A DNA stretch of 38,303 nucleotides from a virus, in IMG/VR virus record IMGVR_UViG_3300010285_000006, positions 1 through 38,303 of that record; one strand, written 5' to 3'. Shown piece after piece: positions 1 to 38,303 of this stretch. The first letter of the stretch is position 1. Each line of letters starts with the position of its first letter. The notes under the pieces were generated by a model. The model had not been told where the DNA came from and did not search any database. It was given only the letters and a program-made list of their open reading frames with translations. Both the position numbers and the translations under genes were made by a program.

Positions 1-123
1 AAAATAGATAGAGTCTCCAGAAGTGTTTCAGACTTCTCTTCTCTCATTGATGAGCTCATTAGTCTAGATATAGGTTTTATTTGTATAAAGGATAATTTTG
101 ATACTACCACTCCTATGGGCAGA
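1..123. repeat. Terminal direct repeat, left copy. It is identical to 38181..38303 and marks a circular or concatemeric assembly overlap.
   Basis: Base-by-base comparison: aaaatagatagagtctccag...cctatgggcaga is present at both window ends (123/123). Confidence 0.97.
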
Positions 124-1884
124 GCTATGATGATGATTACAGCTGTATTTGCTCAATTGGAGCGTGAAACCATAGCAGAGCGTGTAAAGGATAACATGAT
201 TGATAGAGCTAAGCTTGGCAAGTGGAACGGGGGTCCCATACCCCTGGGCTATAATATACATACTGAAACTATTGAATATCAAGGTAGAAAAAAGAAAACT
301 TCCAAGCTTGTAATCGATGAAGATGAAGCTGCCATAGTAAGACAAATTTTCGATATGTATATTGAGCTAGGCTCTATTAGAGGCACTGCTATAAAACTAA
401 ATCAAGTGGGTATTAAAACTAAGTCCGGATCCAATTGGAGCGATAGTCAGGTAAGCAGAATCCTCCAGAATGCTATATATTGTATTTCAGACCAGGATGC
501 TTATGAATACTATAAAAATCATACTAAGGTCCAGATAGCAAACCATGAAACTGAATTTGATGGCAATCATGGTTTGATGTTTTATAACCGCCGTAAAGAA
601 CATAAAAACACCACCAAAGAGCGTGATGAGTCTGAGTGGATCCTCTCCATTGGTGAACATCAAGGTATAATTCCCGGGGCAATACATAAAAAAGTACAAT
701 TATTGCTAAAATCCAACAAAGTAAAAGCTCCTCGCACTGGTACCTCTGCAAAATCTCCACTAACAAATGTAAAATGTGATATTTGTGGCCAGGCCATGAG
801 CATATATTCATCTAGGTCCAACCCAGATAAACCTTATGTAGGATTTTTCCGCTGCAACAAAAAAGAGCGTATGGGATTAAAGTGTGCTAATAAAAGCGTA
901 AAAGCTGATCTATTAGAAAGAGTAATAGTATCGGCAATATCAAAACTCTATGAAGATGAAAAATCGGTTATAGAGGCAATAAATGCGTACAACAACGATA
1001 ATGACGATAAGAGGATTCCTAAGATAGCAGAAAAGCAAAACTTGACAAGACAAGTGGATGAAATTGAGAGAGAAATAAAGAATCTTGTTACTGCTCTTGG
1101 TAAGAACACTCTTCCTGAAATACTCATCCAGGAAAGGTATTCAGAACTGCAGAAGCAAAAAAATACCCTCCTAGATAGGATAAGCACTATTGAAGATGAA
1201 CTCAATGAGATAAGCATAAATGAGCATAACATAGATCAAACACTTAAATATGTAAAGGTTTTCAAAGAGTCATACTATACTCTTGATCTTGAGGAAAGAA
1301 GAAAACTCTTAAGTAGTATAATAAAAGAAGTCAGAGTTAATAGGGATAAAGTTAAACTTGAGCTCTATTTTCTTCCCGCTGTTGACTTGGATTCACCTGC
1401 ATTTTGCTACCAAATGGGTGTCCATGCGTTAGCAAAATGCAAAACTATATCAATTGAAGCCTCTCTTTTTGATGAAAGTTCAATTGAAAAACTCCCTAAA
1501 AATACATTTGAAGAAAAGCTTATATATATAATGAAGAAACTCAATCTTAATAAGAAGGAAATGGCTAAGAAATGTGGTTTTTCTGTAGCTTTGTTTTCGC
1601 TCTGGAGAAAAGGTTCTAAACCTGAACTCAGGACAATTAAAAAGATATCCAATGCAACTGGATATCCTATGAGCTTTTTTATAGATCCAAACATTTTACC
1701 TGAGAATACACTTGGTGAGATTATATATAAATATAGAACTCTATCAGGAATGAGTAAAGCTGATCTTGCTAGTAAGGTTGGTTTAGAAGAGAGCACTATA
1801 AAGGATTATGAAAAGGATAAGTTTAGAGGCAAAAATCAAGTAACTGTAAAAAAGATATTTAAAGAGATAGGTTATATCAAATGA
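1..1884 (+). CDS. int: Large serine recombinase, remainder: recombinase domain, Zn-ribbon, coiled coil, and an unusual C-terminal extension with two XRE-type HTH units.
   Basis: AVFAQLERETIAERV resolvase core. Recombinase domain present. Cys cluster CDICG...FRCNKKERMGLKC. Coiled coil EIEREIKNLV...TIEDELNEI. After ...KLELYFLP there are about 165 further aa holding two HTH-like units (NKKEMAKKCGFSVALFSLWRKG and SKADLASKVGLEESTIKDYEKD). The composite protein is about 701 aa. Confidence 0.9.
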   Translation, partial: KIDRVSRSVSDFSSLIDELISLDIGFICIKDNFDTTTPMGRAMMMITAVFAQLERETIAERVKDNMIDRAKLGKWNGGPIPLGYNIHTETIEYQGRKKKTSKLVIDEDEAAIVRQIFDMYIELGSIRGTAIKLNQVGIKTKSGSNWSDSQVSRILQNAIYCISDQDAYEYYKNHTKVQIANHETEFDGNHGLMFYNRRKEHKNTTKERDESEWILSIGEHQGIIPGAIHKKVQLLLKSNKVKAPRTGTSAKSPLTNVKCDICGQAMSIYSSRSNPDKPYVGFFRCNKKERMGLKCANKSVKADLLERVIVSAISKLYEDEKSVIEAINAYNNDNDDKRIPKIAEKQNLTRQVDEIEREIKNLVTALGKNTLPEILIQERYSELQKQKNTLLDRISTIEDELNEISINEHNIDQTLKYVKVFKESYYTLDLEERRKLLSSIIKEVRVNRDKVKLELYFLPAVDLDSPAFCYQMGVHALAKCKTISIEASLFDESSIEKLPKNTFEEKLIYIMKKLNLNKKEMAKKCGFSVALFSLWRKGSKPELRTIKKISNATGYPMSFFIDPNILPENTLGEIIYKYRTLSGMSKADLASKVGLEESTIKDYEKDKFRGKNQVTVKKIFKEIGYIK

Positions 1885-2014
1885 CTATTAAGTTGATTAT
1901 GTAATTACAAGAATTATTATGATTATTTCAAATATTAAGTATGTTCTTTGTATTAATACATAATTCTGGGCTAAAGCTGAATAAATATATAAAAAGCCAG
2001 TATTAATGATGGCA

Positions 2015-2044
2015 ATAAAAAAGACCACAAATGGTCTTTTTTAT
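2015..2044. terminator. Bidirectional rho-independent terminator between the convergent integrase and STAS-like genes.
   Basis: aaaaaagacca-caaa-tggtctttttt: a 7-bp stem extended by an A-run and a T-run, so it can work on both strands. Confidence 0.7.
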
Positions 2045-2049
2045 TGCTT

Positions 2050-2349
2050 TTATTTAATAAGTTCAGCTTCTTTAACCCTATTTTCTATAGCTTTTTTAAT
2101 ACACATCCCTATAAATGGAGTAAGATTAGTAAATGTTGTTCTCTGCTTAAACTCATTCAATCCAACCTCAGCAACTTTTTTACCAAAAACTTCATCGGCA
2201 AATGAATTTGTTACCAAAGTCACATCTAAAAAATCAAATTCTAACTTTTCTTCACTACCATTAAATAACCTATCAAGTTCTAACTTGACTATTCTGCCGA
2301 GGTGTCTTGTACCTAATGTAGAACCAAATTCACTAAATCTAATTTTCAC
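2050..2349 (-). CDS. Small STAS-like protein (DUF4325-type).
   Basis: 99 aa with a GTG start after AAGGAGGTG. LEFDFLDVTLVTNSFADEVFGKKV matches my memory of the DUF4325 (STAS-like) core. It lies 42 nt downstream of the GHKL gene. Confidence 0.65.
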   Translation of the reverse strand: MKIRFSEFGSTLGTRHLGRIVKLELDRLFNGSEEKLEFDFLDVTLVTNSFADEVFGKKVAEVGLNEFKQRTTFTNLTPFIGMCIKKAIENRVKEAELIK

Positions 2350-2391
2350 AAAAACACCTCCTTGTTATTAAATCATACCACAAAAATTCAT

Positions 2392-3324
2392 CTACCACAA
2401 TAAAAAATCCTCATTATCAATTTCATCTAGATATCTACTAGGTAAAGAATATTTTTTATTTGTATCAAATACATCATAAATATCTATATCTATGTTTTTA
2501 TTAACTTTCAATGTTATTATTGTACCATCCCATTTATTATCTAATTCATATGCATAGCAATTACCTTCACCTATGTATAAATGCCCGTTGTTACTATAAA
2601 TATGCATTTCCCCTAAATTTCGCTCAACAAACCTTCTTGTAATATATAATCCATTTCCTTGCCCTGAACCTACTGTGACTTGCTTTTCAGTTGATTTTAT
2701 TAAGCACTCGATATTATTTAAATTAGCATATATAGCATTTTGCTTCAAAGAACCTGGAATACCTATTCCATTGTCTACTACACAGAACTCAACATGATCT
2801 TTATAGCTCTGAGCAATTAGAAATCCACCTATATGGGATTGTGAGTGTTCGAAAACATTATCTAAAAGTTCGTTAAAGGACCAGTCAATTGTATAGTATA
2901 AACTTTTAGATATACAATCATTATTAACCAGTATAGCCATTATTTCATCTACTAAATCATAATTTATTGCGGTTATATTCTTTATTGTAATAAATCTTCC
3001 AGCTTCATTATATCTATTAAAGTTTTCATAATTATCTATTCCAAGTATATTGTAAAAATCCATTCTTGATATATATTGGTCAATATCCGAGTTTGGTTTT
3101 ACAGATATATCTAAAAAATGGGAAGTATAAATTTTATTAACAAGATAACTTACTAATACAGTCAGAGCACTAGGAGAAATATATCTGCACTTACTAAAAT
3201 CTACAATAATCTCATTATAATCAGAAACTATGTACTTGTTATCAATATCATTAAATTGTTCAAATAATGATTCTAGATTAATATCTCTACATATTCTCAA
3301 AATATAACGACCCAATAAAATCAC
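2392..3324 (-). CDS. GHKL (HATPase_c) ATPase or SpoIIAB/RsbW-like serine kinase, with an N-terminal STAS-like region.
   Basis: N box ELLDNVFEHS, G1 box VVDNGIGIPG, G2 box GSGQGNGLY. N-terminal IIVDFSKCRYISPSALTVLVSYL is STAS-like. The start is uncertain (GTG 3324 or TTG 3315, both after AAAGGTGA). Confidence 0.7.
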   Translation of the reverse strand: MILLGRYILRICRDINLESLFEQFNDIDNKYIVSDYNEIIVDFSKCRYISPSALTVLVSYLVNKIYTSHFLDISVKPNSDIDQYISRMDFYNILGIDNYENFNRYNEAGRFITIKNITAINYDLVDEIMAILVNNDCISKSLYYTIDWSFNELLDNVFEHSQSHIGGFLIAQSYKDHVEFCVVDNGIGIPGSLKQNAIYANLNNIECLIKSTEKQVTVGSGQGNGLYITRRFVERNLGEMHIYSNNGHLYIGEGNCYAYELDNKWDGTIITLKVNKNIDIDIYDVFDTNKKYSLPSRYLDEIDNEDFLLW

Positions 3325-3412
3325 CTTTATGTAAATATATATTGTTATATTTACTAAATTCTACAATTTGTTCTGGAATCCTCTTATATTTTATCGACAT
3401 ATTTCTACATGT

Positions 3413-3449
3413 AAAAATAAAAAAAGAGGATAGCCTTTCAACTACCCTC
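3413..3449 (-). terminator. Rho-independent terminator ending the late (lysis) operon.
   Basis: Minus strand GAGGGTAG-TTGAAAGG-CTATCCTC followed by TTTTTTTATTTTT. The stem overlaps the endolysin stop codon. Confidence 0.65.
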
Positions 3450-4056
3450 TCATCCTATACAGCATGGTCCAGACTTCTTCCCTTGTTATAGGTTCCTTTG
3501 GCCTAGTACCATCGCTTATTCCCTTTTCTTTTACCCATTTCCAGGCATCCTTTGCCCAGTCGCTTACTTCATCTTCTTTTTTATGCTTTAATAACTTATC
3601 CATTTCCTTTTGAATTCTACCTAAAAAATCGTTCCAATAAGGCAATATCAATCTTGGGCACTCTTTACCTGACCAGCTTTTGTGAGTGCGTACTCTGTCT
3701 ATACCCCATCCGCGCTCAACAAGCATTTTTGCAATTAATTCAACAGCATTTTGCTCAGTCTTTTTGTAATCACCGCTTTCGCATATCTCTATGCCTATGC
3801 TGGTACTATTCCCCTCGGCTTTACCGCTGTGATAAGCGACCTCATCAAGTGGTATACATTCAACTGCTTGGTTTTCATCTACCACTATATGAAAGCTAGC
3901 TGACCTCGTATTCTCTGGATTGACTAGCCAGTTTCTTTCGTTCATTGCAGTGCTTTTAGGATTGCCTGTATTGTGTACTGTGATAGATGTCATTTCTGTC
4001 TTGACTCCAGGTCTCTTTCCCTTTTTAATAGGTATGTGATTTATAATGTACTCCAT
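3442..4056 (-). CDS. Endolysin, N-acetylmuramoyl-L-alanine amidase (Amidase_2/PGRP type).
   Basis: ITVHNTGNPKSTA...SFHIVVDENQ...AYHSG...IGIEICE are Zn-amidase motifs. ATG at 4056 follows GGTGGTG. The C-terminal WAKDAWKWVKEKGISDG...ITREE is like a cell-wall-binding motif. Confidence 0.85.
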   Translation of the reverse strand: MEYIINHIPIKKGKRPGVKTEMTSITVHNTGNPKSTAMNERNWLVNPENTRSASFHIVVDENQAVECIPLDEVAYHSGKAEGNSTSIGIEICESGDYKKTEQNAVELIAKMLVERGWGIDRVRTHKSWSGKECPRLILPYWNDFLGRIQKEMDKLLKHKKEDEVSDWAKDAWKWVKEKGISDGTRPKEPITREEVWTMLYRMRG

Positions 4057-4068
4057 GGTTTTCACCAC

Positions 4069-4398
4069 CTAATCAATTTTATAAGACTCATTCAATACCC
4101 CGTCATCCATATAGTCCATAAGTTTCTTGTACAGCCATCTAACAATCTGCCTTAAAGTAGCCTCTCCTATAAACAGTCGCAAAGATAGTGGTAACCTCTG
4201 CAGGACCAACCTCACGACATACTCTTCCTGCTGCTTTCCATTCTTAAGTATTTGGTCCTTCGCGTATCTCTTAGCCTGAGCTATGCCTGCATAGATGATA
4301 CGCTTAGCCTTTTCCCATTCAAATAGGCAAAATAAAACTGCAGCTATCATAAGCAGCAGTATGAATCTTAGTTCCCATACGATATTTATTATTTTCAT
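4069..4398 (-). CDS. Putative holin or lysis-associated membrane protein.
   Basis: 109 aa with an N-terminal TM helix (FILLLMIAAVLFCLF) and a charged tail. It sits between the XhlA and endolysin genes. Confidence 0.4.
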   Translation of the reverse strand: MKIINIVWELRFILLLMIAAVLFCLFEWEKAKRIIYAGIAQAKRYAKDQILKNGKQQEEYVVRLVLQRLPLSLRLFIGEATLRQIVRWLYKKLMDYMDDGVLNESYKID

Positions 4399-4421
4399 TA
4401 ATATAACCTCCTAAATTTATA

Positions 4422-4676
4422 TTATTTAAAGAGTCCCTGTTGCACTGCGTAAAAAAAGAAGCTAATAAAAGCTCCAACCAATGCTGCAATAAACCATTTC
4501 ATAGTTTTATTTAATTGCTCTAATTGGGTTATTAAATTATTCAGTCTTTCTTCTAATCTTCCATTTGCCAATTCTATTCTGTCTAGTCTTTCTGAATGAC
4601 TGTTTAATCTTCTTTCATGCAATTCAAGCTTTTCATCTATTCTTTTATGTCTTTCATCACATATTGATTTTTCCAT
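4422..4676 (-). CDS. xhlA: XhlA-family lysis protein (haemolysin XhlA-like).
   Basis: 84 aa. A coiled N-terminus (HERRLNSHSERLDRIE...LEERLNNL) is followed by a C-terminal TM helix (WFIAALVGAFISFFFY), as in PBSX XhlA. Confidence 0.75.
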   Translation of the reverse strand: MEKSICDERHKRIDEKLELHERRLNSHSERLDRIELANGRLEERLNNLITQLEQLNKTMKWFIAALVGAFISFFFYAVQQGLFK

Positions 4677-4925
4677 TTTGTCATTACCTCACTTTCTTTC
4701 AAATTGAGGAAGCAGGGCATAAAAAATACACCCTGCTCTAGGTGTTGTATCGCATTAATACTCTAATGCGTTTTAAGTAAATGTATAAAACTTATTAACT
4801 TTTTGTATTGTAGCCAGAAAAGGCATTTCATTTTTGTACTGTTCTACTTGCTCCATAAGCACTTTTGAGCCTGTAAATAATATTTTATTTTCTCCGTAGT
4901 AATTGCAATATTTGTTGAAGCAAAA

Positions 4926-5084
4926 TCAGAAAATCTTTTCACTTATACCGCCTCTATTATAATACACTTCTCCAGTAATTTCTTTATACTGTTCAGGCGT
5001 TATCTTCCCTTTTGTTACTGCTTGCTTACATTGCTCGAGTGTTGCCATTCTTAACGGATAGGCAAATTTCAACCATTCATACAT
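4926..5084 (-). CDS. xkdX: XkdX-family small tail-region protein. It is not in the ORF track because it is under 60 aa.
   Basis: Hand translation: MYEWLKFAYPLRMATLEQCKQAVTKGKITPEQYKEITGEVYYNRGGISEKIF. The KGxITxEQYKEITGE signature is that of XkdX. Confidence 0.75.
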   Translation of the reverse strand: MYEWLKFAYPLRMATLEQCKQAVTKGKITPEQYKEITGEVYYNRGGISEKIF

Positions 5085-5085
5085 T

Positions 5086-5283
5086 TTACATCACCTCTAA
5101 CATAATATTGGTAATTTGTTGCCCCATAGCCTCTATAATAGACAAATATTCATTAAATGGTACTATTGTTTCATCGTATTCCCACCCGTGGAACCCTTCT
5201 TCGCTTTCCTCATCAACTCTCACTATATTTTTGCGTATATATACTTTGTCCTGTAAAACTTCAATTGGCTTTAATTCTATCAT
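5086..5283 (-). CDS. Hypothetical small tail-region protein (in the XkdW position).
   Basis: ATG at 5283 follows AAGAGGAA. Called from its position between the tail fibre and XkdX genes. Confidence 0.5.
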   Translation of the reverse strand: MIELKPIEVLQDKVYIRKNIVRVDEESEEGFHGWEYDETIVPFNEYLSIIEAMGQQITNIMLEVM

Positions 5284-5334
5284 AGTTCCTCTTACTTTCA
5301 CTTGGAATCACCTCTTTATAATATTTTTCAACTT

Positions 5335-5366
5335 GCCCCTGAGATGAGTGACTAAGAACCCCCTGT
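5335..5366 (-). repeat. 32-nt A-containing copy of part of the tail-fibre 3' end (5503..5534). Candidate vestigial DGR template repeat.
   Basis: 27/32 identical. All 5 mismatches are A in this copy versus G in the gene, read on the coding strand. Confidence 0.6.
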
Positions 5367-5391
5367 TTTACTTGCCTATATATTTATATTT

Positions 5392-7044
5392 TTATTTTCT
5401 GGGTATACAAAGCAAGCCACCGCCGATAGGACGATTCCGAACACCCGACGAACTACCCGCATGCAGACAGCACGCCCCCGCACCCGAGCCATAAGTCCAA
5501 TCGCCCCCGAGACGAGCGACCAAGAACCCCCCGTAGGTTGCGTTCTGCCAGAAGTAATCGTTTAAAGGTTTATTGCTCGCCCCGAGCGTTTCACTTGGGA
5601 GATACATAAAGTCGCAATCTGGATGATAGCCTATTGCACTAATATATCCATTAGTTTTTGCTAATGTAAATCCACACGGCTTATACGGGTCTGTTTTAAT
5701 ATCACTAACAAAATTGCTGTCTGCCCAATATGCTTCGTGGATACCATTAGCTTCAATATTTAATCCATCAGCCCACTTCAAAATGTTACCCCAAGGATTT
5801 TCTCTGCCACGATAAGATACCGATACTTGCCCATTAGTTCCAGGAGCCATACCAGAAGCGTTACCCAAGGAGGACGTTGCACCTGTGTTAGTAGCCATAT
5901 TTGTAGCACCATCGTCGGCAACATCTACTCGACCTCTGCCTATCACTGTTTGAAAATCAAATGTTGCATACTCAATTGACATCAGCATGACCTCTGCATA
6001 ATCTGCAAGTATATCTAACTGTTGCCAACCCTCACCACGATTATTTGCTAATTTACGTGTGTTTACGATAGTCAGGTTTTGCGTTAATCCGCTTGCAGGC
6101 TTTACACCTGCTATGGATGATAGTTTGTCGGTATTGAAGTCAGCCACTTGGTTATCGTTCGACAAGTAAGCGCCTGCTGACACGTCAAATATGCTGCCTT
6201 CATAAGCGGGATAATAAATATAGTCATATTCAACGCCATTACGGATAAAAGCGGGATGTAATTTAAAGCCTGCTTTCGGATAATCCGATATATAATCCCG
6301 CCATTTACGTAGATGAAAGCCTATCCCGTTCTGAATAGGTTCAAGTACAAGCGGTACTCTTTTGTAATAAAATTTTGGCTGTTCTACCATCACCTGTACA
6401 GGTGTGCCAACAGGATATACAGTACCATTTTTGTTTATTTCAATAGTTGTAAATCCTGTTTCAATATATCCAGGATCCCCGTAATATGCAAGTACAGTTG
6501 TATCGTCAGCTACAATACAACGTCTACGTTTATAAGCATTAATATTGTCAAAATTTGCTCCTGCTGATTTTCCGACTGCTCCGGCAAGTCTTGTTATTGT
6601 ATTATTTGGTATATCTACTTCTATACCATATATATCGTTATCGGTATAACCAACGTAAGCTTTTAGGTTCGCAATATCTTCCAAATGTGACTTAACTCTA
6701 GTATTAACTTCATTTATTGAACCAACTAAATTAGATTTTTCATCAGTATTCAAATCTTCTAAATTTCCAACTTCTTCCATAAACGACGCAAGTATCTGAT
6801 CTGTATGATCAAGCCTTGCAGGTAATGTATCAAAAGTCCCATATTGAGAACTAACCCTACTTGCCAAAACTTCTACATCTTTATTAGGGTCCAAATCTTG
6901 TCCCTTCAGAATTTCGTCAACTCTATCTTTCAGCTCATTGAGCTCGTCCACTTCATTTTGGACCCTGTCAAACCCTTGGGTGATTTTCTTATATTCCTGG
7001 CTAATTGGAGCCGATGGTGTCAGATTTGCATACCTATTCGCCAT
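5392..7044 (-). CDS. Tail fibre or receptor-binding protein with a G-rich, adenine-depleted C-terminal segment.
   Basis: About 550 aa. ATG at 7044 follows GGAGAAGGGA. N-terminal coiled coil. Last large gene of the tail module. The C-terminus GGDWTYGSGAGACCLHAGSSSGVRNRPIGGGLLC is encoded by 5412..5540. Confidence 0.7.
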   Translation of the reverse strand: MANRYANLTPSAPISQEYKKITQGFDRVQNEVDELNELKDRVDEILKGQDLDPNKDVEVLASRVSSQYGTFDTLPARLDHTDQILASFMEEVGNLEDLNTDEKSNLVGSINEVNTRVKSHLEDIANLKAYVGYTDNDIYGIEVDIPNNTITRLAGAVGKSAGANFDNINAYKRRRCIVADDTTVLAYYGDPGYIETGFTTIEINKNGTVYPVGTPVQVMVEQPKFYYKRVPLVLEPIQNGIGFHLRKWRDYISDYPKAGFKLHPAFIRNGVEYDYIYYPAYEGSIFDVSAGAYLSNDNQVADFNTDKLSSIAGVKPASGLTQNLTIVNTRKLANNRGEGWQQLDILADYAEVMLMSIEYATFDFQTVIGRGRVDVADDGATNMATNTGATSSLGNASGMAPGTNGQVSVSYRGRENPWGNILKWADGLNIEANGIHEAYWADSNFVSDIKTDPYKPCGFTLAKTNGYISAIGYHPDCDFMYLPSETLGASNKPLNDYFWQNATYGGFLVARLGGDWTYGSGAGACCLHAGSSSGVRNRPIGGGLLCIPRK

Positions 7045-7210
7045 TTTGTTCTGCGCTCCCTTCTCCTTTATGCAAAGCATTAATCAAATCTACATAAGCT
7101 GGTACTTCTTTACCAGATAATTGAGCACGGCTTAAAAATTCCTGTAAAATTACAAATTGTTCTTCTGTTAGCTTTATATTTATCATTTTTCCTTTTCTAA
7201 TTTCCGACAT
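7034..7210 (-). CDS. Hypothetical small protein.
   Basis: ATG at 7210 follows GAGGTGA. It overlaps the tail-fibre start by 11 nt. Confidence 0.45.
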   Translation of the reverse strand: MSEIRKGKMINIKLTEEQFVILQEFLSRAQLSGKEVPAYVDLINALHKGEGSAEQNGE

Positions 7211-7223
7211 TTTAATTATCACC

Positions 7224-9095
7224 TCACACTAATCCATAACTATTTAAGGCATTTCGCAAATTATTAAGAGCATTTCTTATATTAATAACATCAGTCTTCA
7301 AATTGTTTAACATGTTTTGCTCATTAGAGCTATATGAACTTCCTGCCGATTGTGTTGTTACAATTGAAGACGGCTGAGAAACAGTAGTTCTTGAAGCAGG
7401 TGAATAACTAAAAAAGCCTAATCTACTTCCTCTATGCTGTAAATAACCGTTAAGTTCTAGCGTACCTGCCCAGTTACTTGGACCAATTGTGATGTAATTA
7501 TAACTTAAATATAATCCTGATACATACGTTGAATCATCAATTCCATCATTCAATCCAATTGAATTACCACTTGGCATAAATATACCGCCATTAATTGTTA
7601 AGCCATTTGACCAAAATTTCAAGACTCTATTATTATTTCTACTCAAATAAAAATTGTCAGAATTATTCTCGAGTATTACATTTGATGATGAGCTACCAAG
7701 CTGGATTCGATCACCTACAACTGCATCAGTATCTACATTTATTGTTACTCCAGAAAGAGTACCCCCTTGAATTTTATCTGCTGTGATTGTAATAGCTTCT
7801 AGAGCGTTTGTCGTTATTTCACCATTGAATATGAATTTGCCTTTTGTTACATCAAAATAAAGCTGTTGTATTCCTCCAGCTTTGAATTCCAATTTGTCAG
7901 AATTAAGTGTTACTTCTGCTTGTCCATCAGAGCGCTTTATTTGTAAACCATTTTTCCTGCCAATCACAACTCCGTAATATGGAACATCCTTCTGCACCAT
8001 TTTCTGAATCGTCCGTTTAAGTTGCCCTTCAAAAGGAAATTCACTTTCCTGCTCGGTATCTGAATCAGATAAGGACACCATTTTTAATCCACCACGGAAA
8101 GATGACCTATGTTCAAGAAGTATAGTAGTCAAGGTTGTGTTTCCATCCCAACGAAAGTTAGCATTCTGCCAAGGCATATTTGCATCTTCCCAGGCAAGAG
8201 TGTTCACTTCTTCGAGAGAGATCAAATCCCCGGGTTCGATAGCTGGATTTCCGCGCCAATCCAGAGATATAGGTAAATAGCTAAATCCATTTAACTGATT
8301 ATAAATATCCGTGAGTATATCTTCGGTGATATACATATTTGTGAATTCCAATGTATTAGCTTCTGTGCCTTCGCCAATTTCCAAGTATTCACCTTCTGAA
8401 TTGTATATACAACGTAGCTTTGTAATCGTCTTAATTGGGTTTGTTGGAGTTATCTTAGAATATAAATTCCTTCCTATTGTCACTGGAGTTTTAGCTTCGG
8501 CAGGCCTAATCATTTTTAATTTACCGTCTTTAGACATTTTGAAACAAGCTGCATGAGCTGACGCTATATATGAAAGCATCTCATTGATTGTTATTTCTTC
8601 ATCTTTGTATGGCACATCATAATTAGGATTGATTACTACACTGTCGTCAGCTTCCATACCAAGAATAAGTAATATTTCATCCAATACTTGTTGCATACTT
8701 ACTGGATAAGTTAAACTTGAATCAAATTTCTGATTGGCGTATATAAGTCTGTCATAAGCTGTAAATTCATAAACTCCTCTGTTTTTTATTCTTTTGTCAA
8801 TATAGAATACTCCAAGTGGTACCCATTCTGTATCGCTATCTGAACCCGTCAACTGTATATAGGGTTTTATCTCAGCATTTGAAGCAATGATATCCTCTGT
8901 TTTGATTTGAATGGTAAGCTTTGATGAGACAACAGAGCCAATTGCAAAAATAGAATTTTCAGTTAAGGCATCTTCAAGTCCATATTGTATTATTCTCTTA
9001 TCGTCATATTCAACACCGTTAATAATTGTCTTAACGCGAAATTCTCTATTGGGTGAGCTTATATATTCTTGAAAAAGTGGAGATGTTTCATACAC
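7224..9095 (-). CDS. Tail-tip or baseplate hub protein (Tal-like, siphovirus tail component).
   Basis: 623 aa with a GTG start after AAGGGGTGA. Called from its position downstream of the tape measure and Dit-like genes. Confidence 0.55.
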   Translation of the reverse strand: MYETSPLFQEYISSPNREFRVKTIINGVEYDDKRIIQYGLEDALTENSIFAIGSVVSSKLTIQIKTEDIIASNAEIKPYIQLTGSDSDTEWVPLGVFYIDKRIKNRGVYEFTAYDRLIYANQKFDSSLTYPVSMQQVLDEILLILGMEADDSVVINPNYDVPYKDEEITINEMLSYIASAHAACFKMSKDGKLKMIRPAEAKTPVTIGRNLYSKITPTNPIKTITKLRCIYNSEGEYLEIGEGTEANTLEFTNMYITEDILTDIYNQLNGFSYLPISLDWRGNPAIEPGDLISLEEVNTLAWEDANMPWQNANFRWDGNTTLTTILLEHRSSFRGGLKMVSLSDSDTEQESEFPFEGQLKRTIQKMVQKDVPYYGVVIGRKNGLQIKRSDGQAEVTLNSDKLEFKAGGIQQLYFDVTKGKFIFNGEITTNALEAITITADKIQGGTLSGVTINVDTDAVVGDRIQLGSSSSNVILENNSDNFYLSRNNNRVLKFWSNGLTINGGIFMPSGNSIGLNDGIDDSTYVSGLYLSYNYITIGPSNWAGTLELNGYLQHRGSRLGFFSYSPASRTTVSQPSSIVTTQSAGSSYSSNEQNMLNNLKTDVINIRNALNNLRNALNSYGLV

Positions 9096-9108
9096 GAACG
9101 ATCACCCC

Positions 9109-9465
9109 TTATCTTTCTGTTAACGTAACCTTCAGTCCTTTCCATAACAGTTGTCCGTTCTTTTCTATTGCAACAGGTGCAGGTCTGTTGCCAACATAAA
9201 AAGTTTTAGTAATATACGTTCCTTCCTGTGGATCTGGATATTCTACTTCAAAAAAAACATCAGCCATTTGTCTGAGGATTAGTGATATTTCTGCAGGCTT
9301 AAGCAAATTCCAGGACATTTCTATTTGCCTTTTAACAACAATTCTGTCACGGTTTAGAGTACCATCTGCAGCTCTGCTTGTTGATTCTCCATTATCAATA
9401 TCAAGAATTGTCACCTGAAATTCAGAAGGGGTGACAATAGCCACCCCGTTAATTTTTATTGTCAT
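9109..9465 (-). CDS. Small distal-tail (Dit-position) protein.
   Basis: 118 aa, immediately downstream of the tape measure gene. Confidence 0.4.
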   Translation of the reverse strand: MTIKINGVAIVTPSEFQVTILDIDNGESTSRAADGTLNRDRIVVKRQIEMSWNLLKPAEISLILRQMADVFFEVEYPDPQEGTYITKTFYVGNRPAPVAIEKNGQLLWKGLKVTLTER

Positions 9466-9494
9466 GCAAACCTCACCCCATTATAAACACACCA

Positions 9495-11870
9495 TCATAA
9501 ATTTAGTAACAATACTAATGACTTACCAGTTGCACGTTGATAAGCATTAAGAGCTTTTATAGTAGCTCTGCCTAATTCGTTTTCATTCATCTTTAAAACT
9601 ATATCTCCTGAATTACTTTCAATAACACGCAAAATGCGATTTAGTACTTCTACAACCGCTTGGTTGCTACCTCCCATAATATCCTGGAGTTTTGACAGTG
9701 GAGAAATGACTTCCGGATCCGCAGCAGCTCTTGGATTGTCACCAATCACTGCAAGTGTGGGCCCATACGCTAAACCACCTTTTGCGAGTGCTGGTATTGA
9801 TGCTAGTCCGCCTAAGGCAGCCCCTACATATGGTATTATTGCTGGTGCTGCTAAAGCCAATGTCCCCGCCCCTATTGCTACACCTGCCGCTATTGCTGTA
9901 GTGGTTATAACTTTTTTATTTGCACTAAACCAACCGCCTACTTTTTCTCCCATTGCAGATACCGCATTTTTAAAATTGTCCCATGCTGTTTGCAATCCGC
10001 TTACTATATTACTTACAAATCCTTTTGCAGCTTCTGCGGAAACTGCCAACATTCCTGTAGCAAAAGATTTTATAGCATCACCGGCTCCGTTAGCAAAAGC
10101 AACTATATTTTGGTGTGTGGTTGATAATCCTTCTTTGATATTGTTTGCCCAAGCTCTTGCTGTCTCCGCTGCAATAGAGCCAATATTGGAGCCAAATGAT
10201 TGCAAATTGTTTTGTGCTGTTATTATGGTATTATTTATATTTCTACCTATAGTAGTTAAACCAGTATTTATATTTGCCACTAAAGTAGTTGATATTCCTG
10301 TGGCTATATTACCCAAATTTACTTTGTGAAGATTATAATTGTATTCTATAGTGTCCCATGCTACTTTTAACCCTAAATTAAGTTGTGTAGCGAATTCATT
10401 ATATTTATTCTTTATCCAATCCAAGCCTTCTGCTGTTTTAAACTTTATTTTTTCTAGCGAAATATCATATTGAGTAGAATCTATAGGCTTAAATATTACT
10501 TGGGGAACTGACGGCGGCTCTAAGTTCCAATTAGGTTCATATATAGGGTTGGGTATCTCTGGAAATACTGGTTCTATTATTTCAGGCGTATCCAATCCCC
10601 AATCAGGCTTATATATAGGACTTGGAATTTTCGCAAACACTGGGGCTGGCACTACTATTGGCACGGCAAATGCTTGCTTTAGATTATTCCACCAATCGTT
10701 TATCTTGATAAAGAAGCCTTCCCATCTCTTTTTGCTTTCTTCTAAACCATCATCAACCTTAGTGGTTGTTAATGACGTATTTACTCCACCACTTTTTATG
10801 CCACCAAAAAGTCCACTTGAATCGCTACCATCTTTCAGATTATTTTGTATAGTATTTAACTCATCAAATGGGGCTAGCGCTTTCTTAGCCGCTTTTCCTG
10901 CTTTTTCTATCCCATCTGCCAGGTCAAATTCTGAATCTGTTGCATCACTAGCAGAATCTCCTATATCCATATTTGTTTCAGCAATAACTTCTTTACCCGT
11001 TATCATCGTGTAGATACTACCTATAGCTTTTGCAATGTTAATTAATAACTCTAATCCCCTATTCAAAAGTTTAACTATAGGCAAAAGGATCTCAATTAAT
11101 GCTTTGCCAATTAGGCTCATGAACTCTTGCCATTGCTCTTTTAATAGTTTCACTTGGTTGGCCCAACTTCCACTATTACGTGCAAAATCTCCTTGTGCAT
11201 CTCCTGTTACACTTAACAGATAATTATATCTGAGCAATGTTTGCTCTGCTTGAGTCATCTCTTTCCATTGCTTCTTGATACCTTGTGATAGCGCATAAGC
11301 TTGCATATTTGCGACTGACATATTGATACCAAGCTGTTTCAAAGGCTCTGTTTCTCCACTGATGCCTGCTCTAATTTTCTGGAAAGCTTCATCTGGCTTT
11401 AAATTATAAAAACTGGACATATCCGCAGCTAGCTTAGTTAATTCTATGGACATATCCTTAACAGCTTCACCAGTTATACCTGATGATTTAAGCATTGCAC
11501 CCATAGTGGATGCAAATTGTTTTGCTGATAATTCGGATAAACCAAATTGTTTAGTAGCATTACTTGCAAATTCATTTATTTCACTTGCCATAAAACCAAA
11601 GGTTACATCTACAACGTTTTGCACTTCGGTAAGGTCAGATGCTACTTCAATTGCTTGCTTCCCAAAATCAACTAGCTTTTTAGTTGCAGCAGCAATCAAT
11701 CCAACTTTAGTCAATTTTCCAAGATTTAATCCTAATCCTTGGGAAATACCGCTAAAAATACTATCTACATCACTTGCAAAACCTTTTAAATTCTTTTTTG
11801 TCTTATTTATCTCGTTTTGAATGCCCGAAAAATCAGCGCCACCACGTACTATAAAATTACTTTTTGCCAT
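9495..11870 (-). CDS. Tail tape measure protein.
   Basis: 791 aa. TP901-type core (FGLSELSAKQFASTMGAMLKSSG...AFQKIRAGISGETEPLKQLGI) and a Gly/Ala-rich TM-like C-terminal region. Confidence 0.9.
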   Translation of the reverse strand: MAKSNFIVRGGADFSGIQNEINKTKKNLKGFASDVDSIFSGISQGLGLNLGKLTKVGLIAAATKKLVDFGKQAIEVASDLTEVQNVVDVTFGFMASEINEFASNATKQFGLSELSAKQFASTMGAMLKSSGITGEAVKDMSIELTKLAADMSSFYNLKPDEAFQKIRAGISGETEPLKQLGINMSVANMQAYALSQGIKKQWKEMTQAEQTLLRYNYLLSVTGDAQGDFARNSGSWANQVKLLKEQWQEFMSLIGKALIEILLPIVKLLNRGLELLINIAKAIGSIYTMITGKEVIAETNMDIGDSASDATDSEFDLADGIEKAGKAAKKALAPFDELNTIQNNLKDGSDSSGLFGGIKSGGVNTSLTTTKVDDGLEESKKRWEGFFIKINDWWNNLKQAFAVPIVVPAPVFAKIPSPIYKPDWGLDTPEIIEPVFPEIPNPIYEPNWNLEPPSVPQVIFKPIDSTQYDISLEKIKFKTAEGLDWIKNKYNEFATQLNLGLKVAWDTIEYNYNLHKVNLGNIATGISTTLVANINTGLTTIGRNINNTIITAQNNLQSFGSNIGSIAAETARAWANNIKEGLSTTHQNIVAFANGAGDAIKSFATGMLAVSAEAAKGFVSNIVSGLQTAWDNFKNAVSAMGEKVGGWFSANKKVITTTAIAAGVAIGAGTLALAAPAIIPYVGAALGGLASIPALAKGGLAYGPTLAVIGDNPRAAADPEVISPLSKLQDIMGGSNQAVVEVLNRILRVIESNSGDIVLKMNENELGRATIKALNAYQRATGKSLVLLLNL

Positions 11871-11894
11871 TATCTCACCTGCCTTTTATGGCAT

Positions 11895-11923
11895 TAAAAA
11901 AGCACTTACTTTAAGTAAGCGCT
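11895..11923 (-). terminator. Rho-independent terminator after the tail-module moron, lying upstream of the tape measure gene.
   Basis: Minus strand AGCGCTTACTTAAAGTAAGTGCTTTTTT: a 10-bp stem with one G-U pair. Confidence 0.65.
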
Positions 11924-11926
11924 AAC

Positions 11927-12448
11927 TTATTCGTTGATAATTATATATCTGGCTTTTACCGAAGGAATTGTTATATTTCCACCTAGCACACTTGTGTAGG
12001 TTGTTACTCCTTCTAAATCGCCGTATATTTCTACAATATCATTTTCTAATACCCTTGGTTCCCCTTCTTGTCTTTTATATGTCACATATACTACATCATC
12101 AAAATCTCCTTTTGTTGCTACTCTATATACTACCGTATTAAAAGAACCTTCAGCTACTTGTATAACCTTTCCTCTAAATACTGCCGGCTTTCCTTTATAT
12201 TGATCAGGATTTCTTTCAATATCCTTATAGTTATATTCTTGAGCAGATGCTATAAATTCATCTTTTGAAATCACTTCTTTATTAGACTCGTAACTTCCAT
12301 TATCATTATCGCCAAATACACCAATTGCTAATATAATTACTAAAGCTATAAACCACCATCTTTTATAGAGCGGTTTCTTTGGCTTTTTCGGCTTCTCTTT
12401 TACGCTAGACAAATCTGTAGATAAATCAGGTGAACCATATACTCCCAT
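11927..12448 (-). CDS. Membrane-anchored protein. A moron inserted between the tail chaperone genes and the tape measure gene.
   Basis: 173 aa. A Lys-rich N-terminus and one TM helix (WWFIALVIILAIGVFG) are followed by a beta-rich extracytoplasmic domain. It has its own promoter-like and terminator elements. Confidence 0.7.
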   Translation of the reverse strand: MGVYGSPDLSTDLSSVKEKPKKPKKPLYKRWWFIALVIILAIGVFGDNDNGSYESNKEVISKDEFIASAQEYNYKDIERNPDQYKGKPAVFRGKVIQVAEGSFNTVVYRVATKGDFDDVVYVTYKRQEGEPRVLENDIVEIYGDLEGVTTYTSVLGGNITIPSVKARYIIINE

Positions 12449-12480
12449 ATATTATTCCTCCTAAGAATATACTTGCCTTA

Positions 12481-12509
12481 ATTTTACAGTATATTCTTAG
12501 GAACCGCAA
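12481..12509 (-). promoter_or_regulatory. Putative sigma-A-type promoter for the moron, embedded in a 13-bp perfect inverted repeat (12460..12472 / 12489..12501).
   Basis: Minus strand TTGCGG-17 nt-TAAAAT. The inverted repeat CCTAAGAATATAC/GTATATTCTTAGG abuts the moron Shine-Dalgarno sequence. Confidence 0.4.
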
Positions 12510-12817
12510 GTTTTTATTTCTCCACCAAACAAAGCATTTAATACTTTCACTTGGGCCAGCATCTGCTCATCTGTCATTATCTTCTTTTCCTTTTCTTTAT
12601 CAATTTCGTTTAATATTTCGTTAAGTGGTTTAGGATGTTGTGATTTCTTACCTAACCACTTAATAGTCCACATTGCGTTATAATACTCTAGTGATAACTT
12701 TTCTTTATAGTCATTTTTCTGTTTTTCAAAATATGCCTCTGCATATATGTTCAGCTCATATGGTGTCATTTCCCAGAATTCGCTAATCGGAATGCCTATT
12801 AAGGCAGCGAGCTTCAT
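12497..12817 (-). CDS. Tail assembly chaperone, T-part. Expected to be made as a G-T fusion by a -1 frameshift.
   Basis: This ORF is in the -1 frame relative to 12856..13179. Reading through from the slippery site gives ...GKKRVKGGEKVPFTVKGAMKLAAL... Confidence 0.7.
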   Translation of the reverse strand: MKLAALIGIPISEFWEMTPYELNIYAEAYFEKQKNDYKEKLSLEYYNAMWTIKWLGKKSQHPKPLNEILNEIDKEKEKKIMTDEQMLAQVKVLNALFGGEIKTCGS

Positions 12818-12855
12818 AGCTCCTTTAACTGTAAAAGGTACTTTCTCGCCGCCTT

Positions 12856-13179
12856 TTACTCGTTTTTTCCCTCTGTTTCCGATTCCTCTTCATTTGTTTT
12901 AAATACATCGTTTATGGCTTTCCACATTACCTTTGCTACCTCTACTATACTTGAATAAATGTCAATCAAATCCATCACTTTATCAGGAGTTAATTCTTTA
13001 TCTTCGTGTTGCAGTCCTGCCCAAATAATTGTCGCATATTCTTCCATTGTCAGGTTGCCGTTATTAATACCTTCTATTTCCATGATAGGTTTACCAAACT
13101 TTTTTTCTATTAAGTCAATTGCTCTCATGCCATATTTCAGATTTCTCGTTTTATCAAGTTTTATAGGAAAATAACTCAT
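12856..13179 (-). CDS. Tail assembly chaperone (gpG analogue).
   Basis: 107 aa, acidic C-terminus, located between the major tail and tape measure genes, with a slippery site at its 3' end. Confidence 0.7.
   Translation of the reverse strand: MSYFPIKLDKTRNLKYGMRAIDLIEKKFGKPIMEIEGINNGNLTMEEYATIIWAGLQHEDKELTPDKVMDLIDIYSSIVEVAKVMWKAINDVFKTNEEESETEGKNE
12865..12871 (-). promoter_or_regulatory. Programmed -1 ribosomal frameshift slippery heptamer G_GGA_AAA.
   Basis: Zero frame ...GAG GGA AAA AAC GAG TAA. It fits X_XXY_YYZ, sits 3 codons before the G stop, and the -1 frame runs open into the T ORF. Confidence 0.7.
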
Positions 13180-13313
13180 ATCAATCTCTCCTTTAATTTT
13201 TTATTTATTATATATAAGATTCTGTTTAATACCTTAATTACAGGTAATAACAGCCTTTCAGCCATATTAACCCCCCATAATAGAATTTATAAGGCTAAGA
13301 TATAATCCTAGCC

Positions 13314-13733
13314 TTATGAACCTGCTCCTACTGTTAATGAAGGTTTACCGCTAACTTTTATAGTACAACTAAAAGATAATGGATCCTCCAAATCTGCACC
13401 TGTTCCAAACCCAGTAACTACACCTTTAAAATCCCAACTTCCCATATTGTTAGGGAATAAGATTTTAAAGTCTTCTGTATCTCCACTTTCAAATAAGTCA
13501 TATAAGTCTTTTTGTCCTTTCCCTTCCTCTAGTTCTAAATATCCTTCTAAAGATACTTCCCCAGCATCTTTAAACCCAGCTATAAACTTTCTATAAGCTC
13601 CATCACTATCTAAAGTAGTAACGTCTATAGTATCAGCTGACAATTCAAGTCCGCCTATAGAAGTCAATCCTGCTACTGTAACAGGTGTATCTGCGCCTAT
13701 TTGTAGTTTTGTACCTAATGCTCGTTCAGCCAT
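13314..13733 (-). CDS. Major tail protein.
   Basis: 139 aa. LGTKLQIG...GLTSIGGLELSADTIDVTTLDS is a phi13/TP901-like major tail motif. A 7-bp hairpin (13291..13315) overlaps the stop codon. Confidence 0.8.
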   Translation of the reverse strand: MAERALGTKLQIGADTPVTVAGLTSIGGLELSADTIDVTTLDSDGAYRKFIAGFKDAGEVSLEGYLELEEGKGQKDLYDLFESGDTEDFKILFPNNMGSWDFKGVVTGFGTGADLEDPLSFSCTIKVSGKPSLTVGAGS

Positions 13734-13748
13734 CTATATTTCACTCCT

Positions 13749-14129
13749 TTAATAATAAATTGTGAAGTCAATGATTCCTCGATTGACTCCTAGTTCATGT
13801 TCGTATTGTTCTGTAATATTATTTATGTCAATATCTTCAATAAAGATTTTGGTTGTATTGCCTATTTCTCTATGTGGCATACCTTCAAGTAATTCTTCTA
13901 CCTGTTTTCTTACTCTTACCATATCTGCATACTTCTTTGTCATTATTGAAAACATATAGCTTAAAGCCTGTTTACTCGTGTATCCTTCAAGTGTTTTTGT
14001 TTTTCTTGTAGTAATCCTAGCATAAACTAAATAAGGTCCTTTTGAGCCTTCTGGTGCATTTGTAGGGTAGATTCTGTCTTTCAATTCAGGAATATTAGTA
14101 TTAATTTCATATCTTAGTGCTGTTTCCAT
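13749..14129 (-). CDS. Tail terminator or tail completion protein (DUF3168-like).
   Basis: 126 aa. Called from position and the N-terminal motif ...RIYPTNAPEGSKGPYLVY. Confidence 0.6.
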   Translation of the reverse strand: METALRYEINTNIPELKDRIYPTNAPEGSKGPYLVYARITTRKTKTLEGYTSKQALSYMFSIMTKKYADMVRVRKQVEELLEGMPHREIGNTTKIFIEDIDINNITEQYEHELGVNRGIIDFTIYY

Positions 14130-14593
14130 TACTTCAACCCCACTTTCGCAATTTCCTGATCTATTTTTTTCTTCATTTCAGTCACTATGGTTCTTTCAAC
14201 TTTGCCAGCATTATTTATCATGCTATCACTAATAAATCGATACCCGGGAATATATCTCCCATTACGTGCAAAGTATCCATATTCCTGAGAAACAGGATAG
14301 TAACCTGTAACTTTGCCTTCTTTGTTTTTCTTCTGAAAAATATCATTCTTAGCTCTGTCGAATACTATTCTATAAACTTTTTTTGCTTTAACTTTTGCTT
14401 TTTCTCCTGCCAAGATAATACCTTTTTTCAATTCACCAGTATCATATGGGGCATTAGCTTTTGACTCCTTAAGTACAATATTCATAGCTTTCTTAGCACT
14501 ACTAGTTACATGCTTTTGTGGCACTTTGCCAAGCTTATCAAGAGACTTTTGTAATTCTTTCATGCCTTCGACTTTGAATTTAACTTTAGTCAT
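14129..14593 (-). CDS. HK97 gp10-family neck protein.
   Basis: MTKVKFKVEGMKELQKSLDKL...NAPYDTGELKKGI is typical of the HK97-gp10 family. Confidence 0.7.
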   Translation of the reverse strand: MTKVKFKVEGMKELQKSLDKLGKVPQKHVTSSAKKAMNIVLKESKANAPYDTGELKKGIILAGEKAKVKAKKVYRIVFDRAKNDIFQKKNKEGKVTGYYPVSQEYGYFARNGRYIPGYRFISDSMINNAGKVERTIVTEMKKKIDQEIAKVGLK

Positions 14594-14594
14594 C

Positions 14595-14912
14595 TCACTT
14601 CACCAGCCTACAATAGCAAAGTAATTCCCTATTTAACCCTTTTACATTTACAGGCTGTCCTATGATTTCATACACTTCTTCACCATGTTTAATTCTCATT
14701 TCTGATGTTATTCCGGGGATATATCTCATGTTGAACTTAACTTCTACTTTATTTTCTGTGGTTAAAGCTGAGAAAAACTCATTGCCTAGTAAAGGGTCTT
14801 TACTTGCCCATATACCACCCTTGAATATTGGCCAATCATCAATAGGTTCTCCATATTCATCTCGGCCTTTAACTCGGTGTAAAAAATCTATTTTATGCCT
14901 GTAATCTCTCAT
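14595..14912 (-). CDS. Head-tail adaptor or head-closure protein (SPP1 gp16-like).
   Basis: 105 aa, ...IWASKDPLLGNEFFSA...VKFNMRY. Confidence 0.65.
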   Translation of the reverse strand: MRDYRHKIDFLHRVKGRDEYGEPIDDWPIFKGGIWASKDPLLGNEFFSALTTENKVEVKFNMRYIPGITSEMRIKHGEEVYEIIGQPVNVKGLNRELLCYCRLVK

Positions 14913-15202
14913 ACTATATCACCTACTGTGTATTCAGTAGATAATGTTAAATGATGTTTAAGGCTTATATAAGACTGTTCAAATCTTGTTGCCATATTTA
15001 CATCATCATATCCAAAGTTAGCTTTACAGTAGACGATTATGGCTCTTTTAATCAAAGGGTCTGTATCAATAACTTTATCTTTATTAACTCCACTAAGGAT
15101 TAAATCTGCTTTAGCGCTTTCAATTAAGTCTAGTATTTCATTGTTCAAATCATCACCATTTACTCTAAGTGCATCTTTTATATCTTGTAACACCTCTACC
15201 AC
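14909..15202 (-). CDS. Head-tail connector (gp6-like, DNA-packaging QLRG-type).
   Basis: 97 aa, ALRVNGDDLNNEILDLIESAKADL. The start may be the downstream GTG at 15193. Confidence 0.6.
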   Translation of the reverse strand: MVEVLQDIKDALRVNGDDLNNEILDLIESAKADLILSGVNKDKVIDTDPLIKRAIIVYCKANFGYDDVNMATRFEQSYISLKHHLTLSTEYTVGDIV

Positions 15203-15221
15203 CTCAAATTAATAGAGGAGG

Positions 15222-15374
15222 TTATAACTCCTCCTCTATCCTTTCAATAATGTCCGCTTTTAACACTCGGTCATTTAGCCCCTCTATGCCTAGTTCGTCA
15301 GCATAGTCCAACAATTCTTTCTTTGTCATATTTTCTAGGTCCATAGAAGGTGCAGACATGCTAAATGCCTGCAT
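15222..15374 (-). CDS. Small Rho-N/SAP-like (HeH) protein. It is not in the ORF track because it is under 60 aa.
   Basis: Hand translation: MQAFSMSAPSMDLENMTKKELLDYADELGIEGLNDRVLKADIIERIEEEL. Its ATG overlaps the capsid TAA (TAATG). A 10-bp hairpin lies at 15212..15239. Confidence 0.55.
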   Translation of the reverse strand: MQAFSMSAPSMDLENMTKKELLDYADELGIEGLNDRVLKADIIERIEEEL

Positions 15375-16603
15375 TATTCCCCCGCTTTCTTTGTTATAGT
15401 TACTAGACTGTTCTTATCTACTACTTTACCATCTACTAACATAAGAGCTTTGGTTACTTGGTCATCTGTATCATTATCTTCATATCTCTTAACTGTAATA
15501 TTATAGTTAGTGTTCAATACATAGTCTTTAAAGTTAAATAGAAAGGCTACAACTGTATCATCTTCTATTGGTGCTCCAAGGCTTGTCATGTAATCATTTA
15601 ATACAACTGTTCTGCCTAATAACGTTCTTTCAGGTCTACCAGCAACCCCATAATTAACTCTAGCAATAGGTTGCCCGTTTTGGTCAGTCATTCCTATGAA
15701 CTTCATAAATGTCTTTTTAGTCATACACCATACCGCTTCGGATTCGTATGCTAATGGTAAAGCTGCTTCTGCGTTAATTAATGTTTCGTAGTCAACATCA
15801 GCATCTGCTGCAATCTCAATATTTTGTCCTTCTGGAGCTGTTTCAGTTAAAATACCTGTAGGCTGACCTTCTCCACTTCCGGTAATAATAGCTTGCTCTA
15901 ATGCTTTTGTCATGGCTTCAGCTATATTGTTAATTAAAGTGGTTTCAAATACTCCAAGTGTAACTACGCTTGTTTCAAAAGATAAAGATACTGCACATCT
16001 TAATTTATAGTAACTAAATACAATCTGTCCTGTAGGTTTCTTTTGTTTGTCGCTTCCTGCGCCCTCAGCTACCCAAGTAGCTACTGGTTTAACACTTGAT
16101 GTAGGAATCGCTAAACCACCCTTGTAAGATGTCCTAGTCACAAGTGGTAAAATCATTCCTGTAGCTTCTAATTTTTCAACTATCTTTTCCAAAACTGTAG
16201 TAGGAATTACTGATCCAACATCAGTAGTTTTTGTATTAGCATCTGCATTTACGAACTTTTCAGGAATTGGAGTCCCTTTAATAACATTGTTCATAAATGC
16301 TTTTCTGTACTCAACAGAATCATAAACATCAATATCTGTTGCAATTGCACTTTTATCCAAAGTATCTACCACTACACCATCAACTCCTTTATCACCTGCT
16401 AAATTAGTAATGTCTAGTCCTTTGTTGCTGTCATTTAACGCATTTAGATTAGCTTGGGCTTTTGCTATTTCTTCCCATTGATTGTCTAATTTCTTTACTT
16501 CTTCCATTTTCGCATTAGCTTCTTCTATCTTGCCATTATTGATTAGTTTTTCTGCTTCATTAATTAAACCTTGCCTTTTTTCAAGATATTCCTTTTTATT
16601 CAT
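15374..16603 (-). CDS. Major capsid protein, HK97 fold.
   Basis: 409 aa with an N-terminal coiled delta-like domain. It follows the protease and portal genes. Confidence 0.85.
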   Translation of the reverse strand: MNKKEYLEKRQGLINEAEKLINNGKIEEANAKMEEVKKLDNQWEEIAKAQANLNALNDSNKGLDITNLAGDKGVDGVVVDTLDKSAIATDIDVYDSVEYRKAFMNNVIKGTPIPEKFVNADANTKTTDVGSVIPTTVLEKIVEKLEATGMILPLVTRTSYKGGLAIPTSSVKPVATWVAEGAGSDKQKKPTGQIVFSYYKLRCAVSLSFETSVVTLGVFETTLINNIAEAMTKALEQAIITGSGEGQPTGILTETAPEGQNIEIAADADVDYETLINAEAALPLAYESEAVWCMTKKTFMKFIGMTDQNGQPIARVNYGVAGRPERTLLGRTVVLNDYMTSLGAPIEDDTVVAFLFNFKDYVLNTNYNITVKRYEDNDTDDQVTKALMLVDGKVVDKNSLVTITKKAGE

Positions 16604-17294
16604 TGATCATCTCTCCTTTTAATTTTAATAAATTTAATTTTGTCTTACTTTTTTGCATTAAAATATCCGAATCAATGTTCGGATTCTTTAATGTATTTCT
16701 TATTTTGTTTATTACCTCTGGCGGCAACATTCCTGAATAATCTGTACTTGCTACTAATTGTGAGTCACACTCAAACATGATTTCATCAACAAAACCTAGT
16801 TCTTTAGCTTTATCAGCTGTCATCCATGTTTCTTTATCCATTAATGCTAATAATTCTTCTTGTGCTTTTCCTGTTTTAATTCTATAAGCATTTGCTATTG
16901 TGTCATTTGCATTTCTTAGCACTTCAGCAGTATGTTCCATATCTCTATAGTCTCCACTGGCCCTAGAAGATACATTATGAATCATTATTTGAGCTGTTGG
17001 AGACATCATCACCTTATTACCTGCCATAGCTATAACACTTGCAGCACTAGCAGCTAATCCAACTATTTTTACTATTACATTCCCTTTGTAGGATTTTAAG
17101 GCTGTGTATATTTCACTTCCAGCAAATACACTCCCACCACCTGAGTTGATTTCTACTTCAATGTCTTCTCCATTAGCTTTTTCTAATGCATCATTTACCT
17201 TTTGTGGGCTTGTTGCTTCTATGCCAAACCACTCATAGATCCAAGCATCGCTATTACTTACAATAGGCCCTTTAATGTTTATTTTCTTTGCCAC
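16596..17294 (-). CDS. Prohead protease, ClpP-like (S14).
   Basis: EINSGGGSVFAG...GLAASAASVIAMAG...IMIHN. Confidence 0.85.
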   Translation of the reverse strand: MAKKINIKGPIVSNSDAWIYEWFGIEATSPQKVNDALEKANGEDIEVEINSGGGSVFAGSEIYTALKSYKGNVIVKIVGLAASAASVIAMAGNKVMMSPTAQIMIHNVSSRASGDYRDMEHTAEVLRNANDTIANAYRIKTGKAQEELLALMDKETWMTADKAKELGFVDEIMFECDSQLVASTDYSGMLPPEVINKIRNTLKNPNIDSDILMQKSKTKLNLLKLKGEMINE

Positions 17295-17305
17295 TTACTC
17301 ACCTC

Positions 17306-18460
17306 CTATTCACTTGTTGGTCTTGTGTCAAGCCTTCTAACATATTCATCTCCACCATCTCGGGGTGCATAGTTCATTATTTCTCTAACTTCATTTGCAC
17401 TAAATATGCCTAATTCTACGAATTTTGCTAAACCTAATTTGGTTTTCATACTTGCAAATGTTAGACTTGAACTTTCAAATATAATTTTATTGCCAAATCC
17501 TCTTTCCCTGCGCGTGAATAATTTTCTAGTATATTCATTAGCCATTTGTAAGGCATCAGGCTCAATCCTTGCTTCATAGTAACTTATCCACTCGTCCTCA
17601 TTGTAACTAGATTGGACTATCTTCTTATTAGTGTTAAAGAATGAATATATTCTTTCTGTTGTTCTATCTGTTTGTGCTGCGTTTGGCACATAATCTTTAG
17701 GTTCTATTTGAGTAGCTTCTGCCTTTGCATCTACACCGGCAACACCAAAAGTGTCAGATTCTATACTTAGATAAGTATCTGCAAATTGTTTTACATTCTT
17801 TTCTATATCCTCTGGCCTTAAAGATTGCTGAAATTGTAGTAACCATCTAATGACACCACTATTTTTTATAGCTTTTACCATACCTTGGTCTATTGTTCCT
17901 ACTACTTCCATTAAACTTGTTAAAGCTTCCCCTGGTGGATCTCCGAATATATCGTTATCGTTATAATCGTCTCTTAAATGAATTATGTCAGAATAAGGGA
18001 ATGTTCCTGTTTTGCCATTCCTATAATAAAATTTTAAATACAAGTTGCCCGATTTATCATATATAGCTTCTGCTGTTAAACATGGTATTGGATAAAGTTC
18101 TGTAGGATAGCCATTTTCATCTCGGATAATTAATATGAAGGCATTACTATTTAACGCCAATTGAGTTGCGACTTTTTCTTGGAGCATTTGTCCCGACATA
18201 TACGGATTTGGCTCTTCTAATAAAAATCTTATATATGGCTCTGGATTTATTTTCATCCCATCAGGGCCATTTCTTATATGCTTTGGGACTAGCTTACCTA
18301 TTGCCTTAACCCTTGGCCTTATACAGGCTCTAACAATATCACTTTTATAAAGTTTTCCATCCCAAGCATAAAAACCATTACCTCTATCAGTAATCATTTT
18401 TACTCGACTTACTTTTGTAGCATTATTAAAAGTTCTTTTTAATTTATTTATTATTCCCAA
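17306..18460 (-). CDS. Portal protein (HK97 family).
   Basis: 384 aa with a TTG start after GAGGAGGTGA. It lies between the terminase and protease genes. Confidence 0.8.
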   Translation of the reverse strand: MGIINKLKRTFNNATKVSRVKMITDRGNGFYAWDGKLYKSDIVRACIRPRVKAIGKLVPKHIRNGPDGMKINPEPYIRFLLEEPNPYMSGQMLQEKVATQLALNSNAFILIIRDENGYPTELYPIPCLTAEAIYDKSGNLYLKFYYRNGKTGTFPYSDIIHLRDDYNDNDIFGDPPGEALTSLMEVVGTIDQGMVKAIKNSGVIRWLLQFQQSLRPEDIEKNVKQFADTYLSIESDTFGVAGVDAKAEATQIEPKDYVPNAAQTDRTTERIYSFFNTNKKIVQSSYNEDEWISYYEARIEPDALQMANEYTRKLFTRRERGFGNKIIFESSSLTFASMKTKLGLAKFVELGIFSANEVREIMNYAPRDGGDEYVRRLDTRPTSE

Positions 18461-18473
18461 GTACTCACCTCCT

Positions 18474-20264
18474 CTAAATCATGTTGATATAATCCTCGTA
18501 GTGATTTTCATAAACAATAAAAGCATCTAATAAAGATGCTACACCGTCAATTCTACGTCTTGGATTGCTTGTTTTAACTAGCATAATATTGTCATTGCTA
18601 TCGGTTTTTATAGCTGCATTACTCAAATTCCATTTTAAAATCGGATTGTTGTTGTAATTTATTTTTTTTGCACCTAAATCAGCTTCAAATCTTTTCATAG
18701 GACTAGAAAATGTCTTTGCACCTTGTATTACCGCTTCGGTTACTGCATTACCAAAATTCTGTTTTAATTCATCTACAAAATATGTTGAACTCCAACTGTC
18801 ATAGCCTATTTTGTAAATGTATATATCCATTTCATTTTGGACTTCTAATAGCCATTGAGTTACATCTTTGTAATTAACCTTGTTGCCTTCACTAACTCTT
18901 AACAACCCTTGATCTAACCAAGCATCATAAGGAATTTTGTCTTCCTTAGTTCTTTTGTCAAGTAAATCTCCAGGGAGCCAATACATCTGTTTAACATATA
19001 ATATTTCATCATCAGGAATTCTAAATAAAATTGTAGCGCATGTTAAGTCGGTTGTTGCTCCTAAATCTATACCTGCTATGCAATATCTGGGTTTTAACTT
19101 TTGTATATCAAACGTTGCTGTATTGTTTAACACTTCAAATGGTAGCCATGCTTCGGAACTTGTTTCTCTAATATTAAATTCCTTACAAACAAAATTCTTT
19201 TCTAACTTTGGGTTTTCTGCTACCCTTTTAGCTTTATCCTGTAAAGCTCTTAATTTTTTTATAGTGCCTAGACCTGGGTTAGCTTTAACCCAATTATTTG
19301 CATCTCTCCATTCTTCTTTTTTGTCTAGCTCATAAATAAAAAACAAGGTTCTATCATCAACCTCGTTTCCTAATTTCATATTATTAAATTGTATCTCTGC
19401 CTCTTCGTATATTTCATCAAATATATCTTCTCTAATTGTTCCTGCTGTTGAAGTCATTATAATCAAAGGTTGTTCCCTGGCTGTGATACCATCGGCCATG
19501 ATATCGTATAAAGCCCTGCCATTCTTCCACTGGTGCCACTCATCCATAATTACTACATGGATATTTAATCCATCTAAACTGTCTGCATCTGAAGCCAAAG
19601 CCTTAAATATACCATCATTGAATTCTGAAATAATATCATAGGATAATGTTTTAACCCTCTTCCTTAATACTGGGGATTTCTTAACCATCCTTTTGGCTTC
19701 TTGCCATACTATCTTGGCCTGATCCTTTTTGGTGGCTACACAATAGCATTCTGGGCCACCTTCACCATCAGCAACTAAGGCATACAGCCCCATAACAGAA
19801 TCCAGTAAAGACTTCCCATTCTTTTTACCAACTATCAAGACAACTCTTTGATGTTTTCTATTACCTTCTATATCTATAAACCCATATACACTTGCTAAAT
19901 ATGCTTTTTCCCAAAGCTCTAATACTACCTTTTTGCCTGCCATTTTGCCCTTAGAGTGGCAACAAAAGTTTTCTGCAAACTCTATTATATGGTTCGCTCT
20001 TTCGGGAGAATAGTACCACTCTTTATAACCATCTTCTCTAATCCATCTTACTATTTCCTCATACTGTTGATAAACTTTTTTAGGTACTAATGTTTTACCA
20101 GTTTGTATTTGCTCCCAATATTCTAGTATAGGGTTATAATCTTTGGGATATCTTCTTAATCCTTTTTTAGTTATAGTTGGTTTTGTTTTTCCAAATACAA
20201 TATCAGGATTATTTCTAGGATATTTAGTCGGTTCTAGAATTAATGAAGTCTTCAAAGCCGTCAT
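18474..20264 (-). CDS. terL: Terminase large subunit.
   Basis: 596 aa. Walker A VGKKNGKS, Walker B-like IHVVIMDEWH, and a C-terminal nuclease region. Confidence 0.9.
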   Translation of the reverse strand: MTALKTSLILEPTKYPRNNPDIVFGKTKPTITKKGLRRYPKDYNPILEYWEQIQTGKTLVPKKVYQQYEEIVRWIREDGYKEWYYSPERANHIIEFAENFCCHSKGKMAGKKVVLELWEKAYLASVYGFIDIEGNRKHQRVVLIVGKKNGKSLLDSVMGLYALVADGEGGPECYCVATKKDQAKIVWQEAKRMVKKSPVLRKRVKTLSYDIISEFNDGIFKALASDADSLDGLNIHVVIMDEWHQWKNGRALYDIMADGITAREQPLIIMTSTAGTIREDIFDEIYEEAEIQFNNMKLGNEVDDRTLFFIYELDKKEEWRDANNWVKANPGLGTIKKLRALQDKAKRVAENPKLEKNFVCKEFNIRETSSEAWLPFEVLNNTATFDIQKLKPRYCIAGIDLGATTDLTCATILFRIPDDEILYVKQMYWLPGDLLDKRTKEDKIPYDAWLDQGLLRVSEGNKVNYKDVTQWLLEVQNEMDIYIYKIGYDSWSSTYFVDELKQNFGNAVTEAVIQGAKTFSSPMKRFEADLGAKKINYNNNPILKWNLSNAAIKTDSNDNIMLVKTSNPRRRIDGVASLLDAFIVYENHYEDYINMI

Positions 20265-20604
20265 CTTCCAGCACCACCTCTACATCTTTAGGTAGCAGGT
20301 CAGTCAACTGCTTCATTATTGCCATATGATTCTTTATCATAGTGTTATATATTTCTACTTCAGGTGATTTTTTAGTCCCCCATTGATTGGCTCCATTCTG
20401 ATATTCTGATATTACACCTTCTCTATTTATAGTTGCTTGCAAGTCTTCTAGTGTTATAGCCATAAAGGCAGCATTTTCAATTAATGATTTAACTGCTTTT
20501 TTACTATCAGGATCCAATTCTTTGTATATTTTATTAAGTCGTCTTATTTCCTTTTTAACTCGCTCATCTTTAGTTAAATCTTTCTTAGTCTTTTTATTTC
20601 CCAC
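20224..20604 (-). CDS. terS: Terminase small subunit (P27 family-like).
   Basis: 126 aa, ...ENAAFMAITLEDLQATINREGV...GTKKSPEVEIYN. It overlaps terL. Confidence 0.7.
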   Translation of the reverse strand: MGNKKTKKDLTKDERVKKEIRRLNKIYKELDPDSKKAVKSLIENAAFMAITLEDLQATINREGVISEYQNGANQWGTKKSPEVEIYNTMIKNHMAIMKQLTDLLPKDVEVVLEDDGFEDFINSRTD

Positions 20605-20711
20605 TAAAAATCATCTTCTTTCTATTGTAATTTACACCACACCCCCTTAAGAGAAGTCCTTGCATGTTGCATGGAGGTGGGCACGTGGTATTCTTACAGC
20701 CTTTTCCTGTT

Positions 20712-20930
20712 TTATTTATAGGGGGGCTTTGACAGTACTTCTATCTTTGGATTGTTAGATAAAACAATAACTTCTATGTTATTAAGTCCTTGTTTCCTGA
20801 ATATATTACTCCACGTATCTTTAATTTTTTGCTTGTCTTTTTCTGATAATAGGTATTCACATCTTAATATAACGATATCATTGTCTTTAATATTGAATAC
20901 TTCTATATATTTAACGACATTGTTTTTCAA
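20712..20930 (-). CDS. Hypothetical protein.
   Basis: 72-aa ORF between the HNH and terS genes. Confidence 0.4.
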   Translation of the reverse strand: MKNNVVKYIEVFNIKDNDIVILRCEYLLSEKDKQKIKDTWSNIFRKQGLNNIEVIVLSNNPKIEVLSKPPYK

Positions 20931-21213
20931 CTAAATCGCCCTCCTTATTAAACATAACATCTTCTCTTAATGGACTATATTTTTCATTGTGCTCCTTACT
21001 ATGACAAGCAGCACATAACAGCTCTAGGTTATCCCAATTCAATGTTACATGAGGATCATTGATGTTTTCTGGAGATAAATATATCTTATGATGTACCTCA
21101 TCTCCAGGCTGTCCACATCTTTCGCATAATCCAAATTTAGATTGCTTATATGCTTCTCTACACTTCTTCCATGGCTTACTGTTATAAAACTTCTTTGCAA
21201 ATTCTCTGGCCAT
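20911..21213 (-). CDS. HNH endonuclease (terminase-associated).
   Basis: CERCGQPGDEVHHKIY...LELLCAACHSKEHN. Confidence 0.85.
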   Translation of the reverse strand: MAREFAKKFYNSKPWKKCREAYKQSKFGLCERCGQPGDEVHHKIYLSPENINDPHVTLNWDNLELLCAACHSKEHNEKYSPLREDVMFNKEGDLVEKQCR

Positions 21214-21235
21214 TCAATCAACCCCAATAAAAAAG

Positions 21236-21265
21236 CACCTACCTAAGTAAGTGCTCATTTATTTA
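21236..21265 (-). terminator. Rho-independent terminator after the second moron, 22 nt upstream of the HNH start.
   Basis: Minus strand AGCACTTACTTAGGTAGGTGCTTTTTTATT. Near-identical to the terminator at 11895..11923. Confidence 0.65.
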
Positions 21266-21285
21266 TAATACTATTCACCTTTATA

Positions 21286-22018
21286 TTATTCGCTCAATTT
21301 AAACCAAACTCCACCAGTACCATCATAAGACTGGCCAAAACCTAGTTTAGGTGTTAAATCATTAACCTTTACTTTATATGCTACCCATCCTTCTGTTTCC
21401 GCCCCAGTATATAAACTTGGTGCTTAGGCTTGGTTTAGGAGCAATTATAATAGAGTATTGATATTCTTCGCCTGAACCTGTGAAAACCTTAAAAATCGTA
21501 GAATTAATATCTACTTTCTTACCATCTTTAACCTCTATCGCTTTTACCTTTATCTTAGCAATTAAATATTCATATCCACTTTCAGGTTCATCATAGAATA
21601 TCCCACTAGCTGCCTTTATAAGCTCTCTTGCTTTGGCTCCTCTGATAACCTCTTTAACTGTAATATCTAGTGTACTTTGTGCCATGAAGTTATCATAGAA
21701 TACTGTCTGACTTTTTCCTATTGGTGCCGGATTAGTAAAATTGTATCCAGTAGTAATCTTTTTATCGTTTATTGAAGCTGTATTTATTTTCTCATCCCAC
21801 TGTCCTTCTTTACCTAACATTTCAGATAATACACCAACCGGAACATATGCGGTACCATTATATATCAGGCTATCTATATTTGTCTTTTGGTCATTAATTA
21901 CAATGTCAATCTTCTTCATGATTGCTTGAACATTTTGCTGATTAGTAGCTGATGCAATGCTAATAATAAGTACTACACATAGAGTAATGGCTATAAAAAG
22001 TTTGATTCTACTCTTCAT
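21286..22018 (-). pseudogene. Secreted protein gene (copper-amine-oxidase-N-like stalk plus DUF4352-like beta domain), interrupted by a 1-nt frameshift.
   Basis: ATG at 22018 follows AGGAGGGG. Signal peptide MKSRIKLFIAITLCVVLIISIASA. NGTAYVPVGVLSEMLG motif. Frame A stops at 21374. The adjacent frame continues as ...SLYTGAETEGWVAYKVKVNDLTPKLGFGQSYDGTGGVWFKLSE to 21286. The shift lies within 21377..21423. Confidence 0.6.
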
Positions 22019-22189
22019 GGAAACCCCTCCTATGTTTAATATTAATGTAAATATTCTCCATAGGAAGATGATTCCCTTCTTGATAATTATGATAATTAAA
22101 AAGCAATAGCAGCCGGGAGACCTCATCAACCCAAGCTGCTTAAACCTATACTTATTATCATAATACCATGAAAAACATATAAAAAAATC

Positions 22190-22612
22190 TTAGACTTTTA
22201 ATAATCCTTCCTGAGCTGCATATATTGCTGCTGATAATATAATCTCTGTCCTCCAATTGAAGTATGTGGCTCTTTCTATATGGAGCTCCCTGCATATATG
22301 GACCTCTCCAAGCTCATCAAAATATTTCTTTTGCAGTAACTTTCCTTTGCCAGTACCTTTGTATTTCTCTATAACCCTCTCTACTACCTTTACCCATTTC
22401 TCTTCTTCTACTATGTTATCTTTGCAGAGTTTAATTGCTTTTGAAGCAGTTGGATCTGAGTGATAACTAATACCGCCTCCCCATTCTCCTATAGATGATC
22501 TTGATTCTTCTATTATGTCTTCTTTTCTATCATGCAACTCTCTCTTTATAGCATAATAATTATAAAAATAAAATTCTATTTTCTTATATGTCTTTCTATC
22601 TATAATACCCAT
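22190..22612 (-). CDS. Late-gene transcriptional activator (RinA/ArpU, sigma-70 region-4-like).
   Basis: About 140 aa. YKKIEFYFYNYYAIKREL...ELHIERATYFNWR. It lies upstream of the packaging module. Confidence 0.6.
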   Translation of the reverse strand: MGIIDRKTYKKIEFYFYNYYAIKRELHDRKEDIIEESRSSIGEWGGGISYHSDPTASKAIKLCKDNIVEEEKWVKVVERVIEKYKGTGKGKLLQKKYFDELGEVHICRELHIERATYFNWRTEIILSAAIYAAQEGLLKV

Positions 22613-22766
22613 GGCTCCCACCTCACTTGCATATATTCCCTGAATAACTTATAATGATAATAGAACACTTGTTTGGGCGGGAGCCCTCTTTTTTATTCTT
22701 TTGCTATTCTTTCTCAAACTCTCTTTCCCGTTGACAAAATAGTAGGTTTTTCTCCTTTCCGTTGCT

Positions 22767-22798
22767 TTTATTCTATTGCGTATAGTCGTTGTTATGTG
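22767..22798 (-). repeat. Degenerate sixth copy of the 31-nt upstream element.
   Basis: ttttattctattgcgtatagtcgttgttatgtg compared with the consensus ttttcactctatacaatatcgttgtaatgtg. The cgttgt(t/a)atgtg half is conserved. Confidence 0.45.
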
Positions 22799-22801
22799 TA
22801 T

Positions 22802-23050
22802 TTAATATTCTATGGCGAACCCTAATATCACATATCCTTCTTTGCAATATTCAGGATTATCCAGTATATATCCTATTTTTCTTCGTTGATTTCTCCCTGT
22901 GTATTTTTTACCATCCCATTCTTTTAACTCAAGGGAATCTCCTACTTGAAAATCTCTATCATTTTTTCTTACTTCAAAATTTTTAATATCTTTTCTTACT
23001 AAATCAAAATATTCAGGTAATATTTTTAATTCATGTAATTTTCTAGCCAT
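22802..23050 (-). CDS. DUF3850/ASCH-like (PUA-fold) protein.
   Basis: HELKILPEYFDLVRKDIKNFEVRKNDRDFQVGD. Confidence 0.6.
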   Translation of the reverse strand: MARKLHELKILPEYFDLVRKDIKNFEVRKNDRDFQVGDSLELKEWDGKKYTGRNQRRKIGYILDNPEYCKEGYVILGFAIEY

Positions 23051-23079
23051 TTCAATCCTCCTAAATTTGTAATGTTCAA

Positions 23080-23253
23080 CTATTCATTCTGGCAATCTTC
23101 GCATATATTAATCCATTCTCCATTTTCTTTCTTCTTTTCCCAACCCATGTCTTTAGCATAATCTAACGCATCTTCAAATGTATCAAAATTGGAATGATAC
23201 CTTCCGCAGCAATCGCACTCTAAAGTATATTTTCCATATTCTTTACTTATCAT
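23080..23253 (-). CDS. Small Cys-containing hypothetical protein (57 aa, not in the ORF track).
   Basis: Hand translation: MISKEYGKYTLECDCCGRYHSNFDTFEDALDYAKDMGWEKKKENGEWINICEDCQNE. RBS GGAGGG. Confidence 0.5.
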   Translation of the reverse strand: MISKEYGKYTLECDCCGRYHSNFDTFEDALDYAKDMGWEKKKENGEWINICEDCQNE

Positions 23254-23288
23254 CTCCAGCCCTCCTATTACACATAATTTTCATCATT

Positions 23289-23693
23289 TCATTGATTAGC
23301 CTTAAAAAATGCTTCTGCAAATTTCGCCGGCGTTATTGCTCTTAAATTCAATTTCCCTTTTAATTGGCACGCCCAAATAATCTTTAAACATGCATTGACT
23401 ATTTCCATACCTGCCTCTAAATTTCTCGGTTTAGGTGAGCCGTTTTTTGCTAGGCTAAATTCTGTACATGGTGGTGCTGACAGAATTCCGTATACTTCTT
23501 CATAAAATACAATTAATGTATCTACATAAGGCACATCCTGCCTTATAAATTCCATTGAATAGTCATCAAATCTAACTTTTGTTACATCGAATTGAGGGAG
23601 AGTTATCAATTTTACATCATATCCAGCGTCTTTATACGGCTTGCTCCATGCTCCGGTACCTCCACATAAGTCTAAAATAACTTTACTTTTCAT
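23289..23693 (-). CDS. Truncated C5-cytosine methyltransferase-like protein. Motifs I, IV and X are present, with no motif VI-IX or target-recognition domain.
   Basis: LDLCGGTGAWS (motif I), SAPPCTEFS (PC motif IV), and a C-terminal AITPAKFAEAFF (motif X-like), in only 134 aa. Confidence 0.55.
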   Translation of the reverse strand: MKSKVILDLCGGTGAWSKPYKDAGYDVKLITLPQFDVTKVRFDDYSMEFIRQDVPYVDTLIVFYEEVYGILSAPPCTEFSLAKNGSPKPRNLEAGMEIVNACLKIIWACQLKGKLNLRAITPAKFAEAFFKANQ

Positions 23694-23718
23694 ATCCCTT
23701 CCCCCCTACGTCGCATTA

Positions 23719-23749
23719 TTTTCACTCTATACAATATCGTTGTAATGTG
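23719..23749 (-). repeat. 31-nt upstream element, copy A. Promoter-like, 25 nt before the 23693 start.
   Basis: ttttcactctatacaatatcgttgtaatgtg. Confidence 0.85.
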
Positions 23750-23751
23750 AC

Positions 23752-24036
23752 TTAATCTTTATTGAAATTAAAAGCATCATCTTGTCTTGATTGCATAATG
23801 CCATTTCTATATCTATCTTTACCTTCTGTCCATTCTTCTTTAACTCTGGCAGTAGCTCCACATTTAATACATTCGTATTCGGCATTATATATATGCTCTT
23901 CTTCCGATTTATTTAGAATACGAATTCTTACCCCTGTGCAATAGTGGCATCCTTCTACTAACAAACCTTCCTTAAAGTTTAAGAGTATATACCAACATAT
24001 TTTTAATTTAATCCATAGAGTTGCTTGTTTTTTCAT
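23752..24036 (-). CDS. Hypothetical protein with a CxxC...CxxC Zn-ribbon-like motif.
   Basis: 94 aa, CHYCTG...CIKCG. Confidence 0.5.
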   Translation of the reverse strand: MKKQATLWIKLKICWYILLNFKEGLLVEGCHYCTGVRIRILNKSEEEHIYNAEYECIKCGATARVKEEWTEGKDRYRNGIMQSRQDDAFNFNKD

Positions 24037-24046
24037 ATTTCCACCC

Positions 24047-24079
24047 TTTTTTCTTAATTTTTTCTTAATTTTTTCTTAA
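24047..24079 (-). repeat. Three tandem 11-nt units (ttttttcttaa) in the 5' leader of 23752..24036.
   Basis: Direct reading shows phased A6 tracts at an 11-bp period. Confidence 0.9.
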
Positions 24080-24088
24080 TTCACAATA

Positions 24089-24119
24089 TTTTCACTCTAT
24101 ACAATATCGTTGGAATGTG
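24089..24119 (-). repeat. 31-nt upstream element, copy B.
   Basis: ttttcactctatacaatatcgttggaatgtg. Confidence 0.85.
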
Positions 24120-24122
24120 TAA

Positions 24123-24248
24123 CTATATAGGGCATTTATCGTATCCAAAAATACATTGCTTTTTATTACATTCTTCTTCGCAATATTCAATCATTTCATC
24201 TATTGCTTCATCAAACTTTATAAAGTCAGGCTTATTTTCTTCTTTCAT
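24123..24248 (-). CDS. Small Cys-rich hypothetical protein (41 aa, not in the ORF track).
   Basis: Hand translation: MKEENKPDFIKFDEAIDEMIEYCEEECNKKQCIFGYDKCPI. RBS GAGGTGA. Confidence 0.45.
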   Translation of the reverse strand: MKEENKPDFIKFDEAIDEMIEYCEEECNKKQCIFGYDKCPI

Positions 24249-24274
24249 TATTTCACCTCACTTAGTACACAATA

Positions 24275-24305
24275 TTTTCACTCTATACAATATTGTTGAT
24301 CTGTA
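24275..24305 (-). repeat. 31-nt upstream element, copy C.
   Basis: ttttcactctatacaatattgttgatctgta. Confidence 0.8.
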
Positions 24306-24359
24306 TATTTTTAGATGCTTGTAAATTTTCCCCTTATTACAATATTATTGTACTACTTC

Positions 24360-25256
24360 TTACTTCAACTCAAAACAATTCCCGGTTCTAATACTTTGAG
24401 CAATTAACCTCACAAGTTCATTAATTACGTTGTATTGGCATTTTTTATCCTTGCAGAATGATTCAACTTTACCTTTGTCATATGAAATATTCACATCATC
24501 AAGAAATTTTGTAACCATCATTGTCATTTCTGACTCCGAGAATCTTTTAACTTCGTGCCTAATAGTAAATCTCCTAAGAAGTGCATCATCAATCATATCA
24601 ATACGGTTTGTTGCTCCGATTATAATAGTGTCATTTCTCACACAGTCCAAAGCTTGCATAAGTGATATTACAATCCTTGCCATTTCTCCTACATCTTCAG
24701 TTCCACGCTTCATTCCTATTGCATCGACTTCATCTACCATAAACACGCATTTATGCTTTTCTATAAAGGAAAATGCTTTTGCTATGTTCTTGGCTGTACT
24801 GCCGAGGTAGCTACTTATTGCATTGGCAAAATTCATATATACAAATGGTAAGCCAAGTTTATATGCTATATATCTGCCAAATAGTGTTTTACCTGTACCA
24901 CTTTCTCCATGCAATAAGAGAGAATTAAGGTATTGTATGCCCATTTCGGATAGCTTTAAGCTGGTTTGATACATTCCAACAACCTCATCAAAGACAGCTT
25001 TTTCCCTCTCTGATAGGTAATATCTGTTTTCGTTAAAAGATACTGAAACATCTTCCATGTGAAGAATATCTCTGACATCATGAGGCAATTCCAAAAGATT
25101 CATAGAAGAGGCCTGAAGCTTACGCCTTATGCTTTCACAAAAGCTTTTATTGGCTTTCGTCTTGTCATCATCAATTATTAGTTTTACATACTGTTTGGCT
25201 TTTTGGAGGTCATTGTCTGCTACAGCACTTATAATACCTTTCAGTTTATCGTTCAT
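24360..25256 (-). CDS. Classical-clade AAA+ ATPase.
   Basis: Walker A HGESGTGKT, Walker B VFMVDEVD, second region of homology IIGATNRIDMIDDALLRRF. Confidence 0.8.
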   Translation of the reverse strand: MNDKLKGIISAVADNDLQKAKQYVKLIIDDDKTKANKSFCESIRRKLQASSMNLLELPHDVRDILHMEDVSVSFNENRYYLSEREKAVFDEVVGMYQTSLKLSEMGIQYLNSLLLHGESGTGKTLFGRYIAYKLGLPFVYMNFANAISSYLGSTAKNIAKAFSFIEKHKCVFMVDEVDAIGMKRGTEDVGEMARIVISLMQALDCVRNDTIIIGATNRIDMIDDALLRRFTIRHEVKRFSESEMTMMVTKFLDDVNISYDKGKVESFCKDKKCQYNVINELVRLIAQSIRTGNCFELK

Positions 25257-25286
25257 ATTTTCAACTCCTTATCTTTGGAATGTGAA

Positions 25287-25751
25287 TTAACTATCAAGTT
25301 CTTTTTGAAATTCTTTCACTTCCTGATAAGTGATTTCATCTAAATATTTGCCATGTGGCTTGTAATGTTGGCAATTATTATGATGAATACCATCCGCCAT
25401 AATCGCTAAATTAAAGCTTGTATGACAACAATCCATGATATGTTTTATTTCTTGTTGCTCTTTCTGGTTTTCCGCAAGATTACTACAGAAAGCATCTTTT
25501 TCCTCCTTTGCAATTTCTATATTCTTCAGGTGTTCAATATAGTCGTTATCATTGTTTTTATTAAAAACGCATTTATTGCAATCACTATCATACTCTCCAT
25601 ACCATTTTATTGTCATTGTACTATCGGTATGTTTTTCAAGAGACTTTCTTAGCTTATCGAGGAAGTGATTTATAATAACCTTGATTTTTCCTCCTGCTAA
25701 TTCAGCCCAAGTCCTATTATTTTCAATGTTAATTTCTATTAATAACTTCAT
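25287..25751 (-). CDS. Hypothetical Cys/His-rich protein.
   Basis: ATG at 25751 follows GGAGGA. No family recognised. Confidence 0.5.
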   Translation of the reverse strand: MKLLIEINIENNRTWAELAGGKIKVIINHFLDKLRKSLEKHTDSTMTIKWYGEYDSDCNKCVFNKNNDNDYIEHLKNIEIAKEEKDAFCSNLAENQKEQQEIKHIMDCCHTSFNLAIMADGIHHNNCQHYKPHGKYLDEITYQEVKEFQKELDS

Positions 25752-25790
25752 AACAAATTCCTCCATTTCTTATGCGTTCACTCGACGCAT

Positions 25791-25821
25791 TTTTCACTCT
25801 ATACAATATCGTTGTAATGTG
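25791..25821 (-). repeat. 31-nt upstream element, copy D.
   Basis: ttttcactctatacaatatcgttgtaatgtg. A small hairpin (atgcgt/acgcat) lies between the element and the RBS. Confidence 0.85.
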
Positions 25822-25824
25822 TAA

Positions 25825-26124
25825 TTAATAACTAATCTTTTGTGCACAGTTAGGGCAATAATTCCAACTAACATTATGATGACACACAGGACAGGCTTGA
25901 CTACTTTTTTCAGTTTTAATCACTTTTTGAGGTATTTGCTTTTTAACAGCTTCCAGGGCAATTAACATTGCTTCTTTTTGTTCACTTGTCCAATTAGCCC
26001 ATGCCATTCCTGCCTGTATGATTTCTACAACCCTCTTGTTTTCCAAATTCCAAACCCCCTTAAAACAGTTGGAATGTTCACCAAAATCCCCATTCTCGCC
26101 TTGTAATTTCGTTATACAAGTCAT
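25825..26124 (-). CDS. Hypothetical protein with a C-terminal Zn-ribbon. The start is uncertain.
   Basis: ...ACPVCHHNVSWNYCPNCAQKISY. The annotated 5' end overlaps the upstream gene. An internal TTG after AAGGGGG is plausible. Confidence 0.45.
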   Translation of the reverse strand: MTCITKLQGENGDFGEHSNCFKGVWNLENKRVVEIIQAGMAWANWTSEQKEAMLIALEAVKKQIPQKVIKTEKSSQACPVCHHNVSWNYCPNCAQKISY

Positions 26125-26392
26125 ACAGCTTTTCGTTCCAGTCTGGGCACTCTGGGTCAGGTATAAAATTTTCCGTTACTTCACGATACTTTTCTGGTTC
26201 TATAATGAAACAAATAATGTCATCAGCAGATTTGCCATCCTTTGACCTAAGCCCCCGTTCACCGCCGTGGTCAATATCGCTATCCCTAAATGGCTCCATT
26301 AATGCATTAAGCACATCCTTATTCAATAGACCAGCGTCATAAAGAGTGATAACCTGCTGTTCCATAATCGTGTAGCCCTCATTCCATCCCAT
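26078..26392 (-). CDS. Hypothetical protein.
   Basis: ATG at 26392 follows GGAGGGAG. Copy E of the repeat lies 23 nt upstream. Confidence 0.5.
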   Translation of the reverse strand: MGWNEGYTIMEQQVITLYDAGLLNKDVLNALMEPFRDSDIDHGGERGLRSKDGKSADDIICFIIEPEKYREVTENFIPDPECPDWNEKLYDLYNEITRREWGFW

Positions 26393-26415
26393 CAAAAGCT
26401 CCCTCCTTCGTAATA

Positions 26416-26446
26416 TTTTCACTCTATACAATATTTTCAGAACATG
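26416..26446 (-). repeat. 31-nt upstream element, copy E.
   Basis: ttttcactctatacaatattttcagaacatg. The first 19 nt are identical in all five copies. Confidence 0.8.
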
Positions 26447-26594
26447 TACTATCTCCACTCAGCTATAGCCACTAACCGACCAGGAGACATTTCGCATTTG
26501 CGTTCATGTACTGGTACCAATATCGCCTTAGGTTGCTTTATTTTTAACCTTTTTATCTTTGGTCTTGGTCTTGCATTCTGATTCTTCCTAGGTA

Positions 26595-27119
26595 TTACGA
26601 TACCTCCTCGCTTCTGCCTTGTACCAGCTCTATAAATTCTTGATATGGCATTATTACTATCCAACCATCCTTGTCCCCGTCTTCCCTGAAAAATATGTAG
26701 TTGCTATTGTCATCTTCATCCATCCATTTTTGTATTGTCTTCATTCCTGACTTTCTACGCTTAACTTCTATTCTCTTACCATTTGATAGGACTACATCAC
26801 AACTGTATTTTTCACTTTTGAGTGCTCCTGATAATGGTACTCTCTCTGCATCTATTCCAAACTTCTTCAGGAGTTCTACAACTTCTCTTTCTCCATCATA
26901 ACCCTTTCTCTTTGACCTCTTACCTATCTTGCTTGCATTGCTTTCTTTTTTCATCTTCTTCGCCAATTTTCTTTCCTCTCTTTCCCGGACCTGTCTTTTG
27001 CACAGGATTCTTTTATCTTCCGGCCAATACAGACTATAGTCATTGCAGCACCAGCACTTATCATGCTCGTAACTTTTACAGTTTTCAATTACCTCACATT
27101 CTTTCACTGCTTTCACCAA
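26595..27119 (-). CDS. Hjc-like PD-(D/E)XK Holliday-junction resolvase with a Cys-rich N-terminal extension.
   Basis: GYDGEREVVELLKKFGIDAERVPLSG...DVVLSNGKRIEVKRRK. Confidence 0.6.
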   Translation of the reverse strand: MVKAVKECEVIENCKSYEHDKCWCCNDYSLYWPEDKRILCKRQVREREERKLAKKMKKESNASKIGKRSKRKGYDGEREVVELLKKFGIDAERVPLSGALKSEKYSCDVVLSNGKRIEVKRRKSGMKTIQKWMDEDDNSNYIFFREDGDKDGWIVIMPYQEFIELVQGRSEEVS

Positions 27120-27121
27120 CC

Positions 27122-27949
27122 TTAAATAATACTTAACTGCTCAATAATACTTGGTTTATAATTCATAAGTATCAATTCAGTACGAATTGGACATTTCTCT
27201 CCGTCCTCTCTTACTTGTATCTGGCTGGATGTTCTGTATTCAACTCTATGCCAATCAGAATAAAGTTCATCGATAAGAGCATTAGGATAATAACATACCA
27301 TTGCTTTTCCCTTAATTTTGTCTAATCGTTTTCTAAGTCTAATATGATCTTCTCTATTAAAACCTCCGGCATATATATCTTCATAGCCTACATATGGAGG
27401 ATCTAAGAAAAATAAAGTATTCTTAGTATCGTAAAAATCTATAATCTCTTCAAAATCTCTGCAGAGTATATGCCATTTTTTAATTAACTGCTCCATAGTA
27501 TGCATTAACTCAACTGAATTTCTATATGTCTTTGCTTTGTTCTGAGTTTTAGAGAGTCCAAGACCATTTTTATATTTGTGTCCACCTCCTGAGAATGTTA
27601 AGCGCATTATATAGAAAAATCTAACTGCTCTATCTATCGGGTCCTCAGGTTCAGTTTCCCATTTAAACTTCTCGTATAGTCTTTCAGAATATGGTAGAGC
27701 TTCGCAGCGTTTATATAGTTCATCTTTATTTCTCTGAAGGACCTGAAGATAATTAATTAGCTTATCATTTTTATCATTTGCTATTGTGATAGAGGCTGGG
27801 TTCACTATTTCTTTATAAAATGTAACTGCACCACTTCCAAAGAAACAATCTGCAAATATCCTATGTTCAGGCATAAGCTCAATGTATCGTTCTTCTTTTC
27901 CGTGCTTACCACCAATCCATTTGATGTTACTGAGGTTTTTTAGCTTCAT
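27122..27949 (-). CDS. Orphan N6-adenine DNA methyltransferase (D12/Dam class).
   Basis: CFFGSGAVTF (motif I) and FFLDPPYVGY (DPPY motif). No restriction partner is present. Confidence 0.8.
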   Translation of the reverse strand: MKLKNLSNIKWIGGKHGKEERYIELMPEHRIFADCFFGSGAVTFYKEIVNPASITIANDKNDKLINYLQVLQRNKDELYKRCEALPYSERLYEKFKWETEPEDPIDRAVRFFYIMRLTFSGGGHKYKNGLGLSKTQNKAKTYRNSVELMHTMEQLIKKWHILCRDFEEIIDFYDTKNTLFFLDPPYVGYEDIYAGGFNREDHIRLRKRLDKIKGKAMVCYYPNALIDELYSDWHRVEYRTSSQIQVREDGEKCPIRTELILMNYKPSIIEQLSII

Positions 27950-28167
27950 CAGGACCCCACCGCCTTTTTAAGAAGCTCTACACAATCTAGCTTTCTGGCT
28001 GCTTCCCATATTGCATGTACATATTCCATATCCCTTTCCTCGATGTACTCATGTGCCAGTTTTATCACTTCATCAAGCATATTTTGTGCATTGCTGCATG
28101 GAATTCCACAACAAACATTACTTGTGTTGCTCTGGCATCCTGTTTTATCGCATTTAATTAAGTTCAT
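27949..28167 (-). CDS. Hypothetical Cys-rich protein.
   Basis: ATG at 28167 follows GAGGGGG. Confidence 0.45.
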   Translation of the reverse strand: MNLIKCDKTGCQSNTSNVCCGIPCSNAQNMLDEVIKLAHEYIEERDMEYVHAIWEAARKLDCVELLKKAVGS

Positions 28168-28391
28168 GAACATGCCCCCTCTTTTTCCACTTTTTCTTTA
28201 ATCTCTCTAACTAACTTTGCTAGTTCCCACTCAGGACTACCCCAGGCATTTGGATTATATTTCAGCCCCAAGCCTTCGCATATATCTTGCCGTACCATTT
28301 CTATCAGACTTTCATGTGGAACATCTAAAAAACCAGTTCCTTTGCAATCGGCCAGATCCTCAGCAAGTTCGTTGTGTTCCCACTTTTTCAC
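28164..28391 (-). CDS. Hypothetical protein.
   Basis: 75 aa with a GTG start after AGGGGGTG. Confidence 0.45.
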   Translation of the reverse strand: MKKWEHNELAEDLADCKGTGFLDVPHESLIEMVRQDICEGLGLKYNPNAWGSPEWELAKLVREIKEKVEKEGACS

Positions 28392-28402
28392 AACTACACC
28401 CC

Positions 28403-28654
28403 CTAGATAACTCTTTTCTTCCTATAATCCTCTATTCTCCTATAGGTTTGACTCTCGCTCAATCCGTAACACTTACCTATAGCTTTATAGGTCATGCCGC
28501 TATCCCGCATTTTTAGCATATCTAATATGTCTCCATCGGTTAATTTTGTGTATTTATGCGATTTATTCTCAAGCTTTCGGAATGCTTGTTCCGGTGTCAT
28601 GTTTTGAAATATGCTAAGAAGTAGAGCTGTAAGTCCGTAATCGTCTACATACAT
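28403..28654 (-). CDS. Small HTH DNA-binding protein.
   Basis: SGMTYKAIGKCYGLSESQTYRRI is a helix-turn-helix. Confidence 0.5.
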   Translation of the reverse strand: MYVDDYGLTALLLSIFQNMTPEQAFRKLENKSHKYTKLTDGDILDMLKMRDSGMTYKAIGKCYGLSESQTYRRIEDYRKKRVI

Positions 28655-28670
28655 AACTCTTCCTCCTCAC

Positions 28671-29000
28671 TTATTGGCCTTTCCGTTCTGCTTCCATCAA
28701 CCCTTCTAAAATGCCAATGTTGATTTTGCAGCTATATATTTTCTGTAAACATGTCTCCCACATAGTCTCTGCTATATCCCTCTTCATCTTCAGATCCGCA
28801 ATTTCTTCTTTCCCCCGGCAGACATCACTGATGATGGTCACTGGCATACCTGCATCCCTCTGGATAAGAATTTCTTTTGCCAAAGCTACTCTATAATTTC
28901 GTTCTGCCTCAGCTTTCTCTTTGCCCCTTGTTACCAGTGCGGATATAGCTCTATCCAGTGTTTTTCTCTGCCTGTTTAGTTCATTGAGTAGATCCTGCAT
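28671..29000 (-). CDS. Hypothetical protein.
   Basis: 109-aa ORF in the replication module. Confidence 0.45.
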   Translation of the reverse strand: MQDLLNELNRQRKTLDRAISALVTRGKEKAEAERNYRVALAKEILIQRDAGMPVTIISDVCRGKEEIADLKMKRDIAETMWETCLQKIYSCKINIGILEGLMEAERKGQ

Positions 29001-29003
29001 ATA

Positions 29004-29534
29004 TCATTTCCTACCCCCTTCTATCAACCGAAGACCAAATTTCTTGCTAAGCTGCTTGATTTCATCCTGCATAGCCGGCGGCAAAAGCTTTTTTTCTTGC
29101 TCCCGATTGGCAATCTGCTCATACATTTTTAAAAATTGACCTCGCACAACTCCTGTATCTTTATCTTCGCTCATACATATCTCTCTCCAGCCCATATATC
29201 TAACTACCTGAGCTGTAGTAGGTGACATGCTTGCCAAGGCTTCGCCTTCTCGGTAATAGCCATAATTCCTAATTGCACTAGTGACTTCTCCCCAAGCCTC
29301 AGAACTTGTCAAGTTTTCCGGATTAGTTAATTCAGCAGCTGCCTTCCTCACCTCGGCAATAGCCGGTGGAAATGTATTCTGCATAATCAGTTTTTTAACT
29401 GCCATGTTAGCCACTGCATAGTCTAGATCTCCAAGCATTTCATGCCATACCTGAACCTTTAAGTCATCAACTTCAAACTTGGGATAAGCTGCAGCAAGCA
29501 CCGCCAGAATTTTAGCTACTTCACCTTTAGTCAA
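29004..29534 (-). CDS. G39P-like replicative helicase loader or inhibitor.
   Basis: VAKILAVLAAAYPKFEV...VWHEMLGDLDY...FPPAIAEV resembles the SPP1 G39P family (from memory). Confidence 0.55.
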   Translation of the reverse strand: MTKGEVAKILAVLAAAYPKFEVDDLKVQVWHEMLGDLDYAVANMAVKKLIMQNTFPPAIAEVRKAAAELTNPENLTSSEAWGEVTSAIRNYGYYREGEALASMSPTTAQVVRYMGWREICMSEDKDTGVVRGQFLKMYEQIANREQEKKLLPPAMQDEIKQLSKKFGLRLIEGGRK

Positions 29535-29536
29535 GG

Positions 29537-30529
29537 TTAATCACCTTCCTGTGCATATTTTTCTACCAGTCGTAGTGCATTGGCCACGTTTTTGGACATA
29601 GTGGGATGTCCTCTATTCTTCGAGGTGCTTCGTCGCATTTGGTTTTCAAGTTGGACACACTTCTCCCTTAGTTTGCTGGCAGAAAGGATATTTGCTCGCC
29701 AGAATTCGTCGTCTTGGGAAAAATCTATTAATTGCCGGATTTCAGACCAACTATAGCCTTGGTTTCCTCCTGGCGGGCCAATACGATTTAATCGGTCCAT
29801 CTCTTCCGACCATTTTTGCATGAGCTTATCTTTAGGATCATCAGTTGGCACCCTAGCCCTTGGATTGTTTGTAAGAATACGATTACGCAAATACACTGCG
29901 GCCAGATAAGCTGGACTGTTTTCGGTATACTTTTGCTCTTCCTCGTTGCCATCTTCATGGTTGTCAAACTGCTGGGATTCTTGCGGTGTGTCCGGACTTT
30001 GTTCGGACGAAGATATATTCTCCGAAGGTGAAGGTGAAGGTGAAGGTGAAGGTGAAGGTATGCAATTGCACTCATTTGCACTATCTTGCGCGCAAGTGCG
30101 TGCATTTGCGTGCTGATTATTCCCTGTAGACGCTTCTGCACTATATTCCGCGCTTTCCCATGGTGGATTAGGCGGAGGAGGACAGTTAGAGCTGTCAATC
30201 TCACGCTTATTACCACGGATATAAGTTTGATATTTGTAATACTTTTCAGGTTCTATGGCTATATATTCCTTGCCATCAACTTCGTATTTATGTACTATTC
30301 CATATTTGTTATATAAATTTATTGCTTCATCTATATCTTTAGGCGTATATGGAAATGCCGGAAAAATACTCAATTTGATTTTCACCGACACTGCCTCCAT
30401 TCGCCCCCAATCATCAAATCCTGTGATGAACCATGGCCACATTAAAGCAGCTACAGGATTTTCTACCGCAATACTGGCAATTCGTTCATCTATACTCATG
30501 TCACTTGTTATAAATCTTTTCCTCGCCAT
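29537..30529 (-). CDS. Replication initiator or replisome organiser with an internal (PS)6 linker.
   Basis: 330 aa. N-terminal winged-helix-like region, then a low-complexity linker encoded by (gaaggt)6 at 30024..30059. The C-terminal ...DDEFWRANILSASKLREK is typical of phage replication proteins. Confidence 0.5.
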   Translation of the reverse strand: MARKRFITSDMSIDERIASIAVENPVAALMWPWFITGFDDWGRMEAVSVKIKLSIFPAFPYTPKDIDEAINLYNKYGIVHKYEVDGKEYIAIEPEKYYKYQTYIRGNKREIDSSNCPPPPNPPWESAEYSAEASTGNNQHANARTCAQDSANECNCIPSPSPSPSPSPSENISSSEQSPDTPQESQQFDNHEDGNEEEQKYTENSPAYLAAVYLRNRILTNNPRARVPTDDPKDKLMQKWSEEMDRLNRIGPPGGNQGYSWSEIRQLIDFSQDDEFWRANILSASKLREKCVQLENQMRRSTSKNRGHPTMSKNVANALRLVEKYAQEGD

Positions 30530-30696
30530 TCCGACCCCTCCACCTTCACAATTTCATATATCTTTCTACTTGTATAACAGAGTTTTGCTATCTTTTCCGC
30601 TTCTTCATAGGATTCAAATTTATAAACTCTACCATCAGAACATCTTACGTGTTTACCTGAATGTTTTAATTTTATGGCATACTTTGTTTTTGACAT
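30508..30696 (-). CDS. Hypothetical protein.
   Basis: 62-aa ORF. Confidence 0.4.
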   Translation of the reverse strand: MSKTKYAIKLKHSGKHVRCSDGRVYKFESYEEAEKIAKLCYTSRKIYEIVKVEGSEWRGKDL

Positions 30697-30779
30697 TATC
30701 CCGCCTCACATTTCGCACTGGACATCAATCTTGGATTTCTACTCTCAAGTAGTAGGCAGGCTGTTAACCTGCCTATATT

Positions 30780-31724
30780 TTATTTCCAGGGCAGACCGTC
30801 CTCTTCGTCTGGATCTATTTCAAAATCAGCTGGGTCCATATCTACTTCTGATTGTTTTTGCTCTGATGCCGGCTTATCCTTTTTGCCTTTAGTAGTAGTA
30901 GACTTTTTATTATTCGCTTCTGTCGCATTATCTTCAGCACTTAGTAGCTCAAAGCATGCCTTTCTCATGACTGGATCATTAGCTTTTTGAGACAGCCATT
31001 CTATATAGCTCCTGTCTTCTTTCATGATCTCTCCTAAGGTTTTCCCCTTATGTTTGCTGCCAAATGTAACTTTAATATTCTTTGCGTCAACTTCTGACAT
31101 ATTGTCTATCTGTTCATTTTGCAGAAATTCCCTCATATCTTCGATATCCTGAGTAAAGACTTCACTTAATGATGCAACTGTCAAAACTGCATCTATCTGA
31201 GCTCTTTTTTTCGCCATCTTGAGTACTGTATTTGCTAAGGTATACGGGTCATCATTTTCTATCTTGTATTCCGTATATGGTCCATATTTACCCTCAATAG
31301 TCCTAGATACCAAAGTCTCTTTTACTACTCCATCAGGCAGTTTCTTTTCTGGTACCCATCTCCAACGGTACCTTCCCTCCATAGTATTTGCTTGACCAAC
31401 ACCCTCTGTGATTTTCTGGCCATTCTTAGAAAGGACACATTTTAGAGTATAGGCAAAGAAGCCTTTCTCAAAGTCCTCAACTCTATCTAGGAATTCATAT
31501 TCAGAAGTTAATCCGAACATCATAAGTATCTTTTCCGCTCCAGGCTTCAAGAGTGTAGGCTTTACCGTCCCAGGGATAACCCCAAAGTCATGATCCTTTT
31601 TCAATGTACCTTGCACCACTGCTTGAAGCTGAGTTATTTTTTGCATTGTCTTTTGAATGCCAGTAATATCAACTTGCTCAATTATACTTAATGTTGCTGC
31701 TTGATAATTTGTTAATTCTTCCAT
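30780..31724 (-). CDS. Putative recombination or ssDNA-annealing protein with an ExoX-C-like motif and an SSB-like acidic tail.
   Basis: KPTLLKPGAEKILMMFGL; FGSKHKGKTLGEIMKEDRSYIEWL; C-terminal DPDEEDGLPWK. It sits next to the Gam-like gene. The family is not securely recognised. Confidence 0.4.
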   Translation of the reverse strand: MEELTNYQAATLSIIEQVDITGIQKTMQKITQLQAVVQGTLKKDHDFGVIPGTVKPTLLKPGAEKILMMFGLTSEYEFLDRVEDFEKGFFAYTLKCVLSKNGQKITEGVGQANTMEGRYRWRWVPEKKLPDGVVKETLVSRTIEGKYGPYTEYKIENDDPYTLANTVLKMAKKRAQIDAVLTVASLSEVFTQDIEDMREFLQNEQIDNMSEVDAKNIKVTFGSKHKGKTLGEIMKEDRSYIEWLSQKANDPVMRKACFELLSAEDNATEANNKKSTTTKGKKDKPASEQKQSEVDMDPADFEIDPDEEDGLPWK

Positions 31725-31727
31725 TTG

Positions 31728-32303
31728 CTACACCTCCACAATAAATTCTTCAGGCTTTTCATGTATTCCTAAGCCCTCTATGCTGAGTATTTCGCCTGTC
31801 TCTTTATTGACTATGGATCTCTCTTTTGTTTTTATGTCTTCTCTAATCTCTAAAACCTTCTTAAATTCAGCCCACTTAAATTCTTTTACAATCTTTATAT
31901 AATCGTCCAAGCTTTGGTTTTCTGCGTAATCTAGTAGTTTATCTTTGTCATATTCAAATGTAACAGTAGATTTCTTAAGTTTTAATACACCGCTCGGCAG
32001 CTTATAAGACCTTTGTGTCTTTGTGTCTTTTGCATTTGCCTTAACCTTTTCAAAATACTCTCTTAGCTTGCCTTCAAAGAATCCAGTCTCCCTCTCCATC
32101 TTCTCTTTTTCTCTCTTTAGTGCCATTTCTATTTGGAATATTTTCTCTTTAGCAACCATTTCAAATCTGTTATATTCTGCTTTGCACTCTCGGATTTTAT
32201 CTAAACACCAATCTGCCTCTACATCGTCTTTTACTTTCCAGACTTCCTTCTCTTCCTCTTTTATATTTAGGAATTCATTTATCAGATCCAATGCATTCAT
32301 CAT
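31728..32303 (-). CDS. Mu Gam-like host-nuclease inhibitor family protein.
   Basis: 191 aa. A coiled N-terminal half is followed by ...RSYKLPSGVLKLKK. Architecture typical of Firmicute phage Gam-like proteins. Confidence 0.5.
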   Translation of the reverse strand: MMNALDLINEFLNIKEEEKEVWKVKDDVEADWCLDKIRECKAEYNRFEMVAKEKIFQIEMALKREKEKMERETGFFEGKLREYFEKVKANAKDTKTQRSYKLPSGVLKLKKSTVTFEYDKDKLLDYAENQSLDDYIKIVKEFKWAEFKKVLEIREDIKTKERSIVNKETGEILSIEGLGIHEKPEEFIVEV

Positions 32304-32476
32304 GCTATCTTCTCCTCTCTCATTCTTAAGTTTTTTATTTCATTCCTGAGTTTTTCGTTCTCTTTTTCAAGCTCTTCATTAACTGCTTCCAGTGTTTCTA
32401 CTCTTGACATGACTTCTTTAAGCAACCCTAAGATATCATCTTGATCCAGATATGTTTTACTGCAGTAGATTTTCAT
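32300..32476 (-). CDS. Small coiled-coil protein.
   Basis: ATG at 32476 follows AGGGGGTATAGG. LEAVNEELEKENEKLRNEIKNL. Confidence 0.45.
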   Translation of the reverse strand: MKIYCSKTYLDQDDILGLLKEVMSRVETLEAVNEELEKENEKLRNEIKNLRMREEKIA

Positions 32477-32729
32477 TTTTCCTATACCCCCTATGCTTTG
32501 CCTTGGTTGCCATGCCACCCCTTATATGTCTCTCTGCTTTGTTTGTGTCAATGATTTGCTTAACCTGATGTGCCATATATGGATTAATTTTAGGTAGTCT
32601 TTCGGTTAAATCCTTATGAATTGTACTCTTACTTGCTCCGAATATTTTTGCTGTATCTCTGATTGTAGTCCTGCTGCTTATAATATACTTTGCTGATTCT
32701 ATGACTCTTTCTTCTATCCAATCATTCAT
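32457..32729 (-). CDS. spoIIID: SpoIIID-like transcriptional regulator (homologue of stage III sporulation protein D).
   Basis: 90 aa. ...AKIFGASKSTIHKDLTERLPKINP...VKQIIDTNKAERHIRGGMATK aligns along its full length with B. subtilis SpoIIID as I recall it (...AKEFGVSKSTVHKDLTERLPEINP...RHLRGGEATK). Confidence 0.8.
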   Translation of the reverse strand: MNDWIEERVIESAKYIISSRTTIRDTAKIFGASKSTIHKDLTERLPKINPYMAHQVKQIIDTNKAERHIRGGMATKAKHRGYRKNENLLQ

Positions 32730-32760
32730 AACTGTATAACCTCCTCACTTCTTTGCTCTT

Positions 32761-32850
32761 GGTTCTGAAACAAGCGCTCTTGAACCCCATTCAAGAGTCC
32801 TTTCAAGCGGTTCTAGTACACTCTTCCGTCACCGCCCTATTGATTTAAAA
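32761..32850 (-). other. Structured, relatively G+C-rich segment in the roughly 195-nt region upstream of the SpoIIID-like gene. It could be a leader or a cis-antisense RNA.
   Basis: Perfect 8-bp hairpin ctcttgaa/ttcaagag (32777..32797). Its 3' arm can alternatively pair with actctt (32820..32825). A further gcggt/accgc stem is present. Confidence 0.35.
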
Positions 32851-32901
32851 AGCAATCTTATGCTATACTTGAGGTACGAACATTTGTTTAAACATTATCT
32901 T

Positions 32902-32930
32902 GGCTGCTTATATGGCAGCTCTTTTTTATT
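32902..32930 (+). terminator. Plus-strand-oriented intrinsic terminator-like hairpin inside the minus-strand early operon.
   Basis: ggctgc-ttatatg-gcagct followed by cttttttatt. Confidence 0.4.
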
Positions 32931-33090
32931 GGCATTTTGCATATTTGATTATCCTTTGGCTATTAGTTAATCTGTGTACTATGTGCATCTCTGTACTTGT
33001 GTGTTTTGTAACAAGCCAATTATCTGGATTTAATCTCCATTTAGATATGAGCTTTTTCTGTGCTACTGTAGGTCTTTTGCCATGTTTCAT
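32926..33090 (-). CDS. Small conserved phage/ICE protein (DUF6906-like).
   Basis: ATG at 33090 follows GAGGAGG. MKHGKRPTVAQKKLISKWRLNPDNWLV. Confidence 0.45.
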   Translation of the reverse strand: MKHGKRPTVAQKKLISKWRLNPDNWLVTKHTSTEMHIVHRLTNSQRIIKYAKCQ

Positions 33091-33118
33091 ATATCCAACC
33101 TCCTCAACATGTCCCATA

Positions 33119-33553
33119 TCACCTTGAAAAAATAACTGCCAATGCAGCTCCTGCCATCTCATAAATCTCTTTTGTTATATTTCTCCATATTGGCTCCTCA
33201 TGGTCATGGATTACTCCATCGCAAGCTATATCAATCATGTCTCTATTTACATTATCCAGGTCGCTAACTTCCTTCTGGAGCCTGAGGACAGACTTTGCTA
33301 AATCTGTGCATTCAATATCTGGTAAATACTTTTGTCCTACTAATGTAGATTGCTTTAAGTGCTGGTACCCTAACCATTCTGTTCCATATACTTCAATCAT
33401 GTTGCATACTATGTCATCAGCTGGAACTGTTTTACCTGATTCATAATCACATAAAGACCTAGGGCTAATGTGTAATAACTCGGCTGCTTGTTGTTGTGTT
33501 AAGTTCGCACCTTTTCTGGCATTCTGATATATGTTTTCGCAGCACCTACTCAT
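33119..33553 (-). CDS. XRE-family HTH regulator.
   Basis: ANLTQQQAAELLHISPRSLCDYESGK. ATG follows GGGAGGTGA. Confidence 0.7.
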   Translation of the reverse strand: MSRCCENIYQNARKGANLTQQQAAELLHISPRSLCDYESGKTVPADDIVCNMIEVYGTEWLGYQHLKQSTLVGQKYLPDIECTDLAKSVLRLQKEVSDLDNVNRDMIDIACDGVIHDHEEPIWRNITKEIYEMAGAALAVIFSR

Positions 33554-33685
33554 TCAATATTCACCTCCCCTCTGATATGATGAAGGTAAAGCAAATCATA
33601 TGTAGTCATTTCTATATAGCCTCATCTTTCGTCATGTCTTGTCTTGGGAGCGTCCTTTGCTCCCGGTTGACTTGTTATCGTTGAA

Positions 33686-33910
33686 TTACGCAATATCTAA
33701 TTCAAGATACTTACAGAGACATGAATAACAATCTGCTTCAAATTCCTCACATAAGATTGACATAGTTTCTTTATTAATAATTTTAAATTCATCATTCATA
33801 TCACAAGGTATACACCTGTATGCATACATCCAATCACGCACTTTTTCTAAAGTATCAAGCTTATAGTTTTGCTTTTCAGCTTCAATCTTTATCTTTTCCC
33901 ATACCTTCAT
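33686..33910 (-). CDS. Hypothetical protein.
   Basis: 74-aa ORF with an RBS. Confidence 0.45.
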   Translation of the reverse strand: MKVWEKIKIEAEKQNYKLDTLEKVRDWMYAYRCIPCDMNDEFKIINKETMSILCEEFEADCYSCLCKYLELDIA

Positions 33911-33922
33911 AGAATCACTTCC

Positions 33923-34105
33923 TTATTTCGCAATATTTTCAGATAACCGATTTGCCATTAACTTATTTACAATTGAGATAATGTCATCTACTACCTGAGG
34001 TTCCCACTTGCTCAACCATTTAATTGTCTTTAGTTCAGATAATGTAAGGTTTATATCCTTTGTCAGCTCCTGTAGTTTTGCTAAGTTCTCCTCGGCCATC
34101 CCCAT
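33923..34105 (-). CDS. Hypothetical protein.
   Basis: 60-aa ORF whose start overlaps the upstream stop (TAATG). Confidence 0.4.
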   Translation of the reverse strand: MGMAEENLAKLQELTKDINLTLSELKTIKWLSKWEPQVVDDIISIVNKLMANRLSENIAK

Positions 34106-34215
34106 TACTTTTCCTCCTTCTTCTCTGAATCAACTCCAAAGCCTTTCCACATTCCGTCATTACAAATGCTGTAGTATCCCTTCTCTGCATACTTGATTGC
34201 TTCTTCAATTGTCAT
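34105..34215 (-). CDS. Small hypothetical protein (36 aa, not in the ORF track).
   Basis: Hand translation: MTIEEAIKYAEKGYYSICNDGMWKGFGVDSEKKEEK. Confidence 0.35.
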   Translation of the reverse strand: MTIEEAIKYAEKGYYSICNDGMWKGFGVDSEKKEEK

Positions 34216-34393
34216 TGCCACTTGCTTTCACCTCTCTTTCTCTCATTGCTTCATTCGCGCCCTTCGTAAAGGCTTTCCCAGATAGACATCGAAATGTTTT
34301 TATTCTTTCCCTGAGTTCTTCAAGAGTAATTTTTAAAGGACCACCTTTCGTAACTGTCATACCATCTATTATTTCTACTGTCTTACCATCCAT
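34205..34393 (-). CDS. Hypothetical protein.
   Basis: ATG at 34393 follows TAGGAGGGAG. Confidence 0.45.
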   Translation of the reverse strand: MDGKTVEIIDGMTVTKGGPLKITLEELRERIKTFRCLSGKAFTKGANEAMREREVKASGNDN

Positions 34394-34417
34394 AGAACTC
34401 CCTCCTAACCTATTTAC

Positions 34418-34446
34418 TTGCCTCGCTCTCCCCTCAATGGTAAAAT
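34418..34446 (+). promoter_or_regulatory. Putative sigma-A promoter for the plus-strand gene 34473..34763.
   Basis: TTGCCT-17 nt-TAAAAT, with TGg directly upstream (extended -10). Confidence 0.45.
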
Positions 34447-34472
34447 TTGCTTTAAGGGGGAGGTGTGCGATA

Positions 34473-34763
34473 TTGACTGAAAAAGATTTTTTAGAATTCT
34501 TTGATTTAATTGATGAAAACATTTTAAAATTAATAATTGACGATTCTTACAAACAAGGTCAAAAGCATTATAATAATTTGATACTTGAAGGCTGGTCTCA
34601 AGATGAAGCTCTTTATGATGTAATCATGAAAACTTCTTATCGAACCTTGAAATATGCAGTAATGACAGCCCTTTACTTTTCAAGTAATATTGACCCTGAA
34701 AGACCTAAAACCAAAGAAGAATTGAAGAAGCTATTTAAAGTAATTAAGCAATCTCCTAGTTAA
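34473..34763 (+). CDS. Hypothetical protein encoded opposite to the surrounding early operon.
   Basis: TTG start 7 nt after GGGGGAGGTG. 96 aa. Its 3' end overlaps the convergent 34731..34949 gene by 33 nt. Confidence 0.5.
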   Translation: MTEKDFLEFFDLIDENILKLIIDDSYKQGQKHYNNLILEGWSQDEALYDVIMKTSYRTLKYAVMTALYFSSNIDPERPKTKEELKKLFKVIKQSPS

Positions 34764-34949
34764 TTTAGGCTTTAGAAGTTTTGGTTTATCAAAGCTTATT
34801 GCGTATTCGTTCTTTTGATTTAGTTGTTCTTTTACTATTTCATCTAATGACTTTCCCATTGGCTGTTCTGGAACTTGCCCTTCCAGAGCAGCAACCCTCT
34901 TTTCTAGTTCCTCAATCCGCTGTTCTAATGTCTTTGCCACTCTCCTCAC
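34731..34949 (-). CDS. Hypothetical coiled-coil protein.
   Basis: LEQRIEELEKRVAALEGQ. The start is GTG 34949 or GTG 34940, after AGGAGG. Confidence 0.45.
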   Translation of the reverse strand: MRRVAKTLEQRIEELEKRVAALEGQVPEQPMGKSLDEIVKEQLNQKNEYAISFDKPKLLKPKLTRRLLNYFK

Positions 34950-34955
34950 CTCCTA

Positions 34956-35189
34956 CTAACCAACTTGTTTATCATGCTCAATGTCGCTTTTTGGGACATT
35001 ATAGATTAAAAAAATATCATCATCTTGATAATCTAATATTTGCTTTATCTTTATAGCGACTCTTAACGATGGATTTTTTTCGCCCAACTCTATATTTGTA
35101 TATGTTGTACGAGCTATCGGAATAAGCTTTGCTATTTTTTCTTGTGTCAATCCAGCTTTTTCTCTTATTTCTTTTAGCTTTAGTCTCAT
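34956..35189 (-). CDS. Cro-like XRE-family HTH protein.
   Basis: MRLKLKEIREKAGLTQEKIAKLIPIARTTYTNIELGEKNPS. Divergent from the repressor gene. Confidence 0.75.
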   Translation of the reverse strand: MRLKLKEIREKAGLTQEKIAKLIPIARTTYTNIELGEKNPSLRVAIKIKQILDYQDDDIFLIYNVPKSDIEHDKQVG

Positions 35190-35231
35190 TGTTTCACCTC
35201 CTAAAGTCTCTAATAGAAACATCTTAATTAT

Positions 35232-35260
35232 ATAATAGTCGCTTTTAGAAACATTGTCAA
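35232..35260 (-). promoter_or_regulatory. Early lytic promoter (P_R-like).
   Basis: Minus strand TTGACA-17 nt-TATTAT. The -35 overlaps operator-like site GAAACATTGTCA (35248..35259). Confidence 0.6.
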
Positions 35261-35285
35261 CCCTTTTTTGAAATTATTTTCTATT

Positions 35286-35315
35286 TTGTTTCTTTTAGTG
35301 TCATTTGTTTATAAT
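35286..35315 (+). promoter_or_regulatory. Putative repressor promoter (P_RM-like).
   Basis: TTGTTT-18 nt-TATAAT. Operator-like sites lie at 35298..35310 (inverted) and 35317..35328. Confidence 0.45.
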
Positions 35316-35356
35316 GGAAACATTTGCATGTATAATTTTATTAAGGAGTGGTGCAA

Positions 35357-36100
35357 ATGAACTTTTCTGAGAAATTACGAATGTTAAGGGATAAAAATAA
35401 TATTACTCAAAGTGATTTAGCTCAAGTGCTAAATAAAACTCGATCTGCAATTGCAGGTTATGAATCAGAAGGAAAAGAACCAGATTTTGAAGCATTAAGA
35501 AAGCTTTCTAATTATTTTGGTGTTTCAATAGATTATTTGCTAGATAACGATGAATTCATTAAGGGTAAAAAGCTTATCCCCATCCTTGGCACCATCCGTG
35601 CCGGTCTTCCTCTCCTAGCAGAGGATAATTGGGAAAGCACAATAGAGATATCAGATGAGATAAAAGCAGATTTTGCTCTCCGTGTAGTCGGTGATTCTAT
35701 GAGCTGGGTAGGTATACATGAAGGAGACCTGGCATTATTACAGCAGACTAATATAGCTCAAAACGGCCAGATTGTAGCTGCAGGCGTAATAGATGTTACT
35801 TGGGAAGCTACTCTCAAGTTTTATGTCTCAACTAACAGTCACTATGTACTAAGAGCTGCTAATCCTGACTACCAAGATATTTTATTTACTAAAAATCATA
35901 GAATTATTGGTACAGTAGTAAAAATCATAAAAGAAACACCTTCTATTTTTACATATAGAGATTTTCTTGCGGCTAAGGATATACACGATGAGGATTGGAT
36001 TGATACTATCGAAAAAGCTGCCTCTTATGGCCTAGGACCCAAAGATGTGGCTCAATACATTGAGATGTTGTCTAAAATGATTAAGCAAATAGAAAAATAG
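35357..36100 (+). CDS. CI-like repressor: XRE HTH fused to a LexA/S24 autopeptidase domain.
   Basis: ITQSDLAQVLNKTRSAIAGYESEG, then VVGDSMSWVGIHEGD...ATLKFY (Ser/Lys dyad context). Confidence 0.85.
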   Translation: MNFSEKLRMLRDKNNITQSDLAQVLNKTRSAIAGYESEGKEPDFEALRKLSNYFGVSIDYLLDNDEFIKGKKLIPILGTIRAGLPLLAEDNWESTIEISDEIKADFALRVVGDSMSWVGIHEGDLALLQQTNIAQNGQIVAAGVIDVTWEATLKFYVSTNSHYVLRAANPDYQDILFTKNHRIIGTVVKIIKETPSIFTYRDFLAAKDIHDEDWIDTIEKAASYGLGPKDVAQYIEMLSKMIKQIEK

Positions 36101-36196
36101 TTCCTTTTGGAATTATTTTTTTACCCATGCAAGGTAGAATTTTGTAAATATGTATTATCTCAGCTAATATCGAATATTAAAGAAAGGGGTTTTTCT

Positions 36197-37249
36197 ATGA
36201 AGGGTAAGAAATGGCTTATTGCCCTCTTAATTACGGTTCTTATATTCTCCAATAGCTTTGTTCTTGCTGCTGATACGAATACAAATCCAGTACCTGCTCC
36301 CTCCCCTTCCACTACTGAAACTCAACAACTAGAAGTACACTTCCTCGATGTGGGACAGGCTGATAGCACTCTAATTCAACTTCCAAACAACCAAATTATT
36401 CTCATCGATGGCGGCAATTCCTCCGATGCTGAATTTATTTGTAAATACATTCAGGACCATAAGATAAAGAAAATAGATTATCTCATAGGTACACATCCGC
36501 ATGAGGACCACATAGGAGGGCTAGAAGCAATTATAAAAACCTTTGATATAGGTAAAATCTATATGCCTAAGGTAGCACATACAACAGAAACATATAAGAA
36601 CTTGCTGCTAACCATCAAAGATAAAAAACTGAGCATCCAGGACCCAGTGGTCGGCACAAATATAATAGATGAAGCAGATATAAAATTCAAAATTCTAGCT
36701 CCTAATTCATCGCAGTATAAAGACCTAAACGATTATTCTATTGTAACCAAGCTCACATATAAAAAGAACTCTTTCCTCTTCACCGGGGATGCCGAGAAAG
36801 TGTCTGAAGATGAAATATTGGCAAAGAAATTTGTTGTAAAAGCTGATGTATTGAAAGTCGGCCACCATGGCAGCACCTCTTCCACCTCGCCAGCATTTGT
36901 TAAAGCAGTATCGCCCAAATACAGTATTATTTCAGTAGGCAAGGACAATAGTTATAATCATCCGGATAATATCATCATAAACAGATTAAAGCTATATGGT
37001 GAAGTCTTCAGGACGGATCTTGATGGCACTGTGATAATAACATCTGATGGAGAACATCTCACTATAGGAAAACAGATAAAAGCAGCTCCTACAGAGCAAA
37101 AGGAAGTATCACAGACAGTATATATTTCAAAAACCGGAACTAAGTATCACAAGGAGAATTGCTCTTATCTAAGCAATAGTAAAATACCTATTAGCTTAGA
37201 TGATGCAAAAGCTAAAGGATACACACCATGTTCTAGATGTAAACCATAA
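36197..37249 (+). CDS. Secreted MBL-fold (ComEC C-terminal-like) metallo-hydrolase with a C-terminal Cys motif. Putative nuclease.
   Basis: Signal peptide MKGKKWLIALLITVLIFSNSFVLA|AD. HFLDVGQADSTLI...GTHPHEDHIGG...KVGHHGS. C-terminal GTKYHKENCSYL...GYTPCSRCKP. Confidence 0.75.
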   Translation: MKGKKWLIALLITVLIFSNSFVLAADTNTNPVPAPSPSTTETQQLEVHFLDVGQADSTLIQLPNNQIILIDGGNSSDAEFICKYIQDHKIKKIDYLIGTHPHEDHIGGLEAIIKTFDIGKIYMPKVAHTTETYKNLLLTIKDKKLSIQDPVVGTNIIDEADIKFKILAPNSSQYKDLNDYSIVTKLTYKKNSFLFTGDAEKVSEDEILAKKFVVKADVLKVGHHGSTSSTSPAFVKAVSPKYSIISVGKDNSYNHPDNIIINRLKLYGEVFRTDLDGTVIITSDGEHLTIGKQIKAAPTEQKEVSQTVYISKTGTKYHKENCSYLSNSKIPISLDDAKAKGYTPCSRCKP

Positions 37250-37260
37250 GAGGTGAATAT

Positions 37261-37551
37261 ATGAACATAAGCCCTAAGACTGCAAAAATATTATTCTCTA
37301 TATACGGTATTATAACTGCAATAATATATTTATTTTGGTTAAAACTGGAAAGTATTTCACTACTAATGGTTTTTAGCTCTATGTTGATGGTCCTTTATAT
37401 TTGGGTATTTGTAAAAGCCAGATATTTTTTAATCTTGGTTAAGAATAGTACAAACATTAAGAGTATCGAAATAAACCTATTGAAGGCTTTAAGTATTATT
37501 CTAATTTGCTCAAATTGTTATGTGATATATATAAATATAATGCTATATTAA
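37261..37551 (+). CDS. Small integral membrane protein.
   Basis: 96 aa with about three hydrophobic helices. Confidence 0.5.
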   Translation: MNISPKTAKILFSIYGIITAIIYLFWLKLESISLLMVFSSMLMVLYIWVFVKARYFLILVKNSTNIKSIEINLLKALSIILICSNCYVIYINIMLY

Positions 37552-37574
37552 AAATGTGTATAGGAGGGTATAAA

Positions 37575-37877
37575 ATGTCATATCGATTAGAAAAATTCAC
37601 ACGTGCTATAGAAGATCTAATTGGTTTAGGAAGCATTCAAGAAAGATTATATAGAGCTTTCACATACAACTTATTGCAATTACATCAAGATGACTTTCCA
37701 GAAGAGCATTTAAGACAACGCTTCGAAAACTTAACAGATTCTTTAACCTGTCGTGAAGCAATTGGTGATGAAGGTACTGCTTGGGCAACTATAAGCGTAA
37801 TGACAGATGAGGAATGCTTAACCTATGCTCAGCGTATATTTAATTTATTCTTAGAATTCTCTGAAAGAGATAATTAA
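37575..37877 (+). CDS. Hypothetical cytoplasmic protein.
   Basis: ATG follows TAGGAGGG. 100 aa. No family recognised. Confidence 0.5.
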   Translation: MSYRLEKFTRAIEDLIGLGSIQERLYRAFTYNLLQLHQDDFPEEHLRQRFENLTDSLTCREAIGDEGTAWATISVMTDEECLTYAQRIFNLFLEFSERDN

Positions 37878-37881
37878 AGTT

Positions 37882-37905
37882 AATGCCTTAGGGCATTTTC
37901 TTTTA
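37882..37905 (+). terminator. Rho-independent terminator ahead of the integrase gene.
   Basis: aatgcc-ttag-ggcatt followed by ttcttttacc. Confidence 0.55.
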
Positions 37906-37958
37906 CCTTCACTAACGAACATTTGTTTGTTATACTATTATTTGAGGTGATGCTAATT

Positions 37959-38303
37959 ATGCCTACTGCTGCTATCTATGCTAGAAAATCAGTGGAAACA
38001 GACAAAGGCGAATCAATAGAAAATCAAATAAATAGAGGTATTGCTCTATGCCAACTTAATGGCTGGGATTATATCATATATCAGGACTATGGCATATCCG
38101 GAAAGACTCTTGACCGCCCTGATTTTGAACGCATGATGAAAGATGCACATGCTGGGAAATTTCAATATTTAGTATGTTACAAAATAGATAGAGTCTCCAG
38201 AAGTGTTTCAGACTTCTCTTCTCTCATTGATGAGCTCATTAGTCTAGATATAGGTTTTATTTGTATAAAGGATAATTTTGATACTACCACTCCTATGGGC
38301 AGA
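37959..38303 (+). CDS. int: Large serine recombinase (integrase), N-terminal part. It continues in frame at 1..1884 through the overlap.
   Basis: ATG at 37959 lies 8 nt after GAGGTGA. The translation MPTAAIYARKSVETDKGESIENQ... carries the resolvase-type catalytic serine motif. 37959..38180 is 222 nt, in frame with the ORF at 115..1884. Confidence 0.9.
   Translation, partial: MPTAAIYARKSVETDKGESIENQINRGIALCQLNGWDYIIYQDYGISGKTLDRPDFERMMKDAHAGKFQYLVCYKIDRVSRSVSDFSSLIDELISLDIGFICIKDNFDTTTPMGR
38181..38303. repeat. Terminal direct repeat, right copy (identical to 1..123).
   Basis: Same 123-nt string as the window start. The unit genome length is therefore 38,180 bp. Confidence 0.97.

Follow-up and report, generated by a model that had tools for sequence, protein, structure and literature searches.

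How a kinase and its likely substrate could serve a prophage that places no effector beside them is the question raised by a two-gene cassette in a circular 38.2-kb temperate phage with a Clostridia-type host. We analysed this phage over a single stretch of 38,303 nucleotides (the window; IMG/VR record IMGVR_UViG_3300010285_000006). The cassette has a lysis module (XhlA, a holin-like protein and Amidase_2) on one side and a convergent large serine recombinase on the other, and the prophage-cargo position that an earlier, sequence-only reading had assigned to it holds up.

Layout of the cassette

The earlier reading had described a minus-strand unit of two genes bounded by terminators, and all of these elements are present: the genes are flanked by a terminator pair and have a promoter-like site of their own upstream (Table 1). 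Both hairpins stand, with limits that have moved slightly from the 3413..3449 and 2015..2044 first given. The upstream hairpin is the end of the lysis operon, directly past the amidase stop (3442), and the gene-1 start lies about 70 nt downstream of the promoter-like site. The other hairpin is common to the cassette and the convergent recombinase gene and begins 2 nt past the gene-2 stop, leaving no space for a third gene. Terminator-like sites in the region number 11, against 3.0 +/- 2.1 in shuffles. Both ORFs are uninterrupted and have good ribosome-binding sites, with 42 nt between the genes and AAGGAGG placed 7 nt ahead of the gene-2 GTG. For gene 1, the ORF stands as listed (3324..2392, 310 aa from GTG), whereas the length probably does not: GTG 3324 falls within the Shine-Dalgarno-like AAAGGTGA and an identical database protein (P0001) is 307 aa long, so that translation likely starts at TTG 3315.

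Table 1. Coordinates of the cassette features in the window
Feature	Position	Strand	Remarks
Terminator-like hairpin and T-run, upstream boundary	3424..3451	-	12-pair stem, 4 GC pairs, then TTTTTATTTT
Candidate sigma-70-like promoter, TTTACA-16-TAAAAT	3388..3415	-	10/12 consensus matches
Gene 1 ('K'), predicted VapK-like Ser kinase	2392..3315	-	307 aa from TTG 3315; alternative GTG 3324 gives 310 aa
Gene-1 N-terminal STAS-like domain	3034..3315	-	about aa 4-97 (310-aa numbering)
Gene-1 GHKL (Bergerat-fold) kinase domain	2500..2913	-	about aa 138-275
Gene 2 ('S'), DUF4325 STAS-like protein	2050..2349	-	99 aa, GTG start
Gene-2 Ser49 codon (TCA), predicted phospho-acceptor	2203..2205	-	invariance and alignment with CapS
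Bidirectional terminator-like hairpin, downstream boundary	2011..2048	both strands	17-pair stem, T-runs on both strands

The GC content of the cassette is 27.8% against a phage mean of 35.4%, which places it in the lowest 1% of equally long stretches. As part of the explanation favoured below, we regard it as a probable 'moron', an accessory unit of the phage that would be transcribed autonomously. In a Tissierellia prophage (L001), likewise, a terminator-then-promoter arrangement at 7866-7974 precedes the homologous pair. A DNA-level search for related phages free of the cassette gave short matches only, and the window contains no Rfam families or tRNAs. Spore formation is a trait of the likely host class.

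Relationship to VapK/VapS and CapK/CapS

VapK/VapS and CapK/CapS are DNA-damage/ssDNA-activated GHKL serine kinases with STAS substrates (Chambers et al., EMBO J 2026, PMC13373217). Gene 1 is a homologue of VapK with a STAS-like and a GHKL domain, and its ATP-binding site is intact. It matches Pfam HATPase_c over the curated cut-off (E=7e-9) and phrog_3364 (3.7e-35), and BLASTP aligns it with VapK at E=1e-15 and 26% identity across 236 aa that span both the STAS and the GHKL domains. The Bergerat motifs are invariant across the gene-1 family (E152, N156, H160, D184xGxG and G221QGNG in 310-aa numbering), as are the boxes that contain them (N-box NELLDNVFEH, G1 DNGIGIP, G2 GQGNGL). The AF2 model (pLDDT 85.6) has a GHKL kinase fold, and its Foldseek matches include histidine kinase CA domains, CheA P4, PDK and SpoIIAB 1til_E (TM 0.68 on target length). 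Profile and fold searches thus bear out the Bergerat-fold kinase that the sequence-only reading had recognised in gene 1. Its suggestion of a STAS-like N-terminus is also supported, less firmly: the domain aligns with the VapK STAS domain and has a beta-alpha-beta-alpha-beta-alpha topology in the model, and its best profile matches to solved structures, to the SLC26A3 STAS region, are weak (E~0.1). On the question of an internal duplication, hhalign paired the N-domain with DUF4325 over 18 columns at 2% probability. Tyr48 of gene 1, in KCRYISPSA, falls in the alignment on VapK F54, for which stacking on ssDNA is proposed and whose CapK counterpart is W68 (PMC13373217), and position 48 is aromatic (Y or F) in all eight homologues that cover it. 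A Pfam search found no HTH family in gene 1 or gene 2, and nothing meaningful came from a solved-structure search with the single sequence of either protein.

Gene 2 is a DUF4325 STAS-like homologue of VapS and of the STAS domain of CapS, in agreement with its initial description as a DUF4325-type protein. The Pfam DUF4325 match exceeds the curated cut-off (E=2e-9); VapS, which itself scores as DUF4325 (2.7e-17), is matched directly at E=9e-4 and is, as PDB 9Z7O_A, the top and only solved relative found with the gene-2 family profile (E=2e-5). In the AF2 model (pLDDT 95.9) the protein forms one STAS-like domain, for which the best Foldseek matches are STAS proteins, among them RsbS and SpoIIAA, at weak scores (E 0.2-2, TM ~0.5); 9Z7O is absent among the matches listed, from a fold library with entries released to 2026-04-08. 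The conserved, potentially phosphorylated serine noted earlier in gene 2 is Ser49, which is invariant in 30 of 30 homologues, split and fused, and lies at the N-terminus of helix 48-62 in the model. It aligns column for column with CapS S54/S58, an experimentally proven phospho-serine (PMC13373217), S49-F50 falling on S54-F55 and S58-F59. The alignment of TNS49FADE with CapS TDSS54FPRE is free of gaps and so places Ser49 on the proven phospho-serine; we predict Ser49 to be the phospho-acceptor.

The comparison extends to the architecture of the two published systems. VapKSC is a toxin-antitoxin-like anti-phage system in which VapC, a PIN toxin, is the third gene of the operon (PMC13373217; PDB 9Z7O). 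VapK (302 aa), a STAS-GHKL protein, matches gene 1 in size and in having no HTH; directly downstream of each kinase lies a small DUF4325 protein whose helix 2 begins with a conserved Ser; and both kinases have an aromatic residue, VapK F54 or gene-1 Y48, at the proposed ssDNA-stacking position. In contrast to VapS, whose C-terminal residues 94-116 are needed to neutralise VapC (PMC13373217), gene 2 ends at residue 99 with no counterpart of this tail, and its predicted acceptor lies one residue past VapS S48. The window cassette also differs in being prophage-borne and in that no VapC PIN toxin is encoded here or beside any homologous pair examined. Neither the window nor any of 114 related loci gave a VapC match with tblastn or phmmer, and the neighbour scans, which cover the 25 most frequent families of 90 proteins and 10 close downstream ORFs scanned singly, list no PIN family. 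Together with the terminator that closes off the unit behind gene 2, these searches agree with the initial statement that the cassette has no effector in cis. CapK/CapS resembles the pair in combining a GHKL serine kinase that has an internal STAS domain with a STAS substrate, and in having, where STAS helix 2 starts, an acceptor Ser (proven in CapS, predicted in gene 2) followed directly by a conserved Phe. However, gene 1 lacks the N-terminal HTH of CapK, and gene 2 lacks the C-terminal winged HTH through which CapS represses (PMC13373217), so that a CapS-type repressing DNA-binding domain is missing. CapK and CapS lie immediately upstream of the immune operon that they regulate (PMC13373217; PDB 9Z71-9Z73), whereas the cassette has nothing to regulate downstream, only the bidirectional terminator and then the convergent integrase.

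Judged on these sequence comparisons, the cassette belongs to the CapK/CapS and VapK/VapS family and is not a new kind of system; its novelty is the free-standing, output-less architecture. The kinase-plus-STAS logic proposed at the outset is borne out by the VapK-like gene 1 and the VapS/CapS-like gene 2, but its candidacy as a new module is superseded by publication of the family in 2026 (PMC13373217). Other literature on DUF4325, phage STAS-like proteins and prophage anti-sigma antagonists holds incidental mentions only. The main text of PMC13373217 contains neither 'fusion' nor 'DUF4325', and 'fused' there refers to epitope tags and expression vectors.

The other proposal of the sequence-only reading was a mimic of the SpoIIAB/SpoIIAA anti-sigma-F switch that manipulates host sporulation. 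In its general form, as a classical partner switch of the SpoIIAB/SpoIIAA or RsbW/RsbV type, the kinase would sequester a sigma factor of the host until the STAS protein frees it, with sporulation or the stress response manipulated as a result. SpoIIAB and RsbW kinases belong to the small HATPase_c_2 family and are about 140-160 aa long. The likeness is real in that a GHKL serine kinase phosphorylates, or here is predicted to phosphorylate, a STAS serine at the N-terminus of helix 2 and the folds are alike, with SpoIIAB among the gene-1 fold matches and RsbS and SpoIIAA among the best for gene 2; the likely host class is spore-forming, and the phage does encode a SpoIIID homologue (32457..32729, PF12116, E=3.5e-38), which nothing ties to the cassette. 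Gene 1, however, scores against HATPase_c_2 at only E=0.18 and 12.2 bits, below the cut-off of 27.4. It is twice as long as these kinases, its extra N-terminal domain is of the VapK type, it lies far nearer to VapK, and its family is taxonomically broad and carried on mobile elements. No sigma-factor or PP2C family is among those listed in the same neighbour scans, the cassette has no third gene, and members of the family are carried by phages whose hosts, among the Proteobacteria, Bacteroidota and Thermotogota, do not form spores. The sigma-F mimic is therefore not supported, and we consider an anti-sigma switch of any kind very unlikely.

Spread of the pair and its position in phages

The two genes are tightly linked over many lineages, and a single fused chain also exists. 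A kinase lies directly upstream of 79 of about 88 evaluable DUF4325 genes. Homologues of gene 1 form 204 representative clusters at E<=1e-30, and a sizeable kinase subtype of about 216 aa has no N-terminal domain, so that the proposed ssDNA groove is not usable there. Pattern scans with the gene-1 alignment yielded only 3 viral-contig loci and 2 genome loci; those with the gene-2 alignment yielded more, 4 viral and 80 metagenome loci. Phages of Francisella, Bacteroides, Ralstonia and Marinitoga, hosts that do not sporulate, carry the pair, as do other prophages and mobile islands, whereas some homologous pairs lie amid housekeeping genes with no visible mobile element. No neighbour gene recurs in 32 locus clusters, among which the downstream gene varies in strand, distance and size.

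These distributions bear on whether the cassette is the decaying, functionless remnant of a VapKSC whose toxin was lost, as the missing third gene of the closest characterised system might suggest. Against such decay, the two-gene architecture is kept in at least 32 kinase clusters with invariant catalytic motifs and an invariant Ser49, the STAS proteins of the pairs are uniformly short (about 94-106 aa), the fused single-chain form is very widespread (>2072 clusters), and both ORFs here are intact behind good ribosome-binding sites. We give a remnant the least credence of the explanations considered.

Position within phages raises a different alternative, namely control of the phage life cycle: the pair would make the time of lysis or induction depend on ssDNA, DNA damage or the state of replication, with the STAS protein holding a lysis or lysogeny protein until it is phosphorylated. 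The pair lies directly past the endolysin here and between holin and endolysin in Tissierellia prophages whose upstream phage genes are of three differing sets. It adjoins integrase or CI in four further cases, lying within the CI-to-integrase lysogeny module of Marinitoga MPV1 and Francisella KIRK and directly ahead of tyrosine integrases in an IMG/VR locus (L028) and a metagenome locus (L038); the characterised homologues, moreover, sense DNA damage. Yet the position differs from phage to phage, and the pair is found outside phages and fused to defence proteins. In the window its terminator insulation and anomalous GC are those of acquired cargo, and SOS sensing is already served by a LexA-like S24 repressor in the same phage. 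Life-cycle control seems to us unlikely.

Fusions to defence proteins and the proposed switch

Two defence proteins, a DruE3-type Druantia helicase (P0234) and the pPIWI-RE nuclease PprRE (P0280), contain the kinase-STAS module as a fusion, and the PADLOC DrmA model PDLC02567 includes it as well. Residues 1812-2195 of P0234 and 32-401 of P0280 match positions ~12-400 of the DrmA model at E~1e-97. In the DruE3, DrmA and PprRE proteins the kinase and DUF4325 unit is recognisable end to end, as in the window, but there it is covalently joined to a helicase or nuclease output, whereas the window encodes two separate polypeptides. DISARM DrmA was the only match in a PADLOC check of the cassette, with gene 1 at 75-286 and gene 2 at 314-398 of 1750 positions; the stand-alone pair has no PADLOC model. 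Membership in DISARM was rejected, as the match is confined to the N-terminal kinase-STAS module that is fused to some DrmA proteins, and the cassette has no helicase core (DEAD/Helicase_C, DUF1998).

On balance we incline towards a free-standing, output-less switch of the CapK/CapS-VapK/VapS family, carried as a prophage moron, activated by ssDNA and acting through a partner in trans. ssDNA from DNA damage or from the replication of an infecting phage would switch the kinase on from a binding site between its N-domain and GHKL domain, where Y48 would take the part played by F54 in VapK and W68 in CapK; the active kinase would phosphorylate Ser49 of gene 2, and this would alter the binding partners of the STAS protein. 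In this scheme ssDNA activation, Ser49 phosphorylation and phage resistance are extrapolated from homologues of only ~25% identity. Because the STAS protein has no appended output, its partner would have to be encoded elsewhere, in the host or the phage. The role we favour is that of a stress or immunity switch expressed in the lysogen, for superinfection exclusion or an abortive response, on account of the repeated fusion of the module to defence proteins and the position of the cassette in a prophage cargo slot; a defence role is plausible.

A phage-borne homologue of host immune regulators, stripped of toxin and output, could instead act as a counter-defence decoy that disturbs host CapKS or VapKSC immunity, for instance through titration of the activating ssDNA or competition with host STAS substrates or antitoxins. 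Gene 2, however, lacks the VapC-neutralising segment, which makes the part of a surrogate antitoxin unlikely, and conservation of the kinase active site is complete. Chromosomes commonly encode the same architecture, which is also fused to defence helicases and nucleases. The cassette's own promoter-like site and terminators, for their part, suggest expression from a resident prophage rather than early in infection. We regard a decoy as decidedly improbable.

In CapK/CapS and VapKSC, a GHKL kinase and its STAS substrate turn a DNA-damage/ssDNA signal into immune activation, and the locus itself shows the output, either a repressor domain or a toxin (PMC13373217). The window cassette and its relatives retain the sensor and the phospho-switch and carry no output, which leaves two options, a target encoded in trans or a so far unrecognised function of the pair; the target would reveal what prophages gain by carrying the switch. 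More tentatively, and with more doubt than belief, we propose that the pair and its common single-chain fusion constitute a complete system without a cis effector. Such a system would be a portable sensor of ssDNA or infection whose STAS protein targets a host or phage protein in trans, with prophage-encoded immunity or damage-coupled control as the result, by a so far undescribed route, and the same module would also gate DruE, DrmA and the pPIWI-RE nuclease. The DruE, DrmA and PprRE fusions point to a possible gating role of the switch in several DNA-targeting defence systems that are poorly understood, and they offer a concrete handle on how these are activated. The fused form also shares an island with HEPN_Toprim_N, HNH and CAP12-PCTIR_TIR genes and an integrase, and is found beside R-M genes.

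The kinase and its STAS-like partner

Between the lysis operon and a convergent large serine recombinase, 2050..3324 (-) holds two co-oriented ORFs, which the sequence-only reading took for a kinase and a STAS-like protein; Pfam matches and AF2 folds confirm this. Gene 1 matches HATPase_c above cut-off (E=7e-9) as well as phrog_3364 (3.7e-35), a family of unknown function, and its AF2 model (pLDDT 85.6, pTM 0.87) shows an N-domain of beta-alpha-beta-alpha-beta-alpha topology ahead of a GHKL domain, with histidine-kinase CA domains, CheA P4, PDKs and SpoIIAB as its top structural matches. Residues E152, N156, H160, D184xGxG and G221-Q-G-N-G (310-aa numbering) are invariant across the gene-1 family. 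Of these assignments, that of the N-domain as STAS-like is the weakest. The gene-1 C-terminus (2392..2430, -), modeled at low confidence, consists of an acidic stretch and a terminal Leu-Trp, as it does in five of the six closest homologues (P0002-P0005 and P0007; the sixth, P0006, is truncated). Such ends, exemplified by DEIDNEDFLLW, RNSEKNFSLW and NKRYLW, could serve as a short docking motif for a partner.

Gene 2 matches DUF4325 above cut-off (2e-9), and its AF2 model (pLDDT 95.9) is a compact alpha/beta domain whose top fold matches, all weak (E 0.2-2, TM ~0.5), are RsbS, stressosome STAS, the prestin STAS domain and SpoIIAA. Ser49, placed by the model at the predicted N-terminus of helix 48-62, is kept in 30/30 homologues, both split and fused. 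A classical anti-sigma partner switch, which the SpoIIAA and SpoIIAB matches bring to mind, is nevertheless very unlikely. The SpoIIID homologue noted earlier is indeed present in the early region (90 aa, 32457..32729 (-); PF12116, E=3.5e-38); the sporulation link drawn from it was based only on that gene, which nothing ties to the cassette, and finding the cassette's family in phages of non-sporulating hosts speaks against it.

Relation to CapKS and VapKSC

CapK is an HTH-STAS-GHKL Ser kinase, activated by ssDNA, that phosphorylates a conserved Ser of the STAS-wHTH repressor CapS, leading to de-repression of adjacent immune operons, and for VapK (STAS-GHKL) the proposed substrate is VapS, a STAS protein with a short C-terminal tail, whose phosphorylation would release the PIN toxin VapC; the VapKSC operon protected E. 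coli against phage Bas42 (Chambers et al., EMBO J 2026, PMC13373217). Against the VapK, VapS, VapC and CapS sequences in the supplementary structure files of that paper, gene 1 aligned with VapK at 26% identity over 236 residues (E=1e-15), covering both domains, with the N-box, G1 and G2 in register and Y48 opposite VapK F54, the proposed ssDNA-stacking residue. VapS itself matches DUF4325 (2.7e-17) and aligns end to end with gene 2 (E=9e-4), and the best solved relative of the gene-2 family profile is 9Z7O_A, 'Escherichia VapS' (E=2e-5). In a joint alignment, TNS49FADE of gene 2 matches TDSS54FPRE of CapS without a gap, which puts Ser49 on the serine shown by experiment to be phosphorylated in CapS. 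The cassette clearly belongs to the same kinase-STAS lineage as VapKSC and CapKS, and we hold its family assignment with high confidence.

The cassette nevertheless lacks defining features of both systems. VapS segment 94-116, needed to neutralise VapC, is absent from gene 2, which ends at residue 99; neither protein carries an HTH; there is no third gene, as a terminator and the convergent recombinase follow; and neither the window nor 114 related loci yielded a VapC homologue. That the pair is a decayed VapKSC, as the missing third gene might suggest, is highly improbable. The PIN.4 group of PMC5499597 probably corresponds to the toxin family of VapKSC, reported there before the system had its name.

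What the sequences establish is the homology, the integrity of the catalytic and acceptor residues, the close linkage of the two genes and the lack of an output in cis. By analogy with the homologues, ssDNA bound between the N-domain and the GHKL domain would activate the kinase, which would then phosphorylate Ser49 and flip the binding state of the STAS protein; the architecture suggests that the partner of this protein would be encoded in trans. We favor, with moderate confidence in the statement as a whole, an immunity or stress switch expressed by the lysogen. The kinase-STAS switch is already a known kind (2026), and the system is much less unprecedented than the sequence-only reading supposed. 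PMC13373217 does not report the output-less split pair in prophage cargo slots; its main text contains neither 'fusion' nor 'DUF4325' and uses 'fused' for tags and vectors. The cassette is a solid, testable lead.

Family size, linkage and fusions

When the gene-1 family profile was run in an exhaustive HMMER search, 204 representative clusters passed a threshold of E<=1e-30 and 2744 one of E<=1e-10; most are 290-330 aa long. The gene-2 family scan yielded 84 loci, and across all loci in hand a kinase lies immediately upstream of 79 of 97 small DUF4325 genes; 9 of the other 18 have too little upstream sequence to judge, leaving ~88 evaluable. The linked pairs represent 32 kinase clusters in two subtypes, one of ~305-330 aa with the N-domain and a sizeable one of ~216 aa (metagenome contigs L033, L039, L059, L062, L069, L099 and others) that begins at profile position ~108 and hence lacks the N-terminal STAS-like domain. 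Immediately 3' of the shorter kinase, and often overlapping it by 7 nt, is a DUF4325 gene encoding 96-104 aa. The gene downstream of the pair varies in strand, distance and size. At about eight loci (L025, L031, L071, L093, L096, L101, L107, and L053 with only a 72-aa kinase-like fragment), the DUF4325 gene has no intact kinase upstream despite sufficient space; each may encode an orphan STAS protein or belong to a pair whose kinase is disrupted or has diverged greatly.

In a single-chain form of ~418 aa, N-domain, GHKL and DUF4325 follow one another colinearly with gene 1 and gene 2; this form, named 'STAS-like domain-containing protein' by NCBI, comprises >2072 clusters. In variable regions such fusions occur as stand-alone genes; one shares an integrase-bounded island with HEPN_Toprim_N, HNH and CAP12-PCTIR_TIR genes, and others adjoin a BglI-type R-M system. 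The whole module also forms the C-terminus of a DruE3-type Druantia helicase (P0234, 2197 aa) and the N-terminus of a pPIWI-RE nuclease, PprRE (P0280, 774 aa). Positions ~12-400 of the PADLOC DrmA model PDLC02567 are the same module, which is why both window proteins match 'DrmA'. No description of the single-chain, DruE, DrmA or PprRE fusions was found in the searchable literature. Fusion to DNA-targeting defence proteins supports a sensor or regulatory-switch role in immunity; that the pair, sharing a module with such proteins, is a counter-defence decoy is distinctly unlikely.

Neighbourhoods and phage genome

The listed neighbour families include HTH repressors, tyrosine and serine integrases, Bro-N/ANT antirepressors, transposases, a restriction endonuclease, RmuC, a PDDEXK nuclease and a number of housekeeping genes; the list does not include PIN, and no single family is common to more than 3 of 90 neighbour proteins. 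In Tissierellia prophages (L001 7626..10193, L002-L006), the pair lies between the holin and an Amidase_5 endolysin, and the phage genes upstream of it come in three different sets. In L001 a hairpin after the holin (7866-7891) and a TTGAAA-17-TATAAT site (7946-7974) precede the kinase, so that a terminator and a strong promoter-like site stand before the pair, as in the window cassette. Marinitoga phage MPV1 has the order CI, kinase plus 'anti-sigma factor', serine integrase; Francisella phage KIRK carries a 293-aa protein and a DUF4325 protein beside CI. Such positions could also suit a pair that controls lysis or induction of the phage itself, a role we consider unlikely; non-phage pairs lie beside IS elements and restriction genes or among housekeeping genes. 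The pair occurs in Bacteroides phage BF1-TP2, a kinase homologue adjoins a 90-aa DUF4325 ORF in a Clostridioides phage, and another ends the record of a Ralstonia phage. A tyrosine integrase directly follows the pair in L028 (IMG/VR) and L038 (metagenome).

Features of the cassette and of the phage genome
Feature	Position	Strand	Remarks
Gene 1	GTG 3324 as listed, 310 aa	-	probable start TTG 3315, 307 aa
Gene 2	GTG 2349, 99 aa	-	7 nt past AAGGAGG; gap to gene-1 stop 42 nt
Terminator-like hairpin + T-run	3451..3424	-	3' of amidase gene
Promoter-like TTTACA-16-TAAAAT	3415..3388	-	after the terminator-like hairpin
17-pair hairpin, T-runs on both strands	2011..2048	both	starts 2 nt beyond gene-2 stop
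XhlA / holin-like / Amidase_2 lysis module	4676..3442		
Cro-like HTH_3 gene	34956..35222	-	divergent from CI-like repressor
CI-like HTH_3 + Peptidase_S24 repressor	35348..36100	+	

The listed GTG of gene 1 falls within AAAGGTGA, a Shine-Dalgarno-like stretch, and a database protein of identical sequence, P0001, has 307 aa; the later TTG is therefore the probable start. The cassette has a GC content of 27.8% (phage mean 35.4%, sd 3.0), within the lowest 1% of same-size windows. A 123-bp direct repeat occupies both termini (1-123 and 38181-38303), and the large serine-recombinase ORF crosses the junction (about 37950..38303, continuing to 1884, +); we interpret the window as the complete genome of a temperate phage, circular (or circularly assembled) and ~38.2 kb long. 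The closest large terminase, at 63% identity, is that of a Terrisporobacter phage. The lysogeny switch region spans 34956..37249, including a metallo-beta-lactamase-fold protein (36107..37249, +) after the CI-like repressor and upstream of the integrase. A 100-aa HNH endonuclease (20911..21213, -), ~300 nt from the ORF adjoining the large-terminase gene, and a DUF3850/ASCH-like 82-aa protein (22802..23050, -) look like ordinary phage genes.

Follow-up and report, generated by a model that had tools for sequence, protein, structure and literature searches.

A phage tail-fibre gene followed by a template-repeat stub and a reverse-transcriptase remnant: probable relic of a diversity-generating retroelement

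How does a phage tail-fibre gene come to end in an adenine-depleted stretch, with a short adenine-bearing copy of part of it lying just downstream of the stop codon, in a genome that encodes no reverse transcriptase (RT)? We addressed this question in the window, that is, the whole 38,303-nt stretch of viral DNA that was analysed (IMG/VR record IMGVR_UViG_3300010285_000006). For this locus the initial annotation had left three options: a decayed diversity-generating retroelement (DGR) with a stub of its template repeat (TR) remaining after loss of the RT, a variable repeat (VR) serviced in trans, or a recombination scar from swapping the receptor-binding tip. The first is the one that we retain, with remnants of the TR, of a stem arm and of the RT that are homologous to the corresponding parts of related loci. 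The locus is a degenerate DGR of a known kind from which the RT and most of the TR are gone, and we put at about 90% the probability that it is the relic, after a single deletion, of a DGR free of accessory genes and composed of a target with its VR, a TR and an RT. All features described below lie on the minus strand, and the relatives used for comparison are 80 IMG/VR viral contig loci with related fibre genes.

That the window genome is closed, as first annotated, is supported by an exact overlap of its two ends over 123 nt and by three independent assemblies (38303, 38257, and 38321 nt), each of which corresponds to 38180 nt plus its own k-mer overlap, for a genome size of 38,180 bp. These assemblies originate from three samples (JGI 3300012949, ENA ERZ651804, and ERZ27245369). 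Since the same genome, with an identical deletion junction and an identical VR, was assembled circularly in all 3 samples by different assemblers, the junction described below is not an assembly artefact. The three assemblies are 100% identical over 10-14 kb, and the identity of the VR among them is thus no independent test of divergence. No match was obtained when 24 kb of the window was compared with sequenced phages by megablast.

The gene that ends in the adenine-poor stretch encodes a tail-fibre or receptor-binding protein, the former DGR target, with more than 6800 homologues. Its open reading frame spans positions 5392..7080, with an in-frame ATG at 7080. The exact 550-amino acid product that starts at 7044 was found on five contigs, and the 562-amino acid version gave no exact-protein match; the true start is likely 7044, 12 codons downstream of the start of the reading frame (gene at 5392..7044). 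Pfam yielded nothing for the fibre beyond a DUF1759 match below threshold, located in the coiled N-terminal region, and a profile search of PDB sequences with the fibre returned nothing relevant, so that the fold match reported here has no sequence-level counterpart. The AlphaFold model of the fibre (pLDDT 91, pTM 0.91) superimposes on 'tail collar fiber' models with a TM score of 0.97. When the C-terminal 422 residues of the model were compared with the PDB using Foldseek, the best match was TaqVP (5vf4; E = 2.8e-10, probability 1.0, TM score ~0.45-0.5), followed by Mtd (1yu4, 1.3e-3; ~1e-3 across 1yu0-1yu4), TvpA (2y3c, 8e-3), and FGE (1y1h, 0.11). TaqVP, from Thermus aquaticus, and TvpA are cellular DGR variable proteins. 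The domain that bears the VR is thus predicted to adopt the C-type-lectin/FGE fold of DGR variable proteins, in agreement with the C-type-lectin-like tip proposed from its glycine-rich end, and the VR would lie, as in a DGR, at the 3' end of a gene for a protein with this fold.

The VR is a 128-nt segment (5407..5534) that encodes ...YGGFLVARLGGDWTYGSGAGACCLHAGSSSGVRNRPIGGGLLC, aligns in register with the VR/TR pairs found in the relatives, and leaves the last 15 nt of the gene, including the stop codon, beyond its 3' end. Only 9 of its 128 nt are A, compared with 33% in the rest of the fibre gene (binomial P = 2e-12). Over the entire genome the minimum of coding-strand A falls at the VR, with 8 per 120-nt window against a mean of 44 +/- 7 and a next lowest value of 21 elsewhere, about 5 standard deviations under the genome mean. 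The interval 5412..5540, for which about nine A residues had been counted by hand, contains 11 A, 30 C, 53 G, and 35 T in 129 nt, a close agreement. At the 3' end of the VR, the G/C-rich segment 5407..5427 (ATCGGCGGTGGCTTGCTTTGT) is a putative IMH, by analogy with the BPP-1 DGR. The IMH is the sequence, located at the 3' end of VRs, where homing initiates. The TRs of the relatives have fixed A residues in this segment, and their counterpart of these 21 nt (ATCAGCAG..CTTACTTTGT) is IMH*-like, with A/G differences between TR and VR that are fixed in all relatives. The 21-nt end is conserved and has the same letters as the 3' end of the VR of L089 (Logan SRR30424986_12245), a relative with an 87%-identical fibre.

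Downstream of the stop codon, three remnants follow one another. The repeat reported initially was confirmed on recounting: positions 5335..5366 and 5503..5534 are identical at 27 of 32 sites, and all 5 mismatches are A in the downstream copy and G in the gene. A degenerate 32-mer with R at the five sites matches the window only at these two places, with 0.00 matches expected (100 shuffles). This copy belongs to a TR stub in which the initial 34 nt of the lost TR survive (5333..5366, ACAGGGGGTTCTTAGTCACTCATCTCAGGGGCAA), and which is collinear with the 5' ends of the TRs of L001, L002, L012, L013, L019, and L089. Positions 5364..5377 (AGGCAAGTAAAACA) correspond to the 5' arm of the TR-closing helix in the DGR RNA of relatives, and the 3' arm is deleted in the window. 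The third remnant (5261..5329, EKYYKEVIPSESKRNYDRIKAN and the stop) comprises the last 22 codons of the RT. A tblastn search of the window with the L002 RT aligned residues 339-360 at 5329..5264 with 64% identity and nothing else. The 22 codons overlap the RBS and the start of the next gene, which accounts for their retention. This gene encodes 71 amino acids (5086..5301), is homologous to L002 8674..8886, and forms the right-hand boundary of the deletion; in intact relatives its counterpart comes after the DGR cassette. It belongs to no Pfam family and is not an Avd. The RT end, the 71-amino acid gene, and the XkdX gene have the order and spacing found in DGR-bearing relatives.

The boundaries of the loss were located by blastn against the relatives. 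Alignments extend up to window position 5323 and restart from 5329, with the junction trinucleotide GTT at 5330..5332. Compared with L001, L002, L012, L013, and L019, the window lacks 1224-1232 nt and is collinear on both sides. The crossover, placed to within ~8 nt at ~5329..5336, lies between imperfect short repeats, TTGGAATAAT in the TR and GCAGAAAAAT at the 3' end of the RT. Apart from the 22-codon remnant, no RT was detected in the window by Pfam on 20 large open reading frames, by a DGR-RT motif scan, or by tblastn, in line with the initial reading that the genome has none. Neither the small open reading frames flanking the window fibre gene nor the genes flanking the L002 cassette matched Avd. 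When the window was scanned for another full-length TR with tolerance at adenines, only the stub diagonal was a meaningful match; the remaining hits, with 15-25 mismatches per 30 nt, were noise produced by the A-rich strand. With an RT of 22 codons and a TR reduced to a 34-nt stub, the window holds no functional DGR.

A full-length cognate TR beside an RT, which the initial annotation had proposed to look for, is present in the relatives at exactly the position of the window remnants. In all, 57 of the 80 loci carry a TR as well as a DGR-type RT, the latter 0.9 kb downstream. The RTs carry the motif IGNY[TLI]SQ...YMDD, and that of L002 is an RVT_1 protein (E = 5e-20). Intact relatives consist of the target, a TR of ~130 nt that starts ~50 nt past the stop codon, and the RT, without Avd; an accessory protein (Avd/HRDC) is present in most DGRs, not in all. 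Among 63 VR/TR pairs, 1362 of ~1427 mismatches are at TR adenines. In 14 relatives the TR lies between stem arms that can form a helix of 9-14 bp. These arms comprise 10 distinct pairs, which are 100% paired, a percentage that is biased because the arms were picked by complementarity. Covariation was analysed on extracted 9-bp cores, since the automatic whole-TR alignment misplaced the 5' stem arms of a distant subgroup, and double changes occur in 7 of 9 pairs, a level reached in 0 of 500 shuffles.

The VR of the window bears the trace of adenine-specific mutagenesis. Over a 132-nt block, it differs from the TR of L089 at 29 positions, and 28 of these are TR adenines (19 A>G, 6 A>C, and 3 A>T); with L089 standing in for the lost TR, this result speaks for past, not present, membership of the window in the DGRs. 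Between the window and its closest relative, L088 from JGI 3300064362 (Ga0610559_078990), whose contig ends within the 5' part of the TR, there are 21 differences in 1350 nt. Of these, 15 lie within the 132-nt block that contains the VR (Fisher P = 1e-11), and every one of the 15 coincides with a TR adenine (P = 4e-10). Similarly, ~11 of the 12 amino acid differences between the window fibre and P0005 fall in the last 46 residues. Because variation between these near-identical fibres is concentrated in the VR and at TR-adenine sites, as had been predicted for a DGR target, their sequences indicate that the DGR of the lineage was once active and that diversification was recent.

One feature had seemed at odds with a DGR, namely that all differences between the gene and the downstream copy are A-to-G and not A-to-N. 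The relatives resolve it. Isolated TR adenines correspond to G in ~82% of VRs across the family, and the five stub mismatches are such adenines, whereas the A-to-N sites, in AAT codons, lie in the part of the TR that the window has lost. Silent sites of the VRs are also depleted of A, and isolated TR adenines became G even at silent sites in 95 of 99 cases. Misincorporation by the BPP-1 RT amounts to ~30-50%. The nearly total A-to-G conversion at isolated adenines exceeds this rate, and either a distinct error mode of the RT or a G·T-specific repair acting on the homing intermediate could account for it.

Altogether, these data can be assembled into the following history. The ancestor would have made an RNA that spanned the TR and was closed by the stem, of which the 5' arm survives at 5377..5364, and a DGR-type RT misreading template adenines would have copied this RNA. 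[quoted passage not shown] One deletion of ~1.23 kb would then have taken ~95 nt from the 3' end of the TR, the 3' arm of the stem with the spacer, and RT codons 1 to ~338, probably through slippage or illegitimate recombination between the short A-rich imperfect repeats. This deletion stops just upstream of the RBS of the next gene, which would for that reason still be expressed. The phage would now carry one fixed fibre-tip sequence without self-diversification. That the receptor-binding tip is frozen is probable from the missing parts of the element and from the identical consensus VR in the three assemblies. Exact-pattern scans found no direct intact ancestor and no host genome: the junction had no match in IMG/VR, and the stub sequences had none in IMG/VR or in genome and metagenome collections, in part because the closest intact TR, that of L089, has G at one site where the stub has A.

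The strongest competitor of this reading holds that diversification of the orphan VR continues in trans, by the TR cDNA and the RT of a co-infecting or co-resident DGR phage. Over its last ~40 nt, which include the G/C-rich IMH-like end together with the gene tail, the VR has exactly the sequence of the L089 VR, which is itself served by an intact TR, and the TRs of several relatives match the window VR at essentially all non-adenine positions. Reconstituted BPP-1 systems work with TR and RT supplied in trans (bioRxiv 10.1101/2025.08.18.670894), and RT-less relatives are common enough for many orphans to benefit. However, no donor element for the window phage was found; a TR-type pattern that allows either base at one site, ACAGGGGGTTCTTAGTCACTCATCTC[AG]GGGGCAATTGGAAT, would describe a possible donor when located beside an RT. 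Moreover, the three assemblies share one consensus VR, whereas L088 and L089 each have a different VR, and diversification before the deletion fully explains the VR pattern. Servicing in trans, as initially envisaged, is thus neither needed nor supported by the data, and we consider it unlikely. The idea that RT-less fibres are 'free-riders', their intact VR and IMH-like end being re-diversified in trans whenever they share a cell with a related DGR phage whose TR matches them at all non-adenine positions, is equally doubtful; if true, loss of the 1.2-kb cassette would save genome space while tropism switching is kept.

An origin of the stub as a recombination scar, with the tip imported from a DGR phage and the exchange boundary falling within the TR of the donor, finds some basis in the mosaic structure of the fibre family. 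The window, P0005, and P0006 are alike only in the ~420 C-terminal residues and have unrelated N-termini, and an 80%-identical C-terminus is found in a phage with a P22-type portal (L086). Yet the homology to DGR relatives is unbroken on both sides of the gap, through the RT end, the 71-amino acid gene, and the XkdX gene, and at least 10 other lineages show a similar internal loss with different breakpoints. Because homology continues on both sides, an internal deletion in a resident cassette is the simplest account, and a tip swap is very improbable as the origin of the stub. Chance or composition, that is, a G-rich tip rich in Gly, Cys, and Arg with a partial tandem duplication, is refuted and retains next to no likelihood, for although the repeat is short (32-39 nt) and a Gly-rich peptide alone raises G, such matches are not expected at all, the A minimum is far below the genome mean, silent sites are depleted too, and the stem arm and the RT remnant are homologous to DGR parts of the relatives.

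The loss of the TR and RT in at least 10 other lineages was independent, and the RT is absent in ~14 of 72 informative loci of the fibre family. This suggests that DGR loss is frequent in the family and that it harbours a hidden pool of 'frozen' hypervariable tips. The right deletion breakpoints nearly coincide in the window, L086, and L015. A site-specific or programmed excision of the TR and RT, suggested by this coincidence, was rejected because over ten lineages the right breakpoints spread over ~50 nt, the left ones lie anywhere between the stop codon and a point 85 nt inside the TR, and microhomologies of 4-5 nt are seen at some junctions.

The locus provides a base-by-base view of a phage losing its tropism-switching machinery through one deletion, probably of a microhomology type, and the adenine depletion of the orphan VR is a record of past hypermutation. 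DGR surveys begin from the RT gene, and RT-less relics escape them (PMC8144416, PMC11792537), which makes loci of this type a blind spot of RT-first surveys. No description of TR-stub or RT-remnant scars was found in the DGR literature searched. An adenine-poor 3' end with a short A-bearing partial copy offers a signature for former DGR targets that aids the annotation of receptor-binding proteins. In addition, the TR-closing stem and the two classes of template adenines of this Avd-less lineage are open to test.

Compared with known systems, the locus resembles the BPP-1 DGR (mtd VR – avd – TR – Sp – brt) in that the phage is temperate and its VR lies at the 3' end of a tail-fibre or receptor-binding gene, in the adenine-specific differences between TR and VR, in a G/C-rich VR end that differs in a fixed manner from the TR (here a putative IMH versus IMH*), and, by the Foldseek matches to Mtd, in the predicted C-type-lectin-fold tip. 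Comparable, too, is the requirement of the BPP-1 DGR RNA for sequence on either side of the TR (PMC7826257). It differs from BPP-1 in being defunct, without RT and ~75% of the TR, and its intact relatives differ in having no avd, a TR ~50 nt past the stop codon, and a covarying 9-14-bp stem that brackets the TR. Mtd itself has no detectable sequence similarity to the window fibre. With TaqVP and TvpA the fibre would share the FGE-type C-type-lectin fold and the C-terminal position of the variable residues, whereas sequence identity is only ~15% and the window protein forms the tip of a phage tail fibre and has an additional beta-rich domain at its N-terminus. The relatives, in which target, TR, and RT are accompanied by neither Avd nor HRDC nor any further accessory gene, correspond to the Architecture A DGRs (Wu et al. 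2018, PMC5758913), into which the window, given its residual RT and TR, no longer fits. Finally, the locus would share with 'inactive' DGRs (Roux et al. 2021, PMC8144416), including those of Faecalibacterium prophages (PMC11792537), a target without current diversification, but those elements are structurally complete and were judged inactive from SNV patterns, whereas the window retains only fragments of the machinery.

The tail-fibre gene of the window (5392..7044, minus strand, 550 aa) carries a variable repeat (VR) at its 3' end, for which the initial annotation had proposed the signature of a diversity-generating retroelement (DGR) without a reverse transcriptase (RT). The observations behind this proposal were reproduced. 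Positions 5335..5366 match 5503..5534 at 27 of 32 nt, the 5 mismatches all being A in the downstream copy and G in the gene, and 0.00 such repeats are expected by chance. The VR (5534..5407) contains 9 A in 128 nt, compared with 33% A elsewhere in the gene (P = 2e-12), and this region is the adenine minimum of the whole genome (8 A per 120 nt; mean 44 +/- 7; next-lowest 21). No RT was detected by Pfam (20 large ORFs), a DGR-RT motif scan or tblastn.

A protein-guided scan of the IMG/VR viral contig collection identified 242 loci with related fibre genes, of which 80 were fetched. In 57 of these 80, a copy resembling a template repeat (TR) and covering the last ~120-130 nt of the fibre gene lies after that gene, and an ORF bearing the DGR-RT signature IGNY[TLI]SQ...YMDD lies ~0.9 kb downstream, so that the RT and full TR to be sought in related genomes do exist there. 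The 360-aa RT ORF of one of them, locus L002, matches RVT_1 (E = 5e-20). Over 63 VR/TR pairs, 1362 of ~1427 mismatches (about 95%) fall at TR adenines. The TR starts merely ~50 nt beyond the fibre stop codon, and neither a gene for the accessory protein Avd nor any other accessory gene is present in this TR–RT cassette, a layout that corresponds to "architecture A" of Wu et al. 2018 (PMC5758913). These relatives identify the window locus.

In blastn comparisons with five of these loci (L001, L002, L012, L013 and L019), the window is collinear to ~5323 and again from 5329, and between the two blocks the relatives hold 1224-1232 extra nt. The block gone from the window comprises ~95 nt at the 3' side of the TR, a spacer and RT codons 1 to ~338. 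Left on the minus strand are a spacer (5391..5378, AAATATAAATATAT), a conserved element that is the 5' arm of a stem (5377..5364, AGGCAAGTAAAACA), a stub of the TR (5366..5333, ACAGGGGGTTCTTAGTCACTCATCTCAGGGGCAA), the junction GTT (5332..5330) and an RT remnant (5329..5261) encoding EKYYKEVIPSESKRNYDRIKAN and a stop. This remnant corresponds to RT residues 339-360 (64% identity) and overlaps the RBS and start (5301) of a 71-aa gene, which in intact relatives is the next gene after the cassette. The crossover lies between the imperfect short repeats TTGGAATAAT in the TR and GCAGAAAAAT at the RT 3' end, and is placed to ~8 nt, the direct ancestor being absent from the comparison. The genome is circular (38,180 bp; exact terminal overlap of 123 nt, 1..123 = 38181..38303), and circles of 38303, 38257 and 38321 nt, that is 38180 plus k-mer overlaps of 123, 77 and 141, were assembled from three samples, the latter two as contigs ERZ651804 NODE_709 and ERZ27245369 k141_153441. 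The assemblers apparently differ, judged from the contig names. Because the three assemblies share genome, junction and VR (100% identity across the 10-14 kb compared), the deletion junction is not an assembly artefact. With both the RT and the full TR missing, the locus is not a functional DGR, but what is left of it demonstrates that an architecture-A DGR once acted here on a C-type-lectin-fold fibre tip, so that it counts as a degenerate representative of a known system. Stub, remnant and mapped deletion bear out the decayed DGR that the initial annotation had listed first.

The C-type-lectin-like tip, also anticipated there, was modelled with AlphaFold2 from the C-terminal 422 fibre residues and an alignment of 90 sequences (pLDDT 91.2, pTM 0.91). 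In the PDB it comes closest to the three solved DGR variable proteins, TaqVP (5vf4; E = 2.8e-10, prob 1.0), Mtd (1yu0-1yu4; ~1e-3) and TvpA (2y3c; 8e-3), followed by FGE, PvdO and EgtB folds. Among predicted viral structures, "tail collar fiber" proteins match the model at TM 0.97. At the sequence level, Pfam and a PDB-sequence profile search returned no similarity for the tip.

The closest intact TR is carried by the Logan contig L089, whose fibre is 87% identical to that of the window and whose sequence from the spacer through the stem arm to the TR 5' end is almost the same as in the window's stub region. The window VR differs from this TR at 29 positions of a 132-nt block, 28 of them TR adenines (19 A>G, 6 A>C and 3 A>T). 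A second fibre, that of locus L088, is 96% identical over the shared region; of its 1350 nt aligned with the window, 21 are different. The 132-nt VR block accounts for 15 of these and the 1218 nt outside it for 6 (Fisher P = 1e-11), and every difference in the block coincides with a TR adenine (P = 4e-10). At the protein level there are ~11 differences in the last 46 residues and 1 in ~370 upstream. Variation between these near-identical fibres is concentrated where a DGR would place it, so a DGR was diversifying the window lineage at ≤0.5% divergence from L088. Servicing of the VR in trans is mechanistically plausible, the VR 3' end being identical to that of the L089 VR; however, no donor element has turned up and all three assemblies have one and the same consensus VR, which makes this explanation improbable.

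The window fibre and two homologous proteins (P0005 and P0006) have ~420 C-terminal residues in common and unrelated N-termini. The fibre C-terminus encoded at L086 (1..17386) is 80% identical and is followed by the same 70-aa and XkdX genes, in a phage whose portal is P22-type and whose adaptor is SU10-type. Fibre genes are thus mosaic, with the tip module passing between different virion types. Such mosaic N-termini would suit a scar left by swapping of the tip, but homology to DGR-bearing relatives and gene order persist on both sides of the gap, which argues for an internal deletion and leaves a tip swap very unlikely. Chance or composition is excluded by the 0.00 expected repeats, the genome-wide adenine minimum, the RT remnant and the stem arm.

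Loss of the cassette recurs. The RT is absent from ~14 of 72 informative loci of the fibre family, and at least 10 other lineages without TR–RT still have a VR-like end poor in adenine (10-18 A per 120 nt). At L086/L087 the stop codon is followed by 5 nt and RT residues 338-360, the TR being wholly absent; RT residues 301-353 remain at L080; ~85 nt of TR remain at L011, where the RT is absent; the break lies directly after the stem 5' arm at L015 and within it at L006; microhomologies of 4-5 nt mark some junctions (AATAT at L010; TTAA at L014, with the cassette wholly gone); and further junctions occur at L056, L057 and L029/L031. On the left, the breaks lie anywhere between the stop codon and a point 85 nt inside the TR; on the right, they spread over ~50 nt, always sparing the RBS of the next gene. 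The losses, each with its own breakpoints, are independent among lineages. This scatter argues against site-specific excision of TR–RT and, with the RBS always spared, is consistent with random deletions between short homologies on which selection has acted. Locus L020 (7300..7800) has an intact RT ORF from ~7751 (379 aa, YMDD), ~200 nt between the VR end (7452) and the TR, and a TR with 20 A in 140 nt (41-43 in relatives) that is VR-like save for an A-bearing 3' end; of the 20 mismatches between VR and TR, only 5 are at adenines. A mutagenised copy seems to have replaced the original TR, which, if true, would be a second way to silence a DGR. A limited search of the DGR literature returned no description of TR-stub or RT-remnant scars. 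The window locus gives a clear anatomical picture of how a DGR is lost, and RT-based surveys overlook a sizeable class of ex-DGR targets.

The window phage is a temperate siphovirus, with nearly all genes on the minus strand; Pfam scans found a serine recombinase, LexA-like repressor, TerL, capsid and amidase. INPHARED sequenced phages gave no megablast-level match to the 24 kb of the genome compared. A related fibre gene annotated in an Alkaliphilus MAG and a Clostridium phage as best match among sequenced phages suggest a clostridial host. In the early/replication region, five intergenic copies of a ~37-nt element (TTTTCACTCTATACAATATCGTTG...; 23719..26452) and 11-nt tandem repeats (24035..24087) may be repeated promoter or operator sites. 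A metallo-beta-lactamase-fold gene (36107..37249, plus strand), with a weak Anti-Pycsar Apyc1 match on record, may be an anti-defence gene, and the HATPase_c gene (2392..3324, minus strand) and adjoining 99-aa DUF4325 gene, near the recombinase, may form an accessory pair close to the attachment site.

Two leads concern the whole family: a TR-closing stem and near-deterministic A>G at isolated adenines. In 14 relatives (L001, L002, L003, L004, L007, L012, L013, L017, L019, L026, L033, L040, L051 and L089), the flank just upstream of the TR pairs with that just downstream over 9-14 bp; the window retains the 5' arm alone (5364..5377). Over 10 distinct arm pairs, all cells pair and 7 of 9 pairs show compensatory double changes; 0 of 500 shuffles scored as high and slid controls pair at 27-49%, figures to be read with the caveat that the arms were picked by complementarity. 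The covariation points to a spacer that forms part of the DGR RNA and a helix that would bracket the TR in this Avd-less lineage. The core DGR RNA of BPP-1 requires a 20-nt 5' flank (PMC7826257), of which this helix may be the functional counterpart.

The VR base at TR adenines was tallied for loci L001-L080, which gave 56 unique VR/TR pairs. Adenines that stand in AA runs (AAT/AAC codons) correspond to A in 44%, G in 32%, C in 11% and T in 13%; isolated adenines to G in 82%, A in 12.5% and C+T in 5%, with G reaching 94% at third codon positions. The initial remark that all substitutions were A-to-G and not A-to-N holds for the stub, because all 5 of its adenines are isolated and the AAT codons giving A-to-N were in the deleted part. 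The homing-initiation site (IMH) and its TR counterpart (IMH*) probably account for some of the A/G differences that are fixed at the 3' end. Silent third-codon isolated sites have G in 95 of 99 cases (GCA>GCG 20/20, TCA>TCG 16/17, CTA>CTG 11/13, TTA>TTG 48/49), which protein-level selection cannot explain. The BPP-1 RT also shows an A>G bias outside AAC contexts in cells (bioRxiv 10.1101/2025.08.18.670894), but its misincorporation is ~30-50%, whereas silent-site conversion here is higher and near-complete.
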